Virus record (IMG/VR): IMGVR_UViG_3300049460_000312
Span: 186,001 to 250,000 of that record
Length of the DNA: 64,000 nt
Direction: 5' to 3' (one strand)
Both the position numbers and the translations under genes were made by a program. Shown here one piece after another: positions 1 through 64,000 of this stretch. The number at the start of each line of letters is the position of its first letter. The stretch's first letter is position 1. The notes below the pieces were generated by a model. It was not told the DNA's origin. It worked only from the letters and a program-made list of their open reading frames with translations, and ran no database searches.

Positions 1-228
1 GTCATGCATGTCTGGGCCAAAGTGGCGGCAGGCTACACCGATTTGACGCTCACCCAGCTCTCGTCAGCAGGCAATACGATCAACATGGCCGATGACTCGA
101 CAATTGTTGAGCCAGCAGGCATCGTTTACGCCACCCCGGTTGCTTACGCGACAGCCTCGCAATACAGTGCGCTGGCTCAGCGAGTCACCGACATCGAAAC
201 AGCGCTCAACAGCATCACCGTTGTGTAA
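1..228 (+). CDS. 3' end of a probable virion protein (5'-truncated by the window edge)
   Basis: Open frame from the window start to TAA at 226-228, directly upstream of the tail fibre gene. Confidence 0.6.
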   Translation, partial: VMHVWAKVAAGYTDLTLTQLSSAGNTINMADDSTIVEPAGIVYATPVAYATASQYSALAQRVTDIETALNSITVV

Positions 229-277
229 TCATTCTTGAATGCGGGGTGGGGAACCACCTCGCGTGAGGCAACTGCTT

Positions 278-1963
278 ATGTCTACTCCGAGCCCTCTCTA
301 TCGCTATCCCCTGGATGGCACCGGCACCAGTCCGGATAACCTGGTCGTCGGCGAAGAACATCAGCTGTCCAATCGTACGGTGCGCGCGATCGCTCCGACG
401 TACGGCGGCTTCTTCGCAGAGTCCTGTGTGGTCAAGGACCTGGCGACCAGTCAGCCCCTCATCAAGGGCACTGACTACTACTTCGGTGAGCTGTTCGAGT
501 TCCCCACGGGACGCTACGGTAAGGAAATCTTCGGGGTCATCCTGATCACGAAGCCGAACGTCGCAGGCGTGTCGATCAACTACCAGGCGCTGGGTGGGGA
601 TTACTCGTACTCGATGGACGCAATCATCGCCATGATCGATAGCCTGAATCTGGGCGACCGTCCGGTGGCGTGGGGCGACATCATTGGTCGTCCGACCTTG
701 TTCGATCCGGCCACGCACTGGCACGATGCCGGTGATGTGTACGGTTTCGAGTACGTGGTCTCGGCCCTGATCCAGCTGCGCAACGCCATCCTCACGGGTG
801 ACGTCGCCTCACACGACGAGATCTACCGCTACATCGATACCTGGGCGAATCAGAACCAGCAAGCGATCGATGCGGTCTCGGCGGCTCTGGCTGCGCACGT
901 CGCACGTACGGATAACCCGCACGGCACCACCAAGGCCCAAGTGGGGTTGGGCAATGTCGACAACTACCTGACGGCGACGCAGGCGCAGATGAATACCGGT
1001 ACGGCCACGAACCTGTTCGTGACCCCGGCGATTGTCGCGGCCTACGTGACCGCTCAGGCCGTGAATCCGCTGGCCGCACACGCTGCCCGCACGGATAATC
1101 CCCATGCCGTGACCAAGGCGCAAACGGGTCTCGGGAATGTGGACAACTTCTTGACTGCCACCCTAGCCCAGGCTCAGGCGGGCGTCGTCACGAATGCGTT
1201 CATGACGCCGTACCTCGTGGCGCAGGCAATCACCACGCAAGCGGGTGCCGCACTCGCCCTGCACGTTCAGGACCACAATAACCCTCACCAGGTGACGGTG
1301 GCGCAACTGAATACGTTTGACGGACCGACTATCACCGCCAAAATCAAGGTGACTGATGATAAGGTGGTGTACCATACTACCAACAACAACAACACTACCC
1401 GCAATCCACACGGCACCCAGGCAGGAGATGTAGGCGCAGTTTCCCAAGCGGACTTCAACAACTCGTACTGGCCCACGCTACAGAACCAGCTGGCCGGCAA
1501 ACAGCCAAACGGCAACTATGCCGTGATTGGTTCCAGTCCGTCCTTTAACGTGGTTTACGCCAACCAGTTCTGGTCGTACGGTGACATCGTTGCATTCAAC
1601 TCGGATCGACGTCTGAAAAAGAATGTACGTCCGATTCAGGGTGCGTTGGCGAAGTTGCGCAAGATCCGTGGGGTGTTGTATCGCTACAAGGTTTCTGCAA
1701 TCGAGATCCTTCAGCTTGAAGATCGCGAGTACATGGGTGTGATCGCACAGGAAATCCAGGCCGTGTGTCCGGAGATCGTGTGTCTCGCCCCGTTTGACCG
1801 CGACCCTGACACGGGCCTGTCCATCAGCGGCAAGAACTTCTTGACTGTGCAGTACGAGAAGCTCACCGCCTTGCTGATTGAAGCCCAGAAGGAAGCGGAT
1901 GCGATCCAGCAAGAAATCTGTCGCCGTCTTGGCTACACGGACTTGCTGCCTCTTGCTGCATAA
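278..1963 (+). CDS. Tail fibre protein with C-terminal intramolecular chaperone (Peptidase_S74)
   Basis: Repeated H-x-x-RTDNPH-x-VTKAQ-x-GLGNVDN units typical of phage fibres. The C-terminus has SDRRLKKNVRPIQGALAKLRKIRGVLY, the S74 autocleavage motif. Start MSTPSP at 278 is preferred over 239. Confidence 0.85.
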   Translation: MSTPSPLYRYPLDGTGTSPDNLVVGEEHQLSNRTVRAIAPTYGGFFAESCVVKDLATSQPLIKGTDYYFGELFEFPTGRYGKEIFGVILITKPNVAGVSINYQALGGDYSYSMDAIIAMIDSLNLGDRPVAWGDIIGRPTLFDPATHWHDAGDVYGFEYVVSALIQLRNAILTGDVASHDEIYRYIDTWANQNQQAIDAVSAALAAHVARTDNPHGTTKAQVGLGNVDNYLTATQAQMNTGTATNLFVTPAIVAAYVTAQAVNPLAAHAARTDNPHAVTKAQTGLGNVDNFLTATLAQAQAGVVTNAFMTPYLVAQAITTQAGAALALHVQDHNNPHQVTVAQLNTFDGPTITAKIKVTDDKVVYHTTNNNNTTRNPHGTQAGDVGAVSQADFNNSYWPTLQNQLAGKQPNGNYAVIGSSPSFNVVYANQFWSYGDIVAFNSDRRLKKNVRPIQGALAKLRKIRGVLYRYKVSAIEILQLEDREYMGVIAQEIQAVCPEIVCLAPFDRDPDTGLSISGKNFLTVQYEKLTALLIEAQKEADAIQQEICRRLGYTDLLPLAA

Positions 1964-1972
1964 GGAGGAAAT

Positions 1973-2530
1973 ATGACGATTCCATACGGCGGTCAGGTTA
2001 CAATGGGCCAGGCAATGGGAGAGTGTGGTCTCACCGGTGGGCAGGCGGCCAGTAATGCCGAACTATCGCGACTTGCTGGAGTAGGTTCCTTTCAACCTTA
2101 TCGTTGGAGTGATTGGTGGGGTAAGAGCTATCTGCCCCAGGTCGATGATTTTGTGGCAGCCAGCGTTTCGGCTCACGTCGACCGAATCAACGAGCTCTAC
2201 ATTAACCTGCAGACTGGAGGCACTCGTAATGGTAGTATTTTCGGTGACCACGGACCAGGGTGGAACTCGATTGCGACCCACGCGGTGCCGAAGATTGAAC
2301 AATACCGCGGCTGGCGCTTGTGGCTGGTACGGACCGGCGGGGACGCACGGATGAACGTCTGTATTATCCAGCAGCCCGGTCCGGGTAACTGGGAATGCAT
2401 GATCCGTTTTGACGACCAGGGCAGTGATAGCAACATTGCTGGTCAGCCAGGCAATATCCGAGGCAACGGGGCTAACATGAACGGGGCTACGGATACGTCT
2501 GTGGACTTGCATATCCAGCTGATCCGCTAA
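1973..2530 (+). CDS. Tail fibre-associated protein
   Basis: Strong RBS (AGGAGG) right after the fibre gene; Gly-rich N-terminus like fibre partner proteins; followed by a terminator. Confidence 0.6.
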   Translation: MTIPYGGQVTMGQAMGECGLTGGQAASNAELSRLAGVGSFQPYRWSDWWGKSYLPQVDDFVAASVSAHVDRINELYINLQTGGTRNGSIFGDHGPGWNSIATHAVPKIEQYRGWRLWLVRTGGDARMNVCIIQQPGPGNWECMIRFDDQGSDSNIAGQPGNIRGNGANMNGATDTSVDLHIQLIR

Positions 2531-2534
2531 TCCA

Positions 2535-2578
2535 AGAGCCTCTCTATCTTCGGGTGGAGAGGTTTCTTTTTTATGTCG
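2535..2578 (+). terminator. Intrinsic terminator with TTATGTCG variant tail
   Basis: Stem AGCCTCTC..GAGAGGTT, then a T-run and ATGTCG. Confidence 0.75.
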
Positions 2579-2613
2579 GTTCAGTATGGTGTAGAACAAC
2601 TGCAGGAGTCACG

Positions 2614-2820
2614 ATGTTGCGATCCATTTTCTTCCGTCTCCGTGAGAGCCAGTTTATACGGGCTCTGTTACCCCATGATCATGACTGGGCCCGGTGCACG
2701 GACAAATTCTGGCTGGACGAGTGCAGTATCTGTACCAAAACCCGGTTGCATCAGATCGGTACACCGACTCGCGCACAGAAAGACCTCATGGAAGGCTATA
2801 GAGGCTCGTCACGGGCATAA
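2614..2820 (+). CDS. Small Cys/His-containing hypothetical protein
   Basis: RBS CAGGAG before ATG at 2614; HDHDW..C..ECSIC pattern. Confidence 0.5.
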   Translation: MLRSIFFRLRESQFIRALLPHDHDWARCTDKFWLDECSICTKTRLHQIGTPTRAQKDLMEGYRGSSRA

Positions 2821-2887
2821 GCGACTACGGACAGGGCTTTCCCTGTCCGTAGTCGTATTATGACGTTAGCGGCCTTCTAAAGCCGTT

Positions 2888-3511
2888 TTATGCCGCCGTG
2901 AGCTTATTGGTGAAGACAGTCGAGTAGAGCTCGGCCAGTTTCGCCTTCTCTTCCGGGTTGTACAGGTCATTGCCCGCGAAGATCTCATCAGCCAACGTGA
3001 CGGGCAGCGGCGGCCACTCCGTCATCTCAGCCGGCGTCTCCAGATCGATCTTGACCCAGTCTTTCGGGTTACCCTGCGCATCGATAAAGACGTCGACTTC
3101 CCACTTCAGTTCCGTGCCTTCGATTGGGAAGGTGTAACGGATTTTGTCCATCGACTCACCGGTGATCGCCTTGAAGACTTCGTGCAGGTCTTTCGACACC
3201 GGCACCGAGACTTCATCCGCTTCACCGCGACCCGAGTAGGCTTTGGCGGTGAGCGTAAAGCGCACCTGACCCATCCCCGTGGTTTCCCGCACGCGAATGG
3301 TGCCGCCATTACCCTTAAGCGAGCTCTGCTTCTGGGTTTCCTGGCTGGCGGCTTTCTGCAATTGACTGACGTCGGTCAAACGGCCGTACCAGACGTATTC
3401 CTTCTCTTTGGCCTTCTGGCCGTTTTCCAGGTCTTCCAGACCCAGCTTGTATTTCATCATACCCGGGGCCACCAGAGTCAGGCCCTGGAAAATATCGTGC
3501 AATGCTTTCAT
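2888..3511 (-). CDS. CYTH-like (triphosphate tunnel metalloenzyme) protein
   Basis: EKEY N-terminal motif (ExExK-like), IRVR, LTAK, E..V, KIRY..F, WEVDVF and IDLE motifs match the CYTH pattern. Confidence 0.75.
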   Translation of the reverse strand: MKALHDIFQGLTLVAPGMMKYKLGLEDLENGQKAKEKEYVWYGRLTDVSQLQKAASQETQKQSSLKGNGGTIRVRETTGMGQVRFTLTAKAYSGRGEADEVSVPVSKDLHEVFKAITGESMDKIRYTFPIEGTELKWEVDVFIDAQGNPKDWVKIDLETPAEMTEWPPLPVTLADEIFAGNDLYNPEEKAKLAELYSTVFTNKLTAA

Positions 3512-3551
3512 GATTATTAGGAAGAGGGATTAAGACATAAGAAAGACGATG

Positions 3552-3596
3552 CGGCATAAAGGGTCGGGTAACCCCGACCCCGTATGACCGTTCCAG
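3552..3596 (-). terminator. Hairpin-TTATGCCG element
   Basis: CGGCATAA at 3552 abutting the GGGTCGGG/CCCGACCC stem. Confidence 0.7.
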
Positions 3597-3598
3597 CG

Positions 3599-3877
3599 TC
3601 AGTTCAAAGCGAACTTCACCACTTCAAACACGCCCTTCAGCACTTCACCAATGAACGTGGTATTCAAGTCTTTCTCCTGCACCACGACCATGTAAATGAG
3701 CGTGCCGACGCTCGCAAACATGATGACAATGAAACTCAAGGTAAAAACCTTGACCAACCATGTCTTCAGGACGCGCGACGCTCGGCGCTCTTCCAGTTCT
3801 TCGGTCTCAACCGCTTCATCGTGCTCACAGTGCGTCTCGGGCGCCTGCGCATCGATTTTATTTTCTTCGGCAGACAT
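3599..3877 (-). CDS. Small membrane protein, holin candidate
   Basis: Acidic N-terminus, one clear TM segment (VFTLSFIVIMFASVGTLIYMVVV) and an amphipathic C-terminus; co-transcribed after the spanin-like pair. Confidence 0.45.
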   Translation of the reverse strand: MSAEENKIDAQAPETHCEHDEAVETEELEERRASRVLKTWLVKVFTLSFIVIMFASVGTLIYMVVVQEKDLNTTFIGEVLKGVFEVVKFALN

Positions 3878-3914
3878 CTTTACTACTCCTTGTTAAAACG
3901 TCCTACACAAGATG

Positions 3915-4247
3915 TCAGTTTGCCGCCGGGTTCGACTTGGGGGCGTAGATCACCGCCTGTTGTTTCGACCAGTCAGCAATCCCCATCAACCGGGCATTGG
4001 CGACCCCGAGCTCTTCTGTGCGCTTCTGGATCAGATCGACGAGCGTCTGTTCCTTGGCGTCACAGGTGAGCTTGCTGTATGCGACAGGTTCGGGTGGGGC
4101 CGACAGAGCAACCTTCTCGGTGAGCTCCACCGGCACCGGCACGAACTTGTTGACGACCTGCACTTCCGGTTCAGGGGCTTTCTGAGGACCCGTGGCACAG
4201 CCCGCCAGCCCGATAGCGAGCACCACTGCAGCAAGTAAATATTTCAT
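3915..4247 (-). CDS. o-spanin (Rz1-like outer-membrane lipoprotein)
   Basis: Signal peptide MKYLLAAVVLAIG with lipobox LAGC, a Pro-rich segment after it, adjacent to the i-spanin candidate. Start corrected to 4247. Confidence 0.7.
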   Translation of the reverse strand: MKYLLAAVVLAIGLAGCATGPQKAPEPEVQVVNKFVPVPVELTEKVALSAPPEPVAYSKLTCDAKEQTLVDLIQKRTEELGVANARLMGIADWSKQQAVIYAPKSNPAAN

Positions 4248-4258
4248 CAAACTGCTCC

Positions 4259-4747
4259 TTACTTGCAGGCCGCGTTGGTCGGTTCCTGCAAGCAGTAGGT
4301 GAGCCACAGTCCCTTGGCCCGCTCCAGCGAAATCTCAGTCGCCTTGCGCTGTTCGTTGGCCGCGTCCTGGGGCAGGGCGTCGTACTTCTTGTTAATCGCC
4401 GTGAGCTTCGATTCGACGTACTGGTTGGCTGCCGTCTTCGCCACCGTCGGCTTGGCTTCCGCCTGCTTGACGTCTGCCTTCACTGCTTCGGTCGCATCCG
4501 CCGAGCTGGCCGCTTTGACCGTCTCTTCGCGCACCTGCTTGATGGTGTCGTCCTTCTGCTTGATGGTGTCGTCCTTGGCCTCGATGACCTGATCCTTGGC
4601 AGTGATCGTCTGCTGCTGGATTTCGATCTTTTCGTTCTTGACCTGGAACACCTTCACCGTGGCGTACAATGCGCCCACACAGACCAGCGCGAGCGCGCCT
4701 TTAACTAACCAGCCCTTCAGGGCATCGCCAATTGCAATTCCAAACAT
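4259..4747 (-). CDS. i-spanin (Rz-like inner-membrane protein)
   Basis: N-terminal TM, long coiled-coil periplasmic region, C-terminal Cys residues; immediately upstream of the lipoprotein. Confidence 0.65.
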   Translation of the reverse strand: MFGIAIGDALKGWLVKGALALVCVGALYATVKVFQVKNEKIEIQQQTITAKDQVIEAKDDTIKQKDDTIKQVREETVKAASSADATEAVKADVKQAEAKPTVAKTAANQYVESKLTAINKKYDALPQDAANEQRKATEISLERAKGLWLTYCLQEPTNAACK

Positions 4748-4821
4748 AGCTTTTTTCCTTCAACAAATAAAAAAGAGTAATGGAGAGAGGCCGGAGCCGA
4801 AGCTCCAGCGTCTCATATTAC

Positions 4822-5424
4822 TTAGGCTTCACAACCGTCGAAGAGCTTTTTCCACCGCCAGTAAGCGATAGCGCCCCCGTCAGTCGAGTGCTCATCGAGT
4901 TCCGCAAAGCTTGCTGCAGAGTGGGCTTCGTCGAACTTGTCGTGGAGGAGGGCTTTGAGGCGTTCATGAACTTTCGTCTTACTCGACATGTCTTCTTTGC
5001 GAACGATCCCCACCGCCTTCTTGGCCGTAGGGGGATCAACCAGGTCCAGCTCCATGGTGGGATCGTATCTGCGTACCGCCAGCCGCACCCCGAACACCAC
5101 CTCAGTAAGCACCGCAAACGCCTGGGGAAAGCGACGCTTGAGAAACGGAGACTCACAGGCAATGTGATTGGGTGGGTTGGCGACGAAGACATCGTGCAAT
5201 GCATCCGACAGAGCCAAGATACGCGCATAGCGCTCGCTGTGATTCAGCGTGATCAGCTCATCCAATCGCATCTTGTCGGCATTGAAGGTGTAAGCGCACA
5301 GCCGCGTGATCTCCAGGGTGCGCACGTCGTATTCCAACATGCTGCACCCCAGTGTGGTTGATCCCGGGTCGATCCCAATAATGCGGCCAATATGCAAATC
5401 GGCTTCGCAATGATTGGTGAACAT
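4822..5424 (-). CDS. ruvC: Holliday junction resolvase RuvC
   Basis: GIDPGSTTLG, CESPF and DEHSTDGGAIA catalytic motifs. Confidence 0.9.
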   Translation of the reverse strand: MFTNHCEADLHIGRIIGIDPGSTTLGCSMLEYDVRTLEITRLCAYTFNADKMRLDELITLNHSERYARILALSDALHDVFVANPPNHIACESPFLKRRFPQAFAVLTEVVFGVRLAVRRYDPTMELDLVDPPTAKKAVGIVRKEDMSSKTKVHERLKALLHDKFDEAHSAASFAELDEHSTDGGAIAYWRWKKLFDGCEA

Positions 5425-5442
5425 ACCGCTCCTGCTTTTGCG

Positions 5443-6327
5443 TTATGCGTTCACGAGGCTGTTCGTGGTGCTGCCATCAACGGCAGACAGCGCGTAAAGC
5501 GGTTCGTTCACGCCGACGTCCATGTTGATGGAAACGCCTGTGTTGGTCTGCAGCAACGGGTTGTAGGCCGCGACGTGCGCCGCGATCTGGCAACCAATGA
5601 CTTCCTGGAACTGGAACGAGCCACCGCCGAAACCCGGCGCCTGGATCATCTTGTCCACACCCGTACAGAGGCCAAGCTCCGAGACGATCGCGTAACGCTC
5701 ATCGTCCCAGATCACCTTGGCCACGTTGAGCATCTCGGCAACATCCGCATCCGTCATCGTGAGCGTCATGCGCGCACGCGCCGACACATAGTCAGCGTTG
5801 ATCAGGTTGGTCGCGGAGTTCGAGAGCTGTTGCGGCGTCGGGGTGAGGTTGGCCTGCTGCGGGACGAAGTTCGTCACCGTCTCGATACCATCTTGCACCT
5901 GGGTATAATACATCCCCACCGACATGTTGCTCTTGTCGAGGCGACGACCATAGTAGGCGTAGTAGGCGACGTTGTTGCGGCTTTCCTGACGACGCAGCAC
6001 GTACTTGGCGCGGTCGGTGGCGGTCAGATCCTGATTCACCTCACGCAGCACGAACGGCAGCTGGCCAAAGAGGCCGGCGTCAGTGGCGCGGTGTTGCACG
6101 GTTTCGTTCAACGGAATGCCATCAGCACCGACGATCATCGAGTGACCGCGGTTACCCCAGACATAGTAGCCCAGGTTCGGCTTGTCGCTAGCGGAGGGCA
6201 GCGTGTCCTTCTGGATAGCCAACAGTTCGTTGAGCGTCGAGAAGGCTGGAAATTCGAAAGGCAGACCCAACAGCAGGCTGGTCTGCACGCGTGCACCGTA
6301 GATAGTGCGGGTGACATTATTGTCCAC
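5443..6327 (-). CDS. Conserved virion structural protein (baseplate-type), phiKZ-like
   Basis: 294 aa, in the conserved jumbo-phage position between RuvC and the baseplate/portal genes. Confidence 0.7.
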   Translation of the reverse strand: MDNNVTRTIYGARVQTSLLLGLPFEFPAFSTLNELLAIQKDTLPSASDKPNLGYYVWGNRGHSMIVGADGIPLNETVQHRATDAGLFGQLPFVLREVNQDLTATDRAKYVLRRQESRNNVAYYAYYGRRLDKSNMSVGMYYTQVQDGIETVTNFVPQQANLTPTPQQLSNSATNLINADYVSARARMTLTMTDADVAEMLNVAKVIWDDERYAIVSELGLCTGVDKMIQAPGFGGGSFQFQEVIGCQIAAHVAAYNPLLQTNTGVSINMDVGVNEPLYALSAVDGSTTNSLVNA

Positions 6328-6426
6328 GTTTTTACTTCCTCAATCGGAAAGGTGAAATAGGTTGGAGCACCGGACTGAAATGACGTCCGGTGCTTACACA
6401 CAATAGAGAAGGCCTGTATTTACGTC

Positions 6427-8661
6427 CTACAGTGCCGGGACGCCTAAGCTGGACCAGGTATCGACGTAGCTGGCTTGCTGTTGATCGAGCGGCAGCTTGA
6501 GGAAGTTTTCCATGCCGGGAACGATCGTCAGGTCGCGCGGGTTGTCCACCCCAGTCATATCCACCAGACAGTTGTAGCGGGCGCGCACGCCCAGCAGACG
6601 CTGGATCACAAAGGACGCATCCTTCGAGTAACTGATGTCGCAGGTCTTGAAGGCTAACGGCTGCTCGAAGGTAGTGGAGCGACCCACCACGTCAATCTCC
6701 GGGAACACGTCCATATCCAGCAACAGATCCGCGGTGCCCTGCGTCTTGACATTCCACTCGTCCACCGTGGGGATCTCGATCCCGTAAGTGGTTTCAGTGT
6801 CGATGTCCAGATCATCCGTGCGCACCTGCTGGAAGCCTGCATCGATCACCGGACCGGCATTGATCGACAGACCAATCTGGATCGAGTAGCTGGAGAGATC
6901 CGTCAGAATCCCCGCCATCGCCCGCTGGATGTCCGCCATCGTAATGGTCGAGGTGAGATTCGCCCCGGTGGCTTCCTGCAGGATCACATTCGCCACTTCC
7001 AGCAACTGCTCGGGCGTCAGATCCTTAACCACGATATTGCGGTCTGCAAACCAGGTCGCGTAGTTCTGGCCGGGAGTGTCACCCAGTTGAAACTTCTCAT
7101 CACCCCACAGGCGACAGATCGCCGCTTCCTTCTGGCCGCGCGCAGTCATGTACTCTTCCGAGCACACCATGCCCCACTGTTCGTTCGCCGCATGAAACAC
7201 GTCAGTACAGTGGTTGCGGAAAGCTTCCAGCGAGATCTGTGGTTGTACCGGCGGCATCGTTGCCCGCGCGGTCATCAGCCACTGATCCGACACCCGCTTC
7301 GGATTGACTACGGCCTGCAGATCGGCGAGCGGTGCCAGTCCAATACGTTCCACCCGGTTCGCCACCACCATCGGCAGACTGTCCATCTGGAAGCCCTGCC
7401 CCACCACAAAGGCGTAGGCGTAGAAGCAGAACGCGTCCAGCGGATTGAGCGACAACCGAATGCCATTGGCTGGAATCGTGAAATTCACATAGGCCTGGTA
7501 GTAGCCCTTGTGCGCCAACCACAGCCAGTGCTGCAGCACGATGTCCGCCATGCGGAACTTCTCGCTATCGGTGTAATCGATCACCGTCGACTGCAACAAC
7601 TTGGTCGGCACGTTCGGATTCAACGTGTAGGTGGCGATGTCCTCGATATGCAGCTCTTCCTGATCCCGGTACTGATGATTGATCGGGTTGATGATGTCCT
7701 CGATGTCGAGCACCTCATTCAGGCTGAACTGGTTCTTGTTGTCGATGTTGGAGACCGTATTGAGCGGCTTCTTCTCAAACACCACGAGCGGCAGCAGCGA
7801 ATCCCCTGGCATGTTCTCGGTGGAGTGCGCCATCGAGAAGTGCGCCATCGGCAACCGGCGATCCGTGAACGTCTTTTGCAACAGCGCGTCAAAGAGCTCT
7901 TCGCGACCGTTGTTGTTCTGGATATAGGCCAGGTTGTGATAGAAGTACATCTGCTGGGCCCGCGTCATGTACGGCACGTACTTATCCAGCTTGGAGTTGC
8001 TCGCCAGATACTGCAGCACGTGGTAGCTGTGTGCCTCGTACGTCAGACAGGCCCGCAAGCGGATGTTCTCGATTGCACCCGGCAACGACCCATACAGCAC
8101 AGTCAAAAGACCGGCGAAATACAGGTTATCGGTGTTGGTGTACTGGACGTTATGCCAGCGCCGGATAAAGCCGTTGATGTGATCCTGCAGCGCCGGAATC
8201 AGTCCGGGCTCAGTGGCTTCCACCAGCGTATCCGGATAGGCCAGGATCTGACCGTCATAGGCCGCGATCGCCGTGTCGATATCACACGGGTAGAGGATAC
8301 CCCGGATCAGGGCTTCCTGGTCGGGATACTTGTCGACCAATTCTTTGTAATATGTTGTGCCAAAAGCGTAAGCTTTCTTTGTCGCGCGGTGAAACTCCAG
8401 GTTCTGCTTGGAGAAGACAATCTCCTCCAAGCTGTCCAACGAGGTGATCATCATCGGCGTATCGCTGGCGAAATACTCTCCTGACAGGTTCAGATAGTAT
8501 TTCCAGGTACGCGGGTCATTCTCGTCGTAGCTGCCGTTCGTGTAGCCCTGGACCCACTGATTCATCAGCGTGGCCGCATCACTAAACTTTAACACGATAC
8601 TGGAAGCCAGATCGAAAATGCTGTCCACGTAGATTTGGTAGTATTTGTTTTCCAATTCCAT
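6427..8661 (-). CDS. Conserved virion structural protein (baseplate wedge-type), phiKZ-like
   Basis: 744 aa, divergent from the portal gene; DPRTWKYYLNLSGEY motif recalled from phiKZ-like baseplate proteins. Confidence 0.7.
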   Translation of the reverse strand: MELENKYYQIYVDSIFDLASSIVLKFSDAATLMNQWVQGYTNGSYDENDPRTWKYYLNLSGEYFASDTPMMITSLDSLEEIVFSKQNLEFHRATKKAYAFGTTYYKELVDKYPDQEALIRGILYPCDIDTAIAAYDGQILAYPDTLVEATEPGLIPALQDHINGFIRRWHNVQYTNTDNLYFAGLLTVLYGSLPGAIENIRLRACLTYEAHSYHVLQYLASNSKLDKYVPYMTRAQQMYFYHNLAYIQNNNGREELFDALLQKTFTDRRLPMAHFSMAHSTENMPGDSLLPLVVFEKKPLNTVSNIDNKNQFSLNEVLDIEDIINPINHQYRDQEELHIEDIATYTLNPNVPTKLLQSTVIDYTDSEKFRMADIVLQHWLWLAHKGYYQAYVNFTIPANGIRLSLNPLDAFCFYAYAFVVGQGFQMDSLPMVVANRVERIGLAPLADLQAVVNPKRVSDQWLMTARATMPPVQPQISLEAFRNHCTDVFHAANEQWGMVCSEEYMTARGQKEAAICRLWGDEKFQLGDTPGQNYATWFADRNIVVKDLTPEQLLEVANVILQEATGANLTSTITMADIQRAMAGILTDLSSYSIQIGLSINAGPVIDAGFQQVRTDDLDIDTETTYGIEIPTVDEWNVKTQGTADLLLDMDVFPEIDVVGRSTTFEQPLAFKTCDISYSKDASFVIQRLLGVRARYNCLVDMTGVDNPRDLTIVPGMENFLKLPLDQQQASYVDTWSSLGVPAL

Positions 8662-8689
8662 CCACCTATTCGGTTCGCAGGATTCCTAA

Positions 8690-11572
8690 ATGGCTAAAGA
8701 GAATACGTTCGCCCAGGTCGCGAGTCTGCAAGGCTCGCGCCAGCGGGTGCCGGCATTGCAGCTGGTGCGGGATAAGCCGCTCTCTGCATTGCTCTCGAAG
8801 GCGGTCGATCCCACGATCCAGCCTACCCACACTCAAGCCGGTTCTCGTAAAGTTGAAGCGCCCAGTCTGGGCGCGTTGCACAACATTGCGGGTCGTACCG
8901 CTAACAACATCTCGCATGCCGACACCGTCATGCAGATGCTGCCCGACATGCAGTTGGGCGCCCAGATTCTGGTGAGTTCAGTCACGTCGCCGAAAGACAT
9001 GGTGACCCTGGAGCTCAATTACCAGACCACCCCCGGCATACTGCCTCCGACTGTCCTGGCCACTGTTGTCCAGGCCGTGCGTGACCATTTCGATAACGTC
9101 TACAAGATTAAGAACAAGATCCCCCGGATTTTGCACGAAGTCCTGTTCGAGAAAGGTTCGCACGTCGTCGCCATCATCCCGGAAAACTCCATCGACGAGA
9201 TGATCAACCGCAGCAATGCGGTCTCGATGGAATCGTTTCAGGAAGCGCTCGGGATTGCCCCGGGCATGCCGATGACCAAGGAACAGGCGCTCACCGCCAA
9301 CCTGGGTATCCTCGGTGCGGGTCTCGAAGGCTATGCCGGCGACAAGAAGGTTAAGGCGCGCACTGGCCTGACGGGCGGTGCGGCGTGGTCGGTGGGTACG
9401 GAGTCGCTGGAGGATGCGTTTGCGTCGTTCAAGACGGAGCAGATGCCGTTCTCGCAACAGATGCACTTTGAAGGCGGCAACAAGGGTCAGTTCGAAGCGC
9501 TGGAAGGCGTGTATATCACCGACAACCCGAATGTGCTGCGCCTGCCCAAGCTCGAAGAGAAGCTGCGCCGTGACCAGTTGAACGCGAAGATGCGTTTTAA
9601 CAACACAGCACTGGCACTGGAAGCGCTGGGCTCGTCGATGGGGGGTCAGCTCAAGCTCGATGATCGCAGCCTGAAGAACCTGATCTACAAGCCTCGCAAG
9701 CGCGGCATCCAGCCGATGCAGGCGATGAAGACCGACAGCCAGCTGACCCGTCGCTCGGTGGGCCATCCGCTCGTGATGGAGCTGCCCTCGGAAGCGGTGG
9801 TGCCGGTCTACACGCCGGGTCAGGAAGATCGTCACGTCGGTTACTTCGTGCTGCTCGACCAGACGGGTAACCCCGTCAAGGCGATGAACGAGAAGGACAG
9901 CTTCGGGGAAATGTCGTCGCGTCTGTTGAAAGCTTCCAACCAGACCACGAACATCACCAATCGCCTGAAGCAGCTCACCGATGGCCTGAACTGTAACGAG
10001 CAAGAGTACACCGAAGCCATGGTACGCGTGTATGCGGACATGGTGGAGTCCGACCTGTTGGCGCGGCTGCGCAATGGCGTCTACACCAACAGTGTGGCGC
10101 TTGCGAAGAACACCGACTACTACCGCGTAATGCTCTCGCGTGTGTTGGCTCAGCAGCATACGACGATTCTCTTCATGCCGGCGGATCTGATCACGTATTT
10201 TGCCCGTAAATACAGTCAGTACGGTATTGGTATCTCGATCCTCGACGAGATGAAGATCCTGAATAACATGCGTGCGATCGCGATGATGGGTAATACCATC
10301 CTCGGCATCAAGAACTCGATTCCGCGCACGCAGGTGAATCTGACCATCGACGAGACCGACCCCGATCCGTACAAGACGGCCGAGACGGTGCTCAACGAAA
10401 TCGCCCGGGTGAATCAGACCGCAGTGCCCTTTGGTGCCTCGGCGCCGGTGGACATTGCGGACTACTACCAGCGTGCTCAGTATCAGGTTCGGGTCACGGG
10501 TCACCCTGCGATTCCGGAAACCAATATCGAGTACTCGGAGTCGAACACCAGCTACCAGAAGGTCGACACCGATCTGGAAGAGAGCCTGCAAAAGCGTGCG
10601 CTGATGGCGATGGGCTTGAATCAGGAGCACATCAACAACGGTTTCAATACCGAAACGGCAACGTCGGTGGTGGCCAATAACCTGATGCTCTCGCGTCGGG
10701 TGATGGTGATTCAGGACCAAATCAATCCGCACATCACGGACTACCACCGCAAGGTGATCCGGGCTGATGAAACGCTGCGCGAAGAGCTGCGTGATATTCT
10801 CTTTAACGCCTACGACGAACTCGAAGTCGACGAAGAGGAAATCGCCAAGCAGATTGGTGCGGATAAGGCAGCAGTTAAGCCTCTGGTGATCGAACACATC
10901 CTCAACGACTTTGTCGAGGGTCTGGAAGTGTCGCTACCGCGTCCGAATACGGCCACGACTGAAAACCAGAAGGCTGCGCTCGAAAGCTATCGCGATCTGC
11001 TGGATGACTCGATCGAAGCGTATATCTCGGAAGACTACTTCACTGATGAAATTGGTGGGGAACTCAGCCGTGACGTGGATAGCGTCAAGAAGATGTTGCG
11101 GGCGTACTTCCTGCGTCGCTTCATGTCGGAAAACGGCATCATGTCGGAGTTGGCAGAAATCGTCACGCTCAACGAAGACGACGAAGCCGAGGTCGACCTG
11201 TGGCTGGAGCAGTCCGAGCACATCAAGAAGCTGATGAAGACGCTGTCGGGCTTCATGAAGAAGATCCACAAGACCAAGCAGGAAAGCAATGAGCTGGTGG
11301 AGCGTCTGAATGAAACCGCAGGTGGTGACCCGGACAGCGGTTATGGCGGCAGTTCGGATTCGTCGTCAGATTCCAGCAGTGATTCCAGCAGCTCGGATGA
11401 TCCGTTTGGCACGGGCGGTGGTGACGGTGGCCTGGACTTCCCGGGTATGGGTGATCTGGCCGACGCAGGTGCAGGCGGCGACGGTAACGACAATCCGGAC
11501 GACGAGAACGGGTCGGATACCAACAAGAGCAAGGACGGTGAAGACACGCCGCCTGAGGAGCCGGCGGTATGA
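8690..11572 (+). CDS. Portal protein (phiKZ gp129-like)
   Basis: 960 aa, helical; synteny with the nvRNAP beta and MCP block; acidic Ser/Gly/Asp low-complexity C-tail. Confidence 0.8.
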   Translation: MAKENTFAQVASLQGSRQRVPALQLVRDKPLSALLSKAVDPTIQPTHTQAGSRKVEAPSLGALHNIAGRTANNISHADTVMQMLPDMQLGAQILVSSVTSPKDMVTLELNYQTTPGILPPTVLATVVQAVRDHFDNVYKIKNKIPRILHEVLFEKGSHVVAIIPENSIDEMINRSNAVSMESFQEALGIAPGMPMTKEQALTANLGILGAGLEGYAGDKKVKARTGLTGGAAWSVGTESLEDAFASFKTEQMPFSQQMHFEGGNKGQFEALEGVYITDNPNVLRLPKLEEKLRRDQLNAKMRFNNTALALEALGSSMGGQLKLDDRSLKNLIYKPRKRGIQPMQAMKTDSQLTRRSVGHPLVMELPSEAVVPVYTPGQEDRHVGYFVLLDQTGNPVKAMNEKDSFGEMSSRLLKASNQTTNITNRLKQLTDGLNCNEQEYTEAMVRVYADMVESDLLARLRNGVYTNSVALAKNTDYYRVMLSRVLAQQHTTILFMPADLITYFARKYSQYGIGISILDEMKILNNMRAIAMMGNTILGIKNSIPRTQVNLTIDETDPDPYKTAETVLNEIARVNQTAVPFGASAPVDIADYYQRAQYQVRVTGHPAIPETNIEYSESNTSYQKVDTDLEESLQKRALMAMGLNQEHINNGFNTETATSVVANNLMLSRRVMVIQDQINPHITDYHRKVIRADETLREELRDILFNAYDELEVDEEEIAKQIGADKAAVKPLVIEHILNDFVEGLEVSLPRPNTATTENQKAALESYRDLLDDSIEAYISEDYFTDEIGGELSRDVDSVKKMLRAYFLRRFMSENGIMSELAEIVTLNEDDEAEVDLWLEQSEHIKKLMKTLSGFMKKIHKTKQESNELVERLNETAGGDPDSGYGGSSDSSSDSSSDSSSSDDPFGTGGGDGGLDFPGMGDLADAGAGGDGNDNPDDENGSDTNKSKDGEDTPPEEPAV

Positions 11573-11793
11573 GCATGATCGCCCTGGTGATCGGTTCCCT
11601 GTTGCTGTTTCTGGGCATCAAGCTCTCCTTGCTGGCCCAGCAGTATCACTTGCTTGGGTTCCGTGAAGAAGGGCGGCGCATGGGTGAAGTAGCTGTCACC
11701 CTGGCGATTGTCGGCTTCGTGCTCTGGACCGCCGGTACGCCCTCTCCGGAGGACGTGCTGTCCGTCGATCCGGATGTGTTCTGGCAGCAGTAG
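11569..11793 (+). CDS. Small two-TM membrane protein
   Basis: ATGA overlap with the portal stop; two hydrophobic helices. Confidence 0.6.
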   Translation: MSMIALVIGSLLLFLGIKLSLLAQQYHLLGFREEGRRMGEVAVTLAIVGFVLWTAGTPSPEDVLSVDPDVFWQQ

Positions 11794-11794
11794 C

Positions 11795-11858
11795 AACAAA
11801 AAAAAAGAAGACGACATAAGGCGAGAGTACCCCGAAGGGTACTCTCGCTTTTATGCCG
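11795..11858. terminator. Bidirectional terminator with TTATGCCG
   Basis: A-run, GCGAGAGTAC/GTACTCTCGC stem, then TTTTATGCCG, between convergent genes. Confidence 0.8.
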
Positions 11859-12004
11859 CCTCTTAAAGGCTTTTCCGCAAAGGTGGACGTGAAGAGGACA
11901 ACGGGATGGAGAAAACGGTTCCTAGGGTTAGGGTACAGCGCAAAGCCATCCAGCAATCCGAGTGAGCTCTTGACGTCCGTCATCTCACTCGGGTGCTTTG
12001 TTCT

Positions 12005-14092
12005 TTACGCTGCTTTGACTTCCTTGGACAAGAGGAAGCAATCACGATTCAGCAGGCCGCGGTGCAGGCGGTAGCGAACGTTGTCCTTGGTGACGAGGAA
12101 TTGCTCCGAGAAGTGCTTGGTGTTGATAGCTTCGGTGAAAGTGCTGCGCGCGATTTCGTACAACGCGCCCAGCGAATCACCCTGAATGGTAGCCGGTCCT
12201 TTCGGCGGCATGCCGATCGCGAGTTCGTCGTCCGTGAAGTTGACCCACACCGCACACACGAAACGTTGCAGGAACAGCACGCGCGCCAGAACCGATTCCG
12301 GCAGTTCCTCGACATCTCCCGTCGCGAGGGTTGCATTGGCGTAAGCCGTCATTTCGGTCGCAGCGACCACCTTGATGTTCGACTTCAACAGCAATGTCTG
12401 ATTCGCACGCATCTTCTCGCCGACCAGGGCGCCTTGCGTACGCTCCAGCACGTCGATGATCTGCGGGCCGTCTTCAGCGAAGTCCGAGATGCGCACCCCG
12501 ACGCCGAGCTCGCACTCGGTCGCACGGTTGATGGCTTGCACCAGAACGTCATTGATGGTCTTGCGGGCCAGATCGCTTCGGATCTTGCTGATGTAGCTGG
12601 CGGCTTCTGCGAAATCCTTGCTGCCGGCAATCGCGTTGATGACGATCATGTCGTCGTTGGCGTCTTCTGCCGAACCGTACACCACCGGCGAATTGACCAC
12701 CGACATGTTGACGAACGCATCCGGCACCTTCTCGCTCATTTCGGCAGTCAGGCGCGTGGTGCGAATCGCACCCGAGACGTCTTCTTCCGTGCTGTAGTGA
12801 TCCGCGACCGTGATGTTGATCTTCACGTTCTTCGAGTCCGTGTAAAGCACTGCGGCTTCCTTACGAACCGGTTTCTGGATGGCTTCCGGATCGGGCTGGC
12901 CCTTCGTCGGATCGATGGCGTGAGCATCGTAATTCATTGCATTTTCCTTTTGTTCTTCAGTCAACGGCTGCAGCATGGCGACAATCAGACCGTCCCTCGT
13001 TTCGAAATACAGCACCTTGTGAGTGCGTGCGCACCAGGCCGGGTGGAAGCGTTGCAAACGGCTCGGTTTCCATTTCTGGACTCCGTCCTTCACTTGACGC
13101 ATCACATCCACGGCTTCATTTTCAATCTGCACCGAGAACATCGGCTTGGCCGGCTTGACTTCTGCCGGCGCGGACACCGGCTGCACCGGTGCGCTGAAGT
13201 TCGTCACGTTGGCGTCGAACTGGCGTGCAGCTTCCGCTGCGTTCTGATCCACCGGTGCTTGCGTGACCATATGCTTACGGATACGCGAGCGATAACCCGT
13301 ATCGGTCGGCGTCGGGTCCGGACGATCGAGCGAAACCTGAGCACCCGAGAGACCCGTGTCATGCAAGGCGCCCTGCAGCGAGCCTTCCAGCTTGCCCAGC
13401 AGCTTTTCTGCACGCCGACCATAGCGACCACCCGCACGCGACGCGTTGTTGTTGTACGCGGTCGTGGTGACGCCACCTTCGAACTGCTGCGGGGCTTCCA
13501 CGTAACCACCCGTGATACCGCGGGCTGCCTGCATCGCCTGCTGGGTCGTACCGCTCACGCCCGTCAGACCACCGCCCGAACCACCCATCTGGGCGAAGGG
13601 CACATACTGCGCCTGACCTTGTGCGAGCGCCAACAGGTAATTCCAGATCTCGGCGTTTTCCCGCACGTCTGCTGCATCACGCGGATTGAGCGAAGCCATG
13701 AATTCTGGATCTTCAGCCGCCATCGCCGAACCACAGCACTTCACCCCACGGGCGATACATTCCTTGGCAGCCATATCCAGGCTACGGAATTCACCACCCT
13801 GCATGCCGTAACCGACACGCGTGATGATCGTCTGCACCAGATCCTGGAACAGCGCGTTGTTGAAGGCGTTTTCCGAAACGATGTTGAACATCCCCACCCG
13901 GATCGGATGGCCTTGTGCGGCACGCGCCTGAATTTCCTGAATTGTCATCAGGCAGATCTGCGGCGTGAGCTGATCGTACGGGTTACCGAGGCCGAAGTTC
14001 CAGTTGGCGAACTGGGGTGCGAGCTGCTGCAGATCGTACATTTCGATCGCGACACCGCCTGCGGGACGGTTGAACATGTTAGTCGTATGCAT
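12005..14092 (-). CDS. Conserved jumbo-phage hypothetical protein downstream of nvRNAP beta
   Basis: 695 aa with normal codon bias and an RBS; core-block position; ends in EVKAA. Confidence 0.75.
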   Translation of the reverse strand: MHTTNMFNRPAGGVAIEMYDLQQLAPQFANWNFGLGNPYDQLTPQICLMTIQEIQARAAQGHPIRVGMFNIVSENAFNNALFQDLVQTIITRVGYGMQGGEFRSLDMAAKECIARGVKCCGSAMAAEDPEFMASLNPRDAADVRENAEIWNYLLALAQGQAQYVPFAQMGGSGGGLTGVSGTTQQAMQAARGITGGYVEAPQQFEGGVTTTAYNNNASRAGGRYGRRAEKLLGKLEGSLQGALHDTGLSGAQVSLDRPDPTPTDTGYRSRIRKHMVTQAPVDQNAAEAARQFDANVTNFSAPVQPVSAPAEVKPAKPMFSVQIENEAVDVMRQVKDGVQKWKPSRLQRFHPAWCARTHKVLYFETRDGLIVAMLQPLTEEQKENAMNYDAHAIDPTKGQPDPEAIQKPVRKEAAVLYTDSKNVKINITVADHYSTEEDVSGAIRTTRLTAEMSEKVPDAFVNMSVVNSPVVYGSAEDANDDMIVINAIAGSKDFAEAASYISKIRSDLARKTINDVLVQAINRATECELGVGVRISDFAEDGPQIIDVLERTQGALVGEKMRANQTLLLKSNIKVVAATEMTAYANATLATGDVEELPESVLARVLFLQRFVCAVWVNFTDDELAIGMPPKGPATIQGDSLGALYEIARSTFTEAINTKHFSEQFLVTKDNVRYRLHRGLLNRDCFLLSKEVKAA

Positions 14093-14179
14093 GTTTCTTT
14101 CCTTTGCGTTTTAAGTTTATTGAGTAACTGTGGTGAAGTGGAGGCACAAAGCGCGGGGTTTTTCGCCCCGCGCCTCGCT

Positions 14180-15859
14180 TCATTGCTGGGCCACTGCGCG
14201 AGTGGTGAGTTCGAACTTCGCAATCAAGTCCAGCAGGTTTTCAAACTTCGGGTTCCGCCTGATGCCAGTGCGATCATCGCTAAGCAGCATGTAGTGGTTG
14301 ATCTTGCTGCGCCCATCCGGATCGGACTTCGGCATACAGCTAATCGCCGCCACTTCTGCAATCGACGGGTGAAGTCGTCGAGCGGGATCGTTTGCGGTTC
14401 CCCGGTCACCTGCCTTCTTCACTTGCTTGGACGTGGCCGTCTGCGGCGTGAGAGTGGAGGTGGCCTTAAACGCCATGTTGTCACCGGAGTAGCTGATACT
14501 GGCCACTTCTCCGTGCGACTTGCCGAGCTGGTAACACATCCCAGGCTTCAGGTTTTCCTTCATGTGCTTTTCGATGTCGCGGTCCGTCAGCTCCTTGCGC
14601 GCATTCGCTTTGAGCGCAAAGAACAGATTGAACACCGCCTTCGTCACATCGAACAGCACGAAGTACAGCACGCTCAACTCCTTGTTGTACATGCTGTTGA
14701 CCTTGTCCTGGTTGTTGGAAACCAACACACTGAACTGATCCGTGATGATCGCGAAAAAGTCGTAGATGTCGTTGATCTGCAACCCGATGTCGGCCATGTT
14801 GTCTTTCACCATCGAGTCCGCGTAGTCGTCCAGCGACGACAAGTGCTTGCGCACAGCATCTTCGATCTTGCCCCGGTTATTATTCTCCGAGAACAACATG
14901 TAACCCATCGGTGCAATCCAGCCTTCGGGCTTGTTCGCGAGCTCGGGGGTGATCTGTCGCGGAAAGTAATCCGCCACGTAGAAGAGGGCCGCCACATACG
15001 GAATCACTTCCGATTTGAAGTCAGCCTTTCTGATCGCCACCTGGATTTCAGGCGCTCGCCAGTCGATATACTTCTTGCGGCGCGTCATGCCCTTGGGCGG
15101 AATGCCCTGCGACGAGTAGACGTCCCATTCCGTCTGATCGAGTTCCTGGTCCAGATGGTAGCCGACGATCGGGGTAATCCCGACGTATTTCTCCACTGCT
15201 CCAGCAAATCCATACTTACAGAACAGGTAATGCGGCATCGACGTGAAGGCATTGTTCGTCGCCGCTTTGTCCTTGTCCTTGCTCTTGTGATAGATCCGGC
15301 TATGCACCAGATCCGTCCGCGCTACCTGGCCATTCTTCTTGTACCAGGCACCCAGACGCGAGAAGGTCAGGCGGTCACGCAACAGCCGCACAAAGATCTG
15401 CTCCATACCAACCGAGATCACCCGGTCAGCCAACACCGGCGAGATAAACCACTTGGTCCCGCTGATATAGATCGAGCCACCCTGGCCGACGAACGGCAGG
15501 TAGATCTGGCGCTTTTCGAGCGGCTTGCCCTTGAAGCTGAACGACAGCTCCATCAGGTAAAAGTCGGTGCGCGACATGTCATACGTTTTGCTGCCGGAAT
15601 TCTTCGTGCCCGGCGGCGTTTTCACTTTGCGCTTTTTGTTGCGCGGCTTCAGAGACGCCCGGTATTCCTCCTGGTAGTCGCAAACGCGATAACCGTCATA
15701 CGTGAGGCCTTCCGGGAATCCCAAGGCGGCTGAGCGAATCACCTGATCCACGTACGTTGACGTGTGTTTCATGTGGACGCGCGCCAACCCGTTCGCCAGA
15801 TCCATGTTCAACGGCGCTGACTTGCGCTCGATGAACTTTGTTAGGTTGGGATGCGGCAT
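14180..15859 (-). CDS. Non-virion multisubunit RNA polymerase, beta-like subunit fragment (phiKZ gp123-like)
   Basis: 559 aa; YLPFV..GG.IYISG..WFISPVL and RLHPSIAEV..KSDPDGRSKIN motifs; position next to MCP. Confidence 0.8.
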   Translation of the reverse strand: MPHPNLTKFIERKSAPLNMDLANGLARVHMKHTSTYVDQVIRSAALGFPEGLTYDGYRVCDYQEEYRASLKPRNKKRKVKTPPGTKNSGSKTYDMSRTDFYLMELSFSFKGKPLEKRQIYLPFVGQGGSIYISGTKWFISPVLADRVISVGMEQIFVRLLRDRLTFSRLGAWYKKNGQVARTDLVHSRIYHKSKDKDKAATNNAFTSMPHYLFCKYGFAGAVEKYVGITPIVGYHLDQELDQTEWDVYSSQGIPPKGMTRRKKYIDWRAPEIQVAIRKADFKSEVIPYVAALFYVADYFPRQITPELANKPEGWIAPMGYMLFSENNNRGKIEDAVRKHLSSLDDYADSMVKDNMADIGLQINDIYDFFAIITDQFSVLVSNNQDKVNSMYNKELSVLYFVLFDVTKAVFNLFFALKANARKELTDRDIEKHMKENLKPGMCYQLGKSHGEVASISYSGDNMAFKATSTLTPQTATSKQVKKAGDRGTANDPARRLHPSIAEVAAISCMPKSDPDGRSKINHYMLLSDDRTGIRRNPKFENLLDLIAKFELTTRAVAQQ

Positions 15860-15892
15860 GGCTATTCCTGAGAGATGGGTTAGAGTGACCTG

Positions 15893-17017
15893 TTATTTTT
15901 TCAGGGCTGCAACAGTGGCTGCAATCGCTGACAAGACCACAGGCACACACTTAATGACTTCGATGGTATTTTTGCGCCGTACACTCATGATCTCTGCAGC
16001 TTGCTTTTCCAGATACAGCTCATGCTCCTTGAGCAGCTTCTCGCGCTCACGCTGCAGTTTCTCCAGTTCCTGGCTATGACGCGAGAGCCGCAACTCGGCA
16101 TCCCGCTCCATATTGTCCCGTTCCTGCTGGACCTTGAGCAGACTGTTCTCTGCTGCCCGTGCCTTGGTTTCCAGTTCCTGGATCTGGATACTCCCGCGAT
16201 GCTGTAGCGCTTCTTGTTGACTCGCATACAACTTGTAAGGGAGTTTTTTGTCGCCGAAGGAATACCGATCGGAGAGCAGCTGCTTAGGGCCCTGGCCATT
16301 GAGCAGATTCTTGCTGTACGTGACATAAATGCCATCGGCCACGTCGGGGTCCTGACAGGCTACAATACAGAAGGGCGTATCGTCCATCAGAATCCACTTC
16401 GAGCCAAACTCGTCATTGTTATCCACAATGCGGATGTTCAGCGTGAAGTCACCTCGCTTCAGATACGGATTATCGGCGGTCACGGTCCGATACGAGGCTT
16501 GGGTATGGCCTGCCTTGGAATACGGATGATGGATGCGATTCATATCGCTTTCCGATAGTCCGTACATCACGACAACGTCGTGTTCTTCCAGATAGACCAC
16601 ACAGTCATTCTCTTGCAACTGGGCCAGACTCAGGCCACTCTTCACATCTACGGAATAGCGCGCGGTCAACGGCGGATTGCCACTCCAGTCCGTGAGCAGC
16701 GCGCGTTGCGCATATTCGCGCATGGAGTTCGGCGTGCTGCGCGCCTGGCGGATGTAATCCTGCTGGGTGTCGGGTGTGCATTCGATATGCTCGCAGATAA
16801 AAAGGTAATCCAGTTCGTACGCAGTCGATTCCTGCCTCGGTCTCACGCGAGTGAGCAAGCCCGAGCGTTCTCGAATGAATACGTCAGCCGGTAGCCGGTT
16901 GACAAAGAACTTGGTCCGGTCAGCTTCCACGCGTTTACGTTTCTCTTCACGCTGTTCATACGTGAGCGTGTCGACGTGATCGAGGTAGATTCGTTTCATA
17001 AAGGGATCGCTATTCAT
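15893..17017 (-). CDS. Conserved hypothetical protein with C-terminal coiled coil and hydrophobic tail
   Basis: 374 aa, first gene after the early-type promoter at 17115; lies between MCP and nvRNAP beta. Confidence 0.75.
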   Translation of the reverse strand: MNSDPFMKRIYLDHVDTLTYEQREEKRKRVEADRTKFFVNRLPADVFIRERSGLLTRVRPRQESTAYELDYLFICEHIECTPDTQQDYIRQARSTPNSMREYAQRALLTDWSGNPPLTARYSVDVKSGLSLAQLQENDCVVYLEEHDVVVMYGLSESDMNRIHHPYSKAGHTQASYRTVTADNPYLKRGDFTLNIRIVDNNDEFGSKWILMDDTPFCIVACQDPDVADGIYVTYSKNLLNGQGPKQLLSDRYSFGDKKLPYKLYASQQEALQHRGSIQIQELETKARAAENSLLKVQQERDNMERDAELRLSRHSQELEKLQREREKLLKEHELYLEKQAAEIMSVRRKNTIEVIKCVPVVLSAIAATVAALKK

Positions 17018-17114
17018 GGTTAGGTTCCTTGTCTGTAGTCACGTCGTCTTCAGACACGAGAGCCTAACCCTCGTTAGTCCTTGCGATATCCAGTTCCTGG
17101 TTATCTTCTCCTTG

Positions 17115-17122
17115 GTAATATG
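17115..17122 (-). promoter_or_regulatory. phiKZ-type early promoter core (CATATTAC)
   Basis: Near-match to the published phiKZ early consensus TATATTAC, upstream of the nvRNAP operon. Confidence 0.6.
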
Positions 17123-17162
17123 TTGCCCACGAATCTTTGATTTAAACAGGAAAAACAAATAG

Positions 17163-17205
17163 CGGCATAAAAGAAGAAGGAGCCCGAAGGCCCCTTCTTC
17201 CTCAT
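17163..17205 (-). terminator. MCP terminator, hairpin-TTATGCCG
   Basis: GAAGAAGG/CCTTCTTC stem next to CGGCATAA at 17163. Confidence 0.75.
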
Positions 17206-17288
17206 GCACAGCGCCCTGGTAGGCGGATCACCTTCCCGGATTAGCTGCCGTGCTCGCTGAAGCCTCCCAGGTCAGCGACCCGGAACTC

Positions 17289-19454
17289 TCAAGGAGCAGG
17301 CGTCACGTCCGTCGTGTCGAGCGCACCCGACACGAGCACCGGCACGCGCGTCTCGACCGTGGTCGGGATACCCGTGACCGTCAGCTTCATCAGAACCGGG
17401 AGGTTCGTGATGTGGCGGAATGCCGGCTGAACCGTGAGTTCCTTGCTGTTCGCACCGTTACGGTGGATCGGCAGGACGACCGTGACTTCCGGCTTCCATG
17501 CCATGTTGCCGAACTGCAGCGGATGCGGAACGCCGTCAGCTGCGCCCTTGACACCGAACGTCACGAAAATCGTGCCGTGCATTGCTTCGTTCTGCGTGTC
17601 CACGATGAGGACTTCTTCGAAGCCACCGCCGATGGTGCGCAGATCGCCTGCAACTTGCAGGTAACGAGCCGTGGTCTGGTCCGTACCGATGATGACGACC
17701 GGCTTGGCCGATTCGCCGCCAGCGAGCATGTCGGCTGCTGCCTTGTAGCCGGACATCTGGTACGCACGGAACACCATGTCGCGGATCACGTTGATCAGCG
17801 TTGCCTGGATGTTCGCAGCGAGTTCAGCGCTGTTACGCGTTTGAACCGTGCTGTCGACCTTGATTTCCTGCTCTTCGTAGTACGCCGTGATCAGGTGGCG
17901 GGCGATGCCCAGCACCATCAGGTTGTCGCCCAGCGGACGACGGCCTTCTTGCACGAGCGCCTTCAGCGTGTCGGCAGCCTTGAACAGTTCCGTCACGGCC
18001 ATGCCCGATGCCATTGCGCGCGTCAGCGTAACCAGCGAAGCCAGGTCGCTTGCGTCCGTCGTGTCGTTCAGGCCTTGCGGGCGCTTCACGGTGAACGGCG
18101 ACAGCAGCGGCACGGCGTATGCCTGCACGTCTTGACGCGTTTCGAGCATCTGACCGATCGAACGACGGTTCAGGTTGGTACGGCGTGCGTCGAGGTCGTA
18201 ACCGATGACTTGTGCGGTCGCGAACAGCGCAACGATAGCAGCCATCGAACCCGACGTCGGCAGAAGCACGTCGCCCGAAGCGTCGATGATCTTGTCCACG
18301 CGAACCGGCGATGCGTTGATTTCCGTGTCACCCTTGTCGCGAACGACCGAACCCGTCACCGTGGTCTTGATGTAGACGACCAGGTTGCCGTCGACCACCG
18401 GCTTGAGCGTGTCGAGTGCGGCGCCTGCGACGTTCAGCGTCGTCGGGTTGATCGACAGCGCGTTGGTTTCCAGACGCACGTCCATGCGTTGCTGGTCGCC
18501 CTGGATCGGGTACACGAACTGCGCGCCCGGCAGATGCGTCGTCGGGAACTTCAGCACGTCGTTGCCGACCTTCACGTACACGGCCTTCATCAGGATGTCC
18601 GTGTCGATCGAATCGGTTTCGTCCATGTGCCCTTGATCCAGCTGCAGATCGGTCTGCGACAGGTCGATCAGGTCGAACACCTTGTTCACTGCCAGCGGCG
18701 CGGTCGTGATCGACTCGCCGTTCACGTCTTGCTGCGACGTTGCGACCAGCGCCGGATCGACGAAGTTCGCCTTCGTTGCATCCGTCACGCGCGGCACGAT
18801 GTGCGTCGACGTCGAGTTGATCAGACCCGGGTTGCGGATCACGTTGACGATGTTGTGGCGGTTCCAGTTGTCCAGCTCGCCGGTGGCCTTACGGCGCACG
18901 CCGTTGATCAGGTTCACCAGGTTGATGTGGATGTGGTAACCTTGCTGGTCGGGAGCGACGACCACGGTCGGGTAGAACGCTTCGCCGAACGCGTCTTGAC
19001 GCGCGGCTTGCAGGTTGTACGCCACCGTGTACACTGCAGCTGCACGGTTTTCCTTTTCGTCGTACGATTCCATCGCCGGTCCGATACGGCCGATGCCGTT
19101 CGACGCTGCGAGGCCGCCTTGCACGTGCGACATGTCGCTGTTGCGCAGGAACGCGCCGATGTCGCCCGACACGGCGCCAGCGTAGACAGCAGCTTCGCGC
19201 TGAGCCGAGGTGAAATCACCTTCGAGGCCAGCGACAACGCTGTTCAGGCCCGACAGGGTCGAAGCCAGGTCCGATGCCGAGACGGCGTCGTCGAAACCTT
19301 CGAGGCCGAGTGCTGCGCCCGAGCCCTTGACGGTGCTCAGACCATCACGGCCCGACAGACGCATTTGGTTTTCGACTGCGTCGATAGCGGACTGCAACGG
19401 CGATTGCGTTTGATGGCCGTTGAAGCCAGCCATCAGTTTCTTCAGTTGAGACAT
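17289..19454 (-). CDS. Major capsid protein (phiKZ gp120-like)
   Basis: 721 aa with extreme codon bias; LEG/MESYD propeptide-type motifs, QDAFGEAFYPT and LQFGNMAWKPE; adjacent to DnaB. Confidence 0.9.
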   Translation of the reverse strand: MSQLKKLMAGFNGHQTQSPLQSAIDAVENQMRLSGRDGLSTVKGSGAALGLEGFDDAVSASDLASTLSGLNSVVAGLEGDFTSAQREAAVYAGAVSGDIGAFLRNSDMSHVQGGLAASNGIGRIGPAMESYDEKENRAAAVYTVAYNLQAARQDAFGEAFYPTVVVAPDQQGYHIHINLVNLINGVRRKATGELDNWNRHNIVNVIRNPGLINSTSTHIVPRVTDATKANFVDPALVATSQQDVNGESITTAPLAVNKVFDLIDLSQTDLQLDQGHMDETDSIDTDILMKAVYVKVGNDVLKFPTTHLPGAQFVYPIQGDQQRMDVRLETNALSINPTTLNVAGAALDTLKPVVDGNLVVYIKTTVTGSVVRDKGDTEINASPVRVDKIIDASGDVLLPTSGSMAAIVALFATAQVIGYDLDARRTNLNRRSIGQMLETRQDVQAYAVPLLSPFTVKRPQGLNDTTDASDLASLVTLTRAMASGMAVTELFKAADTLKALVQEGRRPLGDNLMVLGIARHLITAYYEEQEIKVDSTVQTRNSAELAANIQATLINVIRDMVFRAYQMSGYKAAADMLAGGESAKPVVIIGTDQTTARYLQVAGDLRTIGGGFEEVLIVDTQNEAMHGTIFVTFGVKGAADGVPHPLQFGNMAWKPEVTVVLPIHRNGANSKELTVQPAFRHITNLPVLMKLTVTGIPTTVETRVPVLVSGALDTTDVTPAP

Positions 19455-19501
19455 GATTTTGTTTTCCGGAAAAGAATGTAATTACAGGATCGATCGGATC
19501 G

Positions 19502-20071
19502 TCAATGCATTAACGACTCGACGTAGGCCTGGCCCACGGGACGAGACACCAGCGCGTGGTAATCTTCATACACATAGAGCTGTTTGACCATACATCGAAG
19601 CAAGGCAAGCTGATTCTTCGCGTGCTCAACCAAGGTAAACCCTTGTTTCAGCGTCACCGCAATAGCCACGTCACCCGCCAAAGACACCGTGAAGGTCTCT
19701 TTAAAGCCAGTGTCGGCATACGGTGAAGGAACAACGTCGGACGGCTCGATGACCAGCCGGCGCAATGTCTCATCTTGCACCTTCTTGTCACTCGCGAGTG
19801 CAGCAATGTCCTCAATAACGCTTTTAGCCCTAGCATCGTCGGACTTGAGGCTGTCCAACCAACGGTAGTGCCAGGTGACCGTATCGGCCCCTACGCCATT
19901 GCCGGCAAAAAAGTGAGCCACATGGCCCAGTGCTGCGAGGCTCGTGAGGTCCTCAGTGGAAAAGAACGGACGAATCTTCTCATACGTGAGCAAATCCTCC
20001 GTCTTGAGGTTGTTACGCACCAAGACGGGAGTGATCCACCACGGAATGAAAGCGAACTGTTTCTCTTGCAT
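19502..20071 (-). CDS. Conserved head-associated protein upstream of MCP
   Basis: 189 aa; FIPWWI N-terminus; syntenic with phiKZ gp119. Confidence 0.6.
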   Translation of the reverse strand: MQEKQFAFIPWWITPVLVRNNLKTEDLLTYEKIRPFFSTEDLTSLAALGHVAHFFAGNGVGADTVTWHYRWLDSLKSDDARAKSVIEDIAALASDKKVQDETLRRLVIEPSDVVPSPYADTGFKETFTVSLAGDVAIAVTLKQGFTLVEHAKNQLALLRCMVKQLYVYEDYHALVSRPVGQAYVESLMH

Positions 20072-20311
20072 ATAAATGGTGATGTTTTTACTGGAATAAT
20101 TCCCAGTGCGAAATAAGGGAAGTCGTCACAGTCGTACGCACCGTGACGACTGACGGTGGTGTGATTGGCTGCTCAAATAATTGGTACACATGTAGCGCTA
20201 TGGGGCGGCGGTGAGAAAAAACTAAAGGTGCCTTTTAGTATGCAGAGTCGGGAGACCATCGCCCGACCAACCCTATACTAACCATCCAGAAGAACAGCCC
20301 TCCCGTTCACC

Positions 20312-21847
20312 ATGAAAGATATTCTGCTCCTTATTCGTGCTATCACATTGCTCTTCCGTGAAAGCCAGTTGGACGTTGGCGCGACTAGTTCGCCCGAGAT
20401 TGTGAAAGAAGTAGCAGAGACTGTGAAGCCGCCCGAAATGGCTGTCGGCTCCAGTGACAATGACCGGGACATGGTCATGGGTCTGCGCGGTATGGTGATG
20501 TGGATGGCCTCTAATATGGAAGGCACCAAATACGTCGCCGATGACCTGCTGCAGAAGGTGCGCATGCTCACCCGTCACGACGAATCGCTCTACGATGCGC
20601 TGAAGGAAGGCATCAACGGTCCGATGAGCGAAGAAGAGCTTCGGATCGTCACGGGCAACATCCGTCAGGAACTGAACTCCTACCTGCGGGAAGTGCAGGC
20701 GCTCAACATCATCAAGGAGCATTCCCGCAAGGCGTCGTTCAACCGGGAAGACATTGCCAACCTGCCGGAGTTCATCGCCCAGTTCCGTTCGCAACTGGAA
20801 CAGTATGAAACCAATGTCAAGGAGCGTGACCCAGCGATCGTCGGTGAAGTGAAGCTCAGCGAGACGGATCATGTCGAATCGGTATTCAGGCAGGCCAAGG
20901 AGCTGAATAACGAAAACGGCATTATGAAGACCGGCTGGCAGGCATTGAACCGCATGCTGCAGGGTGGCTTCCGGCGGGGCGAAGAAGTGGTGATTGGCGC
21001 GCTCCAGCACAACTTCAAGACCGGCTTCTCGCTCTCGCTCTTTAAGCAGATCGCGCTTTACAATAAGCCGTACATGATCGACGAGAAAAAGAAACCGCTG
21101 CTGTTGCGGATTTCCTTCGAAGATCCGTTGTCGCTCAACTTCCCGTTCCTCTACAGAAACATCAAGGAGAACGAGACGCTGGAGCATGCCGACGTGACCA
21201 ACACGTCGGAAGCGGAGATGTCGGCGTACATCCACGAGAAACTGACGGTCAACGGTTACGAGATCATGCTCGTGCACGTCAACCCGTCGTTGTGGGGCTA
21301 TCGTGACGTGCAGAACTATGTCTTGAGTCTGGAAGCCCAGGGCTACGAGATTCACATGCTGATGCTCGATTACCTGAACATGCTCGATAAGCGTGGTCTG
21401 GATAATAACGGGCCGATGGGTTCGAACATTCGTGACCTGTTCCGTCGCATGCGTAACTTCTGCTCGCCGCGCAAGATCACGCTGATCACGCCGCACCAGT
21501 TGTCCACCGAAGCTAAGATGTTGATTCGTCAGGGCAACGAGGAAAGCTTTGTGCGCGATATTGCGAATAAAGGCTATTACGACTCGTGCAAGACGATTGA
21601 CCAGGAAGTCGATCTGGAGCTGTATATCCACATCGTTAAGGCGGACAACAAGTCGTGGCTCACCATTCAGCGTGGTAAGCACCGGCTGATCTCACAGACC
21701 AAGGAAGAGTACAAGTACACTGTGATGCCGTTTGAAGACATTGGTGACATTCGTGATGACATCAATGGCGGGGATACGTCACGCAAGAAGCCAGCAGGAC
21801 CGCAAGAGGGACAACCTGCAGCTTTTTGGGACTTTGATCTCGTCTGA
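20312..21847 (+). CDS. dnaB: Replicative DnaB-like helicase
   Basis: MKTGWQALNRMLQGGFRRGE, Walker A variant GALQHNFKT, Walker B LMLDYLN, TPHQLS, QRGKHR. Confidence 0.9.
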   Translation: MKDILLLIRAITLLFRESQLDVGATSSPEIVKEVAETVKPPEMAVGSSDNDRDMVMGLRGMVMWMASNMEGTKYVADDLLQKVRMLTRHDESLYDALKEGINGPMSEEELRIVTGNIRQELNSYLREVQALNIIKEHSRKASFNREDIANLPEFIAQFRSQLEQYETNVKERDPAIVGEVKLSETDHVESVFRQAKELNNENGIMKTGWQALNRMLQGGFRRGEEVVIGALQHNFKTGFSLSLFKQIALYNKPYMIDEKKKPLLLRISFEDPLSLNFPFLYRNIKENETLEHADVTNTSEAEMSAYIHEKLTVNGYEIMLVHVNPSLWGYRDVQNYVLSLEAQGYEIHMLMLDYLNMLDKRGLDNNGPMGSNIRDLFRRMRNFCSPRKITLITPHQLSTEAKMLIRQGNEESFVRDIANKGYYDSCKTIDQEVDLELYIHIVKADNKSWLTIQRGKHRLISQTKEEYKYTVMPFEDIGDIRDDINGGDTSRKKPAGPQEGQPAAFWDFDLV

Positions 21848-21848
21848 A

Positions 21849-21912
21849 GCAAAAAAAAAAGATAGCGGGCATAAGCGAGAGAGACCCGAAGGTCTCTCTC
21901 GCTTTTATGCCG
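21849..21912. terminator. Bidirectional terminator with TTATGCCG overlapping an Ala-Ala-stop
   Basis: A-run, GCGAGAGAGAC/GTCTCTCTCGC stem, TTTTATGCCG. Confidence 0.8.
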
Positions 21913-22249
21913 CATGAAGCGAGCCGGAGGTAATGAATGCGAGCCGATTCCTGGCCAGATCGTAGGTCACCCCGCAGTACACCAATTCCTGAACGATCTC
22001 GTGTGTGGCGACCAGCTTGAAGACTTCGATCGGAAGACGGAAGTAGATCGTCGAATTGAAGACGGCGTCCACCATCGGCAGCGAGTCGGTCATCGTGACA
22101 AAAGCCAGCTTGTCCAGTACCAGCAGCGCGTGAACGTCGGGTCGACGGGCGCGCTTGTTCTTGACGTGGTCATACAGGCAGTAGCCTGACAGCGAACTGA
22201 ACAAATCGTACAGTTCCTGATTTGTCATGTGTTTGATTTCTTTGTTCAC
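21905..22249 (-). CDS. Hypothetical protein
   Basis: ORF with RBS; ends in SLHAA. Confidence 0.65.
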   Translation of the reverse strand: MNKEIKHMTNQELYDLFSSLSGYCLYDHVKNKRARRPDVHALLVLDKLAFVTMTDSLPMVDAVFNSTIYFRLPIEVFKLVATHEIVQELVYCGVTYDLARNRLAFITSGSLHAA

Positions 22250-22315
22250 GTTTCACTCCCTATTGGAGGCGTAAGTCAGGCACGCCGTACTTCGACCTCA
22301 CGGTCGCTCTCGCTC

Positions 22316-22630
22316 TTATGCCGGTTTTTGCACTGTCTTCATAAAAGCAAGTGCATCGTCAAGTGCCGTGCCCACATCATCTCGCGGGTACGAACAGAAC
22401 ATCTGAGTCTGAACCGTGCCGAAGATCAATCCTTCCGGTTGGTTGACGCTCACAAACCAGATGTAATCCAGATTACCCGTCTCTTTCCAGAGACGGTATT
22501 CCAGATTGCATTCCCAGGTGATCTTTTCCAACTCGTTCAATTTCTCTACGTGACAGGCCCAATTCACCGCAGGAGGGCGCTCGAACTTCGCATTCGGATC
22601 ATACACGGGGCGCTTGGATCGTCTGGTCAT
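22316..22630 (-). CDS. Hypothetical protein
   Basis: RBS GGAGG before the ATG. Confidence 0.65.
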   Translation of the reverse strand: MTRRSKRPVYDPNAKFERPPAVNWACHVEKLNELEKITWECNLEYRLWKETGNLDYIWFVSVNQPEGLIFGTVQTQMFCSYPRDDVGTALDDALAFMKTVQKPA

Positions 22631-22638
22631 ATTACCTC

Positions 22639-23013
22639 CTAGTTAAGACGCATGTCGGGGACACCATAACGCTTGGTAGCGTAGTAGGTGTAGTCCTTGA
22701 ACCGCTGGATATGGCTCAACAGACACTGGTTCACCGGATAACCCAGCTCCCCTTTCGGGCAGTCATGATTGGCCGACGAAGCGATGGCTTGGCGTTTGGC
22801 TTCTACCTGGGACTTCACCACCATCGGCACCTGGCGTGAGTTGTACACGGCCTGCGCGTACTCGTCAGCCTGATCGTATTCGCTGACGATGACATTCGAC
22901 CAGCAATTGTCCTTCTGCTGCTTAGTCGGCAGCGTATCACACGTGGAAACGGCAAACGCCTGAGAGGCCCACAGAGCGATTACGAGAGCCAGGATATAGT
23001 TACGCATAGCCAT
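22639..23013 (-). CDS. Secreted/periplasmic protein, LprI (DUF1311) lysozyme-inhibitor-like
   Basis: Sec signal (ALWASQAFA) and four Cys in the C-x11-C ... C-x11-C helical pattern typical of LprI. Confidence 0.55.
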   Translation of the reverse strand: MAMRNYILALVIALWASQAFAVSTCDTLPTKQQKDNCWSNVIVSEYDQADEYAQAVYNSRQVPMVVKSQVEAKRQAIASSANHDCPKGELGYPVNQCLLSHIQRFKDYTYYATKRYGVPDMRLN

Positions 23014-23075
23014 CCCTCCTTAACGGCATAGAGAGCGGATTAGACCGCTCCCTGTGCATGTTTAACTGCGTCTTG

Positions 23076-23477
23076 TTACCTGACCACTGACAGGAAGCTC
23101 TTTTTCGGTGCCGTTTCCTCAACTGCTTTCGCTGGAGCGGGTTCAACGGGACTTTCCGGCTTCGGCTCGAACTGGAATGCCATGCCTTCCTGGGTTTCTC
23201 GCGCAAAGAGCGCCACCACGTTATCGACCGGCACTTCAATCTGGAAGAGCTTGCCGGAGAAGCGCGCATTGAACTCGATCAGTTCATTGCCCATCCGCAA
23301 CTGGGTGGTCGCCTGTACGCTAATGTCTAGCGTGATCGAGTCGTCCTTCACATGCTGCATCGGCACGCGGGTGCGGCTATCGACCTGCACCGTGAGATAC
23401 GGCGTGTAGTTGTTGTCGGTGCACCACTCATAGAGGGCGCGCAGGAAGTACGGCTTCTGGGAAGTAGATTGACTCAT
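23076..23477 (-). CDS. sspB: ClpXP adaptor SspB (stringent starvation protein B)
   Basis: QKPYFLRALYEWCTDNNYTPYL, ARFSGK and V.ALFARET..GMAF; C-terminal XB-like motif FLSVVR. Confidence 0.93.
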   Translation of the reverse strand: MSQSTSQKPYFLRALYEWCTDNNYTPYLTVQVDSRTRVPMQHVKDDSITLDISVQATTQLRMGNELIEFNARFSGKLFQIEVPVDNVVALFARETQEGMAFQFEPKPESPVEPAPAKAVEETAPKKSFLSVVR

Positions 23478-23638
23478 TATCGGTTCTTCTTCAACTGAGC
23501 ATTAAGTTCATCTCCGACACGCTGGACTTTCTGTTCGTCCAGCGTGTCGCAGCCTTGCAGGGAGCGTAGGGCCGCGCCGAGGACTACCCCCGTTGCCGGG
23601 GTAGAGCTCGACCTTCGTCGGCAGGTTTGGCTTGCTCG

Positions 23639-24070
23639 TTACGCACTCTTACGCAGGAGGTTTTCGAGCTCGACGATGTCGTCCATGTCTTGCGCGCGCT
23701 TGTCCTGCGTGCGCTCCGGATTGTTCGCAAGCGCCACCTTCTGCTTGAGGAGTTCTTCCGGGCAGTAGCAGCACACGCCACCGACGACGTGCCACTTGAT
23801 GTCGGTGCGCAGGCCGCGGTGCGCCGCGACTTCACCCAGCAGGTCAGGCAGCACGAGGTGCTCGCCGCGCGAGGTGGTGACCACTTTCGCGCCCTTGCGC
23901 TTCAGGCGATCGTAGAGTTCTGCCGGGATATCGAGATCCAGGTCTTCGGTTTCCTTGCGCAGCCCCAGCATCAGCAGGGCACCACCGGCCGAGAGGACGG
24001 CTTCCTTGATCGTCAGACGATGCTGTTTGCGGAAACGGTCATACGTCGCGATGATAGCAGATTTGTTCAT
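23639..24070 (-). CDS. Minimal Pol-beta-fold nucleotidyltransferase
   Basis: SAGGALLMLGLRKETEDLDLDI fits the G-G-x9-12-DxD signature. Start corrected to 24070. Confidence 0.7.
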   Translation of the reverse strand: MNKSAIIATYDRFRKQHRLTIKEAVLSAGGALLMLGLRKETEDLDLDIPAELYDRLKRKGAKVVTTSRGEHLVLPDLLGEVAAHRGLRTDIKWHVVGGVCCYCPEELLKQKVALANNPERTQDKRAQDMDDIVELENLLRKSA

Positions 24071-24117
24071 GTTCGAGTAAGTTCTCTCTGAATGAGTAAA
24101 GGGATTACTGCAGGATG

Positions 24118-24125
24118 GTGATATG
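24118..24125 (-). promoter_or_regulatory. Early promoter core (CATATCAC)
   Basis: Variant of TATATTAC, just downstream of a terminator and about 48 nt upstream of the ATG. Confidence 0.55.
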
Positions 24126-24183
24126 TGGTTAAAAAAGCGACGACATAGAGAGGAGGGTGTTTCCCTCCCTCGTTTATACCGTT

Positions 24184-25053
24184 TTACGGCCAGCTGATGC
24201 TCAGATCGCCATTGCACAGCGCATTCATCAGTTCCATCTGCGGTGGCATGATCAGCAGATGCTTGCCCTGGTGCTCCGGCTCGCGCGAAATACCGATCGA
24301 AAACATCGTCGTCAGTTCAGACAATACCGGATGCAGGCCAATGCCCGGACGGAGTCGATAGAGACGATGGACGTATTCCGCCACCGAAATCTCATTTTCA
24401 ACCACCACGGTATCGGGCTCCACCACCCCCCAGTACGACAACGGCGTCGTCTGGAAGAACGGATCGGTATGTTCATCACGGGAGGCCATGCTGGCACCCA
24501 GCATGGCCGACATGGCTTCGCGCAGGGCTGTGACGATATGGACTGCCTGTTCCAGCGCCAGCTGACTAGCTTCTGTCAGTTCTGTACCACCCTCGCCGCA
24601 CTCCGAGATGAAGTTCAGCTTGAGCAGGTAGTTCGAGAAGAAATACTCGAATCCAACGCGAGCCTTCGTCAAAGCACGCTGGTTGCGATCCGATAACAAC
24701 GGACTATAGCCTCGTCCAGCCATGGCTTCCTGAGAGTCACGACTTACCGGCGCGTATAACTTCCCGCTGACCAGGATTGCGCCCGTGGGTGCAAATGTCG
24801 GTCCCGCCGGGTCCGCAGCACCCTTACCAAAAAGGGGAGTGCTGGGTGTGGTCAGACGTCGCGTGGCGAAAGCACGCGTGCTAGTCGGTTCCGCCGCGGT
24901 ATGCATCGAGCCGTGATTACCCGGATCACTCTCCGAGGGTCGGGCGTCATGTGTTTCCTGATGCGCATCCAGTGCGATGGCAGGCGGTAGTTCACCCGAG
25001 GGGGCGAAGCCGTTATCAACTGCAACCGGGACGTCGTTATCGGTGATGGCCAT
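24184..25053 (-). CDS. Hypothetical protein with low-complexity N-half
   Basis: 289 aa ORF with RBS. Confidence 0.65.
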   Translation of the reverse strand: MAITDNDVPVAVDNGFAPSGELPPAIALDAHQETHDARPSESDPGNHGSMHTAAEPTSTRAFATRRLTTPSTPLFGKGAADPAGPTFAPTGAILVSGKLYAPVSRDSQEAMAGRGYSPLLSDRNQRALTKARVGFEYFFSNYLLKLNFISECGEGGTELTEASQLALEQAVHIVTALREAMSAMLGASMASRDEHTDPFFQTTPLSYWGVVEPDTVVVENEISVAEYVHRLYRLRPGIGLHPVLSELTTMFSIGISREPEHQGKHLLIMPPQMELMNALCNGDLSISWP

Positions 25054-25211
25054 GCTTATTTCCTTTACAAAGTTCAGTGGTGGTGTTTCAACGTTCCATG
25101 CCGAGTTGCATTCGGCGGATCTTTTCGGTTACGCAACCGGAGCCGCAGCACCAGTCGCATCGAGAGGGGGAATAGCAGCCATCTCACGTAACAAGAGCAT
25201 CTGCCCTCCCG

Positions 25212-25637
25212 TTAGTTCGGCAGCTTACCTTCGACGAGGTAGGTCAGGATATCGCTGTCGATGTCCTTGATATTACGGCACCCGAGATTGCTCACCAGGT
25301 GTTCCTTGGACATCATCGTGGTGGCGTCCTGGTAGTTCAGCGTGCGGCGTGACTGATCGTTTTGCAGATCACCGAACACAACGACGGTGGTCTTGCCACC
25401 GTCGTAGGGAATATTGCTGATATGCACCAGCGCGATGTCCTTGGGGACTTCCTGCTGTTGCAGGTGCAAGGTGGTGCGAAAGAGGTTGTCCGCCGCGCCG
25501 ACGGGCTTGGCGTAGTCCGGGCGAACTACCACCAGCGCGTCTTCCTTATCCTTGAGGGCGCCTTGCAGGGCGATGATGATGTTCTCGACAAACGTCGGTT
25601 GCTGATACAGCTTCTTTGCGACTTGGGCCTGTGCCAT
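25212..25637 (-). CDS. Hypothetical protein
   Basis: 141 aa with RBS AGGAAAG. Confidence 0.7.
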   Translation of the reverse strand: MAQAQVAKKLYQQPTFVENIIIALQGALKDKEDALVVVRPDYAKPVGAADNLFRTTLHLQQQEVPKDIALVHISNIPYDGGKTTVVVFGDLQNDQSRRTLNYQDATTMMSKEHLVSNLGCRNIKDIDSDILTYLVEGKLPN

Positions 25638-25737
25638 TTTGTTACTTTCCTCTAGTGGTGGTGTGGGTACGGAATAAAAAAGTGCCGAGCCGCTCGCTAA
25701 CGGACTCGGCCAAAGGAGTAATGATTACCTCAGTACC

Positions 25738-26766
25738 TCAGGAATGCCGACGCTCCAGCTCCTCAATGGCAAACTTCTCATTGAGTAGCACGGGCAGCGA
25801 GACATGGGCTAGCGTCTGCTGTTTGCGCTTAAGAGCCATATTCGGCGAAGCGTTCAACCGGTTCTTGACTTCTTCAATGTACTCGTACACGCGTTGCACA
25901 CACGGAAATTCGCGCGTAGTCTTGCGGTGCTTGTACAGGCACTGTTCGTTGTACGACTTGTTATTGCAGAACGTCGTGACGTGCATGGTGACGGTAGTAT
26001 CTGGGTGGATATGAGCCACGTAGCGCATGATGATGCGGCGCTCCGGACAGCACTCATAGCCAAAGTACAGATTAAGCTCAATCAGCTCCTTGTCATCCCG
26101 CGCATACTCGTCTGTCCAACTCATCTTCTCCAGGCTCGCCAGATCAATGATGTCCTGGAGAAACTCGAAGCGTAAATTCTTCTGGTAATTAGCGTGCGTC
26201 TTGAACTTCAACGCCTCCCCCAGGTACTGACTGCATGCGTCCAGATCCTGCATGCTCGGATTGTCAAACCGGGCGATATTGGAGTTGTCGATCGCGGTCT
26301 CGATCGCCACCTTAATCGCGGCGTAGTCTTGCACTACGCGGTCGGTGTAGGCATCGTACGCTTCACCATCACGACGTACCAAGGCCTCAGCCGTACTCAT
26401 GAGCGATACGGGGATCATGTAATCCTCGATCAAGGTCCGCGGTGTCAGACCTAACTCACGACCATTCTGTAACACTTTGCCGAGCAGGGTTGCACAGACG
26501 CCATGGACCGTACTGGCCCGTTCAGCGACGCGCAACACATGCTGGATATAGGGCCGACCGGTCAGGTCTTTGTGCCCCATGTGGACGGTGTACGCCAGTT
26601 CCAGACACGTATTGCGAAGATCCAGCAGGAAACGTTGCGTATCGCGGGCAGCCTGGTGATTTTGCAGGACTTTAGTTTTCAGCAGCTGTAGCGCGTTATG
26701 CTGTTTCTCTAGCGGTGTCTTCTTTACATCCGTGAGCATCATCCGTCTTCTCCTTTCGCAGTTCAT
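25738..26766 (-). CDS. SpoT/Mesh1-type HD-domain protein, catalytically degenerate, with extra C-terminal domain
   Basis: LAYTVHMGHKDLTGRPYIQHVLRV matches small alarmone hydrolases (AH.GQ.DK.G.PYI.HPLRV). HDxxED is replaced by GKVLQN and KLADLxDN by KVAIETAIDN. Confidence 0.7.
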   Translation of the reverse strand: MNCERRRRMMLTDVKKTPLEKQHNALQLLKTKVLQNHQAARDTQRFLLDLRNTCLELAYTVHMGHKDLTGRPYIQHVLRVAERASTVHGVCATLLGKVLQNGRELGLTPRTLIEDYMIPVSLMSTAEALVRRDGEAYDAYTDRVVQDYAAIKVAIETAIDNSNIARFDNPSMQDLDACSQYLGEALKFKTHANYQKNLRFEFLQDIIDLASLEKMSWTDEYARDDKELIELNLYFGYECCPERRIIMRYVAHIHPDTTVTMHVTTFCNNKSYNEQCLYKHRKTTREFPCVQRVYEYIEEVKNRLNASPNMALKRKQQTLAHVSLPVLLNEKFAIEELERRHS

Positions 26767-26909
26767 TAAGTTTAACTACTGCTGGTCGTCTCGCCGCTGT
26801 AAATTACGGAGTTTTAGGTGTCTTGTCCCTGCGGCATTGCATATGCGTTAGAGTACAAAATCACTTCTCCTCACAGCTGCTAGGATATGTGTATTCCCTA
26901 CGATCACAA

Positions 26910-26955
26910 CGGCATAAGAGCCCGGGTCACCCCGGGCCTTATGTCTTTTATGCCG
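26910..26955. terminator. Double hairpin-TTATGCCG element
   Basis: CGGCATAA (26910) and TTATGCCG (26948) flank the GCCCGGG/CCCGGGC stem. Confidence 0.75.
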
Positions 26956-27873
26956 TCACTCTTGCGGGAAGGTCGTTTTGTTAAACGCCAGGTACGTGTT
27001 CAGATGCACCCGCGCCACTTCCACCGCACCCGACCAGATAAGCTGGTAGGCTCGGTCCATGTGTTCCCACGCCTTGAGCGCCCGCACGCGTTCCTGATCG
27101 CGCAGATCCCAGTGGCGGTTGAGCAACACCTGCACTGACGACTTGTAGATGCCGTAGACCGTATCCGCCAGGGCATCCGGCTTATGGATCAGGTGATGCA
27201 CGATCACCGTCGCCGGATCGAGTTCAGGCAGCGGGCCGAACACTTCGCCGTGCTTGTCAAAATCATGCAGGAAGCGGGTCACCGCCGCGCGCGTGTGCTC
27301 ACCCTGGATAAGCGTGATCAGACGCGAGACTTCGCTGACGATCGACGGAATGCGCAGCTGGATGAAAGCGTCCTCGCCATCGACCCACAAGGCAAAGCGA
27401 ATCACCACGTCCCAGTTCAGTTCCGTGTTCAGGCGCTTCATCGTGATCGAGCTTTCCACCCGCACCTGCGCTTTGGAATCAGCCCGGCGCTGGCGCAGGT
27501 ACTCGTCGATGGTGATCAGCCAGTTGTCGAGCAACTGCGGATCAGCGATCAGCCGGTCCGTCAACTGCAGGCCCGCCGGCAAGAGCTTCTTCTGCACGTA
27601 GTTCTCGACCCGGTGCAGGGTGTGCAGGAAGTTATCCCGCTCGTAGAACGCGTTATACAGCACGGTGCCGGGTTCTTCGGCCAAGTGCATACCAATCCAG
27701 CGGTCTTGGTTAAAACCGCTGTCCAGGGCTGCTGTACGCAGTCCCTTGGCGGCACTGTAATGCCGGGGCGCGCGCTGGTTGCTGAACAACGAATGCACTT
27801 CGACCGAAGGGCCAAAGCACAAAGTTTTTTCCAGGAAATCCTGGAGGGAGAGGGTAGTGGCGACGGCTTCCAT
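26956..27873 (-). CDS. Hypothetical protein
   Basis: 305 aa with coding-like bias. Confidence 0.7.
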   Translation of the reverse strand: MEAVATTLSLQDFLEKTLCFGPSVEVHSLFSNQRAPRHYSAAKGLRTAALDSGFNQDRWIGMHLAEEPGTVLYNAFYERDNFLHTLHRVENYVQKKLLPAGLQLTDRLIADPQLLDNWLITIDEYLRQRRADSKAQVRVESSITMKRLNTELNWDVVIRFALWVDGEDAFIQLRIPSIVSEVSRLITLIQGEHTRAAVTRFLHDFDKHGEVFGPLPELDPATVIVHHLIHKPDALADTVYGIYKSSVQVLLNRHWDLRDQERVRALKAWEHMDRAYQLIWSGAVEVARVHLNTYLAFNKTTFPQE

Positions 27874-27885
27874 GATGTCCTTGAA

Positions 27886-28194
27886 TCAATGCTTTCTGAG
27901 ATAGACGAGATTCCTTTTGCAACTGAGCATGGCCGCGGCACCGGCTTCTTTCGGTGTAAGCGAGGGGCTCTCGTAGATCGAGTCTGCGATGCCTTTAATC
28001 TCAATCGCGGAGGTGGGTCGATCGGCATAGACTTGATCGACCCCTGCGTAAATGTTACCCAACGGTACGCTGCGGTCACGACCTTCAGCGATATGCACGG
28101 CGAGGTCATGCAGGGCAGCACACACTTCACTTTGAGCGAAGGCCTGTGTACTGAGCACCAAACCGAGCGCCAGCGCTGCGAGCAGCTTTTTCAT
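27886..28194 (-). CDS. Small secreted protein
   Basis: Signal peptide MKKLLAALALGLVLSTQAFA and two Cys; start corrected to 28194. Confidence 0.7.
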   Translation of the reverse strand: MKKLLAALALGLVLSTQAFAQSEVCAALHDLAVHIAEGRDRSVPLGNIYAGVDQVYADRPTSAIEIKGIADSIYESPSLTPKEAGAAAMLSCKRNLVYLRKH

Positions 28195-28280
28195 TGTTGT
28201 TTCCCTTAGCGTAAGATAGTGACAGGCGTATTTATTTTTCTTTTTGTTCTTGAGTAAAAACGAAAAGAAAAATAAAAGAG

Positions 28281-28880
28281 GCATTTTGCCCACCCTCTAA
28301 CCACTCGGTCTTACTCTAGCTGCTCCGCGGAGTGGCTAGTGTCAAGTGAGTGCGTTGGGGTGGGCGTATGCGCTTTTTGAGTGACGCGGATCTCTCAGCA
28401 AATCTCCTAGCGGCATCTCCATCGGTTCCAGCTTGATGGCGCGGACTAGGTCTCAGTGCGTATTAAGTCTCTGTCAAAGACACCACACAGGCGTCTATAT
28501 CTCGATTCTGGAAGCGTGTACTTACCAGGCGGAGGGCTCGTCAGTTCCCTCGGTATGACGTCAGGCGGCCGACGTACGCAAGTATGTCTGCAATCGGGAG
28601 CCTGGCGTGAGCGACGCATGTAAGAACCAGGTAAGTATAGGTCAGCTAATGCTCACTATGCCTGTCAGCCCTTTCTCTGGCGCATCGCTGCGTTTCAGAG
28701 ACCATCGGTCGCAGGTGCTCACGCTGCGAGGCACGATGGTGGTGGTGATGAGCGACAGACCACGCATCGTACCGTAGCACGATGCGGGTGAACAGAAGTG
28801 ACCTACAGAAATCCCAGCTCAGATGCCAGTACCGCAAAAGGCTAGCGTATCCGTAGATTGTTATTCTCCTTGTTCTTGCT
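28281..28880 (+). ncRNA. Candidate large structured RNA (about 600 nt)
   Basis: No credible ORF; many long helices with G-U pairs on the + strand (see findings). Confidence 0.55.
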
Positions 28881-28945
28881 TGTTGTTGGCGATTGGATTC
28901 GCTTGGTTCATAAAAGATAAGGGGCCGTAATTTCTTACAGCTATC

Positions 28946-29110
28946 CTACTTGATGCCGAAGAAGCGCTTGGCGAATTCGCTCGGCTCGTCAGAGTCGGGG
29001 ATATCAAACGACGCAACAGGCGGTTGAGCACGAAGGCTATCGAAGAGTTCTTCGAACTCCGCCTTCGCTTCTGGATTGATGCCAGACGGAGGGGCCTCAG
29101 GCTTAACCAT
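28946..29110 (-). CDS. Small hypothetical protein
   Basis: ATG overlaps the upstream stop. Confidence 0.5.
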   Translation of the reverse strand: MVKPEAPPSGINPEAKAEFEELFDSLRAQPPVASFDIPDSDEPSEFAKRFFGIK

Positions 29111-29357
29111 TATTTTCTTCCTTCGCTTGACTGAGAAAGACATCGCGCGCCCGTTCAACACGCTCGACACGCCACTGGTTCAGTAGCAGGTCGACATTCA
29201 AGGTGCTTGGCACCGGTGTGAGTGCCCTCGGGACTTCTTCAATCACTTCACACTTTGCCGGTTGCGGCTTGTTGCGCAACACATCCAAGAAGCGATGTGC
29301 CTGGAGTGCATCAGAGGTCGCTGAAATAGAAGACACTGGCAAGAGGCGAATGGTCAT
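29103..29357 (-). CDS. Hypothetical protein
   Basis: RBS GGAG upstream of the ATG. Confidence 0.5.
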   Translation of the reverse strand: MTIRLLPVSSISATSDALQAHRFLDVLRNKPQPAKCEVIEEVPRALTPVPSTLNVDLLLNQWRVERVERARDVFLSQAKEENNG

Positions 29358-29688
29358 GATTGGAAATCTCCAGGGTGTACTTCATGCGCGAATCGCTCTT
29401 CGAGCGAATCAGCTTAGCTGTCGGGTGCGTAGCCACGGTGGACTTGAACGCGTCCTTGAACGTTTGCACCGCTTCGATGAAGTGCACGAGCTTGGCTTCG
29501 TCGAGCATCGACATGTCGCTGTAGCGCAGCGCGCGTTGCAGGCGGCGCAGTTCGATTTCCACTGCTTCACGGTGTTCCGACGGGTTGGTGAAATGGTCTT
29601 CACCTTGCACTTCAAACGTTTCCACCGCAGCAGCAGCCACAACCGGAGCAACGTCATCACCAAACAGCGCGCGAGCGAATGCAAACAT
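29311..29688 (-). CDS. Hypothetical protein
   Basis: Strong RBS (TAAGGAG) and high-expression codon usage. Confidence 0.7.
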   Translation of the reverse strand: MFAFARALFGDDVAPVVAAAAVETFEVQGEDHFTNPSEHREAVEIELRRLQRALRYSDMSMLDEAKLVHFIEAVQTFKDAFKSTVATHPTAKLIRSKSDSRMKYTLEISNHDHSPLASVFYFSDL

Positions 29689-29778
29689 GGTAATTCTCCT
29701 TAATGAGTTAGTGTACTGACACTAACCCATCAAGGGTCAGTGCCAGCGTTTATTCTTTCAGCGGCTCGTGATGAGCCA

Positions 29779-30207
29779 TTATTTAATCCAGGTTGCTGAG
29801 CGGGTCGTGCCGTCGCTGAGGACGTACACCACCTTGACGCACTCACGGGTCTGGCCTGGGAAACACATCATGCCCGTGCAGATCGAGACGGCTGCCCAAG
29901 TATCGCGGCGCGCATTGTCTTCGATGTCATGCAGGAGTTGCTTGAGCACCTTCAGATGCATGTCTTCGTTGTACGGCAAAGCACGCTCAATCGGGGTGAT
30001 CAGCTCACGCACCTTGCCACTCATCGAGAAGTCGCCGATCTTGTTAAGGAGATCGGAGCGGCTGTACTCGACGAAGCCGAGCGGTGTATTGCCAGCCAAA
30101 GCGACAGGCTCAGGTTGCATACGTGTCGGGGCACAGTCGCTGAATGCATCCGCCAGGATATTGAGAGCAACAACGGTAGCGAGCTTCGAAGTACGGTTCA
30201 TCAACAT
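29779..30207 (-). CDS. Hypothetical protein
   Basis: RBS CAGGA before ATG at 30207. Confidence 0.6.
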   Translation of the reverse strand: MLMNRTSKLATVVALNILADAFSDCAPTRMQPEPVALAGNTPLGFVEYSRSDLLNKIGDFSMSGKVRELITPIERALPYNEDMHLKVLKQLLHDIEDNARRDTWAAVSICTGMMCFPGQTRECVKVVYVLSDGTTRSATWIK

Positions 30208-30259
30208 GGGGATTCCTGTCAGAAGTTTATTAAAAGAGGTAAGGGGAGTCAGGCCTGGC

Positions 30260-30580
30260 TCAGATGCCAAAGCCTTCGAAATGGAGCGCTTCGAGCTCGA
30301 TGAGACGCATCCGTGCCTCACTGCGTGCCTCAGCAGCAGCGCCAGCATCATACTGGATCTGTACCAGCCGCAGGTCGAGGGAGAATGCCGGCCGTTCGTG
30401 CGCAAGCCAGTAGGTGTGACCGCGCTCGGCGATGCGTACCACTTTCTGCCGGCGTTTTTCCCAGATCGACGCCATCTGCGCTTCGCGCCAGCGGCCGAAC
30501 CTGAAGAAACTGTGCTGGCTGATCAGCTTAACTGTACCGGTTACTGCTGCGGCAAGTGCACCACCAAAAGAGCGTGCCAT
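30260..30580 (-). CDS. Hypothetical protein
   Basis: Fills the gap in a run of small early genes. Confidence 0.5.
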   Translation of the reverse strand: MARSFGGALAAAVTGTVKLISQHSFFRFGRWREAQMASIWEKRRQKVVRIAERGHTYWLAHERPAFSLDLRLVQIQYDAGAAAEARSEARMRLIELEALHFEGFGI

Positions 30581-30601
30581 GGGAGAGTCCTGTAGAGGGG
30601 A

Positions 30602-30880
30602 TTAGAGAAGCATCATACCGGTGACTGCAAAGTTGGCGATGTACTTTTCCATCATCGCCATGCCGTCATGGCTCTTTGCTTTCACAAACTTGTCGACTTC
30701 CATCGCGAGGTGGCTGCCGAGGATCTGTTTGGTGTAACGACCTACGTTGGCGTGGGGCTTTTCCACTGCATCCTGAATGGCGGCGAGGGCCAGACGACGA
30801 CGATTTTCCCAATCCGTGGCCGGTGCTTTTTCCATGATCGACGGGAACAGGCCAGCAAACATTTGCGTAAAGATGGACAT
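30602..30880 (-). CDS. Hypothetical protein
   Basis: ORF in the early gene run. Confidence 0.6.
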   Translation of the reverse strand: MSIFTQMFAGLFPSIMEKAPATDWENRRRLALAAIQDAVEKPHANVGRYTKQILGSHLAMEVDKFVKAKSHDGMAMMEKYIANFAVTGMMLL

Positions 30881-30946
30881 GATTTTGACAAGATAAAGTA
30901 CAGGCGCATTGGAGAGAGCGTGTGCTCTCCCCGATGAGTCCGCTGA

Positions 30947-31180
30947 TTAAAGGCCTGTTTCCATAAACAGGTCAACTTCGTGCTCGGCCACTGACAACAG
31001 GCTCAAGCTTTCCAGCGCTTTGGCACTAGCGATCAGGCGCTGCAATTCATCAGCGCGGATGTTCTTGCGAAACACCGGAACGAACTCCGAGTGATCGAGC
31101 TTTTGTGCGGTAGCCAGTTTGCTCTGAGCGCGCTTGTAGACACGGTCAAACGTCGGCACAGCACCTTTCATGTTCAGCAT
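30947..31180 (-). CDS. Hypothetical protein
   Basis: RBS AAAGGA. Confidence 0.6.
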   Translation of the reverse strand: MLNMKGAVPTFDRVYKRAQSKLATAQKLDHSEFVPVFRKNIRADELQRLIASAKALESLSLLSVAEHEVDLFMETGL

Positions 31181-31258
31181 GATACTTACGTCCTTTCTCT
31201 GATTTAGATGTATGAGTTTACAGCGGCATAAAGGCCGGGCGAATGCCCGGCCTCCGTC

Positions 31259-31765
31259 CTACGCCAGCGCAGCCTGAATGTCCAGGTACTGCACGTGCAG
31301 CGCTTTCACCCGATCCAGGTTAGGCGTTGCATAGGTCGTATCGATCGCCTTCTGGAGGAAGGTGCCGATATCGTCCCACGGACCATGGCCCCGATCGGTG
31401 ACATCGGCACCGAAGATGAAGTCCACGTCCGAACCCGTCAACGTCTTACCGAAGCCATCGGTATCAAGCGCACGGGTAATGTACGACGAACAGCATACGC
31501 CGACGGCCACCGGGGCATCACCCGTCTTCACGTCGCGTTGAAACACCACCACGTTACCGAACGGTGTGCCAACGATAATCAGCTTACGGCCGTCCGGGGT
31601 TACCGAACCCACCATATTGCCGACCGACAGTTGCGGGCACGTTGCTGCATTCACCGCACCGAAGAAGTCACCGTCAATCACCCACTTCGGATCAAATCCG
31701 AGGGTGGTGACGAGCGCGTTGAACTTCGCATCAAACTTCTTCGAAGCATCCAGTTTCTTGAACAT
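31259..31765 (-). CDS. Hypothetical protein
   Basis: 168 aa; leader AACTCTAAATCAGGAG. Confidence 0.7.
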   Translation of the reverse strand: MFKKLDASKKFDAKFNALVTTLGFDPKWVIDGDFFGAVNAATCPQLSVGNMVGSVTPDGRKLIIVGTPFGNVVVFQRDVKTGDAPVAVGVCCSSYITRALDTDGFGKTLTGSDVDFIFGADVTDRGHGPWDDIGTFLQKAIDTTYATPNLDRVKALHVQYLDIQAALA

Positions 31766-31825
31766 TTAAGTTCTCCTGATTTAGAGTTATTAGAACTACG
31801 GGTTGGACGGCAGGACTTCAGCTAC

Positions 31826-31966
31826 TTACTTGACGTTGTTCTTGTTGAGCTTTTCAAGCGTGGCACGCAACTGCGCTTGAACCTTGGCGAGGTTGTTAGT
31901 GCGCAGGTTGTTTGCACGACGGGCGTTGCTCATTTGGGCAAACAGATCGACCATAGTTGCGGACAT
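31826..31966 (-). CDS. 46-aa basic helical micro-protein (below ORF-track cutoff)
   Basis: MSATMVDLFAQMSNARRANNLRTNNLAKVQAQLRATLEKLNKNNVK; RBS TAGGA within the conserved leader. Confidence 0.6.
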   Translation of the reverse strand: MSATMVDLFAQMSNARRANNLRTNNLAKVQAQLRATLEKLNKNNVK

Positions 31967-32059
31967 GATAGTTTCCTAATTTAAAGTTTGAGAGATTGTT
32001 CGTTGGACTGCATTGCGAAAGGCTATCCCGGAGAATAGCCTTTGACACTGCGGCCTAAT

Positions 32060-32455
32060 TTACCACCAGCGCGCCATCACGAAAGCCGCGAAGCATTCGA
32101 GCGTGTCGAACAGTTCCGGCTCGGCTTCGCGAGTGTCGTTGTAGAACAGCTCGCCCCAGATAGGGAAGCTGTGCAACGTACACGGCGACAACTCGACCAC
32201 GATCGTGCAGCCATAGAGCTGCGCCATAATCGTTTTCTCAGTGCGATACTCCCACTTGAGCGTCTTCATGAGTTGCGAGAGCGCCGTGCCTTCCGGACCG
32301 TTTTCCGGGCGGCGATCCAGATAGATCAATGCCAGGTTGTGATCTCGGCAGAAGTCATCGGCGGTCTTGCCCTTGAGCTTCTCGCTACGCTCCGCATAGA
32401 GGCGAGCAACTTCAGCGTCGATTTCCGGCGAGGTCTTGAAGGTGGTTTTGTTCAT
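32060..32455 (-). CDS. Hypothetical protein
   Basis: ATGA overlap with the upstream gene. Confidence 0.65.
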   Translation of the reverse strand: MNKTTFKTSPEIDAEVARLYAERSEKLKGKTADDFCRDHNLALIYLDRRPENGPEGTALSQLMKTLKWEYRTEKTIMAQLYGCTIVVELSPCTLHSFPIWGELFYNDTREAEPELFDTLECFAAFVMARWW

Positions 32456-32835
32456 GCCTTGGGTCCTTGCTTGAGGCCTGTGAAGCGGAAGTGGTACTGT
32501 CGCTGACCACCAATCTCGCTGAAGTACAGCACGTAGATATTCGACTCAGTGATGCTGTCGCAGTAGTACACCGTGACTTCCCAGTTCTTCAGGAAGGTGG
32601 CGAAATCGCTGTAGGCCAGCTCGATCACGTCGCCCACGGCTTCGCGCATCAGCATGCCTTCCTGGTCGACTGCCACGGTGCCGGTATAGTCGATCCGATC
32701 CTGCAGTTGTTGCAGGACTTCATTCAGTACCGTGATACCGAAGTGGCCGTTGATGATGGCCTTCTTGTTGGTCAGGTACTTGCGCTTTTGTTGTTCGACG
32801 AGCTGAGCGGCGGCGGAGATGACTTTGGCAACCAT
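32452..32835 (-). CDS. Hypothetical protein
   Basis: Conserved leader and RBS. Confidence 0.65.
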   Translation of the reverse strand: MVAKVISAAAQLVEQQKRKYLTNKKAIINGHFGITVLNEVLQQLQDRIDYTGTVAVDQEGMLMREAVGDVIELAYSDFATFLKNWEVTVYYCDSITESNIYVLYFSEIGGQRQYHFRFTGLKQGPKA

Positions 32836-32886
32836 GATGATTCCTGATTTAGAGTTTGTAATGGTGTTTCGACGACGGCTGTCTTG

Positions 32887-33138
32887 CTAACCAGCGATGT
32901 TGTTTTCTTTCTCGATCACGAGGAAGTTTTCGTAATTGATGCGATCTTCGGGATCGTCGGAGTAGCTGCGGGTGCGCAGGCTCGCGGCGCAGATGCTGAT
33001 ATTTTCCAGCACCAGGTCCTCCCCCCATTTTTCATTGCAGCGATTGAGGATCTCAGCGAGCGTAAAGTATTCGCCGGTTGAGAGAAGATGCAGCTTGGTA
33101 TCGGTATCGACCGGCGTTTCTACGGTAAAATCAGCCAT
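32887..33138 (-). CDS. Acidic hypothetical protein
   Basis: RBS AAGGA before ATG at 33138. Confidence 0.6.
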   Translation of the reverse strand: MADFTVETPVDTDTKLHLLSTGEYFTLAEILNRCNEKWGEDLVLENISICAASLRTRSYSDDPEDRINYENFLVIEKENNIAG

Positions 33139-33154
33139 GATTATTTCCTTGATG

Positions 33155-33589
33155 TTAGCGATCTGCACGAATCACGAACGAAGCCTTGCCAAGCTTGGTG
33201 CCGCGATCACAGAACTGCAATTCGAAGAAGTCGGTATCTTTCACATCCCCATCGAAGAAGAGCCAGGCATCGGGCTCCTCTTTATCGTTGGCTACATCGA
33301 TGGCGCCGCTGAGCGTGGTGAGAAACCGCGCATCCGCTTTACTGATCTTGGCGACCGCTTCGGGTGAAGCGCCCGTCATTTGTAATTTGTTGGTACGGAT
33401 ACTACACCAGAAGGAAATCATCTGGACCACACTTTTGTGCTCAGTGGTAAGCTTCACGCACTGCAGGTCTCGTGTCTTCGCCGGTTCCAGGCGAACACTG
33501 TGACCACTGGCGCTGATAAAGCTCACCAAAGCGTGGCCTGCCAAGAACTTGGCGGTGTCACTTGAAAACAGGTTGGACAAGAAACCCAT
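33155..33589 (-). CDS. Hypothetical protein
   Basis: RBS GGAG before ATG at 33589. Confidence 0.6.
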   Translation of the reverse strand: MGFLSNLFSSDTAKFLAGHALVSFISASGHSVRLEPAKTRDLQCVKLTTEHKSVVQMISFWCSIRTNKLQMTGASPEAVAKISKADARFLTTLSGAIDVANDKEEPDAWLFFDGDVKDTDFFELQFCDRGTKLGKASFVIRADR

Positions 33590-33727
33590 GGTTGACTCCA
33601 AAAAGAAAAACCGGTGAAAAGAACGGGGAAGAGCTTGCGCCCTTCCCCGTATAAAGGCGTAACCCAGAAGGGAAACGCAATCGAGAAAGAACCAGAAGCA
33701 GCCACATGGATGCTTATGTTCAGGTTT

Positions 33728-33735
33728 GTTATATG
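33728..33735 (-). promoter_or_regulatory. Early promoter core (CATATAAC)
   Basis: Same architecture as the other copies, downstream of a terminator and heading a small-gene run. Confidence 0.5.
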
Positions 33736-33810
33736 TGGTTGAAAATTATTAGACTTTAATCCAGCGGCATAACAGCCAGAGCAGGCGTATGCCCGCTCTG
33801 GCGAAAGCCT

Positions 33811-34593
33811 TTACTGAACGTGCGCCTGGGCGACCTGCCGGGCGAAATAGACCGTGTGGGTCGACTCCGTCGGATTGCGATCCTTGATACTCGCGATCAC
33901 GCGTACCAGAACCTGTGGTGCTACCGCCATATTCTTGCCTGCGTCCGGAGTGGCATCCATCACAAACGACAGCGACACGCGAATCGACCCGCTGGTCTGG
34001 TTCTGCGCGCAATGCTCGGTGATATACTTCTCATTGTTTTTCAGGCAATGGTAGAGGTAGACACCCAGTTGCTCGACGCTATCGTTCATGCACATCCAGC
34101 CGTCCTGCGCCATGGCCGCAACCATCTCTTCTGTCAACACGGTCATAACAGAATAGTCCATCTCCAGTTGCTTAAGCTCATGCCAGCGGTTCTTCTCGTA
34201 GCCCGCCACATTGCTGTAGTTGGTCACGCGCTGTTCACCCTCCGCTGTGTAATGGGTGGTGGTCACCAGGTTCAGGCGCACCGGCCCCTTGCGGACGCCG
34301 GAGAGTTTGCGGATATGGCTCAGAATCGAAATGCAGGCACTACGCGGATCTTGCGGTTCGCTGATCGCCTGGACATACGAGGACAGATCGATGAAGGGAA
34401 TCGCTCGTGCGCTCGTCTGCTGCATCTCCTCAAGACTGTCAACCACTGATTCCTTGCGATCTTCCGGTACGGTTTCCTTCTTAGTGGCAGGCACTTCACG
34501 AGCACGATCGGGCAAGACATAGCCCGCGATAAACAGCAGCAGGTAGCCGAAGAACAGCCGGATACCGCGCACACACCTGGCGATGGTTTTCAT
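33811..34593 (-). CDS. Membrane-anchored hypothetical protein
   Basis: N-terminal TM (LFFGYLLLFIAGYVLP); ATGA-coupled to the upstream NTase. Confidence 0.65.
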   Translation of the reverse strand: MKTIARCVRGIRLFFGYLLLFIAGYVLPDRAREVPATKKETVPEDRKESVVDSLEEMQQTSARAIPFIDLSSYVQAISEPQDPRSACISILSHIRKLSGVRKGPVRLNLVTTTHYTAEGEQRVTNYSNVAGYEKNRWHELKQLEMDYSVMTVLTEEMVAAMAQDGWMCMNDSVEQLGVYLYHCLKNNEKYITEHCAQNQTSGSIRVSLSFVMDATPDAGKNMAVAPQVLVRVIASIKDRNPTESTHTVYFARQVAQAHVQ

Positions 34594-35537
34594 TTGCCTC
34601 CTTCGAGCAACATTTCAGCAAAGCGAGTGTTCAGCCTGTTGATCTGCTTGAGATAGTTTTCCATACTCCGGTCCGCCAGATGCGGCGGGACGATGATCAC
34701 CGGACGGCTCAGGACCAACGGGTGCAGCTTATCGATCACCCGAATACAGGTCGGGTGCCAATAGCTGTGACCGTTCTTGAACAAGCCATCGCGCAGATGC
34801 GGCAACATATTGCGTTGCAGGAACGAGACGTTGACATCCTGACCCACGTCCTGCAGATAGCCGTCGATGAGTTCGGCTAGGGTGAGGGTTTTGTTCAGCA
34901 CCAGCTCGCTCACAAAGCGCTGGCTCGTCACTGCCCAGCCAAGGAACAACCGGTAGATCGCATCCGAGATTTCCGAATGCTTGATCTCACCGCCTGACTT
35001 CATCAAGCCCCGGGCTTTGCTGGCGCGCCCGGCACAGGAATGCCGATAGCGCTCTGCGTCGAACGTAGAGGCTGCGAACGTATCGATCTGCTTGGTAAGG
35101 ACGTCATTGCCCATGAAGTCGATCACGAGGTTGTCGTGCCCGATGCGGAAGTCCAGATTACCCTTGCCGATTTCCCGCACAAAGAAGTCCAGGCTGACGA
35201 AGTTCAACTGCACCTCTTTTTCATCCACGGTGAAGTCTGCGTGCGTGCGTTGAAGCACTGACAGCGTGACTTGGGGCGGCACCGATTCTTCTTCAGCTAC
35301 CTGACGCGTATCGGCGGGGATCATCCGGGCATACTGGGAGATACCGCCCAGATACACCACGTACAGATCGATGTCCGATTCCGGACCCGCATAGCCTTTG
35401 GCCTGTGAGCCGAAAACTCCGGCATAAACCGGACGGATGTGAAAACGATCGCACTGCGCCTGGATCTCACGCATCAACATCCCGTAAAACGCTTCGCCGA
35501 ACTGACGTTCGAACGTCTTGTTATCGAAAAGCCCCAT
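34590..35537 (-). CDS. Pol-beta superfamily nucleotidyltransferase (RlaP/Nuc-transf-like), copy 2
   Basis: GVFGSQAKGYAGPESDIDLYVVY = GS-x2-xG-x4-SDxD signature; start corrected to 35537. Confidence 0.8.
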   Translation of the reverse strand: MGLFDNKTFERQFGEAFYGMLMREIQAQCDRFHIRPVYAGVFGSQAKGYAGPESDIDLYVVYLGGISQYARMIPADTRQVAEEESVPPQVTLSVLQRTHADFTVDEKEVQLNFVSLDFFVREIGKGNLDFRIGHDNLVIDFMGNDVLTKQIDTFAASTFDAERYRHSCAGRASKARGLMKSGGEIKHSEISDAIYRLFLGWAVTSQRFVSELVLNKTLTLAELIDGYLQDVGQDVNVSFLQRNMLPHLRDGLFKNGHSYWHPTCIRVIDKLHPLVLSRPVIIVPPHLADRSMENYLKQINRLNTRFAEMLLEGGK

Positions 35538-35590
35538 ACCACCCTCAATGTGTTCAGATGTTAAACGGGCCGCGCGAGGCGGCCCGGGTC

Positions 35591-36529
35591 TCATGCAGCC
35601 AACAACTCCGTCGGCGGCGTTTCGGCTTTGCTCTTGCCGTTACGCTCGTCTTCGTGATCGAGCAACTCCTGGTAGAGGTCGATCATTTCGCGAGTTTCTT
35701 CGGGCAGGTTCGGATACTGCTTCGGATGCTCGCGCAGGTAGTCCGTCGCCAGACGCAGTACGCGGCCGGTGAACTGCCTGAGCAGGCTGACGGCGTTCTC
35801 GTTGATGCCCTGCGGCATGTCGAACGGGCTACGTTCGGTACGCGCACGAATCACGCCCGTGACTTCCCGAAGAAAGCCTTCGGACATCGAGGTGGCCCAA
35901 TTGGCACGATTCATTTCGATCAGTTCCTGAATCGTACGGCAATGCTGCTTGTCGCCATCCAGGTAGGCGAGCATGCGGTGCGCCGACCAGAGCGTACCGA
36001 GGTAAGTGCGTTCCTGCTTGTACTCACGGCCATGATCGTCAATGGCTTGTAGCGTGCGCATACCGTTGGTGATATGTTCACCGCAGCGATGCACCAGGTT
36101 CGGCAACAGGAAATAATCCTGCGCGATGTCCTCGAACAGGAACCGTACCTGAGCGTTGTCCGCGGCGAAGCGTTCGTACGCCATCAGCGAGAAGGTGCTC
36201 GCATTCATGATGCCGCGCAAGAGACTACGCATATCCAGCAGCGATACCATGATCTGCCAGCCGAGCTCCCGCGACATCTGCGTGGAGAGCTTGGCGAGCT
36301 TGTCGCGCCGGTCATCCAGCGTGCCTTCGAAAATCGGCGCGTTGGACATGTTCAGGTAGTCCGAGACGGGTCGGTTCAGCAGGAAGCAGATGTCCGTGTC
36401 GGAGTTCGGGTCATTGAAGCCGCGCAGGATCGATCCGTGGATCGTCGCTGCCGTTACTTCCAGTCCCAGGTGACGAGAGACTAGGGCGGTGGCTTCAGCA
36501 AGTCGTTGCTTTTTGAGTTGTTCGTTCAT
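35591..36529 (-). CDS. Pol-beta superfamily nucleotidyltransferase (RlaP/Nuc-transf-like), copy 1
   Basis: IHGSILRGFNDPNSDTDICFLL signature and LDMR third-acid region; ends in ELLAA. Confidence 0.8.
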   Translation of the reverse strand: MNEQLKKQRLAEATALVSRHLGLEVTAATIHGSILRGFNDPNSDTDICFLLNRPVSDYLNMSNAPIFEGTLDDRRDKLAKLSTQMSRELGWQIMVSLLDMRSLLRGIMNASTFSLMAYERFAADNAQVRFLFEDIAQDYFLLPNLVHRCGEHITNGMRTLQAIDDHGREYKQERTYLGTLWSAHRMLAYLDGDKQHCRTIQELIEMNRANWATSMSEGFLREVTGVIRARTERSPFDMPQGINENAVSLLRQFTGRVLRLATDYLREHPKQYPNLPEETREMIDLYQELLDHEDERNGKSKAETPPTELLAA

Positions 36530-36582
36530 TTTGGTATCCTCGATGTGGTTTTTGGCAATAGACCTAGATCCATTCTACGTTT

Positions 36583-36590
36583 GTGATATG
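36583..36590 (-). promoter_or_regulatory. Early promoter core (CATATCAC)
   Basis: 54 nt upstream of the NTase pair. Confidence 0.55.
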
Positions 36591-36681
36591 TGTCTGAAAC
36601 TAAGTCCAGATCACCATCCAAGCCAGTTGCTCACAACAAGGACACCGTGCTGTATTTTCTAATTACTTACAACTATCCTAC

Positions 36682-37089
36682 TCAGAAATATATCTGGATA
36701 GAATGACCGTCTGCTTCCCGGTGCAGTGTATCGGTATTATGCAACCGCATCGAGACCACGCCGTGACAGCCCTTGGCATTGTCCTTCGCCCATTGGCTTG
36801 TGACCTTCTCAAAGCCCGCGTACGTGCAGAACCACAGGCGTTCGTCACTGTTGTTGACGGTCTTGATCACGCCCTTCTCGTAAAAGGCTTCAGAAGTCAC
36901 GACGTCGAAGATATCGCTGACTTCCGGACTCATCTCGGGATCGGTATCACCCCAGTAAGCGAGTAGGATAGCGATGATCAAGCGAAAGTTATCGCGTAGC
37001 TCAGCCTGCGAGCGAGCGCGACCGACGCCGTAGAGCAAAGCCCGTGTGTAGATCTTGTTGTTCGGTGTGATAAGGTGAAGGAAAGCCAT
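36682..37089 (-). CDS. Hypothetical protein
   Basis: ORF in an operon with the HTH gene. Confidence 0.6.
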   Translation of the reverse strand: MAFLHLITPNNKIYTRALLYGVGRARSQAELRDNFRLIIAILLAYWGDTDPEMSPEVSDIFDVVTSEAFYEKGVIKTVNNSDERLWFCTYAGFEKVTSQWAKDNAKGCHGVVSMRLHNTDTLHREADGHSIQIYF

Positions 37090-37105
37090 AGTAAGCAATA
37101 AAAGG

Positions 37106-37513
37106 TTAAGTTTCCCAGGGACGAGGGCACGCTACCCCAAGCGCGCGTTTTCTTTGCAGTTCGTCCCGCCGTTTTGTTTCTTTGATACAAATCTGTCGCA
37201 CCCGCTGATATGAGATATCCAACGCCTGCGCAATCCTGCGATACGTGTAGCCCCGGATGTTGTGCTGAATGACGATGTGACCAAATAACTGCGCCACGCA
37301 ATACACGCTGGTCTGTAAGCCGGTTTCCTTTCTCGCCACAAGCATGTTCTCCCGCGTACGGACTACCCACTCTTTCTGAGCGGACGTCAGTAATGGGGAA
37401 AGCTCTTGCTCCAGCTTATTCAGCTTGACCAGAATCTCGTCAAAACGCTGCAGATGAAAAGACTTACGCTCGTTGAGCTGCTCCATGGTTAGGGAATGGG
37501 GCTTAGCGATCAT
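37106..37513 (-). CDS. HTH protein resembling sigma-70 region 4
   Basis: GYTYRRIAQALDISYQRVRQICIK matches the G.T..EIA..LgiS.eRVrQi sigma r4 pattern. Confidence 0.65.
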   Translation of the reverse strand: MIAKPHSLTMEQLNERKSFHLQRFDEILVKLNKLEQELSPLLTSAQKEWVVRTRENMLVARKETGLQTSVYCVAQLFGHIVIQHNIRGYTYRRIAQALDISYQRVRQICIKETKRRDELQRKRALGVACPRPWET

Positions 37514-37686
37514 CGTTCTTCCTCATGTGGGTGCATGCGATAAAATAACCCTCCGAGTAAGAATTAGCAGCGCGCCCGCATTCTGTAGCCGCCACAACCC
37601 AATCCCGGTGGCTAGTTACATTCCATTTAACCTGGGTCGCTGTTCAGCTCGTTGGTTGAGGAAGTGCCGGTAACGCCCGCAGTACC

Positions 37687-37756
37687 TGCTCTGGTAGTAG
37701 ATTGGAATAACGCCGGTTACGACCCGGAAAAGTGGGTTCGATTCCCATCCAGGCAG
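37687..37756 (+). tRNA. tRNA-Arg(ACG)-like element, degenerate, no encoded CCA
   Basis: T-arm GTGGG-TTCGATT-CCCAT; anticodon arm CCGG-TTACGAC-CCGG; acceptor TGC(T)CTGG/CCAGGCA with a bulge; weak D-stem. Confidence 0.5.
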
Positions 37757-37765
37757 TGTCACAGC

Positions 37766-37810
37766 AAAAAAAAAAATAAAGCAGGGAGGCCGAAGCCTCC
37801 CTTTATGCCG
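37766..37810. terminator. Bidirectional terminator with TTATGCCG
   Basis: A-run, GGGAGGC/GCCTCCC stem, TTTATGCCG. Confidence 0.8.
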
Positions 37811-37814
37811 CTGA

Positions 37815-38165
37815 TTACCAGTAACGGGCATCCCCGGGCTTCTCGTACACCTGCACCTCGTGGTCTGCGTTACGCGTGTAGCGATGCAGTTCTTTCGAGA
37901 CCTGTTGACGATAAGTCCGTTCTGCCGTATTGCGATAGCTCCAGGGCACACTCGCGTGAAGGTATTCCTTGGTCAGGCAATCGCCGCGCTTCTTGCGAAG
38001 TTTGGCGTACTCGACTTTGGACAGCATTTCCTGCGCCGCCTTCCATCCGCCCGATGCGACTGGAATCCAGTGCAGATCCCACAGATAACCGCCGTCCACC
38101 GGACGGGAGTTATCGATGCAGTATTCGAGTGTACGGCTGGCGTTGCTGCGATAGGTGCGAGACAT
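37815..38165 (-). CDS. Basic hypothetical protein
   Basis: RBS GGAG before MSRTY. Confidence 0.55.
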   Translation of the reverse strand: MSRTYRSNASRTLEYCIDNSRPVDGGYLWDLHWIPVASGGWKAAQEMLSKVEYAKLRKKRGDCLTKEYLHASVPWSYRNTAERTYRQQVSKELHRYTRNADHEVQVYEKPGDARYW

Positions 38166-38256
38166 GGTTTTCTCCGAATGAAGGGCACATTCGGGTACTG
38201 GCATGCCAGCGTGTGGCGACGTGATACATGAGAGACTCCAAAGTTGGACTACAGTA

Positions 38257-38928
38257 TTACAGGTCGTGAAGCATCGCGATCAGTTCCTGATACTGGGCAC
38301 GCGTCCAGCTCGCCAGCATCTGGTGCTGGGTGTTGTCTGCCTGCAGCTCTTCACGGAATTCGATCGTGCTGGCGTCACCATTCAATAACTTGGCGACACC
38401 ATTCGAAAACGGTGTGGTGGTGCAGCCGAGCCATTGGCTGAAGTGGAAGAGCCAGTAGCATTCGCCAATCGTCAGCGGCAGCGGTTCCTTGCTGTTAAAG
38501 CGCTGATGAAACAGCGCGGTGTGACGTGTGGTCGGCGCTGTCTGGTAGTTGGTGAACACGTTCTTGCGAGCGTACTCGGCGAGCAGGAAGCGATCGAAGT
38601 CCGGATCGTTCGAAGCGATCAAACGCATGACTTCGTTGCTGCCCATATACAGATCGCGCGCCAGGTGACTCGGCACACAGACGAGGTAACGAGCGACTTT
38701 CACGTTGGCAGCGAGGGTATCGAACATCTCGTAGATACCGAGCTGCAGCGTGTGACGGGTCATCTCGACGTGTTCGAGATCGCGCTGTTCTTCAAGCGAC
38801 AGGGTGTTCCAGTTCGCAGGACGCGGGCGCGTGACCAGCGCGCCACGACTGGCCGCGCTGCGCTGAATCGCTTGTTCGAACTTTTCAGCCAGCGCCTTGG
38901 TCTTTTCTTGGGTGGTGATGATGCTCAT
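38257..38928 (-). CDS. Hypothetical protein
   Basis: RBS AAGGAG before ATG at 38928. Confidence 0.7.
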   Translation of the reverse strand: MSIITTQEKTKALAEKFEQAIQRSAASRGALVTRPRPANWNTLSLEEQRDLEHVEMTRHTLQLGIYEMFDTLAANVKVARYLVCVPSHLARDLYMGSNEVMRLIASNDPDFDRFLLAEYARKNVFTNYQTAPTTRHTALFHQRFNSKEPLPLTIGECYWLFHFSQWLGCTTTPFSNGVAKLLNGDASTIEFREELQADNTQHQMLASWTRAQYQELIAMLHDL

Positions 38929-39007
38929 GGTAAAACTCCTTTGTGGTGAGAGAACAGAGGGATTGAACGGCATAAAGGCCCAGAGCCAAAGCCCTGGGCA
39001 GACAGCA

Positions 39008-39361
39008 TTACAGGAACACCAGTAGCACGTGTGCCGTGGCCGGATTCTCCAGCACCGTGATGACGAGCTCATACCCCGCTTCAGGATGCTGCGCCAGCGC
39101 CCACTTGCTGCTGGTGGCGCGCAAGCCCGTGCGACCGAAGGTGAGCGGCTTGAGGAGGTCGAACGGCAGCACGACGTTACCCTGCTTCTCGGCCGCCTGC
39201 AGGTACGCCAGCGTATCGGTCACCAGCTCCTGGATGTTCAACGACGTGCCACGAAAATCGATGGTGGCGACGTCCAGCTGCAGCGCGTCGTGCTGATGGA
39301 CCAGCTGGACGTCATGAGGGTCGGGGATGATCTGATGCAGATCGATAACAGCAATACTCAC
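39008..39361 (-). CDS. Conserved hypothetical protein
   Basis: GTG start with RBS AGGAG. Confidence 0.6.
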   Translation of the reverse strand: MSIAVIDLHQIIPDPHDVQLVHQHDALQLDVATIDFRGTSLNIQELVTDTLAYLQAAEKQGNVVLPFDLLKPLTFGRTGLRATSSKWALAQHPEAGYELVITVLENPATAHVLLVFL

Positions 39362-39387
39362 GGGGAAGACTCCTGGAGGGGGGGGGG

Positions 39388-39717
39388 TTAGAGCAGACAG
39401 CGTTTGAGCGTGGGATTGGAAATCAGACGACCCTTCACCTTGCCTTGTTGTGCCAGTTCAGCCGCTGCCGTGTGTTCACCTAACAGCACGACGAACTTGC
39501 CTTCAAATTTGGCGAACACAGGTTCCCGATAGAAGAGCTTGGCGCGCACCCGGTCAGTCAGCTTGTCCCGAGGTTCCACATTGGCTTGGTGCGACAACGC
39601 AGCCTGCGGGACTTCCACCGCCGGTGCCATGGCCAGATGAGCCAGCACTGCCTCAGCATTGTACTGGTGACCCTTGAACGCGATAAATGGCTTGGCCTTC
39701 AGAGTGAGGGTAGTCAT
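39388..39717 (-). CDS. Conserved hypothetical protein
   Basis: RBS AAGGA. Confidence 0.65.
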   Translation of the reverse strand: MTTLTLKAKPFIAFKGHQYNAEAVLAHLAMAPAVEVPQAALSHQANVEPRDKLTDRVRAKLFYREPVFAKFEGKFVVLLGEHTAAAELAQQGKVKGRLISNPTLKRCLL

Positions 39718-39746
39718 GATTTCCTTTGGAAGTTAAGGCGAATTAC

Positions 39747-41093
39747 TCAGACACTGAGCGTGTCTGCTTTGCTACGAAACACTTCGTCAGCAGCAGGCGT
39801 CGATGACGTGACAGCCTGCACAAAACCTTCTGGGTCGTCCTCGTGCTCACTGAAGAAGGCGCTGATGTCGCAGGCCCGCAGCGAGCGCTCAATGGGCGTA
39901 TACGCCGGCCAGGAGCGTCCGTAGGACTTCTCGTAATACTCCATGATCGAGCGGGGTTCCATCCGACCCACTTCAATCAGACACGTCACGCGACCCGGGC
40001 GATACAGAGCAGGATCAATCTGCTCCAGATGGTTGGTGGTGAAAATCACCACGCAATCCGTGACCTCTGTGGGTGACTGCAGACTCGCCAGCATGCGACC
40101 CAAAACCGGATCATCGTCCATGATGAATTCACCAGGCTTTGGTTCAGTTTTCTGACGCTTACGCAGCCCCTGCATATAGGTGTCGAAATCATCCATCAAA
40201 AGGACAGGCACTTCCCCTTCAGTGATGTTCTCGCGCGCGGCGTAGACCATCTCGGAGAGCAGTACCGGATTGTGTCCGGAGCTGCTGATGGCGTTGACCA
40301 CAAAAAGCGAAGTCCGTAAACGCCAGGCGATATACTCCGCCAGTGCGGACTTACCGGTGCCGGGCTCACCATACAGCATGATCACGAGCTTGTGCGGGAA
40401 GTCCATCCTATTCTTCTTCTCGCGATGCCGAAGAAAAGTATCGATAGCTTCATCGATCTGCTGCTTGACCTTGTGGTCCAGTGCTAGAATGGGTAGCCCG
40501 GTAAAATTACGCTGACGCATGGCTTTAGGCTCAGCGCTCGACCACGGCGGCGTGATCAACTGATAGATACCAGGCACGGTATATTCACGCGCACTTTCAC
40601 CCAGCACCTCCAGAATCCGCTTGCGATGCATGCGCAGCGAGGTCAATGACAGGGTGATGATGCGGCGTTGCTTCTCGCCCTTTTGCTGCTGTTCCTGCCG
40701 CCGCGACACCCAGATCCAGGCGCCAGCATAATAGAAGAAGAAACCGCCATCGGCCAGCGTCTCAGCGAGCCGTTTCTTACGGGTGGTGAGGCGCGCGGTC
40801 GAACGTTGTCCGGAGATCCGTTTCTGGAGCGCATGCTCAAACTTCTCTGCCACCATCTGGATCATGGTGCGACCATCATCGTAGTCGTACTCGATGTAAT
40901 ACGTGAAGACCACGAAGCGACGGGCAGCGAACCAGAACTTCTTGGGTAAGCCCCGCGCGAAATACGCAATCGATGCAAAGATGGACGCTGTCGCTGCCCC
41001 GGCGATAAGCGGATTACCATTCAGCGCACTGGAGACCCAGCCCGTGAACATACCTACTAACTGCTGGACCTGCATAAGGGAGCTTGAAATCAT
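39747..41093 (-). CDS. BCS1-like membrane-anchored AAA+ ATPase
   Basis: N-terminal TM (NPLIAGAATASIFASIAYF), Walker A GEPGTGKS, Walker B LLMDDFD, SRH TTNHLEQIDPALYRPGR. Confidence 0.85.
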   Translation of the reverse strand: MISSSLMQVQQLVGMFTGWVSSALNGNPLIAGAATASIFASIAYFARGLPKKFWFAARRFVVFTYYIEYDYDDGRTMIQMVAEKFEHALQKRISGQRSTARLTTRKKRLAETLADGGFFFYYAGAWIWVSRRQEQQQKGEKQRRIITLSLTSLRMHRKRILEVLGESAREYTVPGIYQLITPPWSSAEPKAMRQRNFTGLPILALDHKVKQQIDEAIDTFLRHREKKNRMDFPHKLVIMLYGEPGTGKSALAEYIAWRLRTSLFVVNAISSSGHNPVLLSEMVYAARENITEGEVPVLLMDDFDTYMQGLRKRQKTEPKPGEFIMDDDPVLGRMLASLQSPTEVTDCVVIFTTNHLEQIDPALYRPGRVTCLIEVGRMEPRSIMEYYEKSYGRSWPAYTPIERSLRACDISAFFSEHEDDPEGFVQAVTSSTPAADEVFRSKADTLSV

Positions 41094-41189
41094 GTTGTTC
41101 TCACAGGGGATATTAGGATTGGTCTACTAACAAATCCCCTTGGTCGGTAAAAAGACGGCATAAGAGGCGGGTTACCCCGCCCCTCATGT

Positions 41190-41789
41190 TTAAGCCGCCA
41201 TGGCTTCGTAGCTGTAGTCCAACGTGAGACTGAGTACCGATTTGCCAGCCACCATAAAGGCGACGTGCATGCCGGTCTGTGTGGGCGTGAAGCGCACGTG
41301 ATGCGGCGTGGTCGCGTCTTTCGGCTTGACTGACGTTCGCAGGGCTTTAAAACCTTCCACAGCGTAATGGGAAAAGCGCGGATTGGCCATCAGCACTTCA
41401 TGCGCCTTAGCCCACTCCACACTCTTACCGAGCAGTGACAAGTCATGCTTGCGTGGCACCACAGGCTCACGTACCACGTCGGTATAGACCGCCAGACTCT
41501 CACCACGTTCAGCCACCAGCACATTCACCACCTGAGAGACCGTCTCGTTTGAGCACAACGCAATGCGCAGTACTGGCACGCTCGTATGTTCGCGACTCTC
41601 CCAGGTCTGGATATGGAAGCCGCGTGTCTTGGCCTGTTTCCACAAACGATCCAGCGCATCCCACAGCGCACGCATGACCAGACCGTTATCGAACTCGTGA
41701 TCGAATCCCGCATCCCGGAATGTGTACATCAATTCCATTACATCCTTGAACTGCTTGCCGTTAAAGGCTTTGAGCTTACTCGTGGTCAT
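41190..41789 (-). CDS. Hypothetical protein
   Basis: 199 aa; ends in EAMAA. Confidence 0.65.
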   Translation of the reverse strand: MTTSKLKAFNGKQFKDVMELMYTFRDAGFDHEFDNGLVMRALWDALDRLWKQAKTRGFHIQTWESREHTSVPVLRIALCSNETVSQVVNVLVAERGESLAVYTDVVREPVVPRKHDLSLLGKSVEWAKAHEVLMANPRFSHYAVEGFKALRTSVKPKDATTPHHVRFTPTQTGMHVAFMVAGKSVLSLTLDYSYEAMAA

Positions 41790-41819
41790 GGCGGTCTAGT
41801 CCTCAAAGACTACATCCAG

Positions 41820-42473
41820 TTATCCCCATGGATGCCAGTTGGCGTCCCGGTCCTTTTTCTCTGCAGCCACCAGCGCTTCGACCTCGGGCAAAGTCCACGG
41901 CGGTTCGAAGTCTGGGTCTTGCTGATAGCACTGAAACGGGGTGAGCTCACCCGTCGCAAGCTTTTCTTTCTGCTCGCGCGAATATTCGTGGTGTTTCGGA
42001 TGCCGGCTGTCACTGACGAAACCGTGATCCCCATCGTAGCGCATGCCTTGGCGCTCCACAAACTGCTTGCCGTCATAAACGAGCACGCTTTCCCACCAGG
42101 AGTCTTCCCCGGCTTCGCGCATCAGGATGTCGCCTTCAGTGAGCACCAGGTACTGTTCGATGCCGAACATCAGGGAGGCGAAGAGTTGCATGTTCGGGTG
42201 CTTGGTGGCGGCCCGGCTTTGATACAGCCAGTAGTCACCGCAGTCTTCCTTCACGCGCCACTTATACGTCTTGAAGATCACATCCTCGATACAGCTCGTG
42301 AGGCGCTGTAGGAGCGGGATAGCGTCCTGCACGAACGCGCTCTGTGCATCGGTCATCGGATAGACCGATTCACCTTCCTCCAGCTCGAACACGCGGTCCA
42401 GAAATTGATACACCTCTTTAGGTGCAAACTTCCGGACCTTGATACGCGTTGCGATGGCAGTGTAGTAACCCAT
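41820..42473 (-). CDS. Hypothetical protein, paralogue of 42905-43516
   Basis: Shares ATR.K.RK.AP, WRVKE..G..W.Y.SRAA and GDIL motifs with the paralogue. Confidence 0.7.
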   Translation of the reverse strand: MGYYTAIATRIKVRKFAPKEVYQFLDRVFELEEGESVYPMTDAQSAFVQDAIPLLQRLTSCIEDVIFKTYKWRVKEDCGDYWLYQSRAATKHPNMQLFASLMFGIEQYLVLTEGDILMREAGEDSWWESVLVYDGKQFVERQGMRYDGDHGFVSDSRHPKHHEYSREQKEKLATGELTPFQCYQQDPDFEPPWTLPEVEALVAAEKKDRDANWHPWG

Positions 42474-42480
42474 ATTAGCC

Positions 42481-42891
42481 TCAGATAAGTGAAAGGAGGG
42501 TGTAGTCGTTTGGTGAGAGCCTGTAATGGTCAGGGTCTAATCCCTGCTCATCAAAGCTTCCGTACGGCTTACCCTGATCCAGCGTTTCGAGCGCCATGGT
42601 CTTAATCTTGAAACCACCAAAGCGCAACCGATCAATGCCTCGGGAATGACCGATCCACAGCACAGCTTTCTTGTTCGGCACGGTGTGAGGTGCGCCTTCG
42701 TCGAACTCCACCTCAAAGCCGCGCTTTTCCAGGATAACCCGGATCTCGTTATAGAACGCGTCAGCCAACGGCTGGATCTTGGGATCGTCCAGATATTTCG
42801 GATTACCCTTGATTACCACCGCCAGAGGTTTCTTCTCGACCAGTCCTTCCAGACCGGCGACACTCAGCACTGCTTTCAGAAAGCTTTTCAT
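42481..42891 (-). CDS. Small alpha/beta protein with GxSxG (GHSRG) motif
   Basis: AVLWIGHSRG nucleophile-elbow-like motif. Confidence 0.6.
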   Translation of the reverse strand: MKSFLKAVLSVAGLEGLVEKKPLAVVIKGNPKYLDDPKIQPLADAFYNEIRVILEKRGFEVEFDEGAPHTVPNKKAVLWIGHSRGIDRLRFGGFKIKTMALETLDQGKPYGSFDEQGLDPDHYRLSPNDYTLLSLI

Positions 42892-42904
42892 TCCTTGTTT
42901 TCCT

Positions 42905-43516
42905 TTAAGCCGCCTTTTCTACCGCGTCCAGTAGACGGGTATTCCAGGGCGGCACAAAACCTTCACAGGCCGCCTTACGGGAGGTACGGCTAATGGCCCC
43001 ACAGAGGATCTGGGTGCGCTGGTCCTGCGGGTATTTGAAGTGGGTCGGATGGCGTTCGTCATCCAGCGTCTCCGAGAAACCCCGGAAGCTGGCGTTGTAT
43101 TCGAAACCAATCGACTCGATGAACTTCATGCTCCAGTGACAGAGGACGATTTCCCGCACACTTGTAGTGTAGAGTTTACGGGCGAGGATGTCTCCGTCTT
43201 TCACAATCAGCCACGGCTGAATCGAGCGCAGCAACATCGCGAAGAGGTCGAGACTGCCAAAGTGGCAGGCTGCCCGACTTTCATAGACCCAGTGATTGCC
43301 CTTGTTCTCTTTCACCCGCCAGCCCCAGGTCTCGAACGACTCAGCGCCCGAGGTCAGCATCGTGCGCAGTGTCGAGCTGTTGTGCAGACCCAGTAACGAG
43401 TCTTTGAACTCCGGCGGATTCGTGATGCCATACAACTGATCCAGCATGGCGATGGTCCGCGCCGGAGCTGACTTGCGGATTTTCAAGCGGGTAGCGACAC
43501 CTTCATAAGCACTCAT
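42905..43516 (-). CDS. Hypothetical protein, paralogue of 41820-42473
   Basis: See the paralogue; ends in VEKAA. Confidence 0.7.
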   Translation of the reverse strand: MSAYEGVATRLKIRKSAPARTIAMLDQLYGITNPPEFKDSLLGLHNSSTLRTMLTSGAESFETWGWRVKENKGNHWVYESRAACHFGSLDLFAMLLRSIQPWLIVKDGDILARKLYTTSVREIVLCHWSMKFIESIGFEYNASFRGFSETLDDERHPTHFKYPQDQRTQILCGAISRTSRKAACEGFVPPWNTRLLDAVEKAA

Positions 43517-43546
43517 TGGTAAGACCTTTCAGATATATTCCACGTA

Positions 43547-43554
43547 GTAATATA
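43547..43554 (-). promoter_or_regulatory. Early promoter core (TATATTAC)
   Basis: Exact match to the phiKZ early consensus, 31 nt upstream of the ATG. Confidence 0.65.
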
Positions 43555-43689
43555 CGCCCAACGGAAAGTTAGAATCAATTCCACACTATAAATTGGACAA
43601 TGCCTATAAAATTTGACGGCATAAAAAAGGGAGAGGGCCAATGCCCTCTCCCGGAGTGCATTGCCTCGCGGGAACGTTCCACCAAACGT

Positions 43690-44412
43690 CCCGAGATTCA
43701 ACCCGCAAACAAACCACAGCTGAACGACGCCACCAGTCTTAGTGAGCGCGGGGAGGGGATACGGGCCCATCTACCTATCTTACCCCTCCCCACCGCCTCG
43801 TCCCAGGTCACCATCAAACCTGAGCGGAGTGTGGCTAAGCCCACTCACTACCCTCATTGTTCTCCGCACCCGTAAGTGCATTGGGTCAGCTCCCAACTCA
43901 ATGAAGGAACTACGCTCGTTCTAACGTAGCTTTGCTTTTTACCGCATACCAAGATAGCGGTGTTGACCTCTCCTCGTTTGCTTGGGTCTTCGAGGTTTCG
44001 CAATACCCATATCCTTCTCAGATAGGCTGGTGCTGCTGAGGTAGAGACATGCTGACGCCACTGGCGGACCTGCACTTTTCCCTACGCTGCTGCTACCCAG
44101 GCTAGCCTTCTAAACTGATCCATGACCTTTGCATGGCTGCGTCGGCTCGTCTGCATTTGACTTTAATTGTCGATCCCAACCGCTACACTACCTTAGTTCG
44201 TTCGAGGTGTTGTCGGTCTTACTTATCCTACTACTGGTCCGATGACTCGGGTGGAGGAACCAGTGGCAGGCTGCCGCTGTAGGAGGAGCTGGTGATCGCC
44301 TGTCACTCACGCCAGACGAAAAATGTTACCGTTCAGAAAGATAGTCCACGAGCTGCCGAACATAAAAGTTCCATGCTGGCTTAGGGGGACATAATAATTA
44401 GGGAACTTTTTT
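43690..44412 (+). ncRNA. Candidate large structured RNA (about 700 nt)
   Basis: No credible ORF; many hairpins, a possible pseudoknot, and a terminal hairpin plus T6 on the + strand. Confidence 0.55.
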
Positions 44413-44470
44413 ACAGTTATCATACATAACAGCAAAAAAAAAGAACTCAGGTGGCCGAAGCCACCCAAGC

Positions 44471-44599
44471 TTACTTGAGCCAGTGCACCAAGAGAGCAAT
44501 CGCACCCAGAGCTACAACCAGCTTCAGCTTGTTCTTCTGCACTTGCACGTAGAACTCGGGTTCTTCTACGAGGCGAACGAAGACGGTACGCTTTTTCAT
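44471..44599 (-). CDS. 42-aa membrane micro-protein
   Basis: MKKRTVFVRLVEEPEFYVQVQKNKLKLVVALGAIALLVHWLK; ATGA overlap. Confidence 0.55.
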   Translation of the reverse strand: MKKRTVFVRLVEEPEFYVQVQKNKLKLVVALGAIALLVHWLK

Positions 44600-44763
44600 G
44601 TCAGGGCTTGCACTGCGGCGTGCAGTTCTTTGTTTTCCTTGAGCACGGCGTCCAGGCGAGAACCTGCGTCACGACACTCGGTACAGTTGCTGTGGATCAG
44701 ATGCTCGACAAGTTGTTCATCGGTGAACTCTTCGTCCAGGTCCTTCTGGTGACAAATCGTCAT
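44596..44763 (-). CDS. 55-aa protein with CxxC
   Basis: MTICHQKDLDEEF..HSNCTECRDAG..; RBS GGGAG. Confidence 0.55.
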   Translation of the reverse strand: MTICHQKDLDEEFTDEQLVEHLIHSNCTECRDAGSRLDAVLKENKELHAAVQALT

Positions 44764-44766
44764 GGC

Positions 44767-44880
44767 TTATCTCCCGTAAAGCGCGATCGCGCCGACCACT
44801 AGAAGAATAAGTGACGCGGTTGAAAGTAGCCGAGGCCAGAAGAACTCGGCCAGACTGACTTCGTGTTCTCCGACCCGCAT
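44767..44880 (-). CDS. 37-aa membrane micro-protein
   Basis: MRVGEHEVSLAEFFWPRLLSTASLILLVVGAIALYGR; TAATG overlap. Confidence 0.5.
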   Translation of the reverse strand: MRVGEHEVSLAEFFWPRLLSTASLILLVVGAIALYGR

Positions 44881-45107
44881 TACTGCCCCTCCGGCCACAT
44901 CAATGCATCAGCCTTGCCGGTGAACACCCGCCAGGCGGCCCGAAAGCGCGATACGATGCCAATGGCACATTGCGGTCGCATCGGCACCCACTTGCCATTG
45001 ATTTCGGTGGAGACTTCACGGGTACACTTGACCAGGCCTGCCAGGGTCCAGATCGTGGGTTCTTGTTTGAATTCCGGCCATAGTTTCAGTTTGCGCAACA
45101 ACTTCAT
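44880..45107 (-). CDS. Small hypothetical protein
   Basis: RBS AAGGA before MKLLRKL. Confidence 0.65.
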   Translation of the reverse strand: MKLLRKLKLWPEFKQEPTIWTLAGLVKCTREVSTEINGKWVPMRPQCAIGIVSRFRAAWRVFTGKADALMWPEGQ

Positions 45108-45413
45108 TTTTCTTTCCTTTGGTGTTGGTGACAAAAAATAACAGCATAAAGGAGCGCAGGGGGCGGCGATGACCCGAGGCTAACCCGTCCCCGTCCACCG
45201 CCGCCCTTCTCCTACACCGCCCTCCCCGGATTTGCCGGACGGAGGACTATTTTCGATCGCATGCACGAAAGGTCGCACTTCCGGATACTCCCGCGTAGGA
45301 AGCAATCCGACATGGCGTACCGCACGCGACCGACGTCGCGGGAACTCCCGCGAGGGTCAGCGCCGTCGGGTCTCTCTTCCCGGGGGCGCCAGACTCTTTA
45401 CTACAACAATACT

Positions 45414-45489
45414 TGGCTCCCCGGGTTGGACTTGAACCAACGACCAACGGATTAACAGTCCGCTACTCTACCGACTGAGCTACCAGGGA
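45414..45489 (-). tRNA. tRNA-Asn(GTT) with encoded CCA
   Basis: TCCCTGG/CCGGGGA acceptor, D-arm GCTC-AGTCGGTA-GAGT, anticodon loop CT-GTT-AA, T-loop TTCAAGT. Confidence 0.95.
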
Positions 45490-45505
45490 TCTACTACAGA
45501 AACAA

Positions 45506-45582
45506 TGGCGCGGCGTAGGGGACTTGAACCCCTGACCCCTGGCGTGACAGGCCAGTACTCTAACCAACTGAGCTAACACCGC
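45506..45582 (-). tRNA. tRNA-Asp(GTC) with encoded CCA
   Basis: GCGGTGT/ACGCCGC acceptor, anticodon loop CT-GTC-AC, T-loop TTCAAGT. Confidence 0.95.
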
Positions 45583-45596
45583 AAACTACAAAACAA

Positions 45597-45982
45597 GAGG
45601 CTATACTCCCAGGGGCGACAGTTCGTTCTCTCAACCGCCGCTAACGCCGCAGTCAACTCTCGATCCTGCCCTAGGGGCTATAGTCTCGCTGCTAACGAGT
45701 TAATAACTTGAAGTTCCGATTGATGGTCTTCCCTTCCTACACTTTGACGCAAGGGTATCAGCCTTCGTCTCATTGAGTCCCCGATGGGCGCGCCTCCTTT
45801 CGGTTAGCGCGCATGAGGCGATCGCGGCCTTTCGCCGCGCTCTACGTAGTTTCCGGCACCGTCCCCTTCGGGCGGCCGTGTCTTTGCCAGAACGCCAAAG
45901 TAGCTGCTTCAGGATTCTGGTAGAGCCGGATGCGAATGCTAGTGTGAGTCTTCGCATGTAATTGACCGAACGTGTATTTTTT
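45597..45982. ncRNA. Candidate structured RNA (about 380 nt) beside the tRNAs
   Basis: Dense hairpins with tetraloop-type loops and no credible ORF; strand ambiguous, + favoured. Confidence 0.5.
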
Positions 45983-45994
45983 CACTCAATCAGG

Positions 45995-46111
45995 TTAGGA
46001 GAAAGCCTTGAGTAAACCCACGATAATCACCTCGACAATGATGCAGGCTAACAGCAAGTCATCGAGGTCACACGAGGGTTCGTTCCAGGGTTCGTTCGGA
46101 TCTTCGACCAT
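45995..46111 (-). CDS. 38-aa membrane micro-protein
   Basis: MVEDPNEPWNEPSCDLDDLLLACIIVEVIIVGLLKAFS, just after the upstream stop. Confidence 0.45.
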   Translation of the reverse strand: MVEDPNEPWNEPSCDLDDLLLACIIVEVIIVGLLKAFS

Positions 46112-46115
46112 CGGG

Positions 46116-46823
46116 CTAGTGAACCACTCGGCCAGGCACGTCACCGTACTGCTCGTACGGCGCTTCGTCGAAGTCCTGCTGCTCGATTTCCTGTTCCGAC
46201 TTCCACTGGTATTGCGAATGGAAGCCAATCAGAATTTCCAGCCACCAGACACGGGCAAAGGGCGACGGCGAGATGGCGATCTTGTGCTCAACGCCTGCGT
46301 CGTCGGTCACGAGCAGCACGGGCATCGCCAGCCACTTGTACTTCTCCTTGATCGTGCCCGACTTGTAATCCATCGCGATGCGCAGCTTGTGCTTCTTGAG
46401 GAAGGTGTCCTCGAACTGCTTGTTCAGCTTGAGCGACGAGAAGACGGCTTCCCAGTCTTCCTTTTCCAGCGCGGCCTTGTTCTTCACGCAGGTGATGCCG
46501 AGATTGGCCACCGCGTCACAGAAAGTGAACCAGCGATTGAAACGATCAGCCCACTCCTTGTGGGTGAGCTTGTCCTTGCGCAGCGCCGACTGTTGGTCGC
46601 TGATAATAAACGGCAGAGCTGCTTCGAATTCCGCGCGGTCGAAAATGTAGCCATCAGCTTTCGAACGCTCTTCCTCGATCTGCTTTTGCACCTCTTCGAG
46701 CGTCTGCACGATGCTGTTGTAATGCGGGTCGACTGCGTCCACCGATTCCATTTCTTGTTGCACAGCAGAGATGCCGGCTTCGATGTCAGCCTGGACGTCG
46801 TCGGGAATCTTTGAATCAGACAT
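46116..46823 (-). CDS. Hypothetical protein
   Basis: 235 aa, acidic, with RBS. Confidence 0.7.
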   Translation of the reverse strand: MSDSKIPDDVQADIEAGISAVQQEMESVDAVDPHYNSIVQTLEEVQKQIEEERSKADGYIFDRAEFEAALPFIISDQQSALRKDKLTHKEWADRFNRWFTFCDAVANLGITCVKNKAALEKEDWEAVFSSLKLNKQFEDTFLKKHKLRIAMDYKSGTIKEKYKWLAMPVLLVTDDAGVEHKIAISPSPFARVWWLEILIGFHSQYQWKSEQEIEQQDFDEAPYEQYGDVPGRVVH

Positions 46824-46948
46824 GGTGTACTCGGATTAGTTTGAGAGAGATGTTACGAAGGATATAGCTCGGGGTAAAAAGCGGCATAAAGAGGGAATCC
46901 AGCGACTCCCTCTTTGAATGTTTTGGTCTTTCCCGTAAAAGTGCGTTG

Positions 46949-47299
46949 TTATTGCTGATCCGTCATTTCCACGACGATATCAAACCCCGGGGCACGAACC
47001 AACGCGCAAGCTCGAATGTGCGGCGTGCTGTGATGCGTGACCAGCTCTAGACCAGTTTCGTGGCAGAAGGTCAGCAGCGCTGACAGTCTGACCGCTTTAG
47101 TTTGCGGCTCGATGAAGGTATTCTTCATCGCTTCCAACAACTGGCCTTTTTTCTGATTGAAGGCGACGGTCTGCCCGGCCTTGTTGCGATTACGCGACAG
47201 GACGAGTCTATTACCATCTTGAGAGACAACCGTCGACTGGGAGACGAACATATCAAATTCGTCGATCAGTCGCGCACACTGTCGATATGCTGCGTCCAT
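46949..47299 (-). CDS. Hypothetical protein
   Basis: RBS TAGGAG. Confidence 0.6.
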   Translation of the reverse strand: MDAAYRQCARLIDEFDMFVSQSTVVSQDGNRLVLSRNRNKAGQTVAFNQKKGQLLEAMKNTFIEPQTKAVRLSALLTFCHETGLELVTHHSTPHIRACALVRAPGFDIVVEMTDQQ

Positions 47300-47397
47300 T
47301 TTTTATTAACTCCTACGCAGTTGGTCTTAACTGCATAAGATGGACAGCATAAAGCGCAGGCCGAAACCCGCGCTTTATTGACAGGCGAGCGACTCGC

Positions 47398-47772
47398 TTA
47401 GAACGTTCCCCAGAAGGCTTTCTCGGGGAGATGCTTTGCCCATTTGCTATCAAACAGACAGTTGGGCGGCGCATCAGCAAACAACGGTGCGATCTGCACA
47501 TCGCGGAAACCCGCGTAACCACAGCCGATCCGAGTGACGTGGAAAATCCTCAGGGGATGCTGGCGAGCGTAATCCAGAAACTTTCTCACGTTCCAGCTCA
47601 CTTCCTGCAAAGACAGACTCTTGCTCCAGTCGTAGTCCTTGGTGGGAATCGCGTAACTGTTGCCTTGCGGGCCCGCGCCATTGCCTTGGAATGCACCGTA
47701 GTGTTCGACCGCAGCAAGCGCCGCGCCCGCGCCGTGGTGGCCGCTCATGTTGGAACCGAAGACGAAGATCAT
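47398..47772 (-). CDS. Macrodomain-like phage protein (IFVFGSN family)
   Basis: IFVFGSNxxGxHGAGAA, GxxGNSYAIPT and TRIGCGYAG motifs. Confidence 0.7.
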   Translation of the reverse strand: MIFVFGSNMSGHHGAGAALAAVEHYGAFQGNGAGPQGNSYAIPTKDYDWSKSLSLQEVSWNVRKFLDYARQHPLRIFHVTRIGCGYAGFRDVQIAPLFADAPPNCLFDSKWAKHLPEKAFWGTF

Positions 47773-47784
47773 GAGTGATTCTCC

Positions 47785-48387
47785 TTAAACCATCGGGTTC
47801 TGGGTGCCGACTTGCTTGTCGTACTTGCCACCCCGGTCCTTGTAGCTGACCGTGCATTGTGCATCCGTCTTGTTAAAGAGCAGCTGCGCGATCCCCTGAT
47901 CGACGTAGATCTTGGAGTGGGTATTCGTCGAGTTGACGATCTCCACCACCAGGTTGCCTTCCCAGGTCGGCTCCAGCGGCGTCACCAGCGGGAACACGCC
48001 AATGCGAGCATACGTGCTCTTACCCAGACACGTCACCAGGATGTCACGCGGGATCTTGAAATACTCACGTGTGTGACCGAGCATCATGCTGTTCGGGGGC
48101 AGCACCACGTATTCCAGCCCGTCGTCGTCGACACACAGCTTCGGCTCCGTGTAGACATCCACGTTCAGCTTGCGCGCGTCCGAGAGCACACCGTTCAGGT
48201 TCGTGAACAGCTTCAGGTCGTGCGGGGAAAGGACGATATCGTAACCATACGACGACACGCCGTAGGACAGGATCTTCTGGACGCCCTTGGGGGTTTCTTT
48301 GGTTTTGACCGATTCCCGTTCAAACGGGTAGATCATGTTTTCTTCTTCGCAGCGTTTGATAATCTGCCAGTCAGCGAGCATGGACAT
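47785..48387 (-). CDS. dcd: dCTP deaminase
   Basis: SYGVSSYGYD, GKSTYARIG, TPLEPTWEGNLVVE and GIAQLLF motifs. Confidence 0.93.
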   Translation of the reverse strand: MSMLADWQIIKRCEEENMIYPFERESVKTKETPKGVQKILSYGVSSYGYDIVLSPHDLKLFTNLNGVLSDARKLNVDVYTEPKLCVDDDGLEYVVLPPNSMMLGHTREYFKIPRDILVTCLGKSTYARIGVFPLVTPLEPTWEGNLVVEIVNSTNTHSKIYVDQGIAQLLFNKTDAQCTVSYKDRGGKYDKQVGTQNPMV

Positions 48388-48412
48388 ACGTGGCTTCTTT
48401 CAGGAGAGAGGG

Positions 48413-48931
48413 TTAGCGGTTAAGTCGGGCGAGTACAGCTTTCGCCAGATCGGTGAAGGCCTTGCAGTCTTCTTCGGTAAGGAAACGGCTGAACGAGCAG
48501 GTGACGTCTTCCAGCTCATGGCGGTAATACACCTTGGCGGTGAGCAGGTTCACGTGATCAAACTCGACAAGCGAGTCAAACTGCGGGCGCAGATGGATGC
48601 CCTTGGTCTGTTCGATGAACCAGCAGTTGTTCAGCTCGACCCGGCGACGCCCTTCACAGGTGTCGTTAAAGTGCTTGACGAGCATCCCTGCGGTTTCCGG
48701 AATGATCAGCGTCGAGGTCTTGCTTTCGTACGGTGTGCCCTTCAGGGCGAAGTCACGGTGGATCTGTCGCACCGCTTCCTCGTATTCGAGCTTGTTGAAG
48801 TAGGCGAGCGCAATCGCCTGCGTGTGCAGGGCAGTGGCGAGGTGGCCACGGGCGAAGAAATTGTCTTCGTTGCTGGGCGTGTGGTTAAGCTTTTCCTGCA
48901 GGGAATGAATCAGCAATGCATTGGAAGTCAT
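48413..48931 (-). CDS. Hypothetical protein
   Basis: First gene after the promoter at 48986. Confidence 0.65.
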   Translation of the reverse strand: MTSNALLIHSLQEKLNHTPSNEDNFFARGHLATALHTQAIALAYFNKLEYEEAVRQIHRDFALKGTPYESKTSTLIIPETAGMLVKHFNDTCEGRRRVELNNCWFIEQTKGIHLRPQFDSLVEFDHVNLLTAKVYYRHELEDVTCSFSRFLTEEDCKAFTDLAKAVLARLNR

Positions 48932-48985
48932 GAGAGCCTCACTAAGTGGGGGAAAGGGGTTTGTGACAAAGCCCTGTCTACGTTA

Positions 48986-48993
48986 GTAATATG
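48986..48993 (-). promoter_or_regulatory. Early promoter core (CATATTAC)
   Basis: Heads the dcd/macro operon, after a terminator. Confidence 0.6.
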
Positions 48994-49095
48994 TCGCCAA
49001 AGAATTCTAGACTTCACTTGTACATGCCATGGTTCTAGCAGGTAAAAAGTTTATAGCAGCATAGAGCGGGGCTTTTGGCCCCGCTCCTTATGCCG

Positions 49096-50901
49096 TTACA
49101 GCGCCGTAATCGTGCCGTCTGTGTTCAGCTGGTAATACGCACTATCCACTGTGCTCTGAACCTTTCGAGGCGATCCGTAAAAGTCATGGGGCTTCAATCC
49201 CACGATTTCCTGGATCGTGCCACTCTTGTACGCATACACCTTGCTGGTCTGCGCGTCAATGATGACGGTGCCCGGATTCGCTGGCGCGGCTGCTACCGCC
49301 GTCGCCGTCAAGGCCGACGTCTTGTAGAGCTTCCCAGTGAGACCTTCCACGGTTTGCAGCTTGCCATCACGCAGAGACTGCAGGAATGCCACGTTCATAG
49401 CGAGCGAGAGCTTCTGCGGCATCAACCCAGGCGGTAAGGTAGCGCTGAGGCTATTGAAGATCTGCACTGCCACATTCCCGCCAGGTGACAAACCAAACAG
49501 GGTACGGGCTTCTGCCATCAGCTGGGCCAAGGACACCTTGCCTGCTCGGAAGGTCAATTCCGGTCGTACCACCGTACTGGCCTTGTTATACGAGAAGGGC
49601 ACCCCAATGGCCTGAGTAATCACATCCCCATTCTTCATGGGCGTATTGCCCGCTGCGCCCGCATACCAGTAGGTGTAGGCCACACCACCTGAGTAATACT
49701 GCTCGCCGATGCGCTTGCCATTGAGCAGAATCTCGCCCCACACCGTACCCAGCGTGGAACCATCCAGATTCATCGACATATTGGCCTTCCCCAGGAAAGA
49801 CGCATACGCCTTGCCGCTATTCTGTTCATCCTGGTTTGTCGTCGGATTGCGCGAAGTCGAGAAGACGAATTCCGCGCCCTGGATGTTGTACACATAGCGG
49901 CCGGTGATCACGGACCCATCCGAAAGCGTCGCCAGCACGTTCAGGGTATTCAGACCAGCCGTTGAGACGCTCTGAGAGGGCACGGAGGCGGGCGCATACA
50001 AAGTCGTAGGGGTAACGACGACGATCGACTCCGAGCCGCCTGCAGCGATGTTATCGCTGTCTGCCATGCCTGCATACAGCGGGTGGTCGCCGTAGTGGCT
50101 GCGGATGAAGCCTACGTTCACTGGCACCCGGTCCACGTTCCCCGTCAGATAGGCACCAAACTTCGAGGCGATTGCATTGGCGGTCTTGAAGAACGCCGGG
50201 TCGGTGGTCGCGACATCGGCAATCGACGTCAGGTTGTAGCCGTGGTCAGTGATGATAATAATGCCGTTCCCGTTTTCCCGGTAGGTCACGATATCGTTCA
50301 CTGCTTGCGCTGTAATCCCGGGTGTAGGCTGCCAGTTGGAGCTGAGCATCAGCACACAGGCAAACTGCTCGTAATACGCCAGATTCGGATTGAGCAGGCC
50401 ACCACCATAGTCGTCCGGCGCGAGGAACGTCGGGGTGAAGCCCGCCAGCGCACAGACATTGGTCATGGTGTCGTAAAAGCCGCTACTCGATGCAGCATTA
50501 TTGGCTTTCACCGCATAGTTCGCCGGTGAGATCACATCGCCCATGATCAGGACTTTCTTGTTCCCCGCTGCTACCTTGGAGGGATTGGCCACCCAGTTCA
50601 ACGCGTTATACAGATACTTACAGGCCGGGGTCAACCCCGCAAAGCTCGCCTGGGCCGGGTTCGCTCCATTGTAGAACTTGGGGAAGCCGCCGTCGTACAC
50701 CACCCGCCCGCGCCCGTCTTCCGTGACTGCAATAAACGGATTGGCAGGCGTGAGGGTGTCGTAAGCGATGTACTTGGAAATGGATGGCGCCGCCGCATTC
50801 TTCGTGACTGCGACCTGGGTGATGTCACCACTGAAGGTGAAGGAGATCGTTTGGGGATCGAAGTACGACCCCGGAGCGACGCTAGGCGTAATGGTCCCCA
50901 T
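49096..50901 (-). CDS. Virion/tail-fibre-associated protein
   Basis: 601 aa, beta-rich; GRGRVVYDGGFPKFYN motif recalled from jumbo-phage virion proteins. Confidence 0.6.
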   Translation of the reverse strand: MGTITPSVAPGSYFDPQTISFTFSGDITQVAVTKNAAAPSISKYIAYDTLTPANPFIAVTEDGRGRVVYDGGFPKFYNGANPAQASFAGLTPACKYLYNALNWVANPSKVAAGNKKVLIMGDVISPANYAVKANNAASSSGFYDTMTNVCALAGFTPTFLAPDDYGGGLLNPNLAYYEQFACVLMLSSNWQPTPGITAQAVNDIVTYRENGNGIIIITDHGYNLTSIADVATTDPAFFKTANAIASKFGAYLTGNVDRVPVNVGFIRSHYGDHPLYAGMADSDNIAAGGSESIVVVTPTTLYAPASVPSQSVSTAGLNTLNVLATLSDGSVITGRYVYNIQGAEFVFSTSRNPTTNQDEQNSGKAYASFLGKANMSMNLDGSTLGTVWGEILLNGKRIGEQYYSGGVAYTYWYAGAAGNTPMKNGDVITQAIGVPFSYNKASTVVRPELTFRAGKVSLAQLMAEARTLFGLSPGGNVAVQIFNSLSATLPPGLMPQKLSLAMNVAFLQSLRDGKLQTVEGLTGKLYKTSALTATAVAAAPANPGTVIIDAQTSKVYAYKSGTIQEIVGLKPHDFYGSPRKVQSTVDSAYYQLNTDGTITAL

Positions 50902-50909
50902 GTTTCACC

Positions 50910-51269
50910 TCAGACTTCATTCAGGACAACAAATACCCGGATGATAAACGACAGCGTCGCCGTGTGCTGGTTTACCACCCGTACCTGGCCGGTTTCCTTG
51001 AAGCCGATGCCGGCCACCGCACCCGCCGGCACGTAAAAACCGTTAGTGGGGGAACCTACGTCCGTATCGAGCACATACACTTCAATTTCGGTCTTGGTCA
51101 GGTTGTACTTGGCTGCGTCGGCGCCTAGCGCAGCGGCACAGTCAAAGTCCCACACCTGAGCTGCAGTGAGGTCAGTCTTGGCCACATTGAGATAAGAGCG
51201 CCGCCCATACAGCGCCGCCTTGGACACGAGAATCGCGTCCTTCAGATTAGGGTAAGGTCCGGTAGCCAT
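50910..51269 (-). CDS. Small virion/tail-associated protein
   Basis: Start MATGPY; LDTDVGSPTNGFY motif. Confidence 0.55.
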   Translation of the reverse strand: MATGPYPNLKDAILVSKAALYGRRSYLNVAKTDLTAAQVWDFDCAAALGADAAKYNLTKTEIEVYVLDTDVGSPTNGFYVPAGAVAGIGFKETGQVRVVNQHTATLSFIIRVFVVLNEV

Positions 51270-51415
51270 AACTCGCTTGTCGAAAACAAAAAAAAAATAA
51301 AGACTCACGGGTTGTGAGCCAAACTCATAGTAATCGACGGCATAAAGGGGAGAGGTGTGACCCTCTCCCCCGAGCTTCAAGAACCTACGAGAAAAGCTTA
51401 CACCGATCTACTACG

Positions 51416-51934
51416 TTAAGACAAACGTAAGGTATGCGTGTCCAAAACGTTTTTGACGTGCAAGATGCCACCCAGCGGAACGTGTTGATTGTCCAGACCA
51501 GGGAGTACATTGCCGCTATCCCGGACCACGGGTTCGATATGAGTTTGCCAGAACTCCACCGGACACCCCGCGTACGGCTGAAACTGGTCGCCTTCCAGAA
51601 CTGAGAGGAAAGGCAACTGTCGATCGACGGCTTCGTGAGGGTCACGCAATGCCACCACGTGACGACCCCCACCTACTACCAAATAGTTACTTTCACACAG
51701 CAGTTCGCCACCGATGTAGCCCACCGTCGTACGACAGATGTAATGCATGGGTTGCGTCTTGTACTGGTGAATGAAGTGCGCCCCGCTCTCGTGAAGACTC
51801 TGTAAGAAGTCAAACGCGAGCACTTCTACAAACTTGCACAAACGATTGCGCACGTTGCGATAAAGCATTTCATACTGCTGGAAACGCATCCGGTCCTGCA
51901 TCGTAACGTGACCACAAACTTCGTTGTTGAACAT
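51416..51934 (-). CDS. Hypothetical protein
   Basis: 172 aa ORF followed by a terminator. Confidence 0.55.
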   Translation of the reverse strand: MFNNEVCGHVTMQDRMRFQQYEMLYRNVRNRLCKFVEVLAFDFLQSLHESGAHFIHQYKTQPMHYICRTTVGYIGGELLCESNYLVVGGGRHVVALRDPHEAVDRQLPFLSVLEGDQFQPYAGCPVEFWQTHIEPVVRDSGNVLPGLDNQHVPLGGILHVKNVLDTHTLRLS

Positions 51935-52202
51935 CTCTAGCTACACCTTTCTCTGAGGTTATCGAATAGAAGAGATTTTCAGGCTGGCTTCTTTCCCTGT
52001 CACTATTAGTATCATTTTTATCGTGCTACATTGGCCGTTACTGAATTCTTACGGAAAAACCCTTCCACCAAGATTACTGCTTCCTAGTAAAAAATATATT
52101 TTCCTCATCTTCTTACTTTTGGTTGATCTCCAGCAACGAGGGATGGATTTCGCCTGCCTCCCCAGGACAGGTGTCTATCTTTTTTCCTCGCGCCACCCCC
52201 GA

Positions 52203-52514
52203 TTACCGTGCTATCGTAATGCCCTTCACACGGGTCTTTCTCAACTGCGGTGCTGCCTGGCGTCGAGATGCCAAGCGACGCACTTGATGCGCTTTACGGC
52301 TTTGCTGCGTGCGCACTTCCTTGTTGATGGCATTCACCCACCCCATCTGGGCATGCATCGTGGTGTTTTCGTAACGCGTGTGGCCAGTGGCCCACCAGCT
52401 ACGCCATGACCAATCCTGATCGGCAGCACTGGCTGCTGAAACCAGTGCCCCGAGCTTCTGTCTAAGCATGGTCCGTACGGTGGCTGAGCCACCGATCACG
52501 AGTACGTTACTCAT
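52203..52514 (-). CDS. Basic hypothetical protein
   Basis: Start MSNVL at 52514. Confidence 0.5.
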   Translation of the reverse strand: MSNVLVIGGSATVRTMLRQKLGALVSAASAADQDWSWRSWWATGHTRYENTTMHAQMGWVNAINKEVRTQQSRKAHQVRRLASRRQAAPQLRKTRVKGITIAR

Positions 52515-52596
52515 TTCTTGTTCTTCCTGTTTTGCGAACTGACTTCGGTCCGTACTATGTTCCTCGCGGTATATTCGTGCATATGCACACGGCATA

Positions 52597-52899
52597 CTAG
52601 AGATTGCCAAATGTACCAGCAGGCATCCGCGCTTCAGCTTCGGTCACTGCGCGAGCCAATAGGACCTGCCGGGTAGCACCGGGGGTGGTCAGATAGACGT
52701 GCAGCATCGCCAGTAATTCATCCGGTGTGTACTCGCCTTCGAGCAGGATCACCGGTGTGCTGTCTTGCGTACTGCGCTGATGCCAGAGCGTGTCCGGCGT
52801 CTGGTCATTCCAGTCCGGTAGCGGGTCTTTCGTCGCATTCAGAATCACCCGTGCTTCGTCATCCGTCATCTGCGTGAAATTCATCACGGTCATGATCAT
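52597..52899 (-). CDS. Hypothetical protein
   Basis: RBS TAGGAG. Confidence 0.6.
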   Translation of the reverse strand: MIMTVMNFTQMTDDEARVILNATKDPLPDWNDQTPDTLWHQRSTQDSTPVILLEGEYTPDELLAMLHVYLTTPGATRQVLLARAVTEAEARMPAGTFGNL

Positions 52900-53074
52900 C
52901 TCCTAAGTGAGGTACGAATAAGGCAACAGAGCTGTGTCGTAGGCACAGCTAAAAATGGAAAAGCAAAACCCCCCGTCAGGCTGGACTGGCTGTCTCTACA
53001 ACCGCAAGGTCGTAGAGACGCGTCTCAGAGCAGCAGCAAGCTGCTCCATCGAATAGAGTCGGGAGGTAAAAAAT

Positions 53075-53608
53075 TCAGATCCAGCAGTTCAACTCATCGT
53101 CCCAGAACTTGGTCGCGCGGTACGCGCGTTCGAAGTCATAGCCGTCCCACTCGTGGAACTCCATCATGTCGTGGACTTTGATTCGGTCGTTGTTCAGATA
53201 CACGGCGCGGATCTTGTTGTAACAGCGCACGATGATTTCCGTATCAGGAATCAGCTGACTCAGGGCCAGGGCATCTTGATTGACAGAGAGTGCCGATGCC
53301 CACAGCACGAGCGGTCGTTGATGATGACCTTTGATCGCATTCGTGAGCACGATGAGTTCAAACATCGCCTGATCACCACCGGCCTGACGGGTGAGTACGA
53401 GCTCGTGGCGCTGCTCACGAACCTGACCGCGACTGAGCAGCAAGCGACAGCTCGACGATTGATTGCGCTCGCGTTGCTCAGCGAACTGCTGGCGGGACTG
53501 GGCAATCTGCTCAATGGTGATTTCCAGATCCTTGGCCTTGAGCGTGCTCTCGGGCGTGGTGTCGTGTTCGTACAACTCCGTGGTGCCGGGAAACTTCTTT
53601 CCAAACAT
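53075..53608 (-). CDS. Hypothetical protein
   Basis: RBS TAGGAG, after an early promoter. Confidence 0.7.
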   Translation of the reverse strand: MFGKKFPGTTELYEHDTTPESTLKAKDLEITIEQIAQSRQQFAEQRERNQSSSCRLLLSRGQVREQRHELVLTRQAGGDQAMFELIVLTNAIKGHHQRPLVLWASALSVNQDALALSQLIPDTEIIVRCYNKIRAVYLNNDRIKVHDMMEFHEWDGYDFERAYRATKFWDDELNCWI

Positions 53609-53636
53609 TGTGTTTCTCCTAGGGGTTTACATGTAG

Positions 53637-53644
53637 GTGATATA
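53637..53644 (-). promoter_or_regulatory. Early promoter core (TATATCAC)
   Basis: 29 nt upstream of the ATG, downstream of a terminator. Confidence 0.6.
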
Positions 53645-53705
53645 TGGTCAGAAGAAGTTAGAAATGGCTCGACGGCATAAAAGCCAGCCCGTAGGCCGGC
53701 TTTTA

Positions 53706-53930
53706 TTAGTAGTAGACTCGCTCGGCCCACCAGCCCATGTTGTCGATACCGCCGCCAGACGGATTCAGACGAATCTGGATACGGATGTCTTTCGACAGTT
53801 CCTTCAGGTCATCCGTGATACCACTGGCAATCAACAACACGCGGTAACCACGGAACAGCAAGCGCTTGGCGTAAGCGCTGACCTCGGGGGCTTGTGCTTC
53901 AAAGAGTACGACTTTAGGGAGGGGTCGCAT
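53706..53930 (-). CDS. Small hypothetical protein
   Basis: ORF ending at a terminator. Confidence 0.45.
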   Translation of the reverse strand: MRPLPKVVLFEAQAPEVSAYAKRLLFRGYRVLLIASGITDDLKELSKDIRIQIRLNPSGGGIDNMGWWAERVYY

Positions 53931-53960
53931 GATGGTAGATAAAGGTGATGGAACACACCA

Positions 53961-54395
53961 TTAAGTCATCGCCACGCCATTGAGCAGATAGATCTCCCAC
54001 TCGGATTCGACGTAGAAGACCTTACCTGTCGCGAGTGTGATGAACATCCGGCCCGAGCCCTTGTCTTTAACGGGAGCGTGTGCGGCATCCGCCACCCAGG
54101 CGCTGCCGTTGTACGAGTACGCCACCTGGTTAGGTACATCGTAAATGATATCCGTTGGCGTCGCGGCTGCCTGGGCGTTCGTCAGTTCCGTCGACGAGGT
54201 AATGAAAAACGCCGGTTGCAGAGCGAAGTCGAACTTCAGCTGGTTGGTGCCATCCACTGCGATAAAACCAATCTTGCCGGCAGCCCCTGACTGAATCGTC
54301 TTGTCACGAGCCGTATTGAAAGCGGTTTCAGCAGCGAGCGCGTTAGCCCCATCGGCCAATTGCTTGCCGTTGATATTGGGATACGGAACAGCCAT
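53961..54395 (-). CDS. Tail-fibre-associated small protein
   Basis: Shares a C-terminal IYD..(W/Y)..GS.W..GR module with neighbours. Confidence 0.55.
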   Translation of the reverse strand: MAVPYPNINGKQLADGANALAAETAFNTARDKTIQSGAAGKIGFIAVDGTNQLKFDFALQPAFFITSSTELTNAQAAATPTDIIYDVPNQVAYSYNGSAWVADAAHAPVKDKGSGRMFITLATGKVFYVESEWEIYLLNGVAMT

Positions 54396-54398
54396 CTC

Positions 54399-54809
54399 TT
54401 AACTCCCTGCGTGAATGACGATGGTGTTGCCAGTCTGGGTATAGCCCAGCACACCGTTGCTGCAGTAGACAAAGCGACCCGGTCCTACGTCGGCGAGTAG
54501 CCGGTTGCCAGTCACCTTGACCCAGGAACCACCACTCCAATCCCAGCGACTGCCGTCACGCAGATCGTAGATAGACCCGCCTGGGCCCGCCTGCTCGCGT
54601 GCTTTCGCATCGGCGAGCTGGGTATCGGTGAGGATAAATTCCCCCAGCGCTACCAGCCCGCCTGCTACCAGGGTCTTGCTCGCATCGCCTTTGGTAAAAT
54701 ACGTGGCGCTCACACCCAGGGCCGGCACATTAGCTGCGTGATACGTCGCTGCTCGTGACTGAATAGCCGTGGCTGTGGTGCTTGAGAGTACTGTTTTATT
54801 GGAAAGCAT
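54399..54809 (-). CDS. Tail-fibre-associated small protein
   Basis: TAATG coupling; same C-terminal module. Confidence 0.55.
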   Translation of the reverse strand: MLSNKTVLSSTTATAIQSRAATYHAANVPALGVSATYFTKGDASKTLVAGGLVALGEFILTDTQLADAKAREQAGPGGSIYDLRDGSRWDWSGGSWVKVTGNRLLADVGPGRFVYCSNGVLGYTQTGNTIVIHAGS

Positions 54810-55909
54810 TACATGAACCTCCGCACCGTATCGGGTCCGGCGTGAAATGTTTTACCCGTAATCGGGTTATGGAAGATCCGCCATACGCTCAGGGCTTGCA
54901 CCATCTGCAGATCGGTCATCACCGCACTGCCGCTCCAGGAGTTGTCCGCGTTCTGGGTCCAGATTTGCTTGTTAAACAAATCGAAGATATAACGCTGGTC
55001 GCCCGTGAACTTGAGCGTTTTGAACAAGGCATTCTGTTGCGATTCGGCGGTGTAACCGTACGCACACGGACCGCGGAAGATCGCCAGCGACGGATCAGCA
55101 CTCAGATCCACCGTGAAGTCAGCGCTCGGCTTATACGTCTGGTAACTGGCGCCAAACTCCGTGGTCGAGAAGGTGATGATGTCACCATTACGGACGATCT
55201 TGATACGCGTCGGTCCCAGACTACCCCAGCCCTGACCGGCCGTATTAGCCACATAGCCTGCGGCGGTGGCTGATGCGCCATAGCCACCGTTACCGTAGGC
55301 AATCTGGTCGCTGGAGAAAAGATTCTTGGCGCCCGTCTTTTGCTGGTAGTTCTTGCCCACGAACCAGGACTTGCTGTTGCCACCCGGACTACGGATTGCC
55401 GTGAGCTTGTTCTCGTAGCCCGTAACCGGATCACGGGCAAAGGCGGCGACCAGACCTACATCGTCATCATCCGTATTGTCCGATGAGATCTCAACTTCGA
55501 GCGTGTACTGGTCGTACTTCTTTTTGCTCACAAAGCCCAGAATCGAGGCTGAGTTAAGCGTACTCATGATCGTGTCGGTGCCGCTGTCATACGACCAGCT
55601 GGAGAGCTCGCTCGGCAGGGCTGGTTGTGCATCCGTGCCAGTCTGGTGCGAAAAGCGATACCAGTTATTGAACACGTCCGCCATCGAGACGGTGCGAGCT
55701 TTTTCGTTGGCCAGCTCAGTGGCGTTTTCAGTGATCGAGGCCAGCGTCACGAGCCGGAAAGGTTTGGGTATGCCGTTGTTATCAGCCTGGATATACGAGC
55801 CTTCCTGACTGATCGGGAAAGCAGCTTCCATGCGGGCTTTGGCCTCTGCCTGCACTGCAGCGATCGTGGTCGGGCTGGCAAGCTGGCCTTGGAGCGGAAA
55901 TGTGGACAT
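54809..55909 (-). CDS. Tail-fibre/virion protein with lectin-like beta domain
   Basis: DVFNNWYRFSH, EISSDNTDDDDVGLV and RNGDIITFST, a ConA-like pattern. Confidence 0.6.
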   Translation of the reverse strand: MSTFPLQGQLASPTTIAAVQAEAKARMEAAFPISQEGSYIQADNNGIPKPFRLVTLASITENATELANEKARTVSMADVFNNWYRFSHQTGTDAQPALPSELSSWSYDSGTDTIMSTLNSASILGFVSKKKYDQYTLEVEISSDNTDDDDVGLVAAFARDPVTGYENKLTAIRSPGGNSKSWFVGKNYQQKTGAKNLFSSDQIAYGNGGYGASATAAGYVANTAGQGWGSLGPTRIKIVRNGDIITFSTTEFGASYQTYKPSADFTVDLSADPSLAIFRGPCAYGYTAESQQNALFKTLKFTGDQRYIFDLFNKQIWTQNADNSWSGSAVMTDLQMVQALSVWRIFHNPITGKTFHAGPDTVRRFM

Positions 55910-55999
55910 GGCTTTATAAGAAGGGATTGAACATAAAATTACAGGACTAAATACACTTTATGAGCCGTCTCACCTTTCTTCCTTTCCCCGGGGTCTACC

Positions 56000-56590
56000 A
56001 TGTTGTCCAAGCTGTCTCTCCTTGCACGGTTAGCCGTGATTGCTGTCGCCATCTATCTGTTTCTTGCTGAGACCACCGGACCCGTGATGGTCTACTGGGC
56101 TGTTGGCGCGGGGATCTGTTTTGCCACACTGTTCAAGCTCAAACGCAAGACCCCGAAGGGCGAGGAAGTGACGATGCCCAAGCAGATTCCGACCACCGAT
56201 GGCCGTGTCGCTTATGCTGGTAAGGCAAAAGCGTTCACCACGTACTTCGGCGGCCGGGACATCGATCCCGAATCGATCAGTATGGCAGCGATGCGCCGGG
56301 AAGACGGTTATATCGTGGCATTGGATAAGCAGGGTGGCTACGACGAGCTCGTCTTCGTGCTGTTTAACATGAAGCTGATTCGTGAGCCTGGCAGGCACAC
56401 CACCATGAATTGGGAGAAGGGTTACCTGACATCGGAAGGCCGATTTGTCTCAGGCAAGAAGGTAATCAAAATCGCCCAACTCGCCGGCCAGTTGCCAAAC
56501 GACACGCCGATGGAGCGTCTGTTCTCCATCAGGGATTTGTACCCGGACGAGCCGACTCTGGCCCGGCAGGCAATGGCTGTAGTGGGTTAA
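56000..56590 (+). CDS. Two-TM membrane protein with conserved phage cytoplasmic domain
   Basis: Two N-terminal TM helices; GYLTSEGRF..IAQLAGQL motif. The only clear + strand gene in the tail cassette. Confidence 0.65.
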   Translation: MLSKLSLLARLAVIAVAIYLFLAETTGPVMVYWAVGAGICFATLFKLKRKTPKGEEVTMPKQIPTTDGRVAYAGKAKAFTTYFGGRDIDPESISMAAMRREDGYIVALDKQGGYDELVFVLFNMKLIREPGRHTTMNWEKGYLTSEGRFVSGKKVIKIAQLAGQLPNDTPMERLFSIRDLYPDEPTLARQAMAVVG

Positions 56591-56634
56591 TCGGAATAAA
56601 AAGCAGAGAGCGACCGCTCTCTGCTTTTATGTCG

Positions 56635-57312
56635 TTAAGATGTAAAGGGCGTAGCCTGAGGAGTAAAGGCGCTGGTGTAAAGAGCCTTCCCTTTTGAAAG
56701 ACGAACCTCGTCCATATAACCTGGAAAGGTGCCGTTACCATTCTGTACGTTACCAATGATGAGTGGGCCCGTATTTACCCCAAACGTTTGTGAGCTCACA
56801 AACGAACCCACTAACGCCCCGTTATACCATGCAGACCACGTGTTACCCGATCGCGTAACAGCAAAGTGAAACCACTGCCCGGTGACGAGAATGTCATTTA
56901 CCAACAACTGGGCCTGTCCGGCATTGCCTGCGAGCTTCAGATAAATTTTACGCTGATAGAATTCAATCCAGCATCGATTAACCTGATTCATGTCGGGCGA
57001 TTTTTCTATAAAAACGGTGTCGTTCGCCACCGTCGTCAGATAACACCAGGCCTCCATGGTACAGTCTGCATTGAACTGCAGGTCAGCTGCATTGGGAGTG
57101 GTGACCATCGCGTTCGCGCCAGTCGGCAATAGCGAGGAACCCCCGAACCTGGCCTGAACGGTGCTGAGCGCCGCACCATTCGAAGCCGTCATCGGGTGAC
57201 CGTACACGTCAACGATATTGGTTGAGCCGTTTGCCCCGTCGGCATGCAGGAGAAGGGAGGTAAAATTAGCCGCGACTACCTGACTGCGAGTCGCTAGAAG
57301 GGATTCAAACAT
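56635..57312 (-). CDS. LamG/concanavalin A-like virion protein
   Basis: LLLHADG..GST, TMEAW, WFHFAVTRSG and GYMDEVRLSKG. Confidence 0.8.
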   Translation of the reverse strand: MFESLLATRSQVVAANFTSLLLHADGANGSTNIVDVYGHPMTASNGAALSTVQARFGGSSLLPTGANAMVTTPNAADLQFNADCTMEAWCYLTTVANDTVFIEKSPDMNQVNRCWIEFYQRKIYLKLAGNAGQAQLLVNDILVTGQWFHFAVTRSGNTWSAWYNGALVGSFVSSQTFGVNTGPLIIGNVQNGNGTFPGYMDEVRLSKGKALYTSAFTPQATPFTS

Positions 57313-57331
57313 ATCGCTTTTCCCTTTTTCC

Positions 57332-58030
57332 TTAGGAGGTAAATGGTGCGCTCGGCGGCGTGAACGCTGTGGTGTAAAGCGCTATGCCCTTCACCGTACG
57401 AAACTCGTCGATATAGCCGTTATAGTTGAAGGGCTTGGAACTGGTCGTTAATCCCCAGTTACCAATCATCAGAGGTCCGGCATAATTACCGAAAGTTGCC
57501 GAGCTGGTCCGAGTTCCCGCAGCTACTCCATCTATCCACAGCGTATAAAGATTTCCCAGCCGGGTCAACGCGATGTGTTGCCATTGACCTGCTTTAAGTG
57601 CACCGGCATTCACGATCTTGGTGGCGGGCTGCGGCTCTCCATCCAGTTTCAGATAGGCCGTGCCTTGATAGAATTCAATATACGACGACTGTGCAGCACT
57701 TGACCAGTTCGACAGATACTTGCAAACCGGCATCGAATCGTAGTTACTGAAATCAATGAGATACGACCAGAATTCCAGCGTGAAGTCGGCGTCAAACCGT
57801 AACGTAGCATCATCGGTCACGACGATACTCGATGCCCAGTTAGGAAAGGAGGCCGACGCTCCCCCAAATTTAGAAAACGCGGTAGTGAGGGAGCCTGAGT
57901 TCGATGCTGTACACGTCCGACCATGGACGTCGACAATATTGGTCGAACCATTCGTCCCATCAAAATGTAGCAGCAACCGATTTGGATCAAGCGCCTGTGG
58001 TTTTCTGATAGCTAACAAAGCTTCTAACAT
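57332..58030 (-). CDS. LamG/concanavalin A-like virion protein
   Basis: LLLHFDG, FTLEFW, WQHIALTR and GYIDEFR. Confidence 0.8.
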   Translation of the reverse strand: MLEALLAIRKPQALDPNRLLLHFDGTNGSTNIVDVHGRTCTASNSGSLTTAFSKFGGASASFPNWASSIVVTDDATLRFDADFTLEFWSYLIDFSNYDSMPVCKYLSNWSSAAQSSYIEFYQGTAYLKLDGEPQPATKIVNAGALKAGQWQHIALTRLGNLYTLWIDGVAAGTRTSSATFGNYAGPLMIGNWGLTTSSKPFNYNGYIDEFRTVKGIALYTTAFTPPSAPFTS

Positions 58031-58039
58031 AATTTATCC

Positions 58040-59338
58040 TTAGCTCGGCGACAAGAACTGCGACGGGTCGAGCGCAGTCCCTTTAATCAGCCGCACTTTA
58101 CGGATATAGCCATTGAAATAGCTAGAGGAAATCGCGTCACCGCTATCACCGAGCCAGATAGCGTTCGCAGTCCCTACCACCTTCACGGTCGTCGCATACG
58201 TGGCTTCTTTCACCCCGTTCACATACAGACTCAACGAACCGGCTTTACGCACCAGCGCGAGGCGTGTAGGTGTACCGTAGGCAATGCTCGACTGACTCTG
58301 CATTACCGGGAACGTACCATTGAAGCCCACGCCGTATTTCGTGGTATCACCAGCACTGTGACCCGCAAAGATCGACATTGAACCGTTAGCGCCCCAGGTA
58401 CTGTAGTTACTGAACAGCGCCGGATACTGCACCGACCGCGCTGTTGGGTTGACCACCATTTCAAGCGTGAAGTCACCCGGCAAAATGAAATCAGGCTGAG
58501 TAGCCGTCAGCGTCAGATACTTGGAAGAACCATTCAGCGCAATACCACTTCCCGCTACTGATGCCGCGCCACCAATGCTGGAGATACTGCGTGTGTAGTG
58601 ACTGGCGTCCGCGAGCGTGCCGTCCATGGCATTGATATCGAGCAGCGTGTCATAGTGATCGAATGGTGCGGTAGGTGGAGTGAAATCTCCGTCGTACAGT
58701 ACTTGCTCCACCATGCGCATTTCATCCAAAAAGCCTGGGAACTGGGAGGCACCGTTGTACTGGTTACCGCCAATGGTCCAGGTGCCGGTGGCCAGACCAA
58801 AGCCCAGTGCCGAAGCCAGTGTCTGCTGGCCAACTCCGTTGATATAGCCTTTGTAGACCCCTGCTTTCTTGACCACCGCCCAGTGATTCCACTGGTTCAG
58901 CGGAAAAGCTGAAGTCGGTGCCAACGACTTCCAGCCGGCGCCATCAGTCAGGAAAATGCCCAGGCCCTTGTCAGACTGCTGGCCAATCGAGGTCTGACCG
59001 GTGCTGGTGTTCGCGGTCTTGCAGCTGAACATCGTGGTGTCACCAAACGCGCCATTACGGAACGCCCAGCCTTCGATCGTAAAGTTATCCGTGAGGACGA
59101 GACGGGATGAGCCCGGGAAAGAAAGGTTGCCTGTGCCAGGATTAAGCGCGGCGCCGCCAAACTTGGACTGGGAGGTACTCAGGGAGCAGCTGTTGGCCGT
59201 GGTGACGATGCCGTTCTCTTCCGGCATACTCGTTGAGCCATTGGTTCCGTCAAAGTGGATCAGCATCAACGTTTTGAGATCGACCGGTAGCACCCCGGTC
59301 GCCGGCTTTTTATACGCGGTAAGAAGTGCTTCTAACAT
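58040..59338 (-). CDS. Double LamG-domain virion protein
   Basis: Two tandem LamG repeats (FTIEGW..GFLDEMR; FTLEMV..GYIRKVR). Confidence 0.8.
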   Translation of the reverse strand: MLEALLTAYKKPATGVLPVDLKTLMLIHFDGTNGSTSMPEENGIVTTANSCSLSTSQSKFGGAALNPGTGNLSFPGSSRLVLTDNFTIEGWAFRNGAFGDTTMFSCKTANTSTGQTSIGQQSDKGLGIFLTDGAGWKSLAPTSAFPLNQWNHWAVVKKAGVYKGYINGVGQQTLASALGFGLATGTWTIGGNQYNGASQFPGFLDEMRMVEQVLYDGDFTPPTAPFDHYDTLLDINAMDGTLADASHYTRSISSIGGAASVAGSGIALNGSSKYLTLTATQPDFILPGDFTLEMVVNPTARSVQYPALFSNYSTWGANGSMSIFAGHSAGDTTKYGVGFNGTFPVMQSQSSIAYGTPTRLALVRKAGSLSLYVNGVKEATYATTVKVVGTANAIWLGDSGDAISSSYFNGYIRKVRLIKGTALDPSQFLSPS

Positions 59339-59368
59339 ACGGAGAGGCCCAGGAGAATTTAGTTATAC

Positions 59369-59417
59369 ACATACGATTTACGGCATAAAGACCCGGCTTT
59401 GTGCCGGGCTTTTATGG
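59369..59417 (-). repeat. Tail-cassette junction element: hairpin-TTATGCCG-TAAATCGTATGT, copy 1
   Basis: ACATACGATTTACGGCATAA at 59369-59388 plus a hairpin. Confidence 0.75.
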
Positions 59418-59576
59418 GTAGCTTAAAGAGTGAACGGTGCGGTGGGTGGGGGGAAATGGCAGCCGTATAGACAGCCACGTCTTTCATGATCTGCACTTCA
59501 TCGATGTAACCCGGAGAAACTCGTTGATAGAAATTACGGCACAAGGGTCGGGAGAACCCGACCCTATACCTGAGCT

Positions 59577-60737
59577 TTACTGCAAAACTTCTTTCAATAC
59601 ATTTTCAGTCAGTGACAAACCAGTCACAGTTTTAAGCGTATCGAAGTTGGTTCCGTCATTGCTCCCCTGAATCACAAAGTTGGTGGGTTGTTGATTAGCC
59701 CCCGTGAGCGCGGCAATCTTGATAGAGTCAAACGAACGCGCCTGCCCCAGATCTATCATCCACCAGTGCGGTGGTGTCTGGCTTCCAGATGACCAGCGAT
59801 GCTCCGGAAGCTGATCGATATAACCATCAATTGCATTGCCCGGCGCCTGAGGAAGACCCGTCAGCGCATAGTAGGTGCTAGCCGTCGCGACAACGCCGCT
59901 CTGACGACACCAGTTCGTAGCACTGGCGGTATCGAGAACCTGTACTTCACTCAGTGTAGCGTACCCATTACCCACTGGAACAATGCTGTTCAAACGCACA
60001 TAGCGATACGAGCCGGAGTTCGAGAACGAGGTCGGTGGGGTGAACGAGGCGGCGGTGTAGCGTGCGACACCGTTAGTAAACCGGAAGGCATCCATCAAGC
60101 CCGGGAAAGAAACACCCGTCGGGCCACCCGCCGTGCGGGCACCCACCGTTGGCTTATAAGCGCTGTACCATGGAATCGCCACAGCACCGATACTGCCCTG
60201 AGCAATACGACTGCCGTCCAGGTACAGAGAGATCGTAGTACCCTGCCTTACCGCTGCAATGTGTGACCAGACATTCTGCGTCATAGGTACGGATGTAGAG
60301 ACCAGATCCAGCAACGTGCCTGAATCACCCCGGATTAGTATTCGCGGTTTCGCGCCTGTAGACGTGTTACCTACCAGCTCAAACGAAAATATCTGCTGAT
60401 TGCCGGCAGTCTCGCCCTGGTAGTAAATACCACAGTCGTTGTTCGTCGGAATGTCGCTGATCCGATTGAGGATCGCTTCGATCGTCCAGTCGTTGGTGCC
60501 GAGGTTAAACTCGCTGGCGTTGGGCGTGGTGTAACACGACAGCGCGCTGCGCAAATCCACAGCGGTGCCATGGGTATCTGTTGTAAAAGAAGGCGCCCCC
60601 GAGGCAGTCATCGGGTGGCCTTTCACATCAGTTCCGTTGCCATTAAACTGCATCAACAGTTTGACATAGGAGAAGTAAGGATCAGCTGGCGCAACCGGTA
60701 TGCCCGGCGGCTTTCCAGTCAACAAAAATTCCAACAT
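59577..60737 (-). CDS. LamG + F5/8 type C (discoidin) carbohydrate-binding virion protein
   Basis: LamG N-domain; C-terminal YRYVRL..NAIDG..WWMIDLG..IQGSNDG; start MLEFLL. Confidence 0.8.
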   Translation of the reverse strand: MLEFLLTGKPPGIPVAPADPYFSYVKLLMQFNGNGTDVKGHPMTASGAPSFTTDTHGTAVDLRSALSCYTTPNASEFNLGTNDWTIEAILNRISDIPTNNDCGIYYQGETAGNQQIFSFELVGNTSTGAKPRILIRGDSGTLLDLVSTSVPMTQNVWSHIAAVRQGTTISLYLDGSRIAQGSIGAVAIPWYSAYKPTVGARTAGGPTGVSFPGLMDAFRFTNGVARYTAASFTPPTSFSNSGSYRYVRLNSIVPVGNGYATLSEVQVLDTASATNWCRQSGVVATASTYYALTGLPQAPGNAIDGYIDQLPEHRWSSGSQTPPHWWMIDLGQARSFDSIKIAALTGANQQPTNFVIQGSNDGTNFDTLKTVTGLSLTENVLKEVLQ

Positions 60738-60761
60738 AATGCGCACCGGCTAGAATAGAGG

Positions 60762-60810
60762 ACATACGATTTGCGGCATAAAAGCCCGGGTTGCCCCCGG
60801 GCCCTTATGT
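60762..60810 (-). repeat. Tail-cassette junction element, copy 2
   Basis: ACATACGATTTGCGGCATAA (19/20 identical to copy 1) plus a hairpin. Confidence 0.75.
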
Positions 60811-60821
60811 CCACTAACTGA

Positions 60822-61820
60822 TCAAATCAGCTCCAGCACTGGCCGCCAGTACAGATTCGCGTTATACGCCGCCGTATTGGTTTTACCCGGATGATAGCTG
60901 ATGGAGGACGCCGGCAAATAACCGCGCGTGATCGTCTTCAGCCCAGGGATCATCTCCTGATGAATGTTGTTTTCAGTCATGCCGATGTAGGGCGAACCGT
61001 TGTAGGCCATCTGGGCATCGTAAGCCGCCCAGTTCTCACCGCGCTGGGATGCCGAGGTCCAGGACAGCAGCTTCATGATCAGGTCGTTCCATTCCGAACC
61101 CACCAGATTCAGCGTAGTGTCGTAGGAGTCGGCCGTGTACCAGTTGGTGTTGAGCGGTGAGTTAGTTGCGCCCGTATTGCTATTGACAAAATCCGAAGTC
61201 AGGTCAAATCCTGGCGGCACGGCCGTCGGCAGGCGAACCTTGAACTGCGAGTTCTGGACGGTGATAATCCGCAGCTGGTTGGTCGCGGCCATCGTATTAT
61301 AGGTACGCGGCCCCACGTCGTCGATACCGTACACCAGACCTCCCGCATACAGCGTAGACCAGGCACAGGTGCCCACCGGTTGGTACGGCATGAACAACGT
61401 TTTGCCCTTATAGGCAAACTTGAGCCACATCTGGTTGGCGTAGGGATTCTTCGCCGGTACGCTGACGTTAGCCCAGGCGATAAACGTCGTCCAGTCGATA
61501 AAGTCACTTGCATTCACGGTGCCGTAAAAGCCCATATCCAGATCGCCGGCGATCAGTGCCTGCGGTCCCGGTCCACTATAAGCCGCCGCCGTCGCCACAA
61601 CGTTGGGGCTGAATACCCGGTCCGCGCCTTTATAGACTTCAAACATGTAGTAGTACGTCACTCCGATCAATACGCTTGTATCGATGTAGGTGGCCGCATT
61701 ACCGGCCAGGGTGGCGTAAACTGCCGGCAGATTTGCCGGATCAATAGCAGAAGCTGATCGATAGACACGTACACCGTCTGCTGTCGTATTCAGGTTCTGC
61801 CAACCAATTTTAATTTGCAT
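60822..61820 (-). CDS. Virion protein: FN3/Ig-like N-domain + GPGPQ-family domain
   Basis: WQN..GVRVYRS..YIDT..YYY; GPGPQALIAGD..GFYG; ends WRPVLEL. Confidence 0.75.
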   Translation of the reverse strand: MQIKIGWQNLNTTADGVRVYRSASAIDPANLPAVYATLAGNAATYIDTSVLIGVTYYYMFEVYKGADRVFSPNVVATAAAYSGPGPQALIAGDLDMGFYGTVNASDFIDWTTFIAWANVSVPAKNPYANQMWLKFAYKGKTLFMPYQPVGTCAWSTLYAGGLVYGIDDVGPRTYNTMAATNQLRIITVQNSQFKVRLPTAVPPGFDLTSDFVNSNTGATNSPLNTNWYTADSYDTTLNLVGSEWNDLIMKLLSWTSASQRGENWAAYDAQMAYNGSPYIGMTENNIHQEMIPGLKTITRGYLPASSISYHPGKTNTAAYNANLYWRPVLELI

Positions 61821-61846
61821 GATAAAACTACCTTAAGAGTCAGCGA

Positions 61847-62872
61847 TTACAGAACCAGTTCCAGCACCGCGCGCCATGCCGGATTGACGGTGACCCCTGC
61901 GGCGTTGTTCACCGCGACTGTCGAAGTGGTGTTGCTCGTGACGATTGATCCTGCGCAGCCCGGATTCCAGCCAGAGCCGGCGCTGTTGAGTCGCCCACCG
62001 CGCCACGGGGCGCTGGTATTGGCCAGACCAGCCCATTGCTGGCAAAGATCGCTGATGACAAGGTTCGACACGTAGGCACCAAACTCGTCCCGCAGATTGG
62101 TGAGGCTACCGTAGAGTTTGTCCCCTACGTAACGCGGAGAGTAAGCACCGGTGGTGCCGACAATTGCTCCCATGATGTCGTCCCATTCGTTGCTCGCCAG
62201 GGCGGCGGTCAGCAAAGAGTTGTTGGTCGACGTCGCGGGAATACCGCTCTGACTGGCAGGCATGCCCTGTAGAATCCGGGGCAGTACCGTGAAGCCACCA
62301 ATGACGAGCGGCTTGTACTGGTTAGTGGCAGTGACACCGCTCGGTGTGACTAATCCGTTATCATTGGTGCCGTAAATCAGACCCAGCTGATAAAGCGCAT
62401 TGTAGGTGACGCCATATCGCAGGATGCCACGGGCGATAAAGAGCACCTTACCCTTATACGCCATCTTGACCCAGTCCTTGTCAGCCGGTCCAACCGTACC
62501 CGTTGTTACCCCTACCGCGGCTGTCAGGCTGGCATAGGTAATCAGATCAGAGGATTTCGCGATACCGAAATAGCCCAGGTCCCAGTCACCCGCCTGCAGT
62601 ACCTGCGGGCCCGGGCCGGTATCGGTCGGCGCTACCGCTTTGACCACAATGTTTTTGGTCAGCAGGACGTCACTACCCTTGACACTGCCCATGCGATAGT
62701 AGTATTTCGTGCCGCGTACAGCGGTCGTATCCACGTAGGTGTTGCTTCCTGCAGCGAGACTTGCCAGCGGCGCCGGCAAGGGTGTATCGGGGATCGGGTT
62801 GGTATCGCGGTACACATTGACGCCATCTTCCAGCGCGCCGTTATAATTGTTCCAATTAATGGTGAGGTTCAT
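61847..62872 (-). CDS. Virion protein, paralogue of 60822-61820
   Basis: Same FN3-like N-terminus, GPGPQVLQAGD..GYFG and WRAVLEL. Confidence 0.75.
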   Translation of the reverse strand: MNLTINWNNYNGALEDGVNVYRDTNPIPDTPLPAPLASLAAGSNTYVDTTAVRGTKYYYRMGSVKGSDVLLTKNIVVKAVAPTDTGPGPQVLQAGDWDLGYFGIAKSSDLITYASLTAAVGVTTGTVGPADKDWVKMAYKGKVLFIARGILRYGVTYNALYQLGLIYGTNDNGLVTPSGVTATNQYKPLVIGGFTVLPRILQGMPASQSGIPATSTNNSLLTAALASNEWDDIMGAIVGTTGAYSPRYVGDKLYGSLTNLRDEFGAYVSNLVISDLCQQWAGLANTSAPWRGGRLNSAGSGWNPGCAGSIVTSNTTSTVAVNNAAGVTVNPAWRAVLELVL

Positions 62873-62885
62873 ATCCTACCTGTGC

Positions 62886-63881
62886 TTAGGCATTAAAAGT
62901 AATGGTGGGGCTACTCGGCGCCTGAGGATTACCTGCGCTCTGAGGAACAATTACCGTGAGGCGGGTGAGATCGACCACCGGGACAATAGCCGCACTACCC
63001 ACGCTGCTCGCCGCCGTGGTTTGCGGAACAAACGCAGTCAGACGCTGCACGCTACTGGCGTCGACCGGATTAACCGAAGCGCTGGCGAAAGCCTTATTGA
63101 TATCCCCCACCTCCAGATCATTGATCTGGGGCTTGAACAGCTCACTGGCACCCACGAGCTCCAGCACCGGTCGCCAACTAGCCGAAGACACCTTGGTGTT
63201 CATGGTGTAAGTGCGAATATCTCCGCCCAAGCCTGGCCGAATCACGTACTTGGTGGTGTCTGAGCTGACACTTTCGCGCAGGACTTCACTCCCGGACGTA
63301 ATCTGGCTATCGGTGTAGGCGGCCCACTTGTCACTGGGGTAAGCCGATCCCATGCCACGCGAGCAGACTCGATACAGCAGATCCGTCCACATTGATGCAC
63401 GATAAGGCGAGATATCGGTACTGTAGCTACCGGCCGCGATATAAGCCAGCGTAGTAGGGTCCGACGCATCGCTGGTGAGGGTACGGATCTTGAAGCGATA
63501 TGGACCTGTACTTGCCAACCGGATCTGGTTAGTGGGTGCGCCGTTATTGAACGTGCCAGCGTCGTCCGTACCATAGACCAGGCCTGCCGCATACAGTTTG
63601 TTCCACGTCAGTGTATTAAAGAGCGGTCGCTTGGCGATAAAGAGATACTTGCCGTTATAGACAAACTTCAACCAGGGGTCACCTGCATTGATTTGGCTGT
63701 AGGCGGCGAGATCAGAAATCTGCGTAGCCAGGGCGGTCGATGTCAATACATCACTGGCTGCTACTTCACCAAAGAAACCGAGATTCTGATCACCGAAAAG
63801 CAACTGCTGAGGCCCAGGACCGGAGTCCAGTAAGATGGGACGATTCCCACCGCCTCCTGTCATCAAAAGAAGTTCGAACAT
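62886..63881 (-). CDS. Virion protein, GPGPQ family with MFELLL N-terminus
   Basis: GPGPQQLLFGD..GFFGEV, WRPVLEL and a C-terminal extension; start corrected to 63881. Confidence 0.75.
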   Translation of the reverse strand: MFELLLMTGGGGNRPILLDSGPGPQQLLFGDQNLGFFGEVAASDVLTSTALATQISDLAAYSQINAGDPWLKFVYNGKYLFIAKRPLFNTLTWNKLYAAGLVYGTDDAGTFNNGAPTNQIRLASTGPYRFKIRTLTSDASDPTTLAYIAAGSYSTDISPYRASMWTDLLYRVCSRGMGSAYPSDKWAAYTDSQITSGSEVLRESVSSDTTKYVIRPGLGGDIRTYTMNTKVSSASWRPVLELVGASELFKPQINDLEVGDINKAFASASVNPVDASSVQRLTAFVPQTTAASSVGSAAIVPVVDLTRLTVIVPQSAGNPQAPSSPTITFNA

Positions 63882-63902
63882 GGTGCATTCCCGAGAAAGC
63901 TT

Positions 63903-63955
63903 ACATACGATTTGCGGCAGCATAAAAGGCCGGGGGTAACCCCGGCCCTTATGAC
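63903..63955 (-). repeat. Tail-cassette junction element, copy 3
   Basis: ACATACGATTTGCGGCAGCATAA plus the GGCCGGGG/CCCCGGCC hairpin. Confidence 0.7.
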
Positions 63956-63964
63956 TTTTAACGC

Positions 63965-64000
63965 TTAGACGTCCAGCGTCGCCGGGATCACCGGCAGGTC
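63965..64000 (-). CDS. 3' end of a gene truncated by the window edge (..DLPVIPATLDV)
   Basis: Frame ending in TAA just before the hairpin element. Confidence 0.45.
   Translation of the reverse strand, partial: DLPVIPATLDV

What the first reader, a model, noticed from the sequence alone, without database searches (positions are those of the whole stretch)
33811..36590. Early operon with tandem RlaP-like Pol-beta nucleotidyltransferases and a membrane-anchored partner
Seen: promoter, NTase 1 (312 aa), NTase 2 (315 aa), then an ATGA-coupled membrane protein. Both NTases keep GS..SDxD but are very divergent from each other. Known: RlaP-type Pol-beta enzymes are predicted RNA-repair nucleotidyltransferases usually linked to RNA ligases; the same fold includes CD-NTases and CCA-adding enzymes. 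No ligase is visible here. Inference: a two-enzyme module, possibly a heterodimer or split-specificity pair, that repairs tRNA ends cut by host anticodon or CCA nucleases, or makes a decoy nucleotide signal.
Basis: partly seen in the sequence, partly recalled or inferred. Interest (0 to 1): 0.65.

Follow-up and report, generated by a model that had tools for sequence, protein, structure and literature searches.

The report
Phage RlaP-like nucleotidyltransferase pair with partner
A giant Ralstonia phage carries an early-promoter-driven three-gene module, with two very different RlaP-like RNA-end nucleotidyltransferases and an unknown partner protein that always travels with them; the phage has no RNA ligase, so this is a new variant of a known RNA-repair enzyme family whose job is still untested.

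Summary
It lies on the minus strand of a complete 283-kb phiKZ-related Ralstonia jumbo phage. An early-type promoter motif sits 54 nt before NTase1 (312 aa). NTase2 (315 aa) follows, then an ATGA-coupled 260-aa protein with a hydrophobic N-terminus, then a strong hairpin.

Both enzymes keep the GS…SDxD motif and a third carboxylate. Both fold as a Pol-beta NTase domain plus a HEPN-like helical domain.

"RlaP-like" holds at the level of structure and profile:
- NTase1's nearest Atlas folds are RlaP clusters (TM 0.71).
- NTase2 matches an RlaP profile at 99% probability.
- Neither reaches Pfam's RlaP threshold.
- CD-NTase, CCA-adding and aminoglycoside-NTase membership are not supported.

Three results are new.
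- The 260-aa protein family accompanies these NTases in 14 of 14 loci, whether NTase1 is alone, NTase2 is alone, both are present, or three are present.
- NTase2 is ancestral but has been lost in some lineages.
- Sister phages carry RNA ligases or RtcB elsewhere, but this genome has none and the ligase slot is empty.

The most likely function is nucleotide addition to RNA 3′ ends early in infection, with a family-specific partner. This is inferred, not shown. The heterodimer test gave no verdict.

The parts
36575..36605 (-). Early-type (virion-RNAP-like) promoter element, TTAGTTTCAGACACATATCACAAACGTAG. The core CACATATCACAAAC is at 36579-36592, 54 nt upstream of the NTase1 ATG.
   Evidence: Exact 14-mer matches flank the operon. 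The core ACATAT[TC]AC occurs 15 times in the genome, all on the minus strand, 10 of them intergenic. It resembles the phiKZ TATATTAC and 201phi2-1 early consensus. It is conserved upstream of NTase1 orthologues in L001, L002, L004, L006 and L013.
35591..36529 (-). NTase1, 312 aa (P0001). A divergent RlaP-like Pol-beta nucleotidyltransferase: NTase domain, HEPN-like helical domain and a C-terminal helix. Catalytic residues G32-S33, D44, D46, D99.
   Evidence: Pfam NTP_transf_2 28.6 bits (over cutoff); RlaP 20.5 bits against a cutoff of 23. phrog_34134, 8e-139. 26-member family, 52-80% identical, with invariant GS/DxD/D99 and many invariant Arg and His. AF2 model pLDDT 88. Atlas nearest folds are RlaP clusters, TM 0.71/0.77. 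PDB matches: HEPN Z 11, DrrA Z 10.2, ANT(3'')(9) Z 9.2.
34590..35537 (-). NTase2, 315 aa (P0002:20-334). An alternative 334-aa start at 35594 overlaps the NTase1 stop. It is a second, fast-evolving RlaP-like NTase with an inserted beta-hairpin. Catalytic residues G43-S44, D55, D57, D117.
   Evidence: Pfam NTP_transf_2 24.3 bits; RlaP 19.6 bits against a cutoff of 23. phrog_32942, 7e-68. Only 14 representatives at E<1e-10 among 1.84 billion proteins. hhalign against an RlaP-anchored profile: 99%, E 2e-18, 134 columns. AF2 pLDDT 90.7. PDB matches: ANT(4') E 3e-5, HalB, AadA, DrrA. BFVD matches: phage nucleotidyltransferases and the RP12 NTase1 orthologue. A third carboxylate is present at position 115 or 117 in 15 of 17 family members.
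33811..34593 (-). Partner protein, 260 aa (P0003). It has an N-terminal hydrophobic segment (residues about 10-28), a variable charged or Pro-rich linker, and a conserved domain of about 190 aa of unknown fold. Its ATG overlaps the NTase2 stop (ATGA).
   Evidence: phrog_32802, 7e-54. No Pfam, NCBIfam, PADLOC, PDB-sequence or Atlas match. Homologues lie directly downstream of the NTase(s) in 14 of 14 loci. Hydropathy. Conserved motifs PFTDLxSY, PVRL, RW and EMIEAMAQDGWxCMNDS.
33774..33803 (-). Strong hairpin immediately after the operon, followed by TTATGCCG (33765-33772). It is a copy of a genome-wide 'hairpin + TTTATGCCG' intergenic element and is the likely operon end.
   Evidence: strand folding gives dG -30.1 kcal/mol, z -4.5. 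The element has 82 motif matches, 66 of them intergenic, usually right after a GC hairpin.
33724..33737 (-). A second early-type promoter motif (CACATATAACAAAC). It serves the next gene (33601..33155) and marks the downstream boundary of the module.

Best explanation
This is an early-transcribed three-gene module of a phiKZ-related Ralstonia jumbo phage.

Shown:
- A promoter motif of the early (virion RNA polymerase) type precedes the module, and a terminator-like hairpin follows it.
- It holds two catalytically intact but very divergent Pol-beta nucleotidyltransferases. Their whole-protein fold and profile place them beside the RlaP family.
- It holds a 260-aa protein with a hydrophobic N-terminus. 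That protein's family accompanies such NTases in every related locus found.

Inferred:
- Like characterised RlaP enzymes, each NTase adds one or a few NMPs to the 3'-OH of RNA.
- The most probable substrates are tRNAs or tRNA fragments trimmed by host or competitor ribonucleases.
- The conserved NTase1 and the fast-evolving NTase2 would differ in substrate or nucleotide specificity.
- The partner protein would act as a specificity, regulatory or localisation subunit, possibly at the membrane.
- Because this phage has lost the RNA ligase that its relatives keep, the module must either work on ends that need no ligation (3' termini) or rely on a host ligase.
For: - Genes, coupling and motifs.
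- Early-type promoter. Hairpin.
- RlaP kinship: Atlas fold search gives TM 0.71/0.77 to four RlaP clusters over 254-273 residues. hhalign of NTase2 against RlaP gives 99%, E 2e-18; NTase1 against RlaP gives 95%. BFVD matches are phage nucleotidyltransferases.
- Architecture: NTase domain + helical domain + C-terminal helix, as in the PfRlaP crystal structure (PMC12776372; models).
- RlaP activity: 1-2 NMP are added to RNA 3'-OH, with a preference for a cleaved-tRNA mimic (PMC12776372).
- RNA repair runs in the clade. RP12 has an 'RNA ligase' and RtcB, and FLC1-1B has an RNA ligase. In the distant jumbo contig L020, an NTase2-type gene plus the partner gene lie 2.6 kb downstream of an RNA ligase.
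- NTase1 has many invariant Arg and His residues in the helical domain.
- The partner is present in 14 of 14 loci.
- The phage encodes its own tRNA-Asn and tRNA-Asp about 9 kb away.
Against: - No activity, expression or structure data exist for any member. No RNA runs hold this phage.
- Neither NTase reaches Pfam's RlaP gathering score.
- The genome has no RNA ligase, RtcB, 2H ligase, ATP-dependent ligase domain or PNK3P phosphatase domain (PNK-type end-healing). The syntenic ligase slot is empty. The canonical RlaP-plus-ligase pathway therefore cannot run on phage genes alone.
- In relatives the ligase lies about 80 kb from the module, so no operon link exists there.
- The same fold is used by enzymes that nucleotidylate proteins (DrrA, GlnE, MntA) or small molecules (ANT, AadA, LinB), with PDB Z-scores of 8-10.
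- No known RlaP system has a membrane-associated partner.
- If the partner's conserved domain is periplasmic (positive-inside rule), it cannot touch the NTases.
- The complex prediction gave no verdict.
Confidence: 0.4

Rival explanations
1. The enzymes are protein or small-molecule nucleotidylyltransferases (AMPylases). They would transfer AMP or another NMP to a hydroxyl of a protein or a small molecule, as DrrA, GlnE, MntA or the ANT/AadA/LinB enzymes do. The target could be the co-encoded 260-aa partner, a host factor, a host metabolite or an antibiotic-like compound. The two paralogues could be a writer and a remover, as in the two NTase domains of GlnE.
For: The best matches among solved structures covering both domains are DrrA (Z 10.2 and 9.8), ANT(3'')(9) (Z 9.2 and 10.0), ANT(4') (Foldseek E 3e-5), and GlnE N and C domains (Z 7.4-8.6). 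The C-terminal domain is HEPN-like, as in MNT-HEPN pairs where the NTase AMPylates its partner (7ae2, 8xdj). An invariably co-encoded partner would fit a dedicated protein substrate. The module does not need a phage ligase.
Against: Full-length similarity to predicted RlaP structures is clearly higher (TM 0.66-0.71) than to MNT+HEPN fusions (0.52) or to ANT/DrrA (TMq 0.40-0.45). NCBIfam scores for ANT and MntA are far below their cutoffs (12-24 bits against 60-505). The conserved residues of NTase1's helical domain are mostly basic, whereas aminoglycoside sites are acidic by general knowledge. The PfRlaP crystal structure is not in the PDB copy searched, so the PDB ranking is biased against RlaP.
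Confidence: 0.2
2. The module tails RNA for host takeover and not for repair. The NTases would add untemplated nucleotides to host tRNA 3' ends or host mRNAs early in infection. That would block aminoacylation or mark the transcripts for decay, as MenT-type toxins or bacterial poly(A) addition do. The chemistry is the same as in the best explanation, but the purpose is the opposite.
For: The module is placed among small early genes of unknown function and has an early-type promoter. It needs no ligase, which fits this genome. The RlaP preprint itself notes that RlaP action on ordinarily cleaved tRNA would reduce the pool of active tRNA. NTase2 and the partner evolve fast (24-40% identity where NTase1 keeps 55-67%), as expected of proteins that face host targets.
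Against: The phage needs host translation. There is no similarity to MenT or AbiEii families. There are no data on toxicity.
Confidence: 0.15
3. The module is a nucleotide-signal or oligonucleotide synthase paired with a membrane effector or sensor. The models are Hailong (HalB with HalA) or CBASS, or a phage-made decoy of such signals. It would serve superinfection exclusion or counter-defence.
For: HalB appears among the structural matches (Z 8.6 and 7.7; Foldseek E 1.4e-4). The module pairs NTases with a protein that has a hydrophobic N-terminus.
Against: There is no SMODS/CD-NTase or CBASS hit in Pfam or PADLOC. CdnE and OAS matches reach only TM 0.21-0.26. The partner has at most one borderline membrane segment and no channel-like features. 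In several homologues the segment is not hydrophobic enough to span a membrane. HalB ranks below the RlaP, ANT and DrrA matches.
Confidence: 0.07

Closest known systems
[quoted passage not shown]
   Same: Both share the GS-x9-SDxD-x4-6-Y signature and a third Asp. Both share the architecture of an NTase domain, a helical domain and a terminal helix. The full-length predicted fold matches (TM 0.71), as does the profile (99%). RlaP is frequent in jumbo phages (PMC7824862).
   Different: Both proteins score below the Pfam threshold, and each forms its own small family. They occur as a divergent tandem pair. They are always followed by a 260-aa partner protein, which I did not find described for RlaP in the two papers read. 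This genome has no RNA ligase, and in sister phages the ligase is about 80 kb away. NTase2 has an inserted beta-hairpin.
ANT/KNTase-type aminoglycoside and lincosamide nucleotidyltransferases (ANT(4'), ANT(3'')(9)/AadA, LinB)
   Same: The two-domain plan is the same: an MNT-type NTase plus a HEPN-like helical substrate domain. These are the best Foldseek PDB matches for NTase2 (E 3e-5) and reach Z 8-10.
   Different: TM is only 0.35-0.45. NCBIfam scores are 12-16 bits against cutoffs of 193-505. The phage proteins are longer (312-315 aa against about 250) and have an extra C-terminal helix. No resistance context is present.
Protein AMPylases with the GlnE/DrrA fold, and MntA-HepT type VII toxin-antitoxin pairs
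   Same: The NTase + HEPN-like arrangement is shared (DrrA Z about 10; HEPN toxins Z 9-11). These systems also pair an NTase with a dedicated protein partner.
   Different: MntA scores 22-24 bits against a cutoff of 60. Neither family conserves an Rx4-6H HEPN nuclease motif. The partner here is not a HEPN protein by sequence.
Split CC-adding and A-adding tRNA nucleotidyltransferases (functional analogy only, from general knowledge)
   Same: Two related Pol-beta NTases with different specificities act in turn on one RNA 3' end.
   Different: Those are class II CCA-enzyme (PolyA_pol) family members. The phage proteins show no such hit, and matches to CCA-adding enzymes reach only TM <=0.27.

Membership tests
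RlaP (PF10127) | Score over the Pfam gathering threshold (23 bits) | tested here: not met
   20.5 bits (NTase1) and 19.6 bits (NTase2). Only the first 60 or so residues align.
RlaP (PF10127) | Catalytic set: hG[GS], DxD and a third conserved Asp | tested here: met
   NTase1 has G32-S33, D44, D46 and D99, all invariant in 26 sequences. NTase2 has G43-S44, D55 and D57 invariant, and an acidic residue at position 115 or 117 in 15 of 17.
RlaP (PF10127) | Whole-protein fold: NTase domain + C-terminal helical domain + last helix (PfRlaP structure, PMC12776372) | tested here: met
   The NTase1 model's four nearest Atlas family sets are RlaP clusters, TM 0.66-0.71 over 254-273 residues. The NTase2 profile matches RlaP at 99% over 134 columns, and its model matches phage nucleotidyltransferases at TM up to 0.58/0.69. 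Packing of the last helix on the N-terminal helices was not checked because no coordinates were at hand.
RlaP (PF10127) | Genomic association with an RNA ligase (RtcB or a 5'-P ligase) | tested here: not met
   The 283-kb genome has no PF09414, PF09511, PF01139, PF01068 or PF13563 hit, and the ligase slot is empty. Relatives have ligases, but about 80 kb away. Only L020 has one within 3 kb.
RlaP (PF10127) | Adds 1-2 NMP to the RNA 3'-OH | not testable with these tools
   This is a biochemical property (PMC12776372).
CD-NTase / SMODS (CBASS cyclases) | Sequence match to SMODS/CD-NTase models, and a cGAS-like fold | tested here: not met
   No such hit in Pfam or PADLOC at E<=1. CdnE and OAS1 matches reach TM 0.21-0.26 with probability 0.33-0.51.
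CCA-adding enzymes (class I or class II) | PolyA_pol head domain or the archaeal CCA fold with a tRNA-binding body and tail | tested here: not met
   No Pfam hit. A. fulgidus and class II CCA enzyme matches reach TM 0.24-0.27.
Aminoglycoside nucleotidyltransferases (ANT) | NCBIfam equivalog score over the cutoff | tested here: not met
   11.9-15.9 bits against cutoffs of 193-505. The similarity is at fold level only.
MNT-HEPN type VII toxin-antitoxin | An MntA-type antitoxin model match, and a HEPN partner or domain with a conserved Rx4-6H motif | tested here: not met
   MntA scores 22.3 and 24.2 bits against a cutoff of 60. No column has Rx4-6H in more than 3 family members.
Hailong HalB oligodeoxyadenylate synthase | Close structural or sequence match to HalB with a HalA-like channel partner | tested here: inconclusive
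   HalB matches at Z 7.7-8.6 and TM 0.3-0.47, below the RlaP, ANT and DrrA matches. The partner has no channel features. PADLOC 2.0.0 dates from 2023 and may lack a model for Hailong, whose structures were released in 2025.

The most novel reading that the evidence does not exclude
The constant unit is not the NTase pair. It is 'one or more RlaP-like NTases plus the 260-aa partner': an undescribed two-component RNA-end (or protein) nucleotidylation system of jumbo phages that works without any RNA ligase. The partner, through its hydrophobic N-terminus, would place or gate the enzyme at a membrane early in infection. The paralogues (conserved NTase1, fast-evolving NTase2, and an inactive third copy in L022) would diversify substrate choice in an arms race with host ribonucleases.
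Probability: 0.15. Interest if true: 0.7.

Novelty: new variant of a known kind. Interest (0 to 1): 0.42.

Why it matters
RlaP enzymes were first characterised biochemically only in a December 2025 preprint. Their role is argued from their linkage to RNA ligases. This module breaks that linkage in three ways:
- The NTases persist in a phage that has lost its ligase.
- They come as deeply divergent paralogues.
- They always travel with an unknown partner protein.

If the partner proves to be a true subunit, it would define a new accessory family for Pol-beta NTases. It would also give a handle on what RlaP-like enzymes do in phage infection: tRNA 3'-end repair against host ribonucleases, or RNA tailing for takeover.

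The work also gives a usable early-promoter consensus for this clade of Ralstonia jumbo phages, whose isolated relatives (RP12, FLC1-1B) infect bacterial-wilt pathogens.

Tried and rejected
- Complex prediction with NTase2, partner residues 60-260 and NTase1 as the scored chain returned 'no answer' (score 0.00). It is no evidence for or against binding.
- Searches for the partner found nothing: the word search found only itself, the Atlas feature search gave no usable hit and holds no model, and a profile search against PDB sequences and Pfam found nothing.
- Sequence searches of both NTases against PDB chains found nothing meaningful.
- Scans of viral contigs and metagenome contigs with the NTase1 alignment gave only one locus each. 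Context came from the look-up of encoding contigs instead.
- The sigma-70 promoter scan found nothing relevant, as expected for a phage with its own RNA polymerases.
- No RNA-seq run holds this phage. All holders are rhizosphere or soil DNA metagenomes, so read laying was not used and 'early' rests on the promoter motif alone.
- The 334-aa form of NTase2 was considered and set aside in favour of 315 aa. Its 19 extra residues are not shared by the 62%-identical homologue P0031, whose alignment begins at the shared MGLF start.
- The hhalign pairing of NTase1 D99 with NTase2 D129 was set aside in favour of D117/S115. This rests on the alignment with true RlaP sequences and on the strand-then-helix position in the models.
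- The idea that the HEPN-like domains are nucleases was rejected because no Rx4-6H motif is conserved.
- The host genome was not searched for RtcB.


Full report
**Where the window lies.** The window is bases 186001-250000 of a complete 283,373-bp phage genome with direct terminal repeats. Its nearest isolated relatives are the Ralstonia jumbo phages FLC1-1B and FLC4-3B (about 80% DNA identity over part of the region) and RP12 and RP31. RP12 and RP31 are phiKZ-related phages that encode virion and non-virion multisubunit RNA polymerases (PMC5468394). The DNA of this phage occurs in rhizosphere and soil metagenomes. No RNA run holds it.

**The observation.** All features are on the minus strand.
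- NTase1 is 36529..35591 (312 aa, P0001).
- NTase2 is 35537..34590 (315 aa). A 334-aa alternative starts at an ATG that overlaps the NTase1 stop.
- The third gene is 34593..33811 (260 aa, P0003). Its ATG overlaps the NTase2 TGA, with a GGAGG 5 nt upstream.
- The 315-aa start fits the homologues and has its own Shine-Dalgarno sequence.
- Both NTases carry GS-x9-SDxD. NTase1 D99 is invariant.
- In NTase2 the acidic residue sits at position 117 or, in other family members, at position 115. Fifteen of 17 members have one or the other.
- The two proteins are barely alignable: BLASTP E 0.002 over 37 residues, and profile-profile 73% probability.
- PHROG matches of 8e-139, 7e-68 and 7e-54 and conserved synteny show that these are real genes.

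**Transcription signals.**
- The sequence CACATATCACAAAC lies 54 nt upstream of NTase1. A near-copy lies just past the operon, in front of the next gene.
- Genome-wide, the core ACATAT[TC]AC occurs 15 times, where I estimate about 3 from base composition. All 15 are on the minus strand, and 10 fall in the roughly 12% of the genome that is intergenic.
- The copies share an extended consensus, aAAGATTC-N6-7-CACATATTACcAa..TGAac.
- This resembles the early-promoter consensus of phiKZ (TATATTAC) and 201phi2-1 (PMC7058600). Such AT-rich motifs mark virion-RNAP early promoters in this phage group (PMC7598289).
- The motif is conserved at the same distance upstream of NTase1 in FLC1-1B and in four metagenomic relatives.
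- The operon ends in a 12-bp GC hairpin (dG -30.1, z -4.5) followed by TTATGCCG. This is a copy of an element found 82 times in the genome, 66 of them intergenic.
- 'Early operon' is therefore well supported by sequence, but no transcript data exist.

**What the enzymes are.**
- Pfam recognises only the first 60 or so residues. NTP_transf_2 is above its threshold, and RlaP is just below (20.5 and 19.6 bits against 23).
- AlphaFold models are confident: pLDDT 88 and 91.
- Both have an N-terminal MNT-type NTase domain, a HEPN-like four-helix domain and a long last helix.
- Against solved structures the helical domain matches HEPN proteins (Z 9-11). The two-domain unit matches DrrA, ANT(3'')(9), ANT(4'), AadA, GlnE and HalB at Z 7.4-10.2.
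- Against predicted structures, the four nearest family sets for NTase1 are all RlaP (PF10127) clusters, at TM 0.66-0.71 over 254-273 residues. MNT+HEPN fusions reach only 0.52.
- The NTase2 family profile matches a profile anchored on two full-length RlaP proteins, aligned with three weaker hits from the NTase2 search, at 99% probability, E 2e-18, over 134 columns. NTase1 matches that profile at 95% over the motif region.
- NTase2's best viral structure matches are phage 'nucleotidyltransferases' and the RP12 orthologue of NTase1.
- The PfRlaP crystal structure is described as an NTase domain, a helical domain and a terminal helix packing back on the N-terminal helices (PMC12776372). That is the same plan.
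- Neither family conserves a HEPN Rx4-6H nuclease motif.
- CD-NTase, CCA-adding, ANT and MntA memberships all fail their tests.
- I conclude that both are divergent members of the RlaP clade, and that each founds a small family of its own. NTase1 has 26 close homologues at 52-80% identity. NTase2 has only 14 representatives at E<1e-10 among 1.84 billion proteins.
- NTase2 is nearer to canonical RlaP than to NTase1, so the pair is not a recent tandem duplication.

**The module in relatives.** I examined 14 distinct loci.
- The 260-aa protein family is present directly downstream of the NTase gene or genes in all 14. HMM E-values go down to 2.7e-20 in the most distant locus.
- NTase1 is present in 13 loci and an NTase2-type gene in 11.
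- Three loci (L007, L015, L014) have NTase1 plus the partner only.
- One distant 283.5-kb jumbo contig (L020) has an NTase2-type enzyme plus the partner only.
- L022 has NTase1, an extra paralogue that has lost the GS and DxD motifs, NTase2 and the partner.
- On an NTase1 tree, the lineages without NTase2 are nested among lineages that have it. NTase2 is therefore ancestral and was lost once or twice.
- Across matched loci NTase1 keeps 55-67% identity, whereas NTase2 keeps 33-40% and the partner 24-36%.
- The constant unit is thus 'RlaP-like NTase(s) plus partner', which argues against an obligate NTase1/NTase2 heterodimer.
- The one complex-prediction job gave no verdict, and I draw nothing from it.

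**The partner.**
- It has a hydrophobic N-terminal segment, a variable charged or proline-rich linker, and a conserved domain of about 190 aa with motifs PFTDLxSY, PVRL, RW and EMIEAMAQDGWxCMNDS.
- No sequence method links it to any known family.
- In this phage the N-terminal segment scores 1.71 on a 19-residue Kyte-Doolittle window, with four positive charges before it. That would place the N-terminus inside the cell and the domain outside.
- In L004, L006 and L014 the segment contains Arg, Glu or Asp and scores about 0.9.
- 'Membrane-anchored' is plausible here, but it is not a secure property of the family. The topology decides whether the domain can meet the NTases.

**RNA ligases.**
That holds for the whole genome: there is no match at E<=1 to RNA_ligase, T4 Rnl1, RtcB, the ATP-dependent ligase domain, 2',5'-ligase or PNK3P.
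- Sister phages do carry ligases. FLC1-1B gp223 is an RNA ligase (PF09414, 2e-16). RP12 has an annotated RNA ligase (ORF209) and an RtcB (9e-129). Both phages carry them beside NAD-salvage genes, about 80 kb from the NTase module.
- In this genome the homologues of the ligase's flanking genes, gp222 and gp226, abut at 18043/18046, and nothing of the ligase is left.
- In L020 an RNA ligase lies 2.6 kb upstream of the NTase-partner pair.
- RNA repair is therefore a theme of the clade, but the module is kept where the ligase is gone.

**Mechanism.** Characterised RlaP enzymes add one or two NMPs to the RNA 3'-OH and prefer the 5' half of a cleaved-tRNA mimic (PMC12776372). In jumbo phages, RlaP was predicted to restore nucleotides lost to nucleases such as RloC before ligation (PMC7824862). 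By homology, the most likely chemistry here is NMP addition to RNA 3' ends early in infection. The two paralogues would differ in specificity, and the partner would be a family-specific accessory subunit. Without a phage ligase, the targets would be true 3' termini, or the phage would borrow a host ligase. I put this at about 0.4. The rivals are:
- protein or small-molecule nucleotidylation on the DrrA/GlnE/ANT model (0.2);
- the same RNA chemistry used to disable host RNAs (0.15);
- a nucleotide-signal system with a membrane partner (0.07).

None can be excluded without biochemistry.

**Verdict.** This is a new variant of a known kind: RlaP-like NTases in a ligase-independent, paralogue-rich module with a previously undescribed constant partner. 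Interest is moderate, because the function rests wholly on inference.

Noticed in passing
window 45414-45582 (-): Tandem phage tRNA genes, tRNA-Asp(GTC) and tRNA-Asn(GTT). Both are strong Rfam matches (about 69 bits) and both have an encoded CCA end. By general knowledge these are queuosine-family tRNAs, the class cut by colicin E5-type anticodon nucleases. RP12 is reported to have only tRNA-Asn.
   Followed up: partly
window 37686-37757 (+): A weak tRNA-Arg(ACG)-like sequence (Rfam 31.4 bits against a cutoff of 29). It is on the strand opposite to all neighbouring genes, between a terminator and the next gene. It may be a decayed or spurious tRNA.
   Followed up: partly
genome 17639-19068 (outside the window); compare FLC1-1B 202620-206197 and RP12 196759-203231: The RNA-ligase cassette present in FLC1-1B (gp223-225) and RP12 (ORF209, plus RtcB ORF213) is cleanly absent here. 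Homologues of the flanking genes abut, next to conserved NaPRT and PRPP-synthetase genes.
   Followed up: yes
whole genome, e.g. window 33765-33803 (-): An intergenic element made of a GC hairpin followed directly by (C/T)TTTATGCCG: 82 motif matches, 66 of them intergenic. It contains TATG, the core of phiKZ late promoters, so it may combine a terminator with a late promoter.
   Followed up: partly
whole genome; window copies at 24114-24127 and 36579-36592: All 15 copies of the early-promoter-like core ACATAT[TC]AC lie on the minus strand.
   Followed up: partly
window 39747-41093 (-): A 448-aa AAA ATPase with a BCS1_N-like, hydrophobic N-terminal region. It is conserved a few genes upstream of the NTase module in most related loci.
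   Followed up: no
window 37106-37513 (-): A small 135-aa protein with a weak sigma-70 region 4 / HTH match (21.5 bits, below the cutoff), just upstream of the module. It is a possible early transcription regulator.
   Followed up: no
L022:2582-3487 (+): In one metagenomic relative, a third NTase2-like paralogue sits between NTase1 and NTase2. It has lost both the GS and the DxD motifs and is probably a pseudoenzyme.
   Followed up: partly
L004:2878-3765 and L006:3471-4364: Related phages carry a gene of about 295 aa with a faint QueC (7-cyano-7-deazaguanine synthase) hit, two genes upstream of NTase1. No such hit was seen for the genes at the corresponding place in this window.
   Followed up: no
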